From Prasinococcaceae sp. CCMP 1430 (taxonomy: Eukaryota; Plantae; Prasinodermophyta), in assembly GCA_013416795.1 (NCBI GenBank), contig RQSC01001108.1:1-49681 (forward strand): a stretch of 49,681 nt of DNA. Direction: 5' to 3'. Position 1 is the stretch's first letter. Each line of letters begins with the position of its first letter. The notes beneath the pieces are model-generated. The model searched no databases. It had not been told where the DNA came from and saw nothing but the letters and a program-made list of their open reading frames with translations. Positions 1 through 49,681 of this stretch are shown piece after piece. A program made the translations under genes and the position numbers.

Positions 1-1443
1 GGCAGCGGCCGCCCGGGGGCGCGTGCGCCTCACCCTACGACGCGCGGCTGCATTGCTCGCAGCACGAAGCGTGCGCGCGCGCGGCGGCCGCATGCTGCGC
101 GCGTGGCGGGCCGAAGCGGCGGTGACGGCCGCTGCAGGGGCGCGCGCGGCTGCTGAAGCGTCACGAGGCGCACATGATGCGCTCCGCGCGTGGGCATGCG
201 CTGCGGCACGTGAGGCTGCTGCAGGCGCTCGCGAACGAGCGAGCGCGGCCACGGCGCTCGGCACGTGGCGCGCACGAACTGCCACTAGGCGAGCCGCCGT
301 GCATCACGCGGCCGCTGCCGCCGCTACGGAAGCCGCACGCGAGGCGCTGAAGCAAGCCCCTTCAAGTGACACAAAGGGACCTTCAGGTGCGCTGCCGAGC
401 GCGTATGATCGCGCGTGCGAATGCGTGTTGCTGCACTCTCCTGACGCTGCCCAAGCCCCCGACGCACCAGCCCTTACTCCTGCAGATGTCAGCGTGAGCT
501 CGGCGAGCGACCTGTCGAACTTCACCCACAAGCCCGCAACAGATGCGCTCCATCAGCTCGTGGTCGCGACGGGCAGCGCGCATGCGGTCGCCGAGGTCAA
601 GCCCGTCGTGGCGACAAGTTCGAGTGTCGAGGAGACCATCGGGCGTGTGCGCGCGACGCTTGCGTCTATCAGCACGGAGGTCGACGCTGGCGCGGAAGCA
701 CGCGTGGGCAAAAGCGGGGGGGCAGCCCGTACCGCGTCTGCAGGGTCAAAATCTGCTCGGGCTGCACCCGCGCTTGTCAGCGGCAGCGTCGTGTCGCCAC
801 CGCCAGGCCTCGGCAGCCTCGTACGCGCGTCTCCAAGCAGACAGCGCAGGTACGTGCTTCAGGAGGCTAGCGCGTACGGAGTAGGAACGCGCGCGCGCGT
901 GCGCGTGCGCATGTGCACGCGCACGGGCACGGGCATGCTTGCGCATGCGCACGCTCCCACGCTGACCCTCTTCGCCCGCGTTACGCATCGGAACGTCCGT
1001 GCAGCAGCACGATCGCCGCTGCGGCCACAGCGCGTGGCCGCGCATCTGCGGGCGAAGCGCTCATTGCGCGTGCGGCCGTCCCCGTCGCCGTCACCGCTCA
1101 TTCGCCGCTCTCCAGGAAGGTTGCCAGCGTAGCAACACGTGGCAGCATCGACATCGTGCGCCTGGCTCGCTCGCCAGTGCGCCCGCGCGCTCGATCCACG
1201 CAAGCGGCGCGCGAGGCTCTGCCAGGTGCGCCCTCGCACGGCCACAAGCCAGTCGCGCGCAGCCCCACGGCGTCCAGCCCGCTTGTGAGCGCGCTCCGCT
1301 CCGCGGAAGAGCGGATTGGCGCACTCGGCAACGCGATGGAGGCAGCGGTGGTAGCCTCACAGCAGAGGAACTCGCCCGGGGCGCGTCGCATGCCCGCAGG
1401 CGGCGCCCGCGCTGATGGTGGGCGGCGGCTCGACTTCAAATAA
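1..1443 (+). CDS. 3' part of an unknown Ala/Arg-rich protein with SFI1-like (centrin-binding) L-x-x-W repeats; exons <1..849 and 1005..1443
   Basis: The frame is open from the window edge. Intron 850..1004 (cag|GTACGT, gctgac branch point, gtgcAG) is phase-compatible and joins ORF 23+ to ORF 913+, which ends ...RRLDFK*. Repeats LRAW, LRAW and LGTW occur 25-29 aa apart. Confidence 0.55.
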
Positions 1444-1547
1444 TTCACACGCGTACATACGCGCACACACGTGCACACGCGCGCATGCACTGAGCGCCAC
1501 ACGTGCCGCCGCACGCGGGGCACGTGGCGCCAGCCGCGCCGCGCGCC

Positions 1548-4498
1548 ATGCCGCAGCCGCGCGGCTGGACATGGGACGGCGCCCGTGACGCGGCCGGCGC
1601 GCCCCATGGCTTTGGCACCCAGCGCGGCAGCGGCGACCGCGACGGAGATGGTGACGGCAGTGGCGACGCGGAAGCGGCCGTCGACGAGTGCGACTGGGAG
1701 TTCCAGGGCGAGCTCGTGCACGGCGCCCGCGCCGACGCGCGTGGCACGCTGCGCGTGGGCGCGCTGACCTACGTGGGCGCGGAGTGGGGGGGGCGGCACG
1801 GCGGCGCCGAGGTCGGACGCGCGTGTGCGAGCCCACGCGCGCACTCGCTTGTGCAAGCGGACACGCTTGCGCTCCGGCACACGCCATGCGGGCATGGCAT
1901 ATGCACACACATGCGTCAGCACAACGTGCCCGCACTCGGGCGCTTGCTCTCTCGCGCGCATCCGCACTCACTCGCTTACGCGCGCCCTCGCGCCCTCGCG
2001 CGCGTGCTCAAACGCTCACTCACCTGCGCGCCCGCGCGCACTCGCAGGGGCCGAGTGGCGCTGGCTGCCGTATGACTGTCTCGCCGTCGGGCGCATCGCT
2101 CGCTGGGGAGATGCTGCGAGGCGAGCTGCACGGACGCGGTCGGGAGCACGCGCCGCCAGAGGCTGAGGCCGACGTCGATGCCGAGGGCAACGATGGTGGC
2201 GGTGATGACCGTCCCGGCTTGGGCGAGGTTGTCTTCGATGGGCGCTACGAGCGCGGCGCCCGCCACGGCACGGGCGTCGCAGCGCTCGGCGGCGGCGGCG
2301 CGCTGCTCGCGCGCTGGCACGACGGCGAGCTGCCCGAAGGGAGGCACGCTGCCGTGTACGCGTACAGCTGTGCCACGACCGACGGCAAACCGCCCGGGCC
2401 GTGCCTCGGGCCGCGGCTGCTCGGCGTATGGGAAGGCGGAGCGATGCTTCGCGCGGAGTACGCGTCCGCGGCGACCTGGGGTGCACCGCTGCCCGATGCC
2501 TCAGCGGACGGCGAGTTGGCAGCGATCCTCGGAGCGGCAGGCGAGGGCGCGGACGCGGCGGAGGCGGCGCTGGACGAGCTGAGAGGTGCGCACGCGCGGG
2601 CGTCCGGCCGCCTGGCGGAGGCAGGCGCTGCATTCACTCCGGAGCGCGAGTACCCTTTCGGTGGGTGCCCACGTCGCGACCCGTACGAAGCTGCTGCATG
2701 TGAGGCGCGGCCCACGCCCGAGATGGGCATCGGCGAGCATGGCCTCTTCGCCACGCGTGCGCTCCCGGCGGGCGCGACGGCGGCTTTCTTCACAGGCCGT
2801 CCGATTGCAACCCGTGACGTGCGCGCGCGAGGGGGGAATGCCAGCAGCGACGGCGATGGGGGCGGAAACGGGGACGGGCGCGTCAACGCCTTTGTGATCT
2901 TCGGCATCGAAGAGAGCGAAGGTGATGGCGATGGTGACGATGGGGACGCCAGTGGCGGCGGCGGCAACGGCGATGGGGACGACGGTGATAATATGGACGA
3001 CGACAGCACCAGAAATGATTGCAGCAATGCCGGTGACAATGCTGATGGTGTGGACGGCGACGGCGACGAGAATGAGGTCGACGGCGGCAGTGACACTAGC
3101 GGGGAATGCAATGGGGACGGCGAGGACGAGTGCATTGAGGTGCCGTTCGAGCTTGCCTTGCCGCGCGAGGGCCCAGGCGCCTGCCCACACGGCGCCACGC
3201 TGGGCCATCTGGCGCACCACAGCGGTGCGCCGAGCTGCGAGCTTGTCCGCGTGGAGCACCCGCGCTTCCCGCTGGGATGCGCCGCGCTGGTGGCGCGGCG
3301 CTCGCTGGCCGCCGGTGACGAGCTCACGCTGGACTACGCTGTATGCGCGCCGCTACGCACGCGGTACGCGGACTGTCTTGGAGAGGCGGGGTATTACTAC
3401 CATCTGCGCACGGCGCCATGTGTGGAGCTTTACAGGTGCGTGATTCCAGCAATCGCGGGCTGCTGGCATCACACCTGCACCTACACGCGCACACGCACGC
3501 GCGCGTGCGGACACGCTCGTGCGAGTTGCCCCAGCCAGAGGCACGTCGATGCGTGCACGCCTTCTGACATGAGTGCCCGCGCTGCCCCTCTCTACGCGGG
3601 CTTCAAAAGCGCATCCTCGCGCGTAGCGGCACACGGCACGCTGCGCGTGACGCGCCACGGCCCCTGGCGCGTGCTTTGGTTCGGCGCCACCGAACAAGGC
3701 CTCAGCCGGGCGCGCGTGGCGAGCGCAGAAAGGAGTGAGAGCGGTGGGGACTGCCCAGAGGAGCACGACCCGCGCGCACTCGGCTTTGAGTACATCGCTA
3801 CGATGGCACGACACGCCGAGGTAGAGCTGCGTGCGCGATGGCTGCCAGCTGAGCTCGAGCCGCGAGCGAGCGCTCCCACGCGCGGTTGTGAGGTGGCGTG
3901 CGTGGGTCTCGGAACGGGCGCACTCCCCGCGTACCTCGCGCACGCGCTCGGTGGCATCGGCGCGCGCGTGACTGCCGTCGAGCTCGACTCGGACGTCGTG
4001 AGCATCGCGCAGGAGGTGCTAGGAGTAGCCATGCGCGTGCGTCGGGGTGGGCGTGGCGAAGGGGAACGCTCGCCTAAGCGCGCGCGGGCGGGCGACCAGG
4101 ATGGTGGCGAGGTGAGCGCGAGCGCCCACGCGTTTGATGTGGTGGTGTGCGACGCGGCCGAGTGGTTCGAGGAGCATTGCGCAGGTGGCCTGGCGGCCGT
4201 GCTCCTGGACGCGTACGACGCCGAGGGCAAGGTCCCCAGCCACCTTAAGGAGCCCGCATTCTTGCGGCGCATGGGCGCCAGCCTGGCGCCCGGCGGCATT
4301 GCCGTCGCTAACGTGTGGCGCACGGCGGATGACTTCGAGGAGTTCGTGAACGCTCTCGGCACGGCCGTGTGCGGGCCAGCCGATGGCACGCCAGGGCGCA
4401 CGCAAGCGGGCGCGCAGAGGGTGCGCGTGGAGCGCGTGGCGCGCGACGACGTCAACGTGACGCTCGTGGCGGTCAAGCCAGGTTTGCCTGGTCTTTGA
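1548..4498 (+). CDS. SETD7: SET7/9 (SETD7)-like MORN+SET lysine methyltransferase fused to a C-terminal class I (spermidine synthase/METTL13-CTD-like) SAM-dependent methyltransferase; exons 1548..1811, 2048..3435, ~3610..4498
   Basis: Colinear with SET7/9 motifs: GAPHGFGT, FQGELVHG, VFDGRYERGARHG, DPYE, GEHGLF, ATLGHLAHHS, HPRF and ELTLDY. The second domain has VGLGTGALP, VTAVELDSDVV, VVCDA, LLDAYD and LAPGGIAVANVW. Intron 1812..2047 is phase 0. The second donor is at 3436, but its acceptor is uncertain; the frame is open across it regardless. Confidence 0.85.
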
Positions 4499-4503
4499 CC
4501 CTC

Positions 4504-4508
4504 TGTAA
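4504..4508 (+). promoter_or_regulatory. TGTAA chlorophyte-type polyadenylation signal
   Basis: TGTAA lies 5 nt after the stop of the SET/methyltransferase gene. The same motif follows other stops (13651, 28696; minus strand 7585 and 35735). Confidence 0.65.
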
Positions 4509-4629
4509 CAAACGCGTTGATCGATCCCGGTGCCTGCGAGTACGTGCCACTCGCCGCGCGCGCGCATGCGTGCGCGCGGCGCGTCCGCGCCGGCGCGCAC
4601 GCAGGCGCAGGCGTACCGGCTCTGAGGAG

Positions 4630-5795
4630 ATGCGGCCGCCATGTGCTCTGGGTAATGGTCCACCAGCGCGTGCGCGAACCCGCGCCGCGCGCGGCGCATT
4701 CCGCGCCCTGCACGCCTCCTCCTCGCGACGGCGGGGCGCGCGCGCGAAGCGCTCGCGCTCGCCGTGGCGCTCTCCGCGCTCGCAGCGCTCATGACACTTG
4801 TGGTGACATCGGTGAAGCACCAGGCGGCGTGCGCGCGTGCGCCCGCGTGGGCGGGCCGCGTGGGAGAGGCGCGGCCGCGCATCGCACTGGTCACGCTGGC
4901 AGATGGCGGCGGTCCAGCGGCTGCGGCCCACTCCTCGGGCGCGCGCTCGTTCGGCGGCGTGCTGGCGCTGCAGACGGCGTCGTTCGCAGCGTACGCGCGC
5001 ATGCATGCATACGCCAACCTCGATGCGAGCGACGTCTTATCGCCAGAATGGCGCGAGAACGAGTCGCTCGAGGGCGCCGACTCGTACCTCGGCGCCTCGT
5101 GGTACAAGATTGCCGCGGTGCGGCGTGCGCTCTTCGGCAATGGCGGCCACGAGTATGACTGGGTGCTGTGGCACGACGCCGACACGCTACTCGCCAACGC
5201 GAGGTTACCGCTTGAGACGCTGCTGCCCACAGGAGAGGGGCCCGGTGATGGCGGCCCGCACTTCATCGTGAGCGAGGACGCGGGCGGCTTCAACGCGGGC
5301 GTGTGGCTCGCACGGCGAAGCGAGTGGACAGACGGCTTCCTTGAGGAGTGGTGGGGGATGCGCGACGAGTATGCTCGAGGGAGGGGCGACACCAAGTCCG
5401 GCGACAACGATGCGCTCAAGGCGCTGCTCGCACGGACCCTGGGGGGTGCCGACGCAGCGCGCGTGGGCGTGCTGCCGCAGTGCGCCTTCAACTCATACTA
5501 CACGTCGCGCGCGCTGCTGCCGCGCACCTATGGCGAAGCCAAGGTGCGTGCGACTGCGTTCGCGCGAGTGGCAGCGCCCCAAACGCACAAACACTAACGT
5601 GCCACGCACGCACACGCGCACGCACAAACACGCGCACACCCTCCCATGCAGATGCGCGCTCGCGCCGTGCTACGCTGGCTCCGCACAGGCCAACGCACGT
5701 TCTACGCGCCCGGCGACCTGCTGGTCCACTTCGCCGGCGTGGACGACAAGGCCGCCGCCATGCGCGACATGGCCGCGTCGCTCGCCCGCGTGTGA
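4630..5795 (+). CDS. Glycosyltransferase family 34 (GMA12/MNN10-like), type II membrane protein; intron 5544..5651; start region needs a 1-nt frame correction
   Basis: Motifs SWYKIAAV, YDWVLWHDAD (DxD), FNAGVWL, FNSY and LLVHFAG, with an N-terminal TM segment ALALAVALSALAALMTLVV. Intron aag|GTGCGT...catgcAG is phase 0. The ATG at 4630 is one frame off the TM frame. Confidence 0.85.
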
Positions 5796-5953
5796 TGGCG
5801 TCGGCTCCCACGCCCGCTGCGCGTGGTGGTGGTGGTGTGTGTGTGTGGGGGGGGGCTCCTCCCGCCTGCCGCCGCCGCTGCCACGGCTTCAAGGCCGCTG
5901 CTGCCGCCGCACTCAGAGCCAGCTGACGATGTGACATAATAAGGGTAGAACAG

Positions 5954-5962
5954 TTAGGGTTT
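5954..5962 (-). promoter_or_regulatory. Telo-box-like element (AAACCCTAA)
   Basis: TTAGGGTTT lies in the AT-richer intergenic segment about 400 bp upstream of the STEEP1-like ATG. It matches the plant telo-box consensus; function is inferred only. Confidence 0.35.
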
Positions 5963-6361
5963 GTGTTTTGGGTGTGCGTAGATCAATCGCCGTGCGGGAC
6001 GTCGTGCACACATCAAAATGCATGCGTTTTGCGCACGCGGCGCTGCCCTAAGCGCGCGGGCGCCGGCGGCGCGTGCCACACTGGGGGCGCGAGCCCGCGG
6101 GCGGTGGGGGCGGCGGGCGTCCACTCGGCGTGCCTGGCCCGCGCCCGCCCCAGGAGGACGCGCTGCGCCGGACCTCGGGCACGCGCGCGAGTGAGCGAGC
6201 GAGCGCGGCGGACACGGGCGCGCGAGCGATTGCTTGGTCGCGTTAGCGGCACCGGGGTAGCGAGGGCGGGGGCGAGAGCAGCAGCTGGAGGAACTGCCTC
6301 GGCCACGGGGCGTTCTTTGGCCTCCTCTTGGTAGCGGGTGGGGTTTGAGAGGTCCCTCGCC

Positions 6362-7378
6362 ATGCCGAAGCGCTCGACCGTCTTGTACACCTCGGAGGAT
6401 GCGGCTGCCGACGTTGCGCAGGAGAGCGGCAACGTGCACACGTACTTCTGCCGCTTCACCGGCGAGCTCGCGCTAATGCTCACAAAGGCACTGTCAGAGG
6501 TGAGGCGCATGCCTTAGCGCGTCTGCGCTACACCTGCGGCGCGCCCGTGGCGCGTTGTGTTGCATCGTACGCGCTCGTGCACTGCGCACCGGACCTCGCT
6601 GACAGCATGTGCTGCGCTTGGTCGCCTCGCAAAATGCGCGTGACTCTCTCTGTACCCTCACCTCTCCCTCCATGGGCGGCAGCTCCCGCGGCGGCGCACG
6701 GACGGTGCGTTCATCGTCGATCGCTCCGAAGTAATGGCGCGACTCCAGCTGCGCGAAGGTGGCGTGCGGGCCATCCGGCGGCGCGGCACAGGCGAGGGCG
6801 AGGGCAACGCGTCCGGCGCAGACGGCGAGGGCAGGGTGGAGAAGCAGTGGCGGTTGGTCACCAAAAAGGGCAGCTTACCCGTCGCGTACCGCGTCGAGGC
6901 GGACGTGAACGCTCGGTATTTGTATGTGCTGCAAGATGCGCTCACGATCACACCCGGCGGGGCCGCTGTACTCACGGCGGACGGCGAACGCGTGCCGCCG
7001 TGCATCTCCGACGCGGGAGAGGGCAACGTGCACGTCGCGATCAACGTGCGCGACCGTGGGGCGCGCACGTGTGTGCTCGCCATCAACGACGATGAGGTCA
7101 CACTGCAGACCGCTGCGGAGGCGCGGCTAAACGCGGCAAATGCCGAGGCCAGGGAGCTTCTCGCTAAGGTGCTCGACGTGGGCCAGCGCAACCTGTCGCT
7201 CGGCAAGGGCTGGTCGCACAAGAGCCGCATTTTGTTCGTTCGAGCCCCGCCCGGCGTGCGCTTGGACGCAGCGGAGGTGTACGCGAAGCTCAAGGGCGCC
7301 ATAAGCGAGGCCGACACGCGGCCTGGCTTCGGAGGCGGCTCAGCGCCGCCTGTGGCCGCGATGCCGCCCACCGCGTGA
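6362..7378 (+). CDS. STEEP1: STEEP1/CXorf56 (UPF0428) domain fused to a DUF167/YggU (UPF0235) domain, plant-type architecture; exons 6362..6499 and 6683..7378
   Basis: The spliced product is MPKRSTVLYTSED...HTYFC...LSE|LPRRRTDGAFIVDR...RLQLREGG...EKQWR...YLYVLQDAL...VPPCIS...GWSHKSRIL...VYAKL. This matches the plant UPF0428-UPF0235 protein pattern. Intron 6500..6682 (gag|GTGAGG, pyrimidine tract, ggcAG) is phase 0. Confidence 0.85.
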
Positions 7379-7624
7379 TGACACGCACCCTTCAAACGCC
7401 GCAAGTGGCCGCGAGCGAACCCGCGCGGACTCGCGCGCCGCCACTTGCTCGTTCTTCTGTACACTAGACTGTTCCTTCGCGATCAGCACCACCTGAACCT
7501 CGTGTGGTCTTTGTGCGGGCGTGTGCACTTGTGCGCTCGTTGTTGGCGGAGAGCGTGCGCGCGCGGGCGCGCGCTCGTGTGCATTTACAGAAGTGTGTGC
7601 TCGCAGCTCTCGTTCCGCGAGCCC

Positions 7625-10351
7625 TCAACTTGACGCGGACGCGACGTCAATCGCGGGCTTGGCGACCGCCACGCGCGCGAGGCCCGCCTCGAGCGCTTCC
7701 AGCCTCGTGCCGAGCCCCCTGAGCAACCCCTCGACGCGCGCGAGGCCCTTTGCGTGCGCGCGGTCGCGGTCGCGTTCACGCGCGTCATGCGGCACGCACG
7801 ACACCCGCGAGCTCGGTTCGCCCGAGGCTGACGGCGCAACGGCGGCGCCCCTCTCACATTGCTGTGCCCCACAACGAATCGTGATTGGGTGCGTCTCTGG
7901 CTCGAACGTGTCGTCGCCCACGCGTTCGCCGGTGATCGCCTTGAGCTCGTCATCAGCAAAGAGCCTGAGCACGTTCTCGCCGCCGGCAGCGAGCGTCTTG
8001 AGCACCCCATCGCCCATGCCGCCAAGGTAAACGCTTCGACGGCGGCGGAAGTCGCGCCCGTCGTCAAAGGACTCGCGGTAGCCGCCCGTGGAGCTGTCAG
8101 TGCCGTCGGAATGTCGCCACCCGAGGGTGTCCGCGTCGCCGGCGTCGAGGACGTTGGGGTCTGCAGCATTGCCGTTGGCGCCAACGGTAGCGTCTTCGAA
8201 CTCGTGCTCGCGCTCGAGGGCCGCTTGCGCGGCGTTGATGCGCTTAACGGCCACCTGTACGAAGACGTTGACTTCATGGGGATAGTCGGTCTTGAGTGCG
8301 CGGAAGTCATCGCGGTCGAGGTAGAAAAGCTCTGAGTAGATTCGCGCACGCACCGACGTCGTACGCCGCTTAGAGCGCAGCAGCGTGGCCTCGCCGAAGT
8401 GCTCGCCGGCGCCTAGAAGGATGGCTCCCAGCGCCGCGTTGGTGCCGCGCTGGTCGTCCTCGAGCACCACCTCGAGCGCACCGAACTTGATGAAGTAGGT
8501 GTGATGACCCACCTCGCCCTTCTTGACGACGTAGTCGCCCGAGAGACAAACCTGCGGTTGCAGGCGCAGCAGCAGACTCTCCATGAAAAACTCGTTCTCG
8601 CCGAGGTACGGGCTGGCGTGCTTGAGGTTGGCAACGAATGTCTTGTGCACGTCGCGCATGATGTCGCGCCGTACAGTGGACGGAAAATCGGCGAGCATCT
8701 CGCGCATGTGGAATCCGTGCGTCTGGAGGTAGATGCGGTCAGCGTAGCGAAGGATGCGCTCCTGCACGCCCTCGGACACCTCGTGCAGCGCGCAGAATTC
8801 CTTGAGGTGGTTGATTCGGTCTTGATAGCGGGCTTGGGCCATGTCAAAGCTCTGAATGAGCACGGCGACGTTGCCAAAGATGGAGGCGTAGATAATAGCG
8901 CCCATGAGCATCACCATCACCGTGAAGACACGCTCTGTGTTGGTGGCCGGGGAGATGTCGCCATAGCCCACCGTGGTGAGTGTCACCAGCGACCAGTACA
9001 GGCTGGTGATGTATTGCGTGAGCACCGAGGCGTCCGGGCGAATCAGCACGGTATCGCCGTTTGCCGTCTGCGCCTCGACGAGGTGCTCTTCGGAAATGTA
9101 CCACTCGGGGTGATCTTTGCGGTCCACGCAGTGCGCCACGTGGTCGACCTCGTAGGGCTGCGCCCGCTCGTTGTCCGGGTGGAATGCGTACTCGCCGGTG
9201 AGCTCGTCGAGGTAGCCCTCCGAACGGACCGTCTGGCACAGGTCGGCGTCTACCAGCCACACCGACCCCGTCCAGACGTTTCCCTCTTCCTGGTAGCGCC
9301 CCAGGAAGAACCACGCGCATGCTATCCAGTGCGAGAAGAGGAAGAAGCCGAAGAGCAGCTTGATGACGCGCAGGAAGTTCGCGGTCGTGAACATGTCGAG
9401 CCGCTTCATGAGACGGCTCACGCGCAGCAGCCGCGGCAGCTTAATGAGCTGCAGCAGGTTAAGCTGCACGTTGGCCTTGGAGGCCTTGACAATCAGCTCA
9501 AAAGGGATGAGCGCGAGGAGGTCGATTGGGAAGAAGCCGCGCAGGTACCGCTTCCGGATGACGGGCAGCTCCAGCACCTCCACGCCGTGCGAGTCCATGA
9601 AGGACGTGTAGAAGCACATGACGGTGTCCGCCAGGAAGAGGACGTCCACCAGGTAGTCAACGGTCTCCAGCAAGTGGTTGGGCGTGCGCTGGAAGGCAAA
9701 CTCCCATGGCACGACAATGGCGCTGTACAGGATAAGCACGATGATGCCCCAGTCCCACGCGTTCTTCCAGTCAGCGTCGCAGCGGATCACGCGCGGCGGC
9801 GCCGAGCCCACCACGAGCTCCCCCAGCACGGCCGCAGACGCCCTGGGCGCGCGCGCGCGGGCGACCGTGAGCGCGTGTGCGCGAACGTGTCCGTGTGCAG
9901 TGTGTGCATAGACCAGTCAGCACAAAAGCGTGCACTCCCGCGCGTGGCCGCGCGAGGCGAGCACGCCCGTGTAGACGTGCGTGTGTGTGCGCGCGCGTGT
10001 GCACGAGCACGACGCGCGGAGCGCACGCACGGCCGGGGCTCGCGAACTCGCGGTGCGTGCCCTGCCGGCGCCCGCGCACCTCCGCGACGACCGGGGCGAG
10101 CCCTCCTGTGGTGTTGAGGCGCCGCTAGAGGACGCGATCCCTGCCGGCCCTGTGTACTTTCCATCGCGCCGCTTGATCGTGCGCGCCACTTCAAGCCGGC
10201 GCTCCAGGGGGCGCGTGTCGGCGCCGTCCTCGCCCGCGCGCGCGTTGGCGTCGGCGTCATCATCGGGGTCGGTGCCGGAGCCGCGCCGCGACAGCGTCGC
10301 CGCGGCGGACACCAGCTTCGACACTTTGCGCCATGACTTGCGCGACGACAT
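7625..10351 (-). CDS. Voltage-gated 6-TM K+ channel with cyclic nucleotide-binding domain (EAG/HCN/CNG superfamily); exons 10351..10080 and 9842..7625
   Basis: It has S1-S6, an S4 with LPRLLRVSRLMKRL, the K+ filter TTVGYGD, a C-linker, a CNBD with FGE...RRTTSVRA, and a C-terminal coiled coil. Intron 10079..9843 is phase 2 and compatible. Confidence 0.92.
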
Positions 10352-10860
10352 CGGCGCGAGCGCGAGCGCGTGCGCGGCGCGCCGTGTGCCGCTCCGCGCA
10401 CGCTGCTGGGCGCGGCCGCGCTCCTGCGCGCGCACATACGTGTACGCGCGCACGCAGGCAAGCGTGCAGCCAGGCACGCCTACACACACACACGCACGCA
10501 CGCAAATTCACACACGCACACACACAGGATGCACACACGCTGACACACGCTCGTGCACGTGCGCTCCTCCTCCCACCAGCACCCCTCCCCCCTCGTGGCG
10601 ACCGCACGCGCGCGCACGCAGCGCGCGCCGTGCCCCCCCGCGCCCGCGCGCGCGTGCACGAAGGGGCACGCACGCCCGTGGGTACATGTGACCCTATTAC
10701 TAATTCACGTTCGATTTTCGAGCGGTCCATATTTTCGGAACTCCGTCGAATCGCGACGTGCCCATCGCGAGCATTCGAACACCCCTCCCAGAATTGCGGG
10801 AAGCGCCCCAATTCGCGCGCGCGCGGCAGAAAATTGCGGGGGGGGGATTTGGATTTTCCC

Positions 10861-11010
10861 ATGGTATCGCGGGAGGATGCGCGAGCATCTCGCGGGGGGA
10901 TCTCATCCGCGCGCGCGCGCTGCGGGCGGTGGGGGGCGCCACGGGGGGGCCGCAGAGGCGCCTTGTGTGGTGTGGTGGTGTGTGTGGGAGGGGGGTGGGG
11001 TGGGGGTGTG

Positions 11011-11049
<39 letters not shown>

Positions 11050-13647
11050 CAGCCCCTCCATTTTCATTTTGCGGGCGATCCGCCCTCCGCCGCCGGCGCG
11101 GCGGAGCCCGCGGCGCTGCCCCCCGACCAGGGCTCGGCCGCGAACAGTGCCAATGGCAGCCCGCGGCAGCAGTCCGAGGGTGGCAATGATGAAAGCGGTG
11201 GCGAAAGCGGTGCCCCCGCGGGCGTCGCGCGCACGGGGTCTTCGCTTTCGCCCTCGCCCTCGCCGTCGCCCTCGCTCCAGCTCTCCCCAGCGAAACTGGG
11301 CTCGAGCAGCGGCTACGTCGGCTCCTCGCTCTACCGCATGTTCGACACGAACTTCGGCGGGGCGCTCGGCGGCGCGGTCGACATTGTCGCGGTGCGACAG
11401 CGTGACGGCTCCGTGCGCACGACGCCCTTCTACGTGCGCTTCGGGAAGTTCCAGGGAGTGCTCAAGAGCCGCGAGCGCATCGTGCACGTCGACGTGAACG
11501 GCGAGCGCAGCGGCGTCGAGATGGCAATCTCGAACTCCGGTGAGGCGTACTTCGTCGACGACGAGCCCACGGGCGCGGGCGCGGCCATCGGCGGCGACGA
11601 CGAGGCGCAGTCCGCGGAGAGCACGCCGTCAGGCACGCCGGCCCCGCCCAGCGCCGCCGAGCAGCGAACGACGCGCAGGGGGCAGCGCCGCTCGAGCGGG
11701 CGCAGGTCGCTGCCGACGGTTTTTTCCTCGGAGGCGCTGCAAATGCCCCCGCACCCAGCACACCTCGATGCAGGCGCCGCTGCGAAACTCCAAGCTGTCG
11801 ACGAGCTAGGCTTTGATCGGGCAGGCAGCGGCGCGTCGGGTAGCGACGCGGGCGTGTGCACGCGCCCGGACGACTCGATGGTGCCGTCGTGGGAGCGGCC
11901 CGGCGCGGGCCTCGCCGGGCGCAACCCGGACCGCACGGTGTCCATGTCCGAGGAGGTGCTCGCGCATGCGCTCGAGACAGGCGACGCTGCAGAGCAGCGC
12001 GTCGAGCGACAACGGCGGGACGCGCACATGGCCGCCCGAGCCTTGCTCGGCGAGGCAGACCCGCTGCCGGTCTCGCTGTGCGCTGCGGCGCTGCGGCACG
12101 GCGCACCGGCAGACCGCGCATTCGACGCCGCGCGCCTCAAACCCGAGGTAGTGGCCACCCTGGGTCGGCGCGCGCGTGAAAACCTGGTGTTCCGCACGCC
12201 GGAGGGCAATCTGGTGTCGTGGCCTGACGTGCAGGAGGCGGTGCTGCGCTCGCTTGTGGGTGCGGACGCCTTCGGGAATGCCACGCCCGAGGCCCTCGCA
12301 TCGCTGGATTCCGCGGCCGCCTCGGGCATCGAAGGCTCGGACCTGAGCGACACGGAGTCGCTCAGCGGCAGCTGGTACGGGGGCAGCGATTATGGGAGCA
12401 GGGCCGCGCGCGAGCGCACACGAATGTTTGATGCGCCGCCAGTGAACTTCAAAGACGACGAGGTCGCGGCGGCGCGGCCGGTGCGCTCCTTGTCAGTCGG
12501 ATCGGATGAGGACGCGCACCTCTACGGCGCCCTCGAAGAGGGCGCTGACTCGCAGGAGCCTTCCTCGCCAACGCGCACGTCGTGGTCGCTATGGCCTTTC
12601 TCACGCTCGCGCTCTACCGGCGCGGTGGACGGGTCGACCGCGCACAAGCCAGGGCACCCGTCGCCCGAGACGCCCGGCTCGCCGACCCAGTTGCGGCGCG
12701 AGCAGCGCCGCTCGCGCTACCGCCGCGGCCAGGAGCGCCTCTATCGCCCCACCCGCACGCAGATGGACGCAATAGCTGCGAAGCTCAAGGATGGGCACAA
12801 CCTCATCAAATTTACCTTCGACAGCAACCTCTGGGGCACGCAAGAGGTGGAGAGCAACATATATCTGTGGCACTGGGACTCGAAGCTGGTCATCACGGAC
12901 GTGGACGGCACCATCACGCGCTCTGACGTCCTTGGGCAGATCATGCCAGCCATTGGGCGCGACTGGTCGCAGCCCGACGTTACCAACCTGCTGAACAGCA
13001 TTGTCAGCAACGGCTACCGGCTGATCTACCTGTCGGCGCGCGCGCTCGTGCAAGCGAGCCGCACGCGCGCCTTCATCTCCGAGGTGCGCCAGGGGGGGCT
13101 ACAGCTCCCCGACGGCCCTGTGCTGCTCTCCCCTGACGGTCTCATGCCCGCACTTTACCGGGAGGTCATTCAGAAGCGCCCGCAGGACTTCAAAATTGCC
13201 TGCCTGGGTGATGTGCGCGACCTCTTCCCAGCCGAGTGGTTCCCCTTCTACGCGGGCTTTGGCAACAGGCCCACGGACGTGCTCGCTTACCGTGCGGTTG
13301 GCGTGCCTTCGGGGCGCTGCTTCACTATTAACCCCAGCGGCACCGTCTCGGTGTACACGGGCGGCGACGGGGATGACGACGACCGCGTTCACCGCGCCGC
13401 CACGGAGAAGGCCGCTGTGACCGCGACAAAGCGCGCGCAGGCCAAGCTGCTCGCGCTGGGGTCGTACGCGGGCATCGACGGGCTGTGCGATCAGGTATTC
13501 CCGCCGGTCGTTGAGGCCAGCGGCACGCGCTCCACTACCAGCGAGGCCGACGTGCCCACGGATGACCGCTTCGATTCGTTCGCCTACTGGCGCTCACCTA
13601 CCTCCGCCGCGCTGCTCTCGCCCGAGGACCTCGAGGCGCTCGGCTGA
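10861..13647 (+). CDS. PAH1: Lipin / Mg-dependent phosphatidate phosphatase (PAH); 5' exon structure uncertain
   Basis: N-LIP motif GGAVDIVAVRQRDGS...PFYVRFGKFQGVLK and C-LIP/HAD motifs VITDVDGTITRSDVLG, YLSAR, GPVLLSP and FYAGFGNR. A (GT)n tract near 11010-11046 is probably intronic. Confidence 0.92.
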
Positions 13648-13650
13648 AAC

Positions 13651-13671
13651 TGTAAGGTTGTAACCCTGTAA
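13651..13671 (+). promoter_or_regulatory. Triple TGTAA polyadenylation signal
   Basis: TGTAA occurs at 13651, 13659 and 13667 (8-nt period), immediately after the lipin stop codon. Confidence 0.65.
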
Positions 13672-13821
13672 CAGTGCGCGAGCTCGCGCGCTGGCGTCGG
13701 ATGCGCGGGTGCGCTCGGTGGGCGCATTGCGCGCGCACGCGCGCGCGCGCGTGCGCCATCCCCCTCTGAGTCCCTGATTATGAATATTAGTGCGTCGCGC
13801 GTGGTGACTGCCGCAACGTGG

Positions 13822-15240
13822 CTATCGCATGCCCCAGAAGAGGCGCTCGTCGCGCCACTGCTTGAAGCCGGGGAAGGCGGCGGAGAACGTCGCGTCGGTG
13901 GCCGTTAGCGCGCGGCTCGCCGGCCACGTGGGGAGCACCGCCCCCACGCCCGCGCCCGCGGCGTCTGCGCCGCCCGCGGCCGCAGCCGCGCCTCCACCCA
14001 GGCCGCCTCCCCCCGGCACCCAGGTCGCGCCCCCCCCACCGCCGTCCGCGCTGCCCTCGCGCAGGCTCGCCATGTACACAAGCCGGTCCATGCGCGTCGC
14101 GCTGGCGCCGAGGAAGCGCCCCATCGACGCCGGCGAGTAGAGCTCCGGGTCGAGCAGCTCGGGGGCCTCAGCGAGCAGGCGCGCCGCCTTGCGCTCCAGC
14201 GTGGCCTTTAACGCGTGCGCGTGAGCAAGAGCGGCGCGGGCGCAGGTGCGGGCGCGGGCGCGATTGTCAGCGTGCGCGCCCCTCCGCTGCCCACGGCAGG
14301 CGCCTGTGCGCGTGCGCGCGTGCGCGCGCGTACCTCCGAGGTGGTCATGAGGCTGGCGGAGGAGCACGCCACCAGCCCCACCTCCTCCTCGTTGAGCGCC
14401 GGCAGCGCCCGCGCGAGCGCCTCGAAGCGCGCCACCACGCCGCGCGGCTGCATGAGCAGCACGGCGGGGCAGCGCTGCACGAGTAGCCCCACGCTGGTCG
14501 TGCGTGGCAGGTCGGTGGTGAGCGCCTCCAGGCGCCCCACCAGCGTGGCCGTTCGGCACGTCAGCAGCCGCGGCGCGCGCTCCACGATCTTGTCAACGTC
14601 CCAGCCGACCAGGAGCGACCGCAGCAGCTCCACGTTGGCGCCTACGCGCGCGGCGTACTCCGCTTCGACGCCCGCGCCGTCGCGTGCGCCGTGCGCGCCG
14701 TCCGCGGCCCGGGGGTTGAGGAAGAGCGCGGGCGGATTGCGCCGCAGCACTCGCGAGACGCACGCGCCGGGGAGCGTCGCGCGTAGCGCGCCCAGCCGCG
14801 CGCGTACTCGGCGCGGGCTGAGAAGCGCGGCGTTGCGCACGCCGCGCCGCCCGCCGCGCGACGAGGAGGACGGCCGAGCGTATCTACGCGGGTGCGCGCG
14901 CGCGTGCGTGTGTGAAGACAAGGTCAGAGCGCTCCCCATACGCGCGAGTGCATCCGCGCGCGCCCGTGCGCCGATCGCGCGCCAGCGCGCACCTGAGGAC
15001 CGCCTCGCGCGCCTCGCGCGTGAGGCCCATGCTATCTTGCTCCCATGCCGCGGACAGCTCCTCGAGAGCAACGTCCGCGGCCGCGTCCGCGTCCGCCTCC
15101 ACAGCGGTCGCTCCGACGCCGGAATTGCCCTCGCCGACACTGCCGCAGTCGGCGGCGGTGGGCGCTCGTGCTCGCGCTCGCACGCGCGCGCACACAGGCG
15201 CGCCCGTGCGCGCGGCCCGCGCGCGTGCACACAGCTGCAT
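13822..15240 (-). CDS. Probable plastid-targeted mTERF-like helical repeat protein; exons 15240..14993, 14883..14334, 14205..13822
   Basis: Two phase-compatible introns (14992..14884 and 14333..14206) join the frames. The N-terminus is Arg/Ala-rich and transit-like. Repeated units such as VSRVLRRNPPALF, VDKIVERAPRLL, VGLLVQRCPAVLL and LLAEAPELL resemble mTERF repeats. Confidence 0.6.
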
Positions 15241-15650
15241 CTCGCGCCTCTTGCGCCCTGATCCTTGCCGCCACCCCCCGCCGCCGCGGTGAAGCGCGCC
15301 ATGAACGACCCACCCCACGCGCGGGCTGGCGGCAGAGCGCGTGCCCGTGCGCGTGCCCGTGAGCGTGCGCGTGCGCGGCGCGTGCCCCCGCGCGCGGAGA
15401 TGCGAGGGTTTCGGGTTGCGGTTAGAACCTCACGTCTGCACATGTGATCAATTTGCACTCGTTCCCCGAAAATCCTGAATTCGGGTAATATACTGAAATA
15501 GGGTTCATTTTGAGTCTTCGTCGTACGCACACGCACACGCACGCGCACACGCACGAGCGCACGCGCTCACACACGCGCACGCGCGCGCGTGCGAAGGCAG
15601 TCACGCCGTGTGTATAGCAACCATTGTCAGGTATTACGCAATCTTCCGGC

Positions 15651-17175
15651 CTACACGCTGGCGAGGGCGCCCGGCCGGAAGAACCTGTGCAGCAGCGCCT
15701 CGCTGGCGCTCTTGCGGCCGAAGCGGTTGGCCACGCCGCCGCGCAGCGCCACCATGCTGCACGCGAGCTCGAAGCCCGCGCCGCGGTTGGCGTCGAGCAG
15801 CGAGAAGTCGAACTTGGAGGAGCCGAAGCCGCCTGCGAGCGACGCGCGCGAGGGGTGAGGGAAGTTAGCGGGGCGAACGCGTCACCTGCGCGCAGGCGCT
15901 CGCACGCGCGCGCGTGACGGCACACGAACATACACACACGCAACCACGAGTGCGCGCGCGCACACACACGGGTCACTCACCGTCCCTCCACGCGGCGAGG
16001 TCGAGCTCCTGCGTGGCGATGGAGGCGTTGAACTGCCTGAGCGCCGCCGGCTGCCTCAGCCCCGGCACGGACATCTGCAGCAGCAGGATGCCGCACGAGT
16101 ACGTGTCGAAGAGGTGCGGCCTGTTGAAGAGCCACAGCGCGGGCGACAGCAGCGCTGCGACGGGCTCGGGCGGCGGCACGGGCGTCTCCTCGGGCAGCAC
16201 GTACGTCTCGGGCGGCGCGTACGCCGGGTCGAGGATGGCGCGGTCAGGCTCGAAGTTCTTGCCCACGCGCAGGTCCGTGGCGCCGCCCAGGTCGATCACC
16301 TTGAAGCGGCGCGCGCGCTCCGAGAGCACCAGGTTGGCGGGCTTGACGTCTGCGCGCAGAGACGCAAGAGCGCGCCGCGCGCGTGCGTTTTTGTGCGTGT
16401 GCGTGCGTGTGTGAGCGCGCGTCCACGCGTGCGCCGCGCGCAAGCAATCACGCACACACGCCACACAAACGTGTGTGTGTGTGTGTGCGCGCGCGCACAC
16501 ACACACACATGCAAACTTGCAAGTGGACGTGTTCGATCGCGCGCCCGCCCGCCGTCCGCGCGCACGACGCACCTCTGTGCACGATCCCCGTGGCGTGCAG
16601 CGTGGCGAGCGCGTCGAGCACCTGCGCGAGCACGGTGCGCACGACGCGCAGCGCGCGCTCCTCGTCGGATCCCGACTGCTCGCGCCCGAAGAGCGGCACC
16701 TCGAGGTTGTACGGCCAGTCAGGGGCGGTGAGGAAGGACTCGAGCGTGCGCTCGCCCTCGTACTCCCACACGAGCACCGTCGCGCCGCGCGCGAGCCCCC
16801 CCGCGCCGCTCTCGTCGCCCACCTCGAAGGCGCCCACGAAGGGCGCGCACACGCGCGAGAGCGACAAGGAGCGCCGCGCGCGGCGGTTCATCCACACCTC
16901 CGTGTCCGCTAGCTCGCGCGCCCCGAGCTTCGCCGTCAGGCCCTGCTTGATGATGACGCGCCTGTCGACGCAGGGGTCGTCCTCGGTGAGCCTCTGCGCG
17001 GCCCGGGACTGCTCGGTGGGGCTCTTGAGCTTCAGCCCGGTGTACACCGCGCCGAAGGAGCCCTGCCCGATGCGCTTCTGCAGCACCAGCGTGTCGGCGC
17101 GCACGCCGCCCAGCGCGCGCTCGCGGACGAAGTCGAGCGGCGAGCGCACGTACGCGTCCACGAAGCCGAGCGCGA
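15651..17175 (-). CDS. STN8: Thylakoid Ser/Thr kinase STN8/STL1-like; visible exons 17175..16573, 16349..15981, 15832..15651; 5' exon in or beyond the gap
   Basis: Motifs IGQGSFGAVY, VIIK, GIVHR|DVKPAN, IDLGGATDLRVGKNF, and the STN8-type string YVLPEETPVPPPEPVAALLSP...FDTYSCG. All introns are GT-AG and phase-compatible. Confidence 0.88.
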
Positions 17176-17176
17176 C

Positions 17177-17180
<4 letters not shown>

Positions 17181-17272
<92 letters not shown>
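17181..17272 (+). repeat. (GT)n microsatellite running into an assembly gap
   Basis: About 46 perfect GT units precede the Ns. Similar tracts occur near 11010-11046, 28243-28292 and 28807-28860. Confidence 0.95.
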
Positions 17273-17613
17273 NNNNNNNNNNNNNNNNNNNNNNNNNNNN
17301 NNNNNNNNNNNNNNNNNNNNNNNNNNNNNNNNNNNNNNNNNNNNNNNNNNNNNNNNNNNNNNNNNNNNNNNNNNNNNNNNNNNNNNNNNNNNNNNNNNNN
17401 NNNNNNNNNNNNNNNNNNNNNNNNNNNNNNNNNNNNNNNNNNNNNNNNNNNNNNNNNNNNNNNNNNNNNNNNNNNNNNNNNNNNNNNNNNNNNNNNNNNN
17501 NNNNNNNNNNNNNNNNNNNNNNNNNNNNNNNNNNNNNNNNNNNNNNNNNNNNNNNNNNNNNNNNNNNNNNNNNNNNNNNNNNNNNNNNNNNNNNNNNNNN
17601 NNNNNNNNNNNNN
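17273..17613. other. Assembly gap (other gaps: 23131-23628, 29582-29907, 38168-38296, 41543-41808, 49087-49194)
   Basis: Runs of N in the sequence. Confidence 1.
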
Positions 17614-18034
17614 CGCCTGGCGCGCCGCGGCCATCGCCGCCCGGCGCGCCCTCGCGCCACGCGCCGCGCGCACACGGTCTGACACACACACACACACACA
17701 GGCACACACACAGAGAGAGAGACACACACACGCGCACACACACACGCGCACACACACAGCGCACGCACGCACGCACACACACGCACACGCACAGACACAC
17801 ACACACACACACACACACAGCGCACGCACGCACGCACACGCACACACACTCGCTCACGCGCACACACGCGCTCAGGCGCTCGTGCGCTCTCGCGCCTTTG
17901 CGTGGCGTGTGCCCACATGCGCCACGCGGGCACGCGCGAGCGGATAACACACACATTCCACACTGTGAAGCGGAATCGCCGGGGGCCGAGCGAAGGCCGG
18001 CTTCGAGATTTTGATTTTTTTGTTTTGTATTTTT

Positions 18035-19240
18035 TTACCGGGCTCCGATGGCCGCTCCTGGAGCGCCTCGCAGCCAAGCTGCGGCGCTCCCGTGGAGCCG
18101 CCACGGTGGTAGCGCCGCATTGGCCTGGCGCGCGCTGGTATCCACTTCTGAGCGAGCTGGCGACGCGGGTGGTGAGACTGCCCGCGTCGGCGGCGTGGTG
18201 GCAGGCTGGCCCGGCCGGCTCCACCACCAGCAAGCCACCGCCGGTGTGGGATATGCAAGCTTTCTGCATCCACACCGACCCGCCGTGCGGCAGCACCCTC
18301 ACGATTGGCGCGCTCTCACTATCCCTTTGGTTCCCGGCGGCCCGTGGCCGAATCGCGGTTGTGCGGGTCACACGTGACCCGCAGCCAAATAGATCATTTT
18401 AAATCCAAAACGGTAGTTCTTTTAATATGTCTCCCGTGGGTATAAAAGATCTGTTCTGATCTGGGCAACAGCGGCGGCATTGGCGCGTCTGCGGGTCACA
18501 GGTGACCCGCGGGCACCCTAAATCAAAGGTAAGGGTTGGTAAAACAAACAGTTCAAAAATCATGTAGTTTTAAACCCTCTCCAAAAAAGGGTGATAGCTA
18601 AGCGCCGAGGGGAGGCAGGTGGGGGGTGGGGCGTCAGCGGCTCACCACTCAGGGCAGTGTGCGTCGTGCCACGGTGTGAAGCAGTCACGGTTGCCTGCGT
18701 GGCCATAGTGGAAGAAGAGGCGGGCGCCCGACTGCTTCGCCACGCACTCCTTGTGCATGCAGGTCCAGGGGGTCTTGGGTAGGTTGTGAAACTCGTCGTG
18801 CTTCCTGGCCACCGCGTAGGTCTTCGTGAGCTTTTCTACGTGGCGCTGCTTGAGCTCGTGGCACCACGCGCAGCGCCCCCGCCCCTCCTCCGCGAGCACA
18901 GGGATGTACGCGGGTCGCGGGGCAGTTGGACAGGTTGGCGCACGGCCCCACCGTCGGCAGGATAGTGACGTGAGCCCTCTCTCCCGAAACGTACAGTTCG
19001 TATGGAACGGGCTGGCGACACTGGGTGGCGTTCTGCGAGGAGCGCGACTTGGCCCCGTTGGAGGCGACGGGATATGACGCGTGCGACTTCCTGGTATACC
19101 TCGCGAACCGGGGCACCGTGCAGATCCGGACGTGCACGTTGAGGGGGCAGATGCGCTCATCTACATCGTACCGGAGGCTGAGCCGGGTTCCACTGGCGCC
19201 GGCTTCGTGTGCTATCGAGGCGCCAACGTGCGGGTAGACC
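18035..19240 (+). mobile_element. Degenerate DIRS-like (tyrosine recombinase) retrotransposon fragment: methyltransferase-like domain (18035-18315) and tyrosine recombinase N-terminus (18974-19240)
   Basis: [34 protein letters not shown] matches the DIRS MT domain pattern. SPETYSSYGTGWRHWVAFCEERDLAPLEAT...FLVYLANRGTV matches the recombinase N-terminal SAM-like pattern. Codon usage departs from host genes. Confidence 0.7.
18316..18979 (-). mobile_element. piggyBac-like transposon 3' fragment (C-terminal cysteine-rich domain plus subterminal palindromes) nested in the DIRS relic
   Basis: Minus-strand GRCAWCHE...TPWTCMHKEC...DCFTPWH (stop at 18642) fits the piggyBac CRD pattern. Two GCGGGTCAC-N2-GTGACCCGC palindromes sit at 18362-18383 and 18491-18510. 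A 9-bp inverted repeat (TCACTATCC / GGATAGTGA) marks the ends. Confidence 0.6.
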
Positions 19241-19888
19241 ATGGCTCCATTGCTCGTCCGCCTACTGTGGCGGGAGCGTCGCGCCGGGGACGTGACAGCC
19301 GAGATCTTAGCACCTTCGCGACGGCCTCCGAAGACGTCGTCGCGAGGCGCGGCGTGGACGTCGCCGCGAAGCTGTTCTCGACGGACGGCTTCTGTGCTGT
19401 GAGCGCATGACCGCCGACACCGCCGAAACGTCCTTTTGGAGTGTTTTTGGTTGCGCCGGTTCCCACCGCGAGGAGCCTTCGAGCGCGCCGACGCCTCCGT
19501 CACAACAATTCCGTCGCAATGTACACGTTTGTCTCATTCTGACCAACAAAAAAACGCTTCAATGCGCACCCTTCAACGCGATTTCAACGCTTACAAAAAT
19601 GCATGGGCACTGGCGGCTGCGGCGCGGGCAGGCCCACACCGCGCGCGCCGCGCGCGGCGGCGGCCGCCCCCTCCATACGCACCCGTCCCTCGCCCGAGGG
19701 CGCTCCCTTCCCCGAGCGCGGTTGCCACCTCCGCACCCCCGGCTTGCGCACCTCGCCTCCTCCCTGCGCGCGCGCAGGCCCGCTCGCAGCGTGTGCGCGC
19801 CCGCGCTGACCTACCCCGCGCCCGCGCATGCGCGCTGTGCTCCCGCGCGCGCTTTGTCCATGCGCGCGCGTGTCCGCTCGCCCACCAG

Positions 19889-20082
19889 CTGGCGCGGCCG
19901 CGCCCGCCGACGACCTCGCAAATGTGCTGCCCAAGAAGCAGGACTTTGACCTCAAGCGCGACGTCGAGCCCAAGCTGGAGAAGCTCGAGCGCCGCACTCA
20001 GCGCGCGCTGGTCGCGCTGCTCAGCAAGCAGCAGGAGCCGCAGCAGCAAGGCGACGAGGCCACGCCTGTCGCAGCACAGTGA
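19889..20082 (+). CDS. CCDC12: CCDC12/Cwf18 splicing factor, last exon; 5' exon(s) not confidently found
   Basis: DDLANVLPKKQDFDLKRDVEPKLEKLERRTQRALVALL matches the Cwf18 C-terminal motif. The acceptor is caccAG at 19888. The expected upstream FRNYxP motif was not seen. Confidence 0.75.
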
Positions 20083-20254
20083 GGCGCGCTCGCGTCGCCC
20101 CGCGCGCACCGGCTGACGCACACCGACCACATAATACTTCCTCCGCACGGGAGGCCCTTCATGTACAGCTGGCAGCGCAGCGCGGCCGCGATCCACTGCA
20201 AGGCAAGAGGCGCACACTGGGCACCCTCCGCCTCGGCGCGTGCGCACCGCTCAA

Positions 20255-21712
20255 CTAGCCGCCGCCGGCGCCTAGGCCGAGCCCGCCGAGCACGTTGATG
20301 ACGGCGCACGCCGCGACGAGCGCGAGCAACAAGTCTTGAAAGAGCGCCTGCGAGACGTGCCCGCTGATCGCATGGCCGCCGAGCGCGCCCGCGAGTGCGC
20401 CGCCTACGCCGAGGGCGACCTCCCTTCCGTCCAGCGCGTGAACGAGGCCGAGCGACGCGTAGGTCGCCGAGCGTACGAGCGCGATGCCGCCGGTCATGCA
20501 CGCGTTGGTCGCACGCGCGACCTGCGCGATGGTTGCGCGTATCCGGGGAGGAAGGGTGGTTGTGTGTGTGTGTGTGTGTTGGGGCGGATGGGTAGGGGTG
20601 CCGGTCAGCGCACTGGTTCGCCCTGAGCACGCGCGCGCGAGAGAGCGTTTGGCCATGCACAAGACACCGCGCACAAACACACGCATACCTTCTTGGGCGT
20701 GTCGAGCCACCTGTACATGGCCATGAGGGGCGGGGCGGGGAAGGCCGCCATTGCGCCGAGCATCCCGCCAGCGCAGCCGGCGACAAGAGACAGCGCCACC
20801 AGCTGCCCCCGCGTCACGCGCTCGCCGAGCGACGCAGCGCTCACGTTGGCTCGCCCCCCGCCGTCGAAGAACGCGCACCACGCGTCCCACGCGCGCGCCG
20901 GCACGCTGCCGCTTCCCTCGAGCGGCGGCTGCTGCGGACGCTCCCCGTCCACCTCGCCGCCTCCTCCCACCGACCCCGGAGCGCGCTCCTCCTCGGCGGC
21001 GTCCCCTTCATCGCTCGGTCCCGCCGCCGGAGGCTCCTCGGCGGCGCCATTCGCGCTGAGCGCATCGCCGTTACGCGCTGACACGAGCTCGACCTCGCGC
21101 TTCGCGAGCGGCGCGCACGCCTCGATGTCGTTTGCGTCGTCGTCGGCAACGTCCGCGCTCGCGCCATCTGCTGGCACCGCCACGTACGCCGCCGCCGAGG
21201 CGTGCACGCCGCCGCCCGCGGGCGTCGATTCCGAGCTGCGCGGGGCCTTCCACGCACGCGCCAGCCTCGGCACGACCTGCGTCGCGACGTAGAGGCCCAG
21301 GGCGCTCCCTGCGAGCAGCATGAGCGCTCGCTCGCCCGCGGCGCGCAGCGCGAGTCCGCCAGCGGGCACGCCCGCGAGCGCCGCCGCGAGCGCCGCGGTG
21401 AGCGCCAGACGGTCGGCCTCGCGCCATGCGCGCGCGCTCGTCGACGTCACCGTGCTGGCGATAACCTGCGCGAACGCCTGCACGACCACGGTGTCCTTGA
21501 GCGTGCCTGGAACGATGGGCGAGGTGTGAAGGGGTCAGGCCGCACGAACGCGCGGCACCGCAGGACGCGCGCACGAACGCCGCTAGCTTCGCGGCCCGCT
21601 CGGCGAGCGCCGCGGCGGCCGGCGCGCGCTCGACGCACCGACGTCCGCGCCCGCGAGGTCACACAGCGACCACACGACCACGAACACGATGCCGTTGCCG
21701 AAGCCCGTGCGT
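20255..21712 (-). CDS. TauE/SafE sulfite-exporter family membrane protein, 5'-truncated; exons ~21712..21639, 21506..20689, 20521..20255
   Basis: Multiple TM helices with TGFGNGIV and GMLGAMAAFPAPPL (the two internal TauE repeats). Introns 21638..21507 and 20688..20522 are phase-compatible. Confidence 0.75.
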
Positions 21713-22015
21713 AGCGGGCGGATGGGCCACATGGCCAGGGATTGTGACGGAAGCAACAGCCTGGCCGACGCGGCACGTGCGGCGGCCAACCGCTTCGGCA
21801 ACTACGCCGCCGCGGGCGCTGCGCCCGTCCCTGCGAGGCCAGGTGGGGTGCAGCAGTACATGGGCCGCGGCGCGTACGGCAACAACTACGGGGGATACGC
21901 CCCGCCCCAGCGCTACGCCCCTCAGGGCAACAGGTTCGCTGGTGTCAAGCGAGGCAGAGACGACCAGGACGGAGCCGGGCATCATGGCTGGGGGGCCAAC
22001 AAACGCAGGCGCTGA
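21713..22015 (+). pseudogene. 3' fragment of a CCHC zinc-knuckle, Gly/Tyr-rich RNA-binding protein; 5' part missing
   Basis: (x)GRMGHMARDC is half of a CCHC knuckle. It is followed by a GAYGNNYGGY/PQRY low-complexity tail and NKRRR*. The frame has GC3-biased codons and directly abuts the TauE fragment. Confidence 0.55.
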
Positions 22016-22481
22016 GCGGCTCGCGCGCGAGCACGACCAGCGCTATGTGTGGACGCTCATGTATTCCAAACACAGACCCACAGTACAGTAACCACATATA
22101 CAGTGCAGTGTACAGTACCGTGCGTCCGCTTCAATCCTGGCGCCGCAGCGTCAGAGAGCGAGCGCTGAGCGGGAAGATGTGTGCGTGTGTGTGTGTGTGT
22201 GGGGGGGGGAGATGGGGAGGGGCTGCCGCGGGTGGCGCGCGCCGCCGCTATACGCGAGGTGCCCGCCGACTGGGGTGCCAAGGAGCGCAAGGCGCGCACT
22301 CTCGACCATCGGGCGCTCGGCGAACGCGCTCGGCGGCGGCGGCGCGGCGATNCGGTGCTGCCGGGGGCCAGGGCGCGGGCTGGTTGCGCGGCGGGCGGGT
22401 GCTGCGCCGCGGGCAGGGCGCGCGTCCAGGCCGGGTGAGAGGGAGGAGGGGGTGGGTCGGAGGTAGGCGCGGGCGTCGACC

Positions 22482-23111
22482 ATGCCGAGCGCCAATGACA
22501 GGCTCATGGAGCAGATTTTCCAGCTGAAGTTCACCACCAAGCAGCTCGCGCGCTCGGCCAAGAAGGCGGAGAAGGACGAGAAGGCGGAGAAGAACAAGGT
22601 GAAGAAGGCCATCGAGAAGGGGAACGTGGACGGCGCGCGCATCCACGCGCAGAACGCCATTCGCAAGAAGAGCGAGCAGCTCAACTACTTGCGGCTGAGC
22701 AGCCGCCTGGACGCCGTCGCCAGCCGCCTCGACACGCAGGCCAAGATGAACGCCGTCGGCAAGAACATGGCGAGCATCGTCAAGACGCTCGACCGCGCGC
22801 TCAAGGCGCAGAACCTCGAGCAAATCAGCACGACCATGGACACCTTCGAGCGCCAGTTCGAGGACCTCGACGTGCGCACGGACTTCATGGAGACCGCCAT
22901 GAACAACACGACCGCCGGCGCCACGCCCGAGGACCAGGTGAACCTGCTCATGCAGGAGGTGGCCGAGGAGCACCAGCTCGACCTCTCCGCGCAGCTCGCG
23001 CAGGAGGGGGCCGTGCCGGGCGCGCCCGTCGCCGCGCCCGCGCAGCCCGCGCAAGCCGAGGCCGCGGACGACCTGTCGGGCAGGCTGGCGGCGCTGCGCG
23101 GGGGCAGCTGA
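22482..23111 (+). CDS. CHMP1: ESCRT-III subunit CHMP1/VPS46 (DID2), single exon
   Basis: IFQLKFTTKQL...GARIHAQNAIRKK...LRLSSRLDAVASRL...FERQFEDLDV...LSGRLAALR (MIM1 motif). Confidence 0.95.
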   Translation: MPSANDRLMEQIFQLKFTTKQLARSAKKAEKDEKAEKNKVKKAIEKGNVDGARIHAQNAIRKKSEQLNYLRLSSRLDAVASRLDTQAKMNAVGKNMASIVKTLDRALKAQNLEQISTTMDTFERQFEDLDVRTDFMETAMNNTTAGATPEDQVNLLMQEVAEEHQLDLSAQLAQEGAVPGAPVAAPAQPAQAEAADDLSGRLAALRGGS

Positions 23112-23628
23112 TGCCGCAGCATGACAGTGGNNNNNNNNNNNNNNNNNNNNNNNNNNNNNNNNNNNNNNNNNNNNNNNNNNNNNNNNNNNNNNNNNNNNNN
23201 NNNNNNNNNNNNNNNNNNNNNNNNNNNNNNNNNNNNNNNNNNNNNNNNNNNNNNNNNNNNNNNNNNNNNNNNNNNNNNNNNNNNNNNNNNNNNNNNNNNN
23301 NNNNNNNNNNNNNNNNNNNNNNNNNNNNNNNNNNNNNNNNNNNNNNNNNNNNNNNNNNNNNNNNNNNNNNNNNNNNNNNNNNNNNNNNNNNNNNNNNNNN
23401 NNNNNNNNNNNNNNNNNNNNNNNNNNNNNNNNNNNNNNNNNNNNNNNNNNNNNNNNNNNNNNNNNNNNNNNNNNNNNNNNNNNNNNNNNNNNNNNNNNNN
23501 NNNNNNNNNNNNNNNNNNNNNNNNNNNNNNNNNNNNNNNNNNNNNNNNNNNNNNNNNNNNNNNNNNNNNNNNNNNNNNNNNNNNNNNNNNNNNNNNNNNN
23601 NNNNNNNNNNNNNNNNNNNNNNNNNNNN

Positions 23629-23772
23629 GCCGCGGCGCTCGCCGCGTGCGCCCCCGCAGGCGCGGCCGCCACCTCGCCACCGGTGACGCTGCGGCAGCGC
23701 AACGACGCCGTCGAGGCCGTGCGAGCGCTCGGGGCGGGTGGGCTGCTCGCAAAGCTGCGAGAGGGCCGATGA
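23629..23772 (+). CDS. 3' end of an unidentified gene, the rest lying in the gap
   Basis: A coding-like frame ...VTLRQRNDAVEAVRALGAGGLLAKLREGR* emerges from the N-gap. Confidence 0.3.
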   Translation, partial: AAALAACAPAGAAATSPPVTLRQRNDAVEAVRALGAGGLLAKLREGR

Positions 23773-24017
23773 CGCCGGTGGCGCGTGCGCGCGCGCCGTA
23801 CTAAGTCGACCGCGCGTACGTACCAGTGTGAGAGCGATGGCCGCGCAGCGCGCACATTCATGTGGCCGCGGCGCGCCTCAGGATGCGCGTGCCGAGCGCG
23901 CGCGCCCGCGTGTGTGGGATCGCGAGTGTGCGCGCGCGTGTGGGTGCGGATGCGTGCCTTACATCGGCGGGCGCCAGGCGCTCTCCACGGTCGCAACGCG
24001 CACCGCTGCGCGCTCAG

Positions 24018-25520
24018 TCAGAAGCGCCAGCCCGCGAAGGCGTCCTCGCGCGCTGCGGCCGCCGCCGCGTCGCCCTCGCCGCGGTCCGCGTCGCCCTCGC
24101 CGTCATCGCCGCCGCCCTTGCCGCCGCCATCCCCGAGGCCGCCCCCGGCGACCAGCCCGGGGGGGAAGACCTCCGCCGGGCGCTCGGCGTAGAACGCCAC
24201 CGGCACTTGCTTGAGCTTGCGCGCGGCCTCCTCCTGCAGCATGGAGCGGTACGACGCCGTGGCGAACTCGCCCACGGGCACGTCGGAGAACACCTTGTCG
24301 CGGCGGGACATGTCCGCCTCGAGCATCGCCGTGGCGCGCGCCACCAGCGGGCACACGTGCGCGCGCAGCGAGGCGAGCTCCCACAGCGAGCTGCCCTGCG
24401 CGCGCGCGAGCAGCGGCTGGTCCGTGGCGTGGTCGTACGGGTCCTCGCCGCCGCCGCCCGCACCGCCGCCCTGCCGCTCGCCCTCGCCGCCGCCCCCGTC
24501 GCCCTCACCACCCCCTGCATCTTCGCCGCCGCCACCGCCCGCGTCGGGCGCGTTCTCGCCGCGGCCCGTTGGCGCGCGCGACTTGCGCCGCTTCTTCTTC
24601 CTGCCGCCCTCCGTTGCGGCCTCCGCCTGCGTGCGCGTTTGTACGCGTGTGCGCGCGTGGGGTTTCGCATGTGCGCATGTGTGGTCAGGTGGATGCTCGT
24701 GTCAACACGTATGCGCATCCACGTGCGCGCTTGTGTGTGTCCGCGTGCGCGGGCGCACGTGCGCCGCGGACGCGCACCCCGCACCTCGGCCTCCGCCGCC
24801 GCCGCCGCCTCGGCCGCCGCCTTCGCCGCGTCCACGCCGCAGCTGCCGAGCATCTCCGCCATGGGCCCCGAGTCCGGCAGTAGGTCGGTCGTCTTGGCAG
24901 CCGCGGCGTCACGGTGCAGCAGCGGCGCCAGCGGCGGGTGGCGGCGCACGAGGTTGTGCACGAGCGCCACGCACGCCGAGGCGCCCCACGGCGGCGCCGA
25001 GAGCGCCAGCCGCGCGAGCCGCTTGGCGAAGGCCGCCGCGAGGTACGCGGGGAGCAGCGGGGAGAGCAGCACAGTGTTGAGCAGCTCCAGGAATTGCCCG
25101 CGGTGGCGCGCCACCAGCGCCTGCGGCGTGAGAAGCGCGTAGAGCTTGTCGTAGAAGCGCGGGTACTCGAGGCCGTGGCGCGTCATGAGGAGGAAGAGCG
25201 CGTTGAGCGCCAGCACGGCGACGAGCCCCCCCTTGCCGTAGGCGTCGGTCAGGAAGTCGGCGAGCAGCGTCGGGTTGGGCACGTGCGGCACGACGCGCGT
25301 GTGCAGCGTCGCCAGAGCCGCGCGGTACATCCCCCGCGGCAGCGGCGCGCACGACAGCAGCGACAGCCACGCCGCGGCGAACGCCGCGCGCCGAGCCTTG
25401 CACGACGCCCACTTGGGCATCGCTGCCGACGCCCCACCCCGCGGCGCGGCGGAGAACGCCGTCGCCGCCGCGGCTGCCGCGGCCTCGGCATCCGCAGGGG
25501 GCGGCGGCAGCGCGTAGCTC
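24018..25520 (-). CDS. NOC4: Nucleolar complex protein 4 (CBF/Mak21 domain), apparently lacking the N-terminal region; intron 24784..24627
   Basis: Motifs AWLSLL, PNPTLLADFLTDAY, GLEYPRFYDKLYALL, LPAYLAAAFAKRLARLAL and ARAQGSSLWEL. The first in-frame ATG is at 25420. Confidence 0.88.
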
Positions 25521-25661
25521 GCAGCTCGCAGCTTTCGCGCCGCCGGCGGGCGTCGCGCGCGCGCCAAAAGTGAACAACGGAGGAGTGGCCGCCGCCCCGA
25601 TCTTACGACGCCGCGCGGCGATCGACCAGCCGCCGCCGCCCGCGCGCACACGAGGGGCCGC

Positions 25662-27456
25662 TCAGAGCCGCAGCCCCGCGATGTCGGCCCGCAACCTGTC
25701 GAGCAGAGCGTCCACGCCCGCGTCGCCGGCCTTCTTGAGCAGGTCGGCGTGCGCCTTCTGCTGCTTGCCGAACTCCTTGGCGAGGCTCTTCAGCTGGGAC
25801 TTGTTGAGCTCGTCGCCCGAGGCGAGCGCGGTGGGCACGCCGCGCTCGTCCCACGCCGAGTACTTCTCTCGCGCGGCGGGACTCTGGAAGAGCGCCTCGG
25901 GCGCCACGGCGGCCGCCTCGGACTTGGCGAGCTCCTTCTCCAGCAGCGCGAGCTTGTTGGCGCGCTTCTTGGCGGCGGCGGTCGCCGCCGCCTCCTTCTT
26001 CTCGCGGATCTCGCGCTGGAGCTCGGCGGGGTCGTCCATCTTCCACAGGGAGGGCGCGCCCGAGCGGTCCTCCACGCGCACGCCCAGCTCGGCCATGGCG
26101 CCGTCGCGCAGCGCGTCGCACGCCGCCAGCAGCTCGCCGGCCGACGCGCCCTTGCGCGCGAGCTCGCGCACGGCGTCGCGGAAGGCCACGGCGGCCGACA
26201 CGTAGGGCGCGGCGGCCGCCTCGGCGCTCGCGGCGCTGCCGGCGCCGCCCGCGCTGCCGAAGCCCACCTCGTCGTTCCCCGCCACCAGGCCGAACACCCG
26301 CAGGATCGACGTGACGTACGCCGCCGCGCGGCGCAGCACCAGCACGCGCGGCGCGGTGGCCGCCGCGAGGTACTTGTTGGCGACGCCCACCAGATCGAGC
26401 AGCGCGCCGATCGCGCCGGCGGTGTCGATGTTGTCGCACAGCGCCGCGTGCACGCCGCGCTGCGCGGCGCCGAGCGCCTCGTGCAGCTCGCGGTCCTCCG
26501 CGCGCCACGCCTGCGCCTGCGCCGCCCAGTCCTTGCGCATCTCGGCCTTGACCGCGCCGAAGAAGTTCTTGAAGGCCGCCTCCTTGGCCTTGGCGTCGCC
26601 CATGACCTGGTCCGAGTACATGCACGCCTTGTCCCACGGCTGCAGCAGGAACATGAGCCGCAGCTGGCGCGCCGAGTGCTCCTGCAGCGCCTGCTTGATG
26701 GTGACGAAGTTCTTGAGGCTCTTGGACATCTTGAGGCCGCGGATGTGCAGGTGGCCCGCGTGCAGGAAGTAGTTCACCCACTGCTGGGTGTCGTGGAACG
26801 CCTCCGACTGCGCCATCTCGTTGTCGTGGTGCGGGAACATGAGGTCCGACCCACCCGCGTGGATGTCCATGTTGTCGCCGATGATGTCCGACGCCATCAC
26901 CGAGCACTCGATGTGCCAGCCAGGCCTGCCCTGGCCCCACGGCGAGGGCCATGCCGGCTCGCCGCGCTTGGAGTTCTTCCAGAGCGCGAAGTCGTTGGGC
27001 GAGCGCTTCTCGGTGGCCGCCGCCGCCACGCCCAGCGCGCCCTCGCCCTCCGCCATCTCCTTGGCGCTGGTGCCCGCGCCGCCCACCGCCGGCACGAGCT
27101 TGCGGTAGTCGTGCGACCCCTTGAAGGCCGCCGTGTCGAAGTACACGCTGCCGTTGGACTCGTACGCGAACCCCCGCTCCACCACGCGCTCGATGAAGCT
27201 CACCACCTGCGGCACGTACTCGGTGACGCGCGTGAGCACGTCGGGGGGCTCCACGCCCAGCGCCTCGAGGTCCGCCAGGAACTCCTTCTCGTAGTAGCGC
27301 GCGTGGCGCTCGAACACCTCGTGGTCGGTCACCGTCTCGCCGAGCTCAGCGTCGAGCCGCTCGGCGAGCGCGTCGCGCGCCGCCTCGAGCGCGGCGTCCG
27401 CCGTCGCCGCGGCCTCCGCCGTCGCCGCCGCCGCGTCCGCCTGCTCGCACTTCATC
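25662..27456 (-). CDS. CARS1: Cytosolic-type cysteinyl-tRNA synthetase, C-terminal ~3/4 only (no HIGH-motif region)
   Basis: Motifs [60 protein letters not shown] and KMSKS, followed by the anticodon-binding and C-terminal domains. Confidence 0.93.
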
Positions 27457-27516
27457 ACCAAGCTGAATGGAGCAGCTCTCGATGTGTGCGCGCGGCCGCC
27501 GCCGCCGCCGCGCGCC

Positions 27517-28239
27517 ATGGGCGGCTCCATCCGGCGCCACCGGCGCAACCGCACCTCCAAGGTGCGCGTGGGCATCAAGAAGAACCCGCACAAGGAGAAG
27601 GTCGTCGCCATCGGCGACCACGTTGCCGAGTTCGACAACAAGGTGGGGGACACGCGCGTGCGCGTGCGCGCGAGCTGCGTGTGCGTGCGTGTGTGCGTGT
27701 GTGCGTGCGTGCGCGCGCACGCGCGTGCGTGTGCACGCTCGTGAGCAGTCGCTCCGGAAGGAGCGAGCGCATGAGGATGTTTGAGGTGCCTGCACTTACA
27801 CGCACACACACACACGCACAAACACACACACACACGCACACACGCGCGCACGCGCGCACACACACACGCACACACACACACACACCTGCACGCCCACGCG
27901 CCCGCGCGCGCGCAGAAGCGCACTCTCATCGAGAACTACGCGGGCGCGCGCCTGGCGACGACGGTGAACGGCCCCGCGGGCGTGCCCAAGGGCGCGCACG
28001 GCCGCGCGCCGCCCGTCGCCGCGCCCGAGCACGACGGCGCCGAGCTCGAGCTCGAGCCGGACCACGTCTTCGGGCCGGACGCCGACGCCGTCACCAAGCG
28101 AGAGATGGCCAAGGTGCTCAACAAGGTGCGTGGCGCGCGCGCGTGCGCGTGAGCGTGTGCTTGTGTTTGTGCGTTTATGTGCGCGTGCGTGTAGGCGGGT
28201 GCGCGGCGCCTTCGCTCGCAACGTCGCGCAGGCGATTGA

Positions 28240-28294
<55 letters not shown>

Positions 28295-28627
28295 GCACGC
28301 ACGCACACACGCACGCACGCACACACGCACGCACGCACGCACACGCAATCGCCCGCACAGAACGCCGGCGCGGAGGGCGAGGGCCGCCACGTGGCGCCCC
28401 TGACGTCCCGCCAGAAGCGCGTGGTGGCGGCGCTGGTGGAGGCGCACGGCGACGACTACGCGGCGATGGCGCGCGACCTGCGGCGCAACCCGCTGCAGCA
28501 CACCCCCGCCAAGCTGCGCGGCCTCTGCCTGAGCTACGCGGCCACCAAGCACCAGACCATCGGCCTGGGCGGCGCGAGGCCCACGAGGGCGCAGCGCACC
28601 ACCTTCCACCCGCAGAGGCGGTTCTGA
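27517..28627 (+). CDS. NOP16: Ribosome biogenesis protein Nop16; exons 27517..27642, 27916..28125, 28361..28627
   Basis: MGGSIRRHRR..., FDNK|KRTLIENY and the signature EAHGDDYAAMARDLRRNPLQHTPAKL. Both introns are phase 0. Confidence 0.9.
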
Positions 28628-28803
28628 GGGGCGGGCGGGCGGCCGTGCGCGCGCGCGCGTGCGTGCGTGCGTGCGTGAATGCGTGCGCGCGCGCCTGTAA
28701 TGTTCGGCGTCGGGCGGCGCGCGGCTTGTTGTACTGCTGGTGCAAAGCACGCGCACGCGCGCATACACGCACACACACACGCACACACACACGCACACAC
28801 ACA

Positions 28804-28861
<58 letters not shown>

Positions 28862-29367
28862 CACATACACACGCTCTCGGCGTCGTCGCCTTCGCCCGGC
28901 GCGGCAGCAGCCGCCGCCGCCGCCGCGCCCGCCACGCTGCTTCGCCTCCAAGTGAACCCTCCCCTTAACCTCAAATCCGAATCGTTCGCGTGCTGGGTAG
29001 GCGCCCACATCAACATTGATTTCAGCCATCAAAATCGACGAAACCTAAACCTCCCGCGGGGTCTCCCCGCAGAGGGACGCACTGTGCGCACGGCAGCAAA
29101 TCTGCACGCGCGAGGGCGACCGCGGGTCAAAATCAACGTGCGTTGGGCGGATGGGATCCCACGTCAGAACGCATTCGGAGCGCTCGGGTCTTCGAGGCGC
29201 ACGTCAAAAGCCAGGGCGCGTTGCCGAATGCAATGCCACGTCAGAATGCATTCAGAGTTTCAAAGCGCGCGCGCGCGCGCGCGCGCGGGGTGCCACAGCG
29301 CGCGCGCGTGGGTGTGGGTGTCCCCCCACCCCCCTCTGGCGCCGGGGGTGCTTCTCTCGCGCGCGGT

Positions 29368-31492
29368 ATGGCGTCGACGGCGGCCGCCGTCGCGAGGTGC
29401 GCAAAAACATTTTTGGGGAGAATTATGATACAGCCGTGCTTGTGTGCGAGGCGATTAGGACGCCTGCGCGTGGGAATGTGGGCTTGTTGTTGTTTCGGGC
29501 GCGTAGGCATTCGCGCGCGTGCGTGCGGGCGATGACGTGCTGCGTTGAGCCACGCACGCACGCACGCGCTATCGTGGATTGNNNNNNNNNNNNNNNNNNN
29601 NNNNNNNNNNNNNNNNNNNNNNNNNNNNNNNNNNNNNNNNNNNNNNNNNNNNNNNNNNNNNNNNNNNNNNNNNNNNNNNNNNNNNNNNNNNNNNNNNNNN
29701 NNNNNNNNNNNNNNNNNNNNNNNNNNNNNNNNNNNNNNNNNNNNNNNNNNNNNNNNNNNNNNNNNNNNNNNNNNNNNNNNNNNNNNNNNNNNNNNNNNNN
29801 NNNNNNNNNNNNNNNNNNNNNNNNNNNNNNNNNNNNNNNNNNNNNNNNNNNNNNNNNNNNNNNNNNNNNNNNNNNNNNNNNNNNNNNNNNNNNNNNNNNN
29901 NNNNNNNCCGGCGCGCCGCGGCGCGCGGGAGGCGCGCCTGGGGGCGGTGTGCGCTTCGACGGCGGGCGCGGCAGCACATCCTTCGCATCTCCGTCCCTCC
30001 CGCCGCGCAAGCACGTCGCCAAGGCCGCAGGCAGTCGCAGCAGTGGCGGAGGTGGCGAATACGGTGGATACGGCGGCGGCAGTGGCGGCGGCGGTGGGTA
30101 CAGTGGCGGCAGCGGCGGCAGCAGCGGCGGCAGCGGCGGCGGCGGCAGCGGCGGCGGCGGCGGCGGCGACGAATTCAAGGTCCCGCGCCTGTCCCTCGCC
30201 GTGCTGGCCGCATTCGCGGGCGGCTTCTACTACGCGTTCAAGCGTTTCGTGTCTGAGCCCCTGAAGCTCAAGGAGGAGGAGGAAGCCAAGGCCGCCGAGG
30301 CCGCCAAGGCGGCGGCGGCCGCCGCCGCCGCCGCTGCGGCCGCGGCAGCCGCTGCTGAGGCTCCCCCGCCTCCACCGGCGTTGGCGACTGCGCCGGCCCC
30401 TGAAGTTAAGGCCGAGGACGTCGTCGAAGTCACCGATGAGCCGACAGACACGCCTCTTCCCGTGGTGTACGAGGATCTGGATGAGGAGGACGAAGACCCT
30501 GTCGTCATCTTCAAGTCGCTCAACGAGTCCTACGACGCTGTCGGAGGCAAGTTCAAGATCGTGTCCAAGGCGACGCTGCGCGGCGGCCACGCGCTGACGG
30601 TGACGGGGCTCGCGAATGTCACCTCCATCCGTAACGGCGCGCTCATCGATGGCCTGTCCTTGCCGAGCGCGTCGCTGAAGCACAACGGGAGCGGTGTGGA
30701 AGGTTCGGTAGACTTGGGCAAGAACAAGGTGTCCCTGAAGCTGCCGTTGATCGAATCCAAGACGCCCAAGCTCGACGCGCACGCCACGTTCGAGGTGAGT
30801 CCCCCCTCTGCTCCCCCTTCTTTCCTTTGCCCCAGCACGCCACCACCGTGTGTTGCTCGCGGGCTTTGCCGTGCGCGCGCGCGCGCACGCAGCGCAGCGC
30901 TGACCCGGCCTGCCTCCGCTTGCGCTTTTTGCGGCCCTTGGTGCAGAGCGGGAAAGGGCTGCCGACGCTCGACGCCAAGTATATCGTGGGTGATGAGGCG
31001 CCCGAGCTGCTTGAGGGCGCGTCGGTGAAGGCGACGTTTGATGCGGCGAGCAAGAAGGCTAGCCTCAAGACCGAGATGAAGCACGAGGCCGAGCTGGCTG
31101 GGTACGACGCGGACCTCGTCTACAAGCTTGAAAGCGTCGTCAAGGACGGCGCCTCCAAGGGTGGCCTCGCGATGGCCGCCGACCTGGACGTCGTGCCCTC
31201 GGTGCGCCTCGCAGCCGCCCTTGGCACAATCAGCGGTGACAAGGAGGATGCGTGCGACGGCGGGGCGCGCCTCGCTGCCAGCGTGGCGCCGTACGATCCG
31301 CTCAACCTCAAGCTGACGGCGTCCATGATCGCCAACACGGAGGGCTCGCTCTACACCAAGCTGTCGGCCGAGAGCAGCGTCGAGGTGCCAGATGTGCTGG
31401 GCGGCATTCAGCTGGTCGCCATGGCCTCGATCGTGGGCATGGGCAAGGCCAAGGTCGACAAATTCAAGGTCGAGAAGACCTGGAAGTTTTAG
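29368..31492 (+). CDS. Probable plastid envelope protein: transit peptide, poly-Gly, hydrophobic segment, acidic linker and OEP24-like beta-barrel; exons 29368..29396, (gap)..30794, 30947..31492
   Basis: The C-terminal ~300 aa has amphipathic beta-strand patterning and ends KFKVEKTWKF*, resembling the OEP24 terminus. Intron 30795..30946 (GTGAGT...gtgcAG) is phase 0. Confidence 0.55.
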
Positions 31493-31718
31493 CTCCTGGG
31501 CCGGCCACACGCGCGCGCGCGCGCGATAGCTAAATCAAGCGAGCGATAGCGACGCACGCACCACTGGCGCGGAGGGTTGGGGGCATTCAAGCGCGCATGC
31601 GGTGCGCGGGGCTCTAGTGCCCCGTGCGTGTGCGCGCCGTGCCCCTGCCCGCGCGTGGCCGCACTCGCAGATGTTTCAATAACTATACAACAGTCACAGC
31701 TAAGCGGCGACGCGTCAA

Positions 31719-33038
31719 TCAGTCGCTCTCGTCGCCGCTGCTGCCTCCTTCCGCGTCCTCTTCGTACGAATACTCGTCGCCGGAGTCGGGCGCCACGCAG
31801 ATGAATTCGCCGGCGCGGATGTGTCGCATGGCGACGAGCGCGGTGCCAACCTCAGTTACCTCGCCGGTGAGCTCGTCCTCGTCCCACACGGCTGCGTACT
31901 CGGCGTTCGGGTTGGAAGCCGACATACCCACCTCGGCGCCCTCGGGCACGTCGGCGTCGCGCACGATTTCCTCGCCGGTCGAAAAGCTGCACTCGAACGC
32001 CAGCGTGCCGGCAGAGACATTGGTGAATTTGTCGGCGGCCGCGATTGCGGCGAGCGCACCGTCCTGGCCGCCGCATTCGCCCCACAGGAAGAAGTCGCGC
32101 GCGTACGAGACCGACAGCGCCGTGTCAGTCACGGGCAGCTCTGTGGCGTGTAACCACCGCCTCGTGTCCACCAAGAGCACGTCCCCCTCCTTGCAGTCGA
32201 TGCGCAGGCGGCGTGTGCCGTCGGCGCCCACCTCTGTATTGGGCACGCCCTCCGCGACGGCTTCCGCCACCTCGTGGAGCGCCGGCGGTACGCTCCCGAG
32301 CTCCTCCCACGCCTCATCCCCCGCGGGCCGCAATCGCCATGTCTTGGTTCCCGACACCTGCACGTGGAACGTTCCGCTCTGGCTGACGGCGTCGGTGTGC
32401 TCCGCGCGGCCGCGCAGCGGAGCGCCGGCCGCACTTGTCGCGCACGTCCTGCGGCGTTTGGGCCCGCGCGCACGCGAGGCGCTCACACCACCGCCTCTGC
32501 TATCGGCCTCTCTCGCCCTGGGCGCCTCGCCAGCCGAGCCGATGAAAATCCACAGCGGCTCGCTATGTTCGGCGCCAGAGGCGCGCAGCGCGTCCGGAAC
32601 GGCCGCAGCCGCGGCGCCGACGCGCGCCGCTGCGCCCCCGTTCAGGACCGTGCTCACGTAGAAGCGAGCGGGTATTGCTGCGCTTGCAGCCGTGTCTGCC
32701 CCACGGCGCGCGAGCGACCCCAGAAGCGCGTGTGCGCTGAGGTCTGCCGCCCCGCCCAGTCTGCATCCTGGTGAGGCGGCCCCATCGTCGCTCTCGTGGC
32801 CGTCGCCGCCGTCCTCATCGCTGCCTCCGCCCTCCCTATCGCCACGGCGGTCGAGCCCTTCGTTCTCAACTGTCCACTCCGCATCGGCCGCATCCGCCTC
32901 ATCAGCAGCCGCGCGCAGCAGCTCTGCGAGCGCCCCGGCGCCCCCACGCGCGCGCGCGCCGCCACGCAGCAGGAGCAACCGGTGCCGCTCGAACGCGCCC
33001 CAGGCTCCGCCCGTGGGAGCGCGCTCCGCAGGCGGCAT
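31719..33038 (-). CDS. JmjC/cupin-like Fe(II)/2-oxoglutarate oxygenase with a C-terminal degenerate SET-like segment
   Basis: Motifs WIFIGS, GRAEHTD (HxD), VQVSGTKTWRL, EGDVLLVDTRRWLHAT (distal His). The tail SASNPNAEY...ALVAMRHIRAGEFICV resembles the C-terminal SET motifs. Confidence 0.8.
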   Translation of the reverse strand: MPPAERAPTGGAWGAFERHRLLLLRGGARARGGAGALAELLRAAADEADAADAEWTVENEGLDRRGDREGGGSDEDGGDGHESDDGAASPGCRLGGAADLSAHALLGSLARRGADTAASAAIPARFYVSTVLNGGAAARVGAAAAAVPDALRASGAEHSEPLWIFIGSAGEAPRAREADSRGGGVSASRARGPKRRRTCATSAAGAPLRGRAEHTDAVSQSGTFHVQVSGTKTWRLRPAGDEAWEELGSVPPALHEVAEAVAEGVPNTEVGADGTRRLRIDCKEGDVLLVDTRRWLHATELPVTDTALSVSYARDFFLWGECGGQDGALAAIAAADKFTNVSAGTLAFECSFSTGEEIVRDADVPEGAEVGMSASNPNAEYAAVWDEDELTGEVTEVGTALVAMRHIRAGEFICVAPDSGDEYSYEEDAEGGSSGDESD

Positions 33039-33476
33039 GCCGGGCGAGCGCGCAGGTGGTGCCACACCGCACTAGCTCCCCACCCCTCCATCTACCCCCT
33101 CGCCCCGCGCGGCGCCGCCGGCCCACAGCGCGCGCGCGCTGCTCGGCACCGAGGCGGCGGCGATAGACCCTGATACCAGAGGCGTTTCTAACCCCAAATA
33201 CTCCCCAAAAAGTCCGTGAAAAAGCAGGAGCGCTCACGTCGCTCAGAGCTCAACCGAAACCCAAATCCCCCTCAAATACGAAGCCCGCTCCCGTCGGGCG
33301 CGGGCGTCGATTTTGATTTTGATTTTTATTTTGATTTTTATTTTTTGATTTCGTACGGATAACGCTATCAAAGCGGGTGCGGGCTCGGGGGCGCGAGAAA
33401 AAAAACGCGCGCGGGGCGCGCGCGGCGACAGGTGCGGATTGACCTGCATGGGCCAGGAAAAAAAAAAAAACGGCGG

Positions 33477-34996
33477 ATGGGGGCGCGCCGGGTGCGAACG
33501 CGGATGCCGCCGACGCGCGCTCGCGGCGCGCGGAGGGCGCGCGAGGCGCCGTCTTCGGCAAGGTGACCGTGGGCGACGACTGGAAGCAGGTGGAGGCAGG
33601 CGGCGGCCGCGAGGGCGTTGAGGGCGCCGACTACCTGTACGAGCTCGGGCGCTCTCAGCAGTTCAGCACCGACGTCACCGTTGGCGCGCGGCAGGACATG
33701 GTCGACTCCAAGTTCATCGGGGGGTTCCTGGGCAAGGAGAGCGACATCGCCAGCGGCGAGCTGCGGGGGTTCGAGTTTCGCACGTTTAAGAACCTGGTGG
33801 GGGACTACTACGTGCCGCAGCGCTTCCTCGACACCTTTGCCACCTTCATGGCCAAAAACTTTCTCCTGGAGGAGATCGGCACCAAGAAGATACCGCTCAT
33901 TTTAGGCATCTGGGGGGCCAAGGGCTGCGGCAAGAGCTTCCAGGTGGAGCTCGCGTGCCGCAAGATGGGGGTGGTGCCCATCGTCACCAGCGCGGGCGAG
34001 CTAGAGGACGAGTGGGCCGGCGAGCCCGGCTTGCTGCTGCGCGAGCGCTACCGCAAGGCCGCGTCGGTGATCAAGAACCAGGGAAAGATGTCCTGCCTGG
34101 TCATCAACGACCTCGATGCCGGATGCGGGCGCCTCAAGGACACGCAGTGCACCGTCAACAACCAGATGGTGATGGGCACGCTCATGAACCTCTGCGACAA
34201 CCCCGAGCGCGTGTCGGTGGGTCAGGAGTGGCGTGAGAACGACAAGGTGTACCGTGTGCCCATCATCGTCACCGCCAACGACCTGAGCACGCTCTACGCG
34301 CCGCTGCTGCGCGACGGCCGCATGGAGAAGTTCTACTGGGATCCGACGCGCGAGGACATCTGCGCCATGGTGGAGACCATGTATCGCGACGACGGACTGA
34401 CGCACGAACAGGTAGAGCGGCTCGTGGGCGAGTTCGCAGGGCAGCCGCTCGACTTCTTCGGCGCGCTGCGCGCGAAGGCGTATGACGAGCAGATTGCGCG
34501 ATGGACGCTGGAGACGGCGCGGGCCGCAGCGGAGAAGGGGGAGAAGGACGCGTACGAGACATCCAACGAGACGTACAACATCAGCGCCGTGTGCAGGAGG
34601 CTCATGGCGCTGCGCAAGGAGCAAAAGACGCCCGTCGGCGAAGGGGTGCGCGTGCCGGATCTTAACCTCGAGAGCGTCTCCATCACCCTGGAGAAGCTGC
34701 TCGAGGGAGGGAGAGACCTCGTGCGCGAGCAACAGCACGTGAATGACAACTCGCTGGCGAGGGAGTACATGGCGTGGCAGCGCGACCCCGCCGAGGTGGC
34801 CGCCGAGAAGGCCGCCGAGGAGGCCGCCAAGCGACCCAAGCCAAAGCCCCTGACGGCCGAACAGATCGCGGCGGCCATCGAGCGAAGCAAGGCCGCCGCT
34901 GCCGAGCGCGATGCCGCGGAGGCCGCCGCCCGCGCCGCTCGCCGCGCTGCCGACGCCATCGCACGCGAGGCTCGAGAAGCCGCGCGCGCTCTGGAA

Positions 34997-35035
<39 letters not shown>

Positions 35036-35572
35036 GCCCGCTGGCCGTCTGTGTCGCCGCCGATGGCGCACGCCATGCAGTGGGGCGACTCTGCGTCGGA
35101 GTTCTACGAGGAAACGTACGATGGCGACAAGTTCGTTTTGGTCGACGTGCGATCCGCAAAGAGCAGCGGCCGAGAGATGCCAAAGGGCGCGGTGAGCGTG
35201 CCTGCGTTTTCGCTGGTGGGGCCGCCGCTTGCGCTCGTTGCGGAGCCCCTCGACTCCTTCCTCGAGGCCTTCGAGGCGGCGTTTCCCGACAGGACAGCAA
35301 ACCTGCTCGTCGTTGGTGGCGAGAGAGCGGGCGACGAGGTCGGCGAGTTCGAATGTGCCAGCGTGGCGATGGACCAACTCGTTGACGCGGGCTACGTGAA
35401 CGCCGTGCAGGTGCACGGCGGCTACCAGAACTGGGTGGAATTCTACAGCCCTTCGGGCAAGGCGCGCCCTCCCAAGGCCAACTTCAAGTATGTCACCGGG
35501 GCGCCGGGCACAGTGTGCGTTGGCGCCGAGCTCACAGCCGACTTCGGACACGGACAGCGAACGAACGCGTGA
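33477..35572 (+). CDS. Rubisco-activase-like AAA+ ATPase (RCA2/At1g73110 type) with coiled-coil/(EP)n linker and C-terminal rhodanese-like domain; 5' end unresolved
   Basis: Motifs GIWGAKGCGKS (Walker A), SAGELEDEWAGEPG, LVINDLDAG (Walker B), LYAPLLRDGRMEKFYW and QPLDFFGALRA. The tail has LVDVRS, KGAVSVP and GYVNAVQVHGGYQNW. Confidence 0.88.
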
Positions 35573-35760
35573 CAAGCAGGGCGGGCTCGCGCGCACGCGA
35601 CCGGACGCATGGGCTTCTGGGGCCGTCGAACAGATAATAATGCCATTTTTGGCGTGCGTACACTCCTCTGAGCATCCACACGTCCGCTCGCGCGCTTGGA
35701 GGCCGCACGAGCGTGTCTCATGCGCGCTGTCATATTACACCGGCCCGCGCGCCATCGCGG

Positions 35761-37250
35761 TCACCGCTTGCTGTACAGCTTGGGCGCGTCGGCGGAGGGT
35801 TGGATCGTGCGACAGTACTTCATGAGCAACACGTCCACTTTGGTGGTCGGCGCACCCGTGTCGAGCGGCGCTACGTAGGGCTCGAGGTCTTTCCATAGCC
35901 ACTGCTCGCGTCGCTCGAAGAGCACTCGGAACCGCTCCGAGTGCGCGCGCGGCAGCATGTCCTCGATGAAGGGCCACACCTTCATCTCAGACGGATTGAC
36001 CTTGCACGGCTCGACCAGGGCGAGGCCGCGCAGCTGCGAGGCTTCCACGGGCAACTCGTCGATATTGAACACTCGCTCCTTCCACTTGGAGAGCATCGAC
36101 TGCAGTTCCATGCAGTCCTTGGGAACGGGATCGTCCTCCTTCGTCCCAATGCCCATCACCTCCAGCAGCAGCTCCGAGGCGAACTCCCTCGAAACGCGCG
36201 GCAGGTCGAGAGCCCACGTTCGCGCGTCCTCGCTCGCGTCGACATCCATGCTGTCCGCCTCGGAATACTCGCGCAGCACGTGGCGCACGAACTCCACGCG
36301 GTGGCCGCCGGCCTCGGCCACCTGCTCGCACGCCTCGCGCTCCGGTACCTTCGACAGCTCCCATCCGTCATTCTCCGCCACGGTGGTGAGCAGCATGAGT
36401 AGGATGTACCTCGTGTATTCGGGCGCCGCCACTCGCATCGCCCCATCGAGCTCGAACGCGCCCATCCGCACGAGCGCGCGCGCGAGCTGCGAGTCGCTCG
36501 CCTGCACGCGCTGCGCCAGCGCGGCGCGCCCGATGAGCCCGCCGGCCGCGGGCTCCTCGTCGGGGCCGGTGTAGAGGTGCTCGAGCAGCAGCTCGCGCAG
36601 CCGCTCGAGCCGCGGCTCTGTCTCGACCAGCTCCAGGTGCGACTTGGCGTGCGCGGCGACGCGCGCGACTTCACCCTGTGCGGCGTCGCAAACCGGCGCG
36701 CGATGGGTGCTGTCAGCGCCCCGCACCCACGCGCCAGAGCGCGCGCGCGCTCGCCCTCCGCCGCTCGCGCGCGCCCGGGCGGGGCGCGGCGAGCTCCCAC
36801 CGCGGCCTCGCACCTTCGAGCCGTGGAAGAGCGTCTCGCGCTCGCCTGGCCGGAGCACCCACATGGTGTTTGTGCTGTCGACCTTCTTGATTGCGTACGT
36901 GGCATCTGATGTGCACAGCACCGCCTCGTCGCCGTCATCGCCCTTGATCACCACCTCGCCCCCCTTCATCTTCTCTAGCATGTCCTCGTCGAGCTGCAGC
37001 CAACGGGGGAGGTGCGGGCGGGGGGTGGATGGGTTCGAAGGGACGAGAGGGCAAGCGTGTGCACGCCGTGCGTCGCAGCGGACGGGTCAGCGCAGCTCGC
37101 ACCAGGCCGGGCGCAGCCCCGCCGCCGCATCGCGGCGCCCTCACCTCGATCAGCGTCACCGCCGGCGGCTCGTAGTCCTCGTCCGCGGGGGCGGCGACGC
37201 CGCCCCCGCCCCGGTCGCCGCCGCCCGACGCAGTGGCGCAGCAGCCCGCG
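35761..37250 (-). CDS. DCC1: Sister chromatid cohesion protein DCC1; exons ?..37145, 36993..36814, 36675..35761
   Basis: TLIE|LDEDML...VIKGDDGDEAVLCTSDATY...DSTN, plus the C-terminal ERFRVLFERREQWLWKDLEPYV and LLMKYCR. Both introns are phase 0. No ATG was found in the first exon. Confidence 0.9.
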
Positions 37251-37296
37251 CTCCGATCGGCCCGCAGCGCGCGCGCGCGCGCGCGCGCCGAAACTC

Positions 37297-37560
37297 AAAA
37301 CTCAAACTCCCCCGTGGGTAATTTTACCGTACATTAGCACTACAGTATAGTTCTCTGAAGTCGCGGCTGACACACGGGAAAAAAAACACAGACGCGCAGG
37401 GGGGAAAACATGGGGTGGGGGGGCGCGCGCGCCGAAACACAAACTAAAAAAATCCCCCGTGGGTAATTTTACCGTACATTATAGTTATCTGAAGTCGCGG
37501 CTGACACGAAAAAAAAACACAGACGCGCAGGGGGGGAAAACGGGGGTGGGGAAACGGGGA
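37297..37560 (+). repeat. Imperfect tandem duplication (~140 bp unit) in the divergent DCC1/GCP3 intergenic region
   Basis: Both copies share cccccgtgggtaattttaccgtacatta...tctgaagtcgcggctgacac...aaaaaaacacagacgcgcagggggg. Confidence 0.85.
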
Positions 37561-38296
37561 AAGGTCGAATGAAGGGCGAAATGCCGCGCTGGAAAAATTC
37601 GACGGCGTTTCGATCGAAAGGCGTTTCGTTCTTTCTCTCTTTTATTTCTTTTACGTATTCCTTTCTCTCTGGTATTATCTTGAGTTCGTTTTGGCTTCGG
37701 GTCGTCGGAGAGAAACGTTTTCTTTGCTGCGAAACTCCGTTCTAAAACTTTCATAATTTGGAATGAAAGGCGTCTCTTTTCCCCTTTCTTTTTTTCTTTT
37801 TCTTTTTCTTTTTTCTTTTTCTTTTCTTTTTTTGGCGTGCGTTCGAAAGCGGCGGTTCGAAAGCGCGCGAATGAGGAATTCGCGCGCGCGCGCGCGCGCG
37901 CTCGGGCGGAGGGGCCGGGGGCAGGGTGGCAGGGGGGTGGGAACTGGCAGGGGGGAGGGCGCAGAGGCGCAGGGGGGGGGAAGGAGGGACGCAGGGGCGT
38001 GCCACACAGACACTGCGCGCGCGCGCGCGCGCGCACGTGTGTGCGCGCGCGCACGTGTGTGTGTGTTTGTGCGTGTGTGCGTGCGTGTTCCGCTCGCTTC
38101 CGCTTGCGCTTGCGGCGCGGAGGGGGCGCGGCGTGGCGTGCGGCGTCCGGCGTGGCGCGGGGTCGGGNNNNNNNNNNNNNNNNNNNNNNNNNNNNNNNNN
38201 NNNNNNNNNNNNNNNNNNNNNNNNNNNNNNNNNNNNNNNNNNNNNNNNNNNNNNNNNNNNNNNNNNNNNNNNNNNNNNNNNNNNNNNNNNNNNNNN

Positions 38297-40558
38297 CGGG
38301 CGCCTCGAACGCGCGCGCCGCGGGGGACGCCGTGGAGGCCTCGGCGTCCACACCCTCCCCCGCCCGCGGCGCGGCGTCGCCCGCCGCGCGCGCGACCGTC
38401 GTCAACACCCTCTACGAGACCCCCGAGGAGGACCTCGTCCGCGACGTGGTCTTCGCGCTGCAGGGCGTCGACGGGAGCGTCGTGCGCTGGCGGCATGACA
38501 GAGGCGCGTACGCGGTGGACCCCAAGGTGGGCGTGACCGCGCCGCAGCGCGCGCTGGTGGCCAAGTTGTGCGAGGCGGGGGCGCGGCACCGCGCAGTCGC
38601 CGCGGCGAGCGCGCAGGGAGGCGCAATGGCGCGCGGGGGGGCGTGCGCCGCGGCGCTGGCGGCGGCGATGCGCGCCGAGCTCGCCGAGTTCGCGCGGCTG
38701 GTGGCGCACCTGGAGCGGATGGCCAACCAGCCGGTGCCGAGCGATGGGGCAGGTGTGGCGGGGGGGGAGGGCAGGGCGCTCACGCTTCGGCGCATGGCGG
38801 TGTGGCTGGCCGAGCCGGCGGCGGCCCTCGAGACGCTTGCGCGCGTGGCGGGCGCCTGCCGCGCGCAGTCGGGCGGCGCGCTGCTGCGCGTGCTGCACGC
38901 CGAGGCGCAGACGGGCCACCCGGAGGCGCGCGAGCTCACCACGCGCATGCTGCGCGCGGCCGCGGCGCCGCTGTGGGCCATGCTCGCGCGCTGGCTCTTC
39001 GAGGGCATCCTGGACGACCCGCACGAGGAGTTCTTCGTCGCCGCGGACCCCGCCGTGCCCGACGAGTACCTGTGGGAGATGCGCTACTCGCTGCGCGAGG
39101 CGCAGCTCCCGCCGCCCGCGCTCGTGCCGCGCGACGCCGCGGCGGCCGCGCTGGTGGCGGGGAAGGCCATCAACTTCCTGCGGCGCTGCTGCGGCGAGGC
39201 GGCGCCCTGGGAGGGCGCGCGCGCCACCAGCGAGGCGGCGGCCGAGGCCGAGCGGGCGCTCCGTGACGGCGACGCCACCGCGCTCGAGGGGACCGTGCGC
39301 GCCGTCGGGGACGCCGTGAACGCGCGCCTGATGGAGGTGCTCTTCTCCGAAAGGTTCAACCTGAGCGAGCACCTGCTCGCCCTCAAACGCTACCTGCTGC
39401 TCGGCCAGGGCGACTTCGTGCAGGCGCTCATGGATTTCGTCGGCACCGACCTGGACGTGCCCGCCGGGGACATCTCGCCGTTCAAGCTGGCCGGGCAGCT
39501 CGAGAGCGCGGTGCGCGCATCCAACACGCAGTTCGACCACCCGGACGTGCTCGCGCGCCTCAAGGTTCGCCCCGCGCGCGCGCCGCGCGCGCGCGCGCTC
39601 ATGCGCGCACGACACCGCATCGCGCGCGCGGTGGTCGGCGGCGCGCGCCCCGTTGCGCTCGCGCCTCGGCTCCGCGCTAACATCTGCGACCGCCCCGGCC
39701 GCCGCGCGCCTGCAGGTGCGCGTGCTGCCGCCCGCGGATGGCGAGTCGGGCTGGGACGTCTTCGCGCTCGAGTACGCCGTGCGCCGCCCCGGCGCCCCGC
39801 TGGACCCCTTGCCCACCATCCTCGATCAGCAGGCGATGGACAAGTACGCGCGCGCGTTCTCGCTGCTGTGGCGGTTGAAGCGCGCCGAACACGCGGTGAA
39901 CGCCGCGTGGGCCTTCGCGAAGCCCTCGAGCGCGCTCGAACGCGCGGGGCGCGCGGCCGGCCGGGGCAGCGCGCTGGCGCAGGCGCTCCACCGCATGGCC
40001 GGCCTGCGCGCGGCGCTCTCCCACGCGCTGGCCGCCGTGCAGCACTACATGATGGGCGAGGCGCTCGAGGCGCCGTGGGCGCGATTCCGCGAGGCGGCCG
40101 CCGCAGCGCGCGACCTCGACGCGCTGCGGGCGGCGCACCACGCCTGCCTCGACGAGGTTCTGGACCGCGCGCTCCTGGGCCGGGGCGCCGAGGTCTACCG
40201 CAAGCAGCTGGACGCGCTGGTGGACGGAGCGATGCGCTTCCGTGGGCTCGCCGAGCGCCTCTCGACCGCTGCTGCGGACTCCGCCGGCCGCGCCGACGAG
40301 CTCCAGCGCGAGAACCGCGCCCGCGCGGGGCGGGGTGCGTGGGCCGCCGAGGGCACCGAAGGCGCCGCCGCGATCCCGCACGGCCTGGTCGACACCGTCG
40401 CGCACGAGCTCGCCGACTGCGAGGCCAAGGCTGGCAACACTCTGCGCAACCTGCTGGCGATGCTCGGGCAGCACAAGGACTCGGGCCTGCAGGGGCTCGT
40501 GCTGCAGCTCGACTTCGGCGGATACTACCGTGGGGCGCCCCAGGCCGGCGTCGCGTGA
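38297..40558 (+). CDS. GCP3: Gamma-tubulin complex component 3 (Spc98); exons (gap)..39564 and 39716..40558
   Basis: Motifs EEDLVRDVVFALQGVDG, WLFEGILDDPHEEFFV, HLLALKRYLLLGQGDFVQALMD and GWDVFALEY. The intron has a gctaac branch point and is phase 0. Confidence 0.9.
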
Positions 40559-41075
40559 GCGAGCGAGAGGCGGCGCTCGCGGAAAGGGCAGCGAGAGAGG
40601 CGACGCGCCGGCCACCGCACGCGAGCGCTCCCCGCGACACTGGTAACCCGCACATTTATGAGGCCTTTTCTGGTTTGGTCTGGTGGTCGTGGTTGTGTGT
40701 GTGTGTGTGTGGTGATGGGGTGGGGGAGCAGCGCCCGCGCGTGCTTCCTTCTCGCGCGCGTGCTTTCTTTGCGCGCGCGCGCAGGCGCGTGTGCTTGTGG
40801 GGAGGCGCGGGGACAGAGTGTGCAGCTATTACGACCGCCGGGCCAGGACGCGTGCATGCGGCACGGGGGCACTGGCGGGAGCGCCGTGTGAGAGCGCTTG
40901 GCTGCGGTGTGGAGGCAGCGGGGCGCGGCCGCCTGCGCGCGAGCGCGGGGCCGCGGCATCCCGCCGCCTGGCATGGCACGTGCTGCGCAGACATGGCTTG
41001 GTCGTCCGTTTCCTCCGCCGACTGTGCGCGGACGGGCGAGCTCGTCGCCGTGCGAGTGCAGCGACGATGGCACGC

Positions 41076-41394
41076 TTAGGCGGCGCGCCCCGCCCTGGCC
41101 TGCTGCTGCTGCCCGTAGTTGAGCGGGCGCTTGAAGAGCATGATGTGGGGCTCCGGGCGGTGGATGGCTGCGTGAGTGACGCGCGGCGGCCGCCGGCGTG
41201 AAGGGGGATGAGGTGAAGGCCGGGCGATCTGAAGCGTCAGCGCGTGCGCAGTGCCTCGGTGCGTGCGCAGACCTAGCGCTCGGCTCGCGCGCCCGTCTCG
41301 CGGCGCCGTCGGCGCGCGCGGCGCAGATCAAGGGGCGCGTACCGTAGTGCTGCCACCCGCGCGACTGCTGCACACCGATCATACGCCACTCCTC
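41076..41394 (-). CDS. CKS1: Cyclin-dependent kinase regulatory subunit CKS; exons 41394..41343 and 41167..41076; first exon in the gap
   Basis: The spliced product EEWRMIGVQQSRGWQHY|AIHRPEPHIMLFKRPLNYGQQQQ closely matches plant CKS1. Confidence 0.92.
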
Positions 41395-42067
41395 CTGCGC
41401 GATGCCACCGCGTTCAGGGGGGCGCGGGACGCGTGCGCGGGCGCTCGGGCGTCAGCGCTCCTCTCCTCTTCCTTGCCGCCGATGGCGGTGCGCGCGCGAC
41501 AGGGCGCTGGCCGCAGGGCGCAGGGCGCGGCGGGCGGCGCATNNNNNNNNNNNNNNNNNNNNNNNNNNNNNNNNNNNNNNNNNNNNNNNNNNNNNNNNNN
41601 NNNNNNNNNNNNNNNNNNNNNNNNNNNNNNNNNNNNNNNNNNNNNNNNNNNNNNNNNNNNNNNNNNNNNNNNNNNNNNNNNNNNNNNNNNNNNNNNNNNN
41701 NNNNNNNNNNNNNNNNNNNNNNNNNNNNNNNNNNNNNNNNNNNNNNNNNNNNNNNNNNNNNNNNNNNNNNNNNNNNNNNNNNNNNNNNNNNNNNNNNNNN
41801 NNNNNNNNGCGCGCGCGCTCCCGCCCTCCGCGCCGCGCGCGCGCGCAACGGGGGAATATAAATACGTCTCCATCAAATAGAAAGCGAACGCGCGCGGAAG
41901 CGGAAGCGGAAGCGGAATCCAAAAAAAAAAAAGGCGGTCAACCCGAGGCACACGCGCGCGCGCGCGCGCGCCATCAAAACGCACGCGCGCCGCGCGCGCG
42001 ATCGAACGCCGCCGAGGCCCGCCATCAAAACGAAGGCGCGCCGCGCCGCGCCGCTCCAGGGGCGCGC

Positions 42068-42287
42068 GAGAGAGAGAGTCAAACCTCCCGAAAGTGGCCG
42101 CTCTTTTCCGTTGCTTCCGCGTATTTCATACTTTATTTTCAGCACCGTGAAATTTTTTTACGTAATATTATTTTGATTTCGAGAGAGTCCTACCTCCCAA
42201 AATGGCCACTCTTTTTTCGTTGCTTCCGCGTATTTCATACTTTTATTTACAGCACCGTGAAAGTTTTTTACGGAATATTATTTTGAT
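42068..42287 (+). repeat. AT-rich imperfect tandem duplication (~109 bp unit) in the divergent CKS1/WD40-gene intergenic region
   Basis: cctccc occurs at 42084 and 42193. The shared core ttgcttccgcgtatttcatacttt occurs at 42111 and 42220, and both units end atattattttgat. Confidence 0.85.
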
Positions 42288-42690
42288 GCGCCCGGGCGGT
42301 CCAGCTCGGGGCGCCCGGCCCATCACACCGCACTCGCGCGGCTTCGAGAGGCCCGCGCGCGCGCGCTTCGAATTCCGCGGACGCCCGCGCGCGCCGGGCC
42401 GCGCGCGCCGCACCCTTCGACGCCCGGTTTCACGGGATTCGGCGCGCGCCGTCGCGAATCCGTGCGATTTTTTTTGGGAACCCTACATATTCAAACCTCA
42501 ATTATCAAACCTAAATGAGCTCGGGTGGTGGTGGTGTACGTACGTACGTACGTACACCTTTGTGCGGGCTTTTCTCCGTGCCTTCGCGCGCGTTGGTGCG
42601 AGTTCGAAGTACAGTGCAGTGTAAAAAAGCTTTTTACAGTACGTTCAGTAGCATTTACATGCATTTTGGACCCTATATTGGACCCTGACT

Positions 42691-43237
42691 ATGAAACCCA
42701 AACGATTGAACCTAAACGCGCTCCGCGTCGCGCGAAAACGAGCGGAGGCGCGCGCGGCGCGCGCAGAGGCGGAGGCGGGCGCCGCCGACGGCACGGCGCG
42801 CCGCAGGAGGCGCAGCAGCAGCAGCAGCAGCAGGCGCGGCCGACGGCGCCGGCAAGCCAGCGGCAGCGCGCGAGCGCGCTGCGGGACACCGACGCCAACG
42901 CGGCCGGGGCGGTGGCCAAGCAGGCGTCCAAGCCGCCTCGCGAGCGACGGCAGCGAGGGCGTCAGACGCGCCGGCAGGGGCAGGATCAGTCGCAGCACCG
43001 AGGGCAGGAGCAGGAGCAGGAGCAGGAGCAGCAAGGGGACGAGACGGTGCAAGAGGCGCAGCTTCAGAGCGCCGCCGATGAGCTCGCGGCGCTGGCGGTC
43101 GAGCTCGAGGCCAAGGAGGCGAAGCTGGCGCATTGGCGCGCGCTGAAGGAGGCGCAGAGGCTGCGCCAAAGCGCGCGGGCGGAGGGTGTGTGTGTGTGCG
43201 TGTGCGTGTGTGTGTGCGTGTGTGTGCGTGTGTGTGT

Positions 43238-43270
<33 letters not shown>

Positions 43271-45102
43271 CCGAGCGCCAGCCGTCGGCGCCGGCCGCAA
43301 ACGTCGGCGGCAGCGACGACGGCGGCGGCGAGGGGAGCGACGGAGGCGCCAGCGGCGACGATGCGGGCGCGCCGCACGAGGCGACGCCGCAGCGGCTCGG
43401 CCGCGCCACCCCTCTCGCGGCGGCGCCGGGCGCGTTCGCCGCCGGCTCGGTGCCCGAGACCGACGAGAAGGAGCGGCCGGCCGGGGCGGGGCACGCCGGG
43501 CTCTCTCAATCGCAGCAGCGCGAACCCCCGCCGCCCAGGGTGTCCCTGGACGTGCTGGGCCCGCAGGAGGACGGCGTCCTGCCGAGGGAGGTGGCCGGCA
43601 CCCCGCTGGGCGTGGAGCCCGAGGTCCGCGCGCCGGCCGCCGCGGGGTCGGACGCCGCGAGCGGCGTCGAGCCGGACTCAAGCTGGCACCTGCGCGCGGA
43701 GATGGACTTGGGAGGCCAGCTGCTGAGCCTGTCGACGTTCGGCGGCGCGGGCGAGGCCTGCCGCGAGGGCGGCGCCCCGAAGCTGGCCGCGCTCGTCCAG
43801 GCCGAGGGCGGCGAGTGCGCGCTTGCGGTGTGGGTCCCCGAGGCCGGCGCGGCGGTGGCGGTGCGGTGCGAGCGCCCGCCCGAGATCGGCCTGCCGCCCG
43901 GCGCGGGCGCGCGCAGGCAGATGCTGGCCGGCTGCGGGCGGTCGCTGGTGGCGTCGTGCGTCGGGCCGTGGGGCGGCGAGGAGGGCGAAGGCGGCGAGCC
44001 CGAGTGCGTGCACCTCTTCGAGATCGCCGGCGAGGGGAGCTGCGCGATGGCGCTGCGGCACTCCACGCGCAGGCTGCGCATCGACCCGGCGCGGATGCGC
44101 GGCCGGCCCCGCTGCGTGCTGGCGCTGCCGGGCATCGGCGTGCTCGCGGGCGGCGACGGCGGCGCGGCGGTGCTGTGGGCGGAGGAGGACGCGGCGGCGA
44201 GCGGCGGCGGTGTGGGCTACCGCGCCGACGGCACCTACATGGCCGCAGCCAAGTACAAGGAGAACGCGCTGCCGGAGGTCCTGACCCTCGCGGCCCTCCC
44301 GGATCGCGACGGCGTGGTGGCCGGCTGCGCCAGCAGCGGCACGGTCATCCTGTGGAACGTGCGCGCGGCGCAGGTGGTGTCGGTGTCGCACTCGCCGTTC
44401 AACGGCGCGGTGTCGCTGCTGCCCATCCCCGCGCGGCTCGCCGACGCGGCGGGCGTCCCCGTGCGCGAGAGCGCCGACCCGTCCGCCTTCGCCGCCGCCG
44501 CGCTGCTCCGGAAGAGCAGCGGCAGGCTGTGCGCCGCCTACGTGTGGGTGTGCGCCGGCTCGATCGTGGTGGCGGCCACGCCCGTCCTGTGCGAGGAGCA
44601 GGACTGCGCGCTGGCGCTGGTCGACTCGCCGGCCTCCTCCGGTGGCGAGGCCCCCGCGATGGGCCTCGGCGGCGCGGCCGCCGCTCGCGCGAAGAACGGC
44701 GGCGGCGCGGCCTCGCGGGCGGCCTGCTTCGCAATCGCCGGCGGCGGCGCCGTCGTGTTCCTGGAGGCCGTCGCGGGCGCGCAGGCGGGCTTCCTCGTGC
44801 GCGCCGCGGAGGGCNCCCTGTGCGTGAGCGACCTGGCGATGAACATCCCCACGACGGAGCTGGCCGCCGCGGCGCTGCTGTGTGCAGAGAGCGCGGACGC
44901 GCGCGCGGTGACCTCCGCCAACCTCGCGTCTGCGCTCGGCCTGCCGGCGGCGAGGCTGCACGCGATGTGCGAGCGCGTCGGCGATGCCGCGAGCATGATG
45001 CCGCCTGTCAAGGATCGGCACATCAGCCCGCGCAGCCCCATTGGCAGCCTCTGCCTGTTCGACGGCGATTCGGACGACGGCTGCCGCGAGCGCGAGTGCT
45101 GA
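42691..45102 (+). CDS. N-terminal coiled-coil plus C-terminal WD40-like protein, PALB2-like architecture; one intron ~43186..43281 (boundaries uncertain)
   Basis: The coiled coil is ELEAKEAKLAHWRALKEAQRLRQSARAE. The C-terminal 550 aa is rich in beta strands, with WD-like ends (AAVLW, GTVILWNVR). The upstream ATG is one frame off. Confidence 0.55.
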
Positions 45103-45303
45103 TGGCCAGCTACGCCTGCGTGGTGATCCCCTCGAGAGACACAGGGATGGGAGGGAGAGGGACAGGGAGAGATTGAGATTATGACGGCCACATCGACGAC
45201 TGCTCCGGGGCTGGGACGCGCGCGCGCGCGCGCGGCCGACTGCGGAGCGGCGCACCACCGAATGGTACAAGCCGCCGACCGCACGGGCAGATCGCGGCAG
45301 CGG

Positions 45304-45620
45304 TCAGATCTCCTTTCGTTTCATGCCGCAACTACTACAGTGGCCTCTATTGGCACACCACACTTCCGCCAGCCGATTGCCTTTGGCCCCCTGCACGGCA
45401 GGGGGGGGGGGCGAGTCCACGGCGGAAGAGACCTTCTTCAGCATCTGGCGCGGGTGGGGCGGCTCGCGGAGGGCGAGCTGCTTCCCCGCCTCACAGGGCT
45501 TGCACATTCATACACCTACCCATGCCACCCACCGCCGTGGCAGGGCTGCACCGGACCACTCCGCCGATGCCACGCGATGGCGGGCAGCGGCGAAAACGAC
45601 TACAATAACTCGCGGCGACG
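45304..45620 (-). mobile_element. Degenerate Ty1/Copia GAG-pre-integrase/integrase N-terminal fragment
   Basis: AVGGM...(frameshift)...CKPCEAGKQ...LKKVSSAVDSPPPP resembles the Copia CxxC-xx-GKQ and LELVHSDVCGP motifs. The region has lower GC3 than host genes. Confidence 0.4.
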
Positions 45621-46171
45621 CGAAGGCAGCTCTGCACAGTGTTGGCTACTCCGTGTAATGATCTAGACCTTTGACCGGAAGACGGCCTCGAGAGGCTCCA
45701 GCACGCAAGCTCGCGCTCGCAGCGACTCGGGGCTTGAGGCACAGGTGGCACTCGCGCCCGCAACGGTGGCCCGGGTGGCGTTTCGCTCAGACGATGTTCT
45801 TACATACTAGTGGAGGTTTCTCACCTCACCGCATGATGCTATCCTTAGTGGTTGTTTGGTGCCACGTACGTCTCTACTACGTTTCGAAATGTGCCGTGAG
45901 TCAGGGTGCAGAGCCTCTTCTTCGCTCGATCGATCGGCCGAGTGGTCGCTCGACGATCGCTTCGTGCACGTGGCTGCCCTCGTCTCGAAGTGCGCGCGGG
46001 CGCGTGTGCCGTGTGCCCCGTCCACGCAGCTGGCCTCTCAACGTCTCCGCGCCAGCTCGTCTTGGGTCCCAAGGTGTCGATGTCGTTCTGCTTGAATACA
46101 CTGTTGTACAACTGCGAGTTCTGTCTATGGTGCCAAAGGGCAGGCGCATTGGGGGACGGCTCCCACCGCCC

Positions 46172-46501
46172 TCACTCGCCCACCGTGCTCCACTCCCAGC
46201 CCGTCTGCGCGGCCGTCTGTGTGGGTCGCTCGGTGCGCACGTCGAAGCCCCACCTCGCCGCGAAGCGCTCGGCCTCCTCGGCCTCCGCGGCACCGAAGAA
46301 CTCGTCGAGCTCGGCCTGCGTGGGCCCGCGCCCGAACAGGGGGCGCGCGACGTGCCGCACGGGCTTGGGCGAGGGCGCGACCGTGCGCCCCAGCCGCACG
46401 TGCAAGGCCGGCAACGCCGGCAGCACTGGCGGCTGCGCTGGCGCCGCGCCGCGCCGCGCCGCGGCGGCAACTGCGGCCGCCTCCAGCTCCGCGTCCGGCT
46501 G
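46172..46501 (-). CDS. KRP: KIP-related CDK inhibitor (KRP/ICK), last exon; 5' exon uncertain (ATG 46588, or exon 47468..47334)
   Basis: PTQAELDEFFGAAEAEEAERFAARWGFDVRTERP...GWEW is the CDI domain pattern. A ctgac branch point, pyrimidine tract and ccgcAG acceptor lie at 46502. Confidence 0.85.
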   Translation of the reverse strand, partial: QPDAELEAAAVAAAARRGAAPAQPPVLPALPALHVRLGRTVAPSPKPVRHVARPLFGRGPTQAELDEFFGAAEAEEAERFAARWGFDVRTERPTQTAAQTGWEWSTVGE

Positions 46502-47741
46502 CTGCGGGAAGGACAAGGGGGTGAAGGTGTGGGGGGAGGGGCCGCATGGGCGAGTCAGCTCCTTCGCATCGGCACGCCGCCCGTCCATCGCATCCTCTCT
46601 CTCTCTTTCCCTCCCTACTCCTGCCCCTGACCCCCCCGTCCCTCGCCGCCCTCGCTCGCGTTCCTCGGCCGCGCGCGCGCGCCGAAACCCGCGTCCGCGA
46701 AAGCGCCGCGGTGCGCGGCCGGAAACGCCGCTGCGGGCGGCCCGAACGGTTTAGGGTATACATCGCGCGTGGGAGCGGAGCGCCCCGCGGTATTTCGATA
46801 AAATGCCTCGAATGTCACGCAAGAAGAAACCCTCCTCTTGAAGACTTCCTCACGATCCATCGCATGCGTCGCTCTAATTCACGTACCAACGGGAGACTCA
46901 GAGTATGCATAGTCATTGGTTGGTTCGTCGGCGCGCTGCGTTGCGTTGCGTTGCGTTGCGGAACGAACGAACGAGCATCCGTCTGTCCGTGTTTGATTGA
47001 ATAATGATTGATTGACGCCGGCCGCGCAACAGCCAGGCGGTCGGGCGCGTGCCCCCGCCCACTCCCATGCCCCTGTCGAACATCCCGCGGCGCGCGCGCG
47101 CGCGCGCGCGGCGCGCGCGCGTCCCGTTTCGGATGCGTTTCGGGGTCGGACGCGGGCGCGGATCCGCCGCGCGAATTCGCGGCCGCGCAAATCGCCAGGA
47201 TCGCGATCCCCTGGCTGCGCGCTCTGCGCGCGACACCGGCCGCGCAACGCGCGCCGCATCTCGGCCGCAGCCCCGAATTCATCAGAGCCCCGAATTCGTA
47301 CCATCGGTACGACACCGCGGCCGCGCAATTCACCCCTCGCTGCGGGTGGGCGCCCCTGTCAGCATTGGCGTCTCCGGCCACGCGCGGTTGCGCGGCTGCG
47401 AGCGCGCAGGCCCGCGGCGCCTGCGGCGGCCTGGCAGCATTACGCGGCCCGAAAGGCGTGCGCCGCATGCGGGCAAACCTCGGCCGTGCAGTCGCGCGGG
47501 TGCGGCCCCGCGGCATTGCCCGCATGCGACCGTTTCCGCGGTCCGAAACGGTTCGAAAAAGCCGCGCGCAGGTACGCGCTGTCTGCGCAGCGTATGCGTG
47601 CTGCTTGGGGGTTGGGGGGGAGGGAGGGGGGAAGAGGGCCGAGCGCGCGCCGTGTGGCGGGCGCGCCCCGCAGGGGGGAGGGGCGTCGTCGCAGATAGTG
47701 CGCCAGCGCCGGCAAGATCTGGATAAGGACAGCTTTGTACA

Positions 47742-48692
47742 TTAACCCTACCCCTAAAATGGACACCGTGCACCTAACCCTAACCACTGCGCAAAATGCA
47801 ACATGGGCGGTGGGGCTGTTGGGAAGGTGGCCCGGAGCATGGTGTGGCGCACGGAGGGGCCTCTGCGGGAAAAGCGCCCCGGCAGCGCGCAGCGGCACAC
47901 CCAGAAAAGCGACCATGGCGCACGGCGCGCACGCTTTCAGCGTCGCGCAAGCACGCTGCAGACCACCATGACGGCGGTGCCCCGGTGGATCGCGGCTCTA
48001 GCGTGCGCGTGAAACTATTCTTTGCGGACAGGGAGACGCGCCGGCCCGCACGTCTGTAGCACCGAGGAGGAGGCCAAGCAGGCCATTGCCACAACCATGG
48101 AGCTCCTGAACATTGGCCGCGCCATGCCTAGCATGGAAGTGGAGGACATAGAACCAACACTCAAGGCATGCGCGAGCGTGGAAGGCCAACTGCATGTAAA
48201 AGCTGTATTGAAGGAGCCAGCTCTCAATGCGCTCGAGCACACGCGGCAGCGGGCGCTGTCGTACATGGAATTAGTATTATTTGATCATGCACACGGGCCC
48301 CCAGTCGAACCCAGTACAGTTGCGGTGCCAGCGGGATGTGTGCGGGTGGGCGACCGGGGGGGGCGGACAGATTTGTGGGAGAGGCGGTCGCAGCTCAACG
48401 TGCAGCGCTGGCCATACAAGACGTGCCACGCGCCGGCGCCTAGCAGGGCCAGGGTCGATAACGATGCGCTCACTGAGGCCGCCGAAGCACACCTGTCAAC
48501 AAAATGGCGCCGGGTGCTCGCGTCTGCGGCCGTGAAGTCGCGCGATGGGCTCGCGGTGGCGCTGGGCCGCCTAGTGCCCACCAAGAATGAGGCCAATGCT
48601 AAGCTGGCGGAGTGTATCTAGCGGTGGGTGCACGAGTGCAACACGAACACGAGTATGGGAATTGCGAGTTCCGCTCACCGCGAGGAGCCTTC
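47742..48692 (+). mobile_element. Putative foreign or TE-derived segment with an orphan ~200-aa ORF (48022..48621)
   Basis: Codon usage is atypical (many A/T-ending codons) and there are no introns. The segment starts with TTAACCCT and telomere-like CCTAACCCTAACC, and ends with a 17-mer shared with the DIRS-adjacent region. Confidence 0.35.
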
Positions 48693-49194
48693 CGTTCCGA
48701 TTCGCGCCGCGACATCCGCCCGTACCATCTGGACTCCACTCGGATGCTGCGAACAGCATTGGGATTCAACAACCCCTTCGATTTGATGGGGGGCGAACGC
48801 GCCCCATCCGAAACATGTGGCTCGCGCGCCCGCGGCGGCTGCGCGCGCCACGCGCGCGCCACGCGCGCGCTGTGCTCCCCCTCCCCCCTACACACACAGA
48901 CACACACACACACACACACTGCCTTCTCTCTGTCTCGCCGCGTCGCGTCGGCGCGCCACACCTTCACCTCGCTGCGCGCCGCCTGCCCGGCCCTCACCTC
49001 CCCAAGCACGATGGCCGTGCGCGCGATGTCGATGTCGGCGTCGGTGTCGACGCCGGGGGCGGCGCGGCGCGCGCGCGCCTCGGCGCNNNNNNNNNNNNNN
49101 NNNNNNNNNNNNNNNNNNNNNNNNNNNNNNNNNNNNNNNNNNNNNNNNNNNNNNNNNNNNNNNNNNNNNNNNNNNNNNNNNNNNNNNNNNNNNN

Positions 49195-49345
49195 CGGCTG
49201 ACGTAGTTGCAGATGAAGACGAAGCGCGTCACGCGCGAGTACGCCTCCATCGTGCGGCGCAGCGCGTTCTGCGCGTCCTCGGTCATCGAGTCGGCCTCGT
49301 CGAGGATGAGCAGCTTGTACGGCGGCGAGGGGTAGCCCGGCGCAG
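49195..49345 (-). CDS. RFC4: Internal exon of replication factor C small subunit (RFC4/Rfc2 type)
   Basis: [47 protein letters not shown] contains the Walker B and sensor region. Confidence 0.88.
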
Positions 49346-49431
49346 CAGGAGGTCGCGCTCGTGGCACGGACGCCCACCGGGCCCCGCGCGGCGCGCGACC
49401 TTGCGGTCGCGCCACAGCTGTCGCCCCGCAC

Positions 49432-49681
49432 CTTGACCGCGGCGAAGAAGTCCTTGAAGTCGGGGTGGTCCTTGAGCTCCTCGGCGAGCCCTGCCATCAT
49501 CTCCTGCTGCGCGCGCGCGGCCGCCTGCATCTCGGGGCTCTGCATCATCTCCTCGTACCTCTTGGCCTGCTCCTGCATCTGCTTGGCGAACTCGGGGTCG
49601 TCCTTCATGCGCTGCTGCAGCTCGGCGGGCGACATCCCGCCGCCGAGGGGCGCGCCGCCCGGCGCGCCCGCGCCGCCCGCG
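49432..49681 (-). CDS. Exon of an STI1-like/AKR2-type protein (partial)
   Basis: [16 protein letters not shown]...EMMQSPEM...[15 protein letters not shown]|GTGCGG shows DP-type repeats like those upstream of the ankyrin domain in AKR2-like proteins. Confidence 0.5.

Follow-up and report, generated by a model that had tools for sequence, protein, structure and literature searches.

Within the 49,681-nt stretch of Prasinococcaceae sp. CCMP 1430 analysed here (contig RQSC01001108.1; hereafter the window), does the forward strand at 1548-4498 encode a single protein in which a SETD7-type module is joined to a METTL13-like methyltransferase module, and what could such a protein do? SETD7 (SET7/9), a lysine mono-methyltransferase, and METTL13, which trimethylates the N-terminal amine of eEF1A, represent well-studied human enzyme families, and our literature search found no paper describing a SETD7-like and a METTL13-CTD-like module joined in one protein. 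Where such a fusion is conserved, it acts as a 'Rosetta stone', predicting that both modules act on one substrate. In addition, it offers a handle on the role of the poorly understood spermidine-synthase-like methyltransferases outside animals, on the origin of SETD7, and on whether the SET domain turns into a non-catalytic reader in some lineages, with Ostreococcus tauri as a tractable model that carries a family member.

One three-exon gene

A single expressed gene of three exons makes up the locus, and the fusion, confirmed at 1548-4498, is neither a one-off nor an annotation error. An open reading frame at 1688-4498 (+) is stop-free through the SET half and the methyltransferase half, the start being the ATG at 1548 (the first after an upstream in-frame stop) and the stop the TGA at 4496-4498. 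Once joined, the three exons give a coding length of 2541 nt (846 codons plus the stop), and the locus is free of N runs. Its segments are as follows:

1548..1811, + strand: exon 1, 88 codons from the start codon through the opening MORN-like beta-hairpin repeats, aligned to residues 5-74 of the metagenomic relative P0004
1812..2047, + strand: intron 1, 236 nt, GT..AG, placed by the frame change and homology to P0004
2048..3435, + strand: exon 2, encoding the rest of the MORN-like repeats, the SET domain in full and the methyltransferase module's first conserved motif (open reading frame, RNA-type contigs, SET7/9 matches)
3436..3609, + strand: intron 2, 174 nt, GT..AG, in frame (RNA-type joint and gap in relatives)
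3610..4498, + strand: exon 3, the N-terminal beta-sheet subdomain and seven-beta-strand Rossmann core of a spermidine-synthase-fold methyltransferase (AF2 model, profile, Foldseek, RNA-type contigs)

Intron 2 was found spliced out in contigs of X1 and X2, two runs from two studies, in which 3435 is joined to 3610 (reported as 3433>3608, the cut lying two letters further on), with a shorter side of 72 letters in X1 and 28 in X2. Note that the 'RNA' label of X1 and X2 is the presumed type of the run, hence 'RNA-type'. Since intron 2 is spliced, the SET exon and the methyltransferase exon are joined in frame, and the claim of an earlier note on this DNA, made from the letters alone, that the two halves form one protein with no stop between them is thus borne out. 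RNA-type contigs also lie in exon 2 at 2046-2243, 2793-3312 and 3406-3433, and in exon 3 at 3608-3866, 3899-4175, 4009-4275 and 4255-4467, while seawater metatranscriptome contigs cover 4235-4492 in exon 3; coverage by RNA-type contigs is zero over 900-1684, called as the upstream intergenic stretch. Exon 1 was placed by homology, with no clean RNA-type contig across it, and the boundary of intron 1 follows P0004, in which exon 1 stops at residue 74 and exon 2 opens at residue 75. Splicing of intron 1 is inferred, because no splice joint was reported for it among the RNA-type contigs, one X1 contig of which begins at 2046. For intron 2, the alignment gap in P0004 and in a second relative, L003, coincides exactly with the intron. 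Searches and folding used single exons, or the stop-free in-frame stretch 2048-4495 with intron 2 retained.

A SETD7-type half and a spermidine-synthase-fold half

The N-terminal half is unambiguously SETD7-type, with a MORN-type N-domain followed by a SET domain. Indeed, the family profile matched human SET7/9 with an E-value of 2e-52 over both the N-domain and the SET domain (profile positions 67-184 against SET7/9 residues 7-123 gave 98 bits), other SET proteins staying at E>0.01. The top 36 Foldseek matches of the N-half model were all SET7/9, and in the VIA comparison 138 residues aligned with SET7/9 at an rmsd of 2.8 A and 27% identity (Z 15.3), against Z about 11 for the SET families that came next (MLL1, SET8). 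The model has a mean pLDDT of 60, with cores at 70-90 and visible serial beta-hairpins. Taken alone, the window sequence scored under the Pfam cut-offs for SET (18.5 bits against 22.4) and MORN (16.1 against 22.5); its relatives passed those of MORN and SET7_N, and in phmmer its best solved structure was SET7/9 (E 2.6e-6, three colinear stretches). The SET domain carries the following features:

2678..2797, + strand: SET domain, its N-terminal part from D-P-Y-E to A-F-F-T-G, with a Phe where SET7/9 has Tyr245 (phmmer alignment to SET7/9, family alignment)
2837..3127, + strand: Gly/Asp/Asn-rich low-complexity insert of about 97 codons (G 27, D 25, N 10 of 97)
3200..3223, + strand: SET cofactor motif, L-G-H-L-A-H-H-S, where SET7/9 has N-H-S
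3317..3340, + strand: SET catalytic Tyr motif, E-L-T-L-D-Y, corresponding to SET7/9 E-L-T-V-A-Y with the Tyr335 equivalent

The earlier note had described this half as following SET7/9 motif by motif, including the MORN repeats. The family assignment and the repeats stood, as did the Tyr335 equivalent; the motif-by-motif wording went too far. At the Asn296-His297 motif the window has H-H-S and P0004 has H-H-E; Phe and Leu replace Tyr245 and Tyr305, which form the mono-methylation pocket in SETD7; and the post-SET Trp352 segment (R-P-x-W in canonical relatives) is absent from the window protein and P0004. The window SET domain retains the G-x-G-L-F strand and the H-P-x-F motif (H-P-R-F, as in SET7/9). 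The canonical A-N-H is kept in about six relatives (P0018, P0022, P0025, P0034, P0045 and P0072), and the cofactor motif is absent altogether from Ostreococcus-type and P0005-type members. The Ostreococcus-type members, devoid of the motif, argue that at least some of the family can do without SET catalysis, and dual catalysis in the window copy is uncertain, as its N-H motif reads H-H. The acidic insert, missing from P0004 and modelled with a pLDDT below 50, was considered as a third intron and rejected, since an X2 contig runs gapless over 2793-3312 and shows that the insert is kept in RNA.

The C-terminal half is, likewise unambiguously, a spermidine-synthase-fold class I methyltransferase most like the METTL13 C-terminal domain, in agreement with the METTL13-CTD/spermidine-synthase-like label of the earlier note. 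With the family profile, the METTL13 C-terminal domain (PDB 5WCJ) came best (E 1.4e-12), followed by the bacterial protein 3GJY (1.2e-11) and spermidine synthases (about 1e-6). Because the similarity to 3GJY about equals that to 5WCJ, METTL13 is at most a candidate orthologue. The AF2 model (pLDDT 84.8) retrieved 3GJY, spermidine synthases and 5WCJ in Foldseek with probability 1.0; the alignments with spermidine synthases and 3GJY extend over ~300 columns, and the strands of the N-terminal beta-sheet subdomain lie at model residues 10-36. Again the window sequence alone was less informative, with 21.7 bits for Pfam Methyltransf_25 (cut-off 27) and uninformative E-values of about 0.4-0.8 in a single-sequence PDB search. 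The motifs of this half are:

3383..3406, + strand: E-A-G-Y-Y-Y-H-L, with which the methyltransferase module opens; it is encoded in exon 2 and follows the SET domain directly (family alignments)
3905..3913, + strand: motif I G-L-G, followed by T-G; G99, L100 and G101 are invariant in alignment A2, and there is no acidic residue at the place of the Asp in the G-G-G-D-G of spermidine synthases
3980..3982, + strand: Post I Glu, corresponding to METTL13 Glu524 and kept in at least 90% of alignment A2 (5WCJ alignment)
4208..4219, + strand: Post II D-A-Y-D, whose first Asp (D200, invariant) aligns with Asp575 of METTL13 and Asp173 of spermidine synthase

Within the first of these motifs, E446, G448 and Y450 are invariant in alignment A4 and the Glu occurs in all fused relatives; the motif is also present in the stand-alone proteins P0009, P0010, P0014 and P0016. 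An F-x-Y motif, conserved ahead of the Rossmann core, aligns with 3GJY, and the motif II Asp (D181), invariant in A2, aligns to METTL13 Asp551. For the METTL13 C-terminal domain (MT13-C), Gly503 of motif I and Glu524 of Post I have been assigned as functional residues, and Glu524 and Asp575 were required for activity (PMC6109062). The second Asp of Post II follows the D-x-x-D spacing of spermidine synthase (D-S-S-D), and the column of METTL13 Asp577 (D-V-D) holds a Tyr in the window. When aligned to the Arabidopsis enzyme, the Asp column of the spermidine synthase Gly-loop holds a Thr in the window and an Ala in the family consensus. In spermidine synthase structures, this Asp disfavours the carboxylate of AdoMet; its absence, as in METTL13, fits AdoMet rather than decarboxylated AdoMet. 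No class I methyltransferase match was found by Pfam upstream of the C half in the window protein or its relatives, no AdoMet decarboxylase domain (PF02675) was found at E up to 1 over the whole reading frame, and Pfam Spermine_synth (PF01564) did not match the window protein and matched 5 of 32 relatives weakly (best E 3.6e-4).

The fusion among protists and green algae

Judged from sequence comparison, the fusion is a conserved and apparently old family found in marine protists and green algae. One case, P0004, is a 757-aa relative found on many metagenomic contigs, colinear with both halves (E 3e-88); its gaps relative to the window fall exactly at intron 2 and at the acidic insert, so that the same junction is found in a gene lacking the intron. 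L003 likewise has both halves in one open reading frame, and the orthologues are thus not always separate genes, a possibility that the earlier note had left standing. A SETD7-like half accompanies the C-terminal domain in at least 26 of its best 150 representative clusters, and MORN, SET7_N or SET Pfam matches occurred in 18 of the 20 long relatives scanned. In the tree of C-module relatives, 25 of 27 fused rows fell in one clade (SH-aLRT 92), beside two stand-alone clades. Stand-alone forms do exist, since in the L001/L002 relative (35% identical) the upstream open reading frame is unrelated and holds no SET domain. As examples, named fused members are XP_003079909.2 from Ostreococcus tauri and KAJ1632837.1 from Pavlovales sp., a pavlovalean haptophyte. 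The earlier view that this architecture is not a described family holds for the literature that we searched; the proteins themselves are already deposited in databases as a conserved but uncharacterised family, relatives of which some sources label 'spermidine synthase', and SET combined with a spermidine-synthase-like domain also occurs in diatoms.

Proposed activity, alternatives and known systems

Altogether, the reading that we favour, with moderate confidence, is that of a single three-exon gene whose product unites two unrelated AdoMet-dependent modules, one SETD7-type and one METTL13-CTD-like, in a conserved family, the C-terminal module methylating an amine and the SET module binding the same substrate. 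Based on the conserved residues, the C-terminal module would bind AdoMet through G-L-G of motif I together with the Post I Glu, and would methylate a primary amine gripped by the D-x-x-D pair of Post II. A protein N-terminus would be the likeliest acceptor, a polyamine-like amine a less likely one. As for the SETD7-like module, which is predicted to bind the substrate of its partner, it may methylate a lysine of that substrate, plausibly so where the canonical N-H is kept, or may act chiefly in docking, as in the lineages with a decayed motif; for the window copy, with its H-H, the choice between the two is uncertain. Bifunctionality on one substrate, as already suggested in the earlier note, would be a prediction of this reading. 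In a bolder version, which we regard as unlikely, the fusion would be an ancient dual-mark enzyme of protists that reached the METTL13 logic by convergence: the C module would act on the N-terminal amine of a single abundant protein (eEF1A being the obvious candidate) and the SET domain on a nearby lysine of it, and animal SETD7 would descend from the fusion by loss of the second module.

Three other explanations should be weighed against this reading. The locus could consist of two adjacent genes joined by chance read-through: a SET gene that stops near 3435 and, beginning at the ATG at 3569, a methyltransferase gene. At 70% GC long chance reading frames are common, the prokaryote-style gene call P0001 (309 aa) begins at this very ATG, and C-module relatives do stand alone (L001 and the two clades). 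However, this ATG, which the earlier note had flagged as a possible separate start, lies inside intron 2 and is removed by the 3435-to-3610 splice seen in both studies; the SET frame is stop-free until 4496, the conserved E-A-G-Y-Y of the module is encoded upstream in exon 2, and intronless relatives have both halves in one reading frame, which leaves the two-gene model hardly credible. The C module could instead be an aminopropyltransferase that uses decarboxylated AdoMet, the SET domain N-methylating its polyamine product or a protein modified with polyamine, along the lines reportedly proposed for the diatom long-chain-polyamine fusion enzymes. The D-x-x-D spacing of D-A-Y-D, the N-terminal beta-sheet subdomain with its long alignment to spermidine synthases and 3GJY, the 'spermidine synthase' names given to relatives, and a diatom Atlas cluster (Spermine_synth plus AdoMet_dc, with SET in 30% of members) all point in this direction. 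Nevertheless, the link to that cluster scores 0.85 and is a lead only, the Asp of G-G-G-D-G is replaced by Thr or Ala, the protein has no AdoMetDC domain, Spermine_synth is unmatched in the window and weak in few relatives, and the best profile match, 5WCJ, is a proven methyltransferase; we consider this explanation improbable.

The third explanation concerns the SETD7-like half of this copy, which could be a dead pseudo-enzyme devoted to substrate recruitment, the only activity residing in the C module. This is quite possible, although we would not expect it: the change to H-H-S or H-H-E and the loss of the motif in Ostreococcus- and P0005-type members, set beside C-module cofactor residues that are all conserved, as well as a disordered insert of ~97 residues interrupting the SET domain, speak in its favor, whereas this copy still has the Tyr335 equivalent, the G-x-G-L-F strand and H-P-x-F, about six relatives keep the canonical A-N-H, and the H-H shared by two orthologues only about 43% identical in the N half suggests selection.

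Returning to the favoured SETD7/METTL13-like fusion, its place among known systems can be specified. Human SETD7, the best match in sequence and structure by a wide margin, has the same layout of a MORN-type beta-hairpin N-domain followed by SET, and ends about where the second module starts in the window protein. In comparison, the latter shows H-H-S, Phe for Tyr245, Leu for Tyr305 and no post-SET Trp segment, and adds the ~97-residue acidic SET insert and the C-terminal methyltransferase module. Spermidine synthases and 3GJY, a bacterial spermidine-synthase-like protein of unknown function about as close to the C half as METTL13, have the same fold with the N-terminal beta-sheet subdomain and a D-x-x-D in Post II, but spermidine synthases carry an acidic Gly-loop residue that the window protein does not have. 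The nearest published precedent known to us for SET with a spermidine-synthase fold is that of the diatom AdoMetDC-aminopropyltransferase(-SET) fusions, which reportedly were proposed to synthesise and N-methylate long-chain polyamines. These also combine both folds in one polypeptide, but with an AdoMet decarboxylase and bona fide bacterial-type Spermine_synth domains, neither of which is present in the window protein; the diatom fusion paper (Michael 2011 FEBS Lett) stands as reference 90 in the reference list of PMC6356823. Lastly, METTL13 (eEF1A-KNMT), a dual methyltransferase, is likewise a single polypeptide in which a spermidine-synthase-like module is preceded by one of lysine-methyltransferase type, although its upstream module is a seven-beta-strand KMT (MT13-N) and that of the window is SETD7-like. 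MT13-C and the C half of the window protein differ in Post II, which reads D-V-D-S in METTL13 and D-A-Y-D in the window, and share the motif I Gly, the Post I Glu, the motif II Asp and the first Post II Asp.

Structure and transcription of the fusion gene

The SETD7-like/METTL13-like fusion is a genuine, expressed gene and a member of a conserved eukaryotic family as yet undescribed. The G+C content is ~ 70% across the window and long chance ORFs are therefore common; despite this, the 936-codon ORF found by the ORF scan of the window (1688-4498, + strand) corresponds to a real gene. The gene model read from the DNA, whose coding sequence has 2541 nt (846 codons plus the stop), coincides exactly with the interval proposed in the earlier note, and its locus is free of assembly gaps.

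Gene model of the fusion gene
1548, + strand: start codon, the first ATG downstream of an in-frame stop
1548-1811, + strand: exon 1, read from the DNA
1812-2047, + strand: intron 1, GT..AG interval, homology
2048-3435, + strand: exon 2, read from the DNA
3436-3609, + strand: intron 2, GT..AG interval of 174 nt, with a splice joint in runs X1 and X2
3610-4498, + strand: exon 3, terminating in TGA

Since 174 nt is a multiple of three, the ORF remains uninterrupted through intron 2; searches were run with single exons or with the stop-free stretch 2048-4495, including this intron. Note that six N runs (17273-17613, 23131-23628, 29582-29907, 38168-38296, 41543-41808 and 49087-49194), none close to the fusion gene, are assembly gaps that explain the seemingly low-GC kilobases in the composition profile of the window. 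ACACGC-type microsatellite tracts occur at 1440-1480, upstream of the gene, and at 3470-3510, within intron 2.

Contigs of four runs were mapped onto positions 900-5600. X1 and X2, two small runs from the same organism in two studies, covered exonic parts only (shares of 0.41 and 0.23, respectively) and nothing of the upstream intergenic stretch 900-1684; their label ‘RNA?’ is the tool's guess, and an exon-only, spliced pattern is as expected of RNA. Both runs include a contig skipping 3436-3609 with GT..AG ends (flanks of 72 and 259 letters in X1, 28 and 128 in X2), which joins exon 2 to exon 3 and supports the single transcript across 3436-3610 assumed in the earlier note. A separate methyltransferase start near 3569, named in the earlier note as a refuting outcome and used by the prokaryote-style gene call P0001 (309 residues), is ruled out, because this ATG is excised by the same splice. 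In addition, the Gly/Asp-rich stretch is coding and is not itself an intron, since an X2 contig covers 2793-3312 gap-free, and the stretch 4235-4492 is present in two seawater metatranscriptomes.

No splice joint at intron 1 was reported among the contigs mapped to 900-5600, and this intron is therefore based on homology: exon 1 matches residues 5-74 of P0004, a metagenomic fused relative of 757 residues, and exon 2 starts at residue 75. Exon 1 is without clean RNA support because an X1 contig matches it from 1685 to 1761 only and continues with 255 dissimilar letters, being probably the transcript of a paralogous MORN-repeat gene. The apparent RNA depth over intron 2 is inflated by a very deep contig (depth 182) originating elsewhere, which matches 3488-3504. 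The next gene (4764-5597, + strand), downstream of the fusion gene, codes for a domain of glycosyltransferase family 34 (GMA12/MNN10-type; Pfam E 1.1e-11), and separate RNA-type contigs map to it at 4976-5548. The 3′ end of the fusion gene and the start of the glycosyltransferase gene (5′ end) must fall within 4560-4680, a region in which several contigs end loosely.

Conservation of the fused architecture

With exon 3 as query, a word-based search returned three proteins only, one of them on the Tara contig L003, in which a single uninterrupted stretch runs from the SET domain end through the linker into the methyltransferase and lacks an intron at the position of intron 2 in the window. The exhaustive search with this exon returned 230 representative proteins at E ≤0.001 (71 at E ≤1e-10), and many exon 3 relatives have 680-1030 residues with a C-terminally located match. 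P0004, found on many contigs, aligned with both halves of the window ORF (E 3e-88), the alignment gaps coinciding exactly with intron 2 and the acidic insert. MORN, SET7_N or SET matches were detected by Pfam in 18 of 20 long relatives scanned, and among the best 150 representatives a local HMM recovered the SET half in 26, including six that had not entered model building. Altogether, the suspected union of SET and seven-beta-strand methyltransferase domains in one protein is real, and no description of the SETD7-like/METTL13-like fusion was found in the literature searched.

A tree built on the C-terminal module grouped 25 of the 27 fused rows in a single clade (SH-aLRT 92); P0004 and the window formed a sister-like group inside the same unresolved cluster, and two well-supported clades consisted of short stand-alone proteins only. 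Named members include Ostreococcus tauri XP_003079909.2, annotated ‘MORN motif’ (‘SET domain-containing protein’ in another strain), and Pavlovales sp. CCMP2436 KAJ1632837.1, a ‘hypothetical protein’; Atlas clusters 833 and 707 residues long likewise bear the label hypothetical, with Chlorophyta as commonest taxon. The second module opens with an E-A-G-Y-Y motif, which also occurs in stand-alone relatives and keeps its Glu in every fused member. In the window, this motif is encoded by exon 2 immediately after the SET domain, and intron 2 therefore interrupts the interior of the module, not the junction.

Several relatives show peculiarities of their own. The methyltransferase region of L003 (853-972) carries a 101-nt insertion between a perfect 19-nt direct duplication (G-A-C-G-C-C-A-A-G-G...). 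The insertion shifts the frame, is not bounded by GT..AG whichever register is chosen and is lacking in P0004 (same gene, other contigs); an assembly artefact, a recent insertion and an atypical intron are all conceivable. This low-coverage metagenome contig also has a one-base frame break (200-215) inside the SET E-x-T-L-D-Y, where P0004 is intact. Residues ~ 92-165 of P0004, a Cys/Arg-rich stretch dividing a MORN repeat and without window counterpart, look like an in-frame intron translated by the metagenome gene caller. Eight representative clusters (P0021, P0023, P0054, P0055, P0057, P0060, P0075 and P0140) combine the methyltransferase module with a different N-terminal region, in which E-x-G-Y is kept and neither SET nor MORN gives a signal; the diplonemid Namystynia karyoxenos is the source of one of them, and one has a faint ARM-repeat match. 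Stand-alone relatives (P0009, P0010, P0014, P0016 and L001:2388-3869; ~ 310-490 residues) fall in two separate clades, and several start with Arg/Ala/Ser-rich stretches resembling organelle-targeting presequences.

The two methyltransferase halves

For the N-terminal half, SET7/9 was the best solved-structure match of the window sequence alone (E 2.6e-6), the match being split into three colinear segments: the MORN-like region, D-P-Y-E plus the initial SET strands, and the segment with the cofactor and Tyr motifs. When 21 relatives were combined into a profile, SET7/9 was matched at E 2e-52 (N-domain 98 bits, SET domain 82 bits), against E >0.01 for other SET proteins. The AlphaFold model has a pLDDT of 60 overall because of disordered inserts, with cores at 70-90; its first 36 Foldseek matches were all SET7/9, and VIA-align gave Z 15.3 (rmsd 2.8 Å, 138 residues), compared to ~ 11 for MLL1 and SET8. 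The likeness to SET7/9 was, however, not motif by motif as first described: the MORN region, the SET domain and the Tyr335 equivalent are retained, whereas the window copy has H-H-S for N-H-S, Phe for Tyr245 and Leu for Tyr305, and lacks the R-P-x-W segment that follows SET in canonical relatives. The N-H motif is canonical in ~ 6 clusters across the family, H-H is found in the window and P0004, and the cofactor motif is lost in Ostreococcus-type and P0005-type members.

For the C-terminal half, the window sequence alone gave sub-threshold class I methyltransferase matches, and spermidine synthase came up at E ~ 0.7. A profile of 32 relatives matched as follows.

Matches of the 32-relative profile
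METTL13 C-terminal domain (5WCJ): E 1.4e-12
Bacterial spermidine-synthase-like protein (3GJY): E 1.2e-11
True spermidine synthases: E ~ 1e-6

The model (pLDDT 84.8, pTM 0.86) comprises an N-terminal beta-sheet subdomain and a Rossmann core, and Foldseek matched it to 3GJY, spermidine synthases and 5WCJ, all at probability 1.0. The 5WCJ profile match, the confident model and Foldseek support a methyltransferase fold of the METTL13-CTD/spermidine-synthase-like type. Motif I G-L-G, one motif II Asp and the first Post II Asp are family-invariant, and the Post I Glu occurs in at least 90% of members. At the Asp column of G-G-G-D-G, the window has Thr and the family consensus has Ala, non-acidic as in METTL13 and unlike spermidine synthase. 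Structures indicate that this spermidine synthase Asp disfavours the AdoMet carboxylate; its absence therefore fits AdoMet use by the C-terminal half. Post II of the window, D-A-Y-D, is spaced like the D-x-x-D of spermidine synthase, in which an amine is held and deprotonated by the Asp pair. From these motifs, we read the C-terminal half as a predicted methyltransferase that uses AdoMet to modify a primary amine (protein N-terminus or polyamine-like amine).

Comparison with known dual enzymes

A diatom Atlas cluster combines Spermine_synth, AdoMet_dc and, in 30% of members, SET (Atlas score 0.85, a lead only). It corresponds to the fusions in Michael (2011; cited in PMC6356823), which were reportedly proposed to make and N-methylate long-chain polyamines. 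The window protein differs from these fusions, as the Pfam search found neither an AdoMetDC domain nor a Spermine_synth match in it.

METTL13 methylates eEF1A at two sites, the N-terminus through its spermidine-synthase-like C-terminal domain and Lys55 through its seven-beta-strand N-terminal domain (PMC6109062). By analogy, the fusion might place two marks on one substrate, a reasonable hypothesis that is weakened for the window copy by its H-H motif and for the family because the SET motif has decayed in several lineages. The family repeats the dual-enzyme logic of METTL13 with a SET module upstream, which is a likeness of layout and not a claim of orthology.
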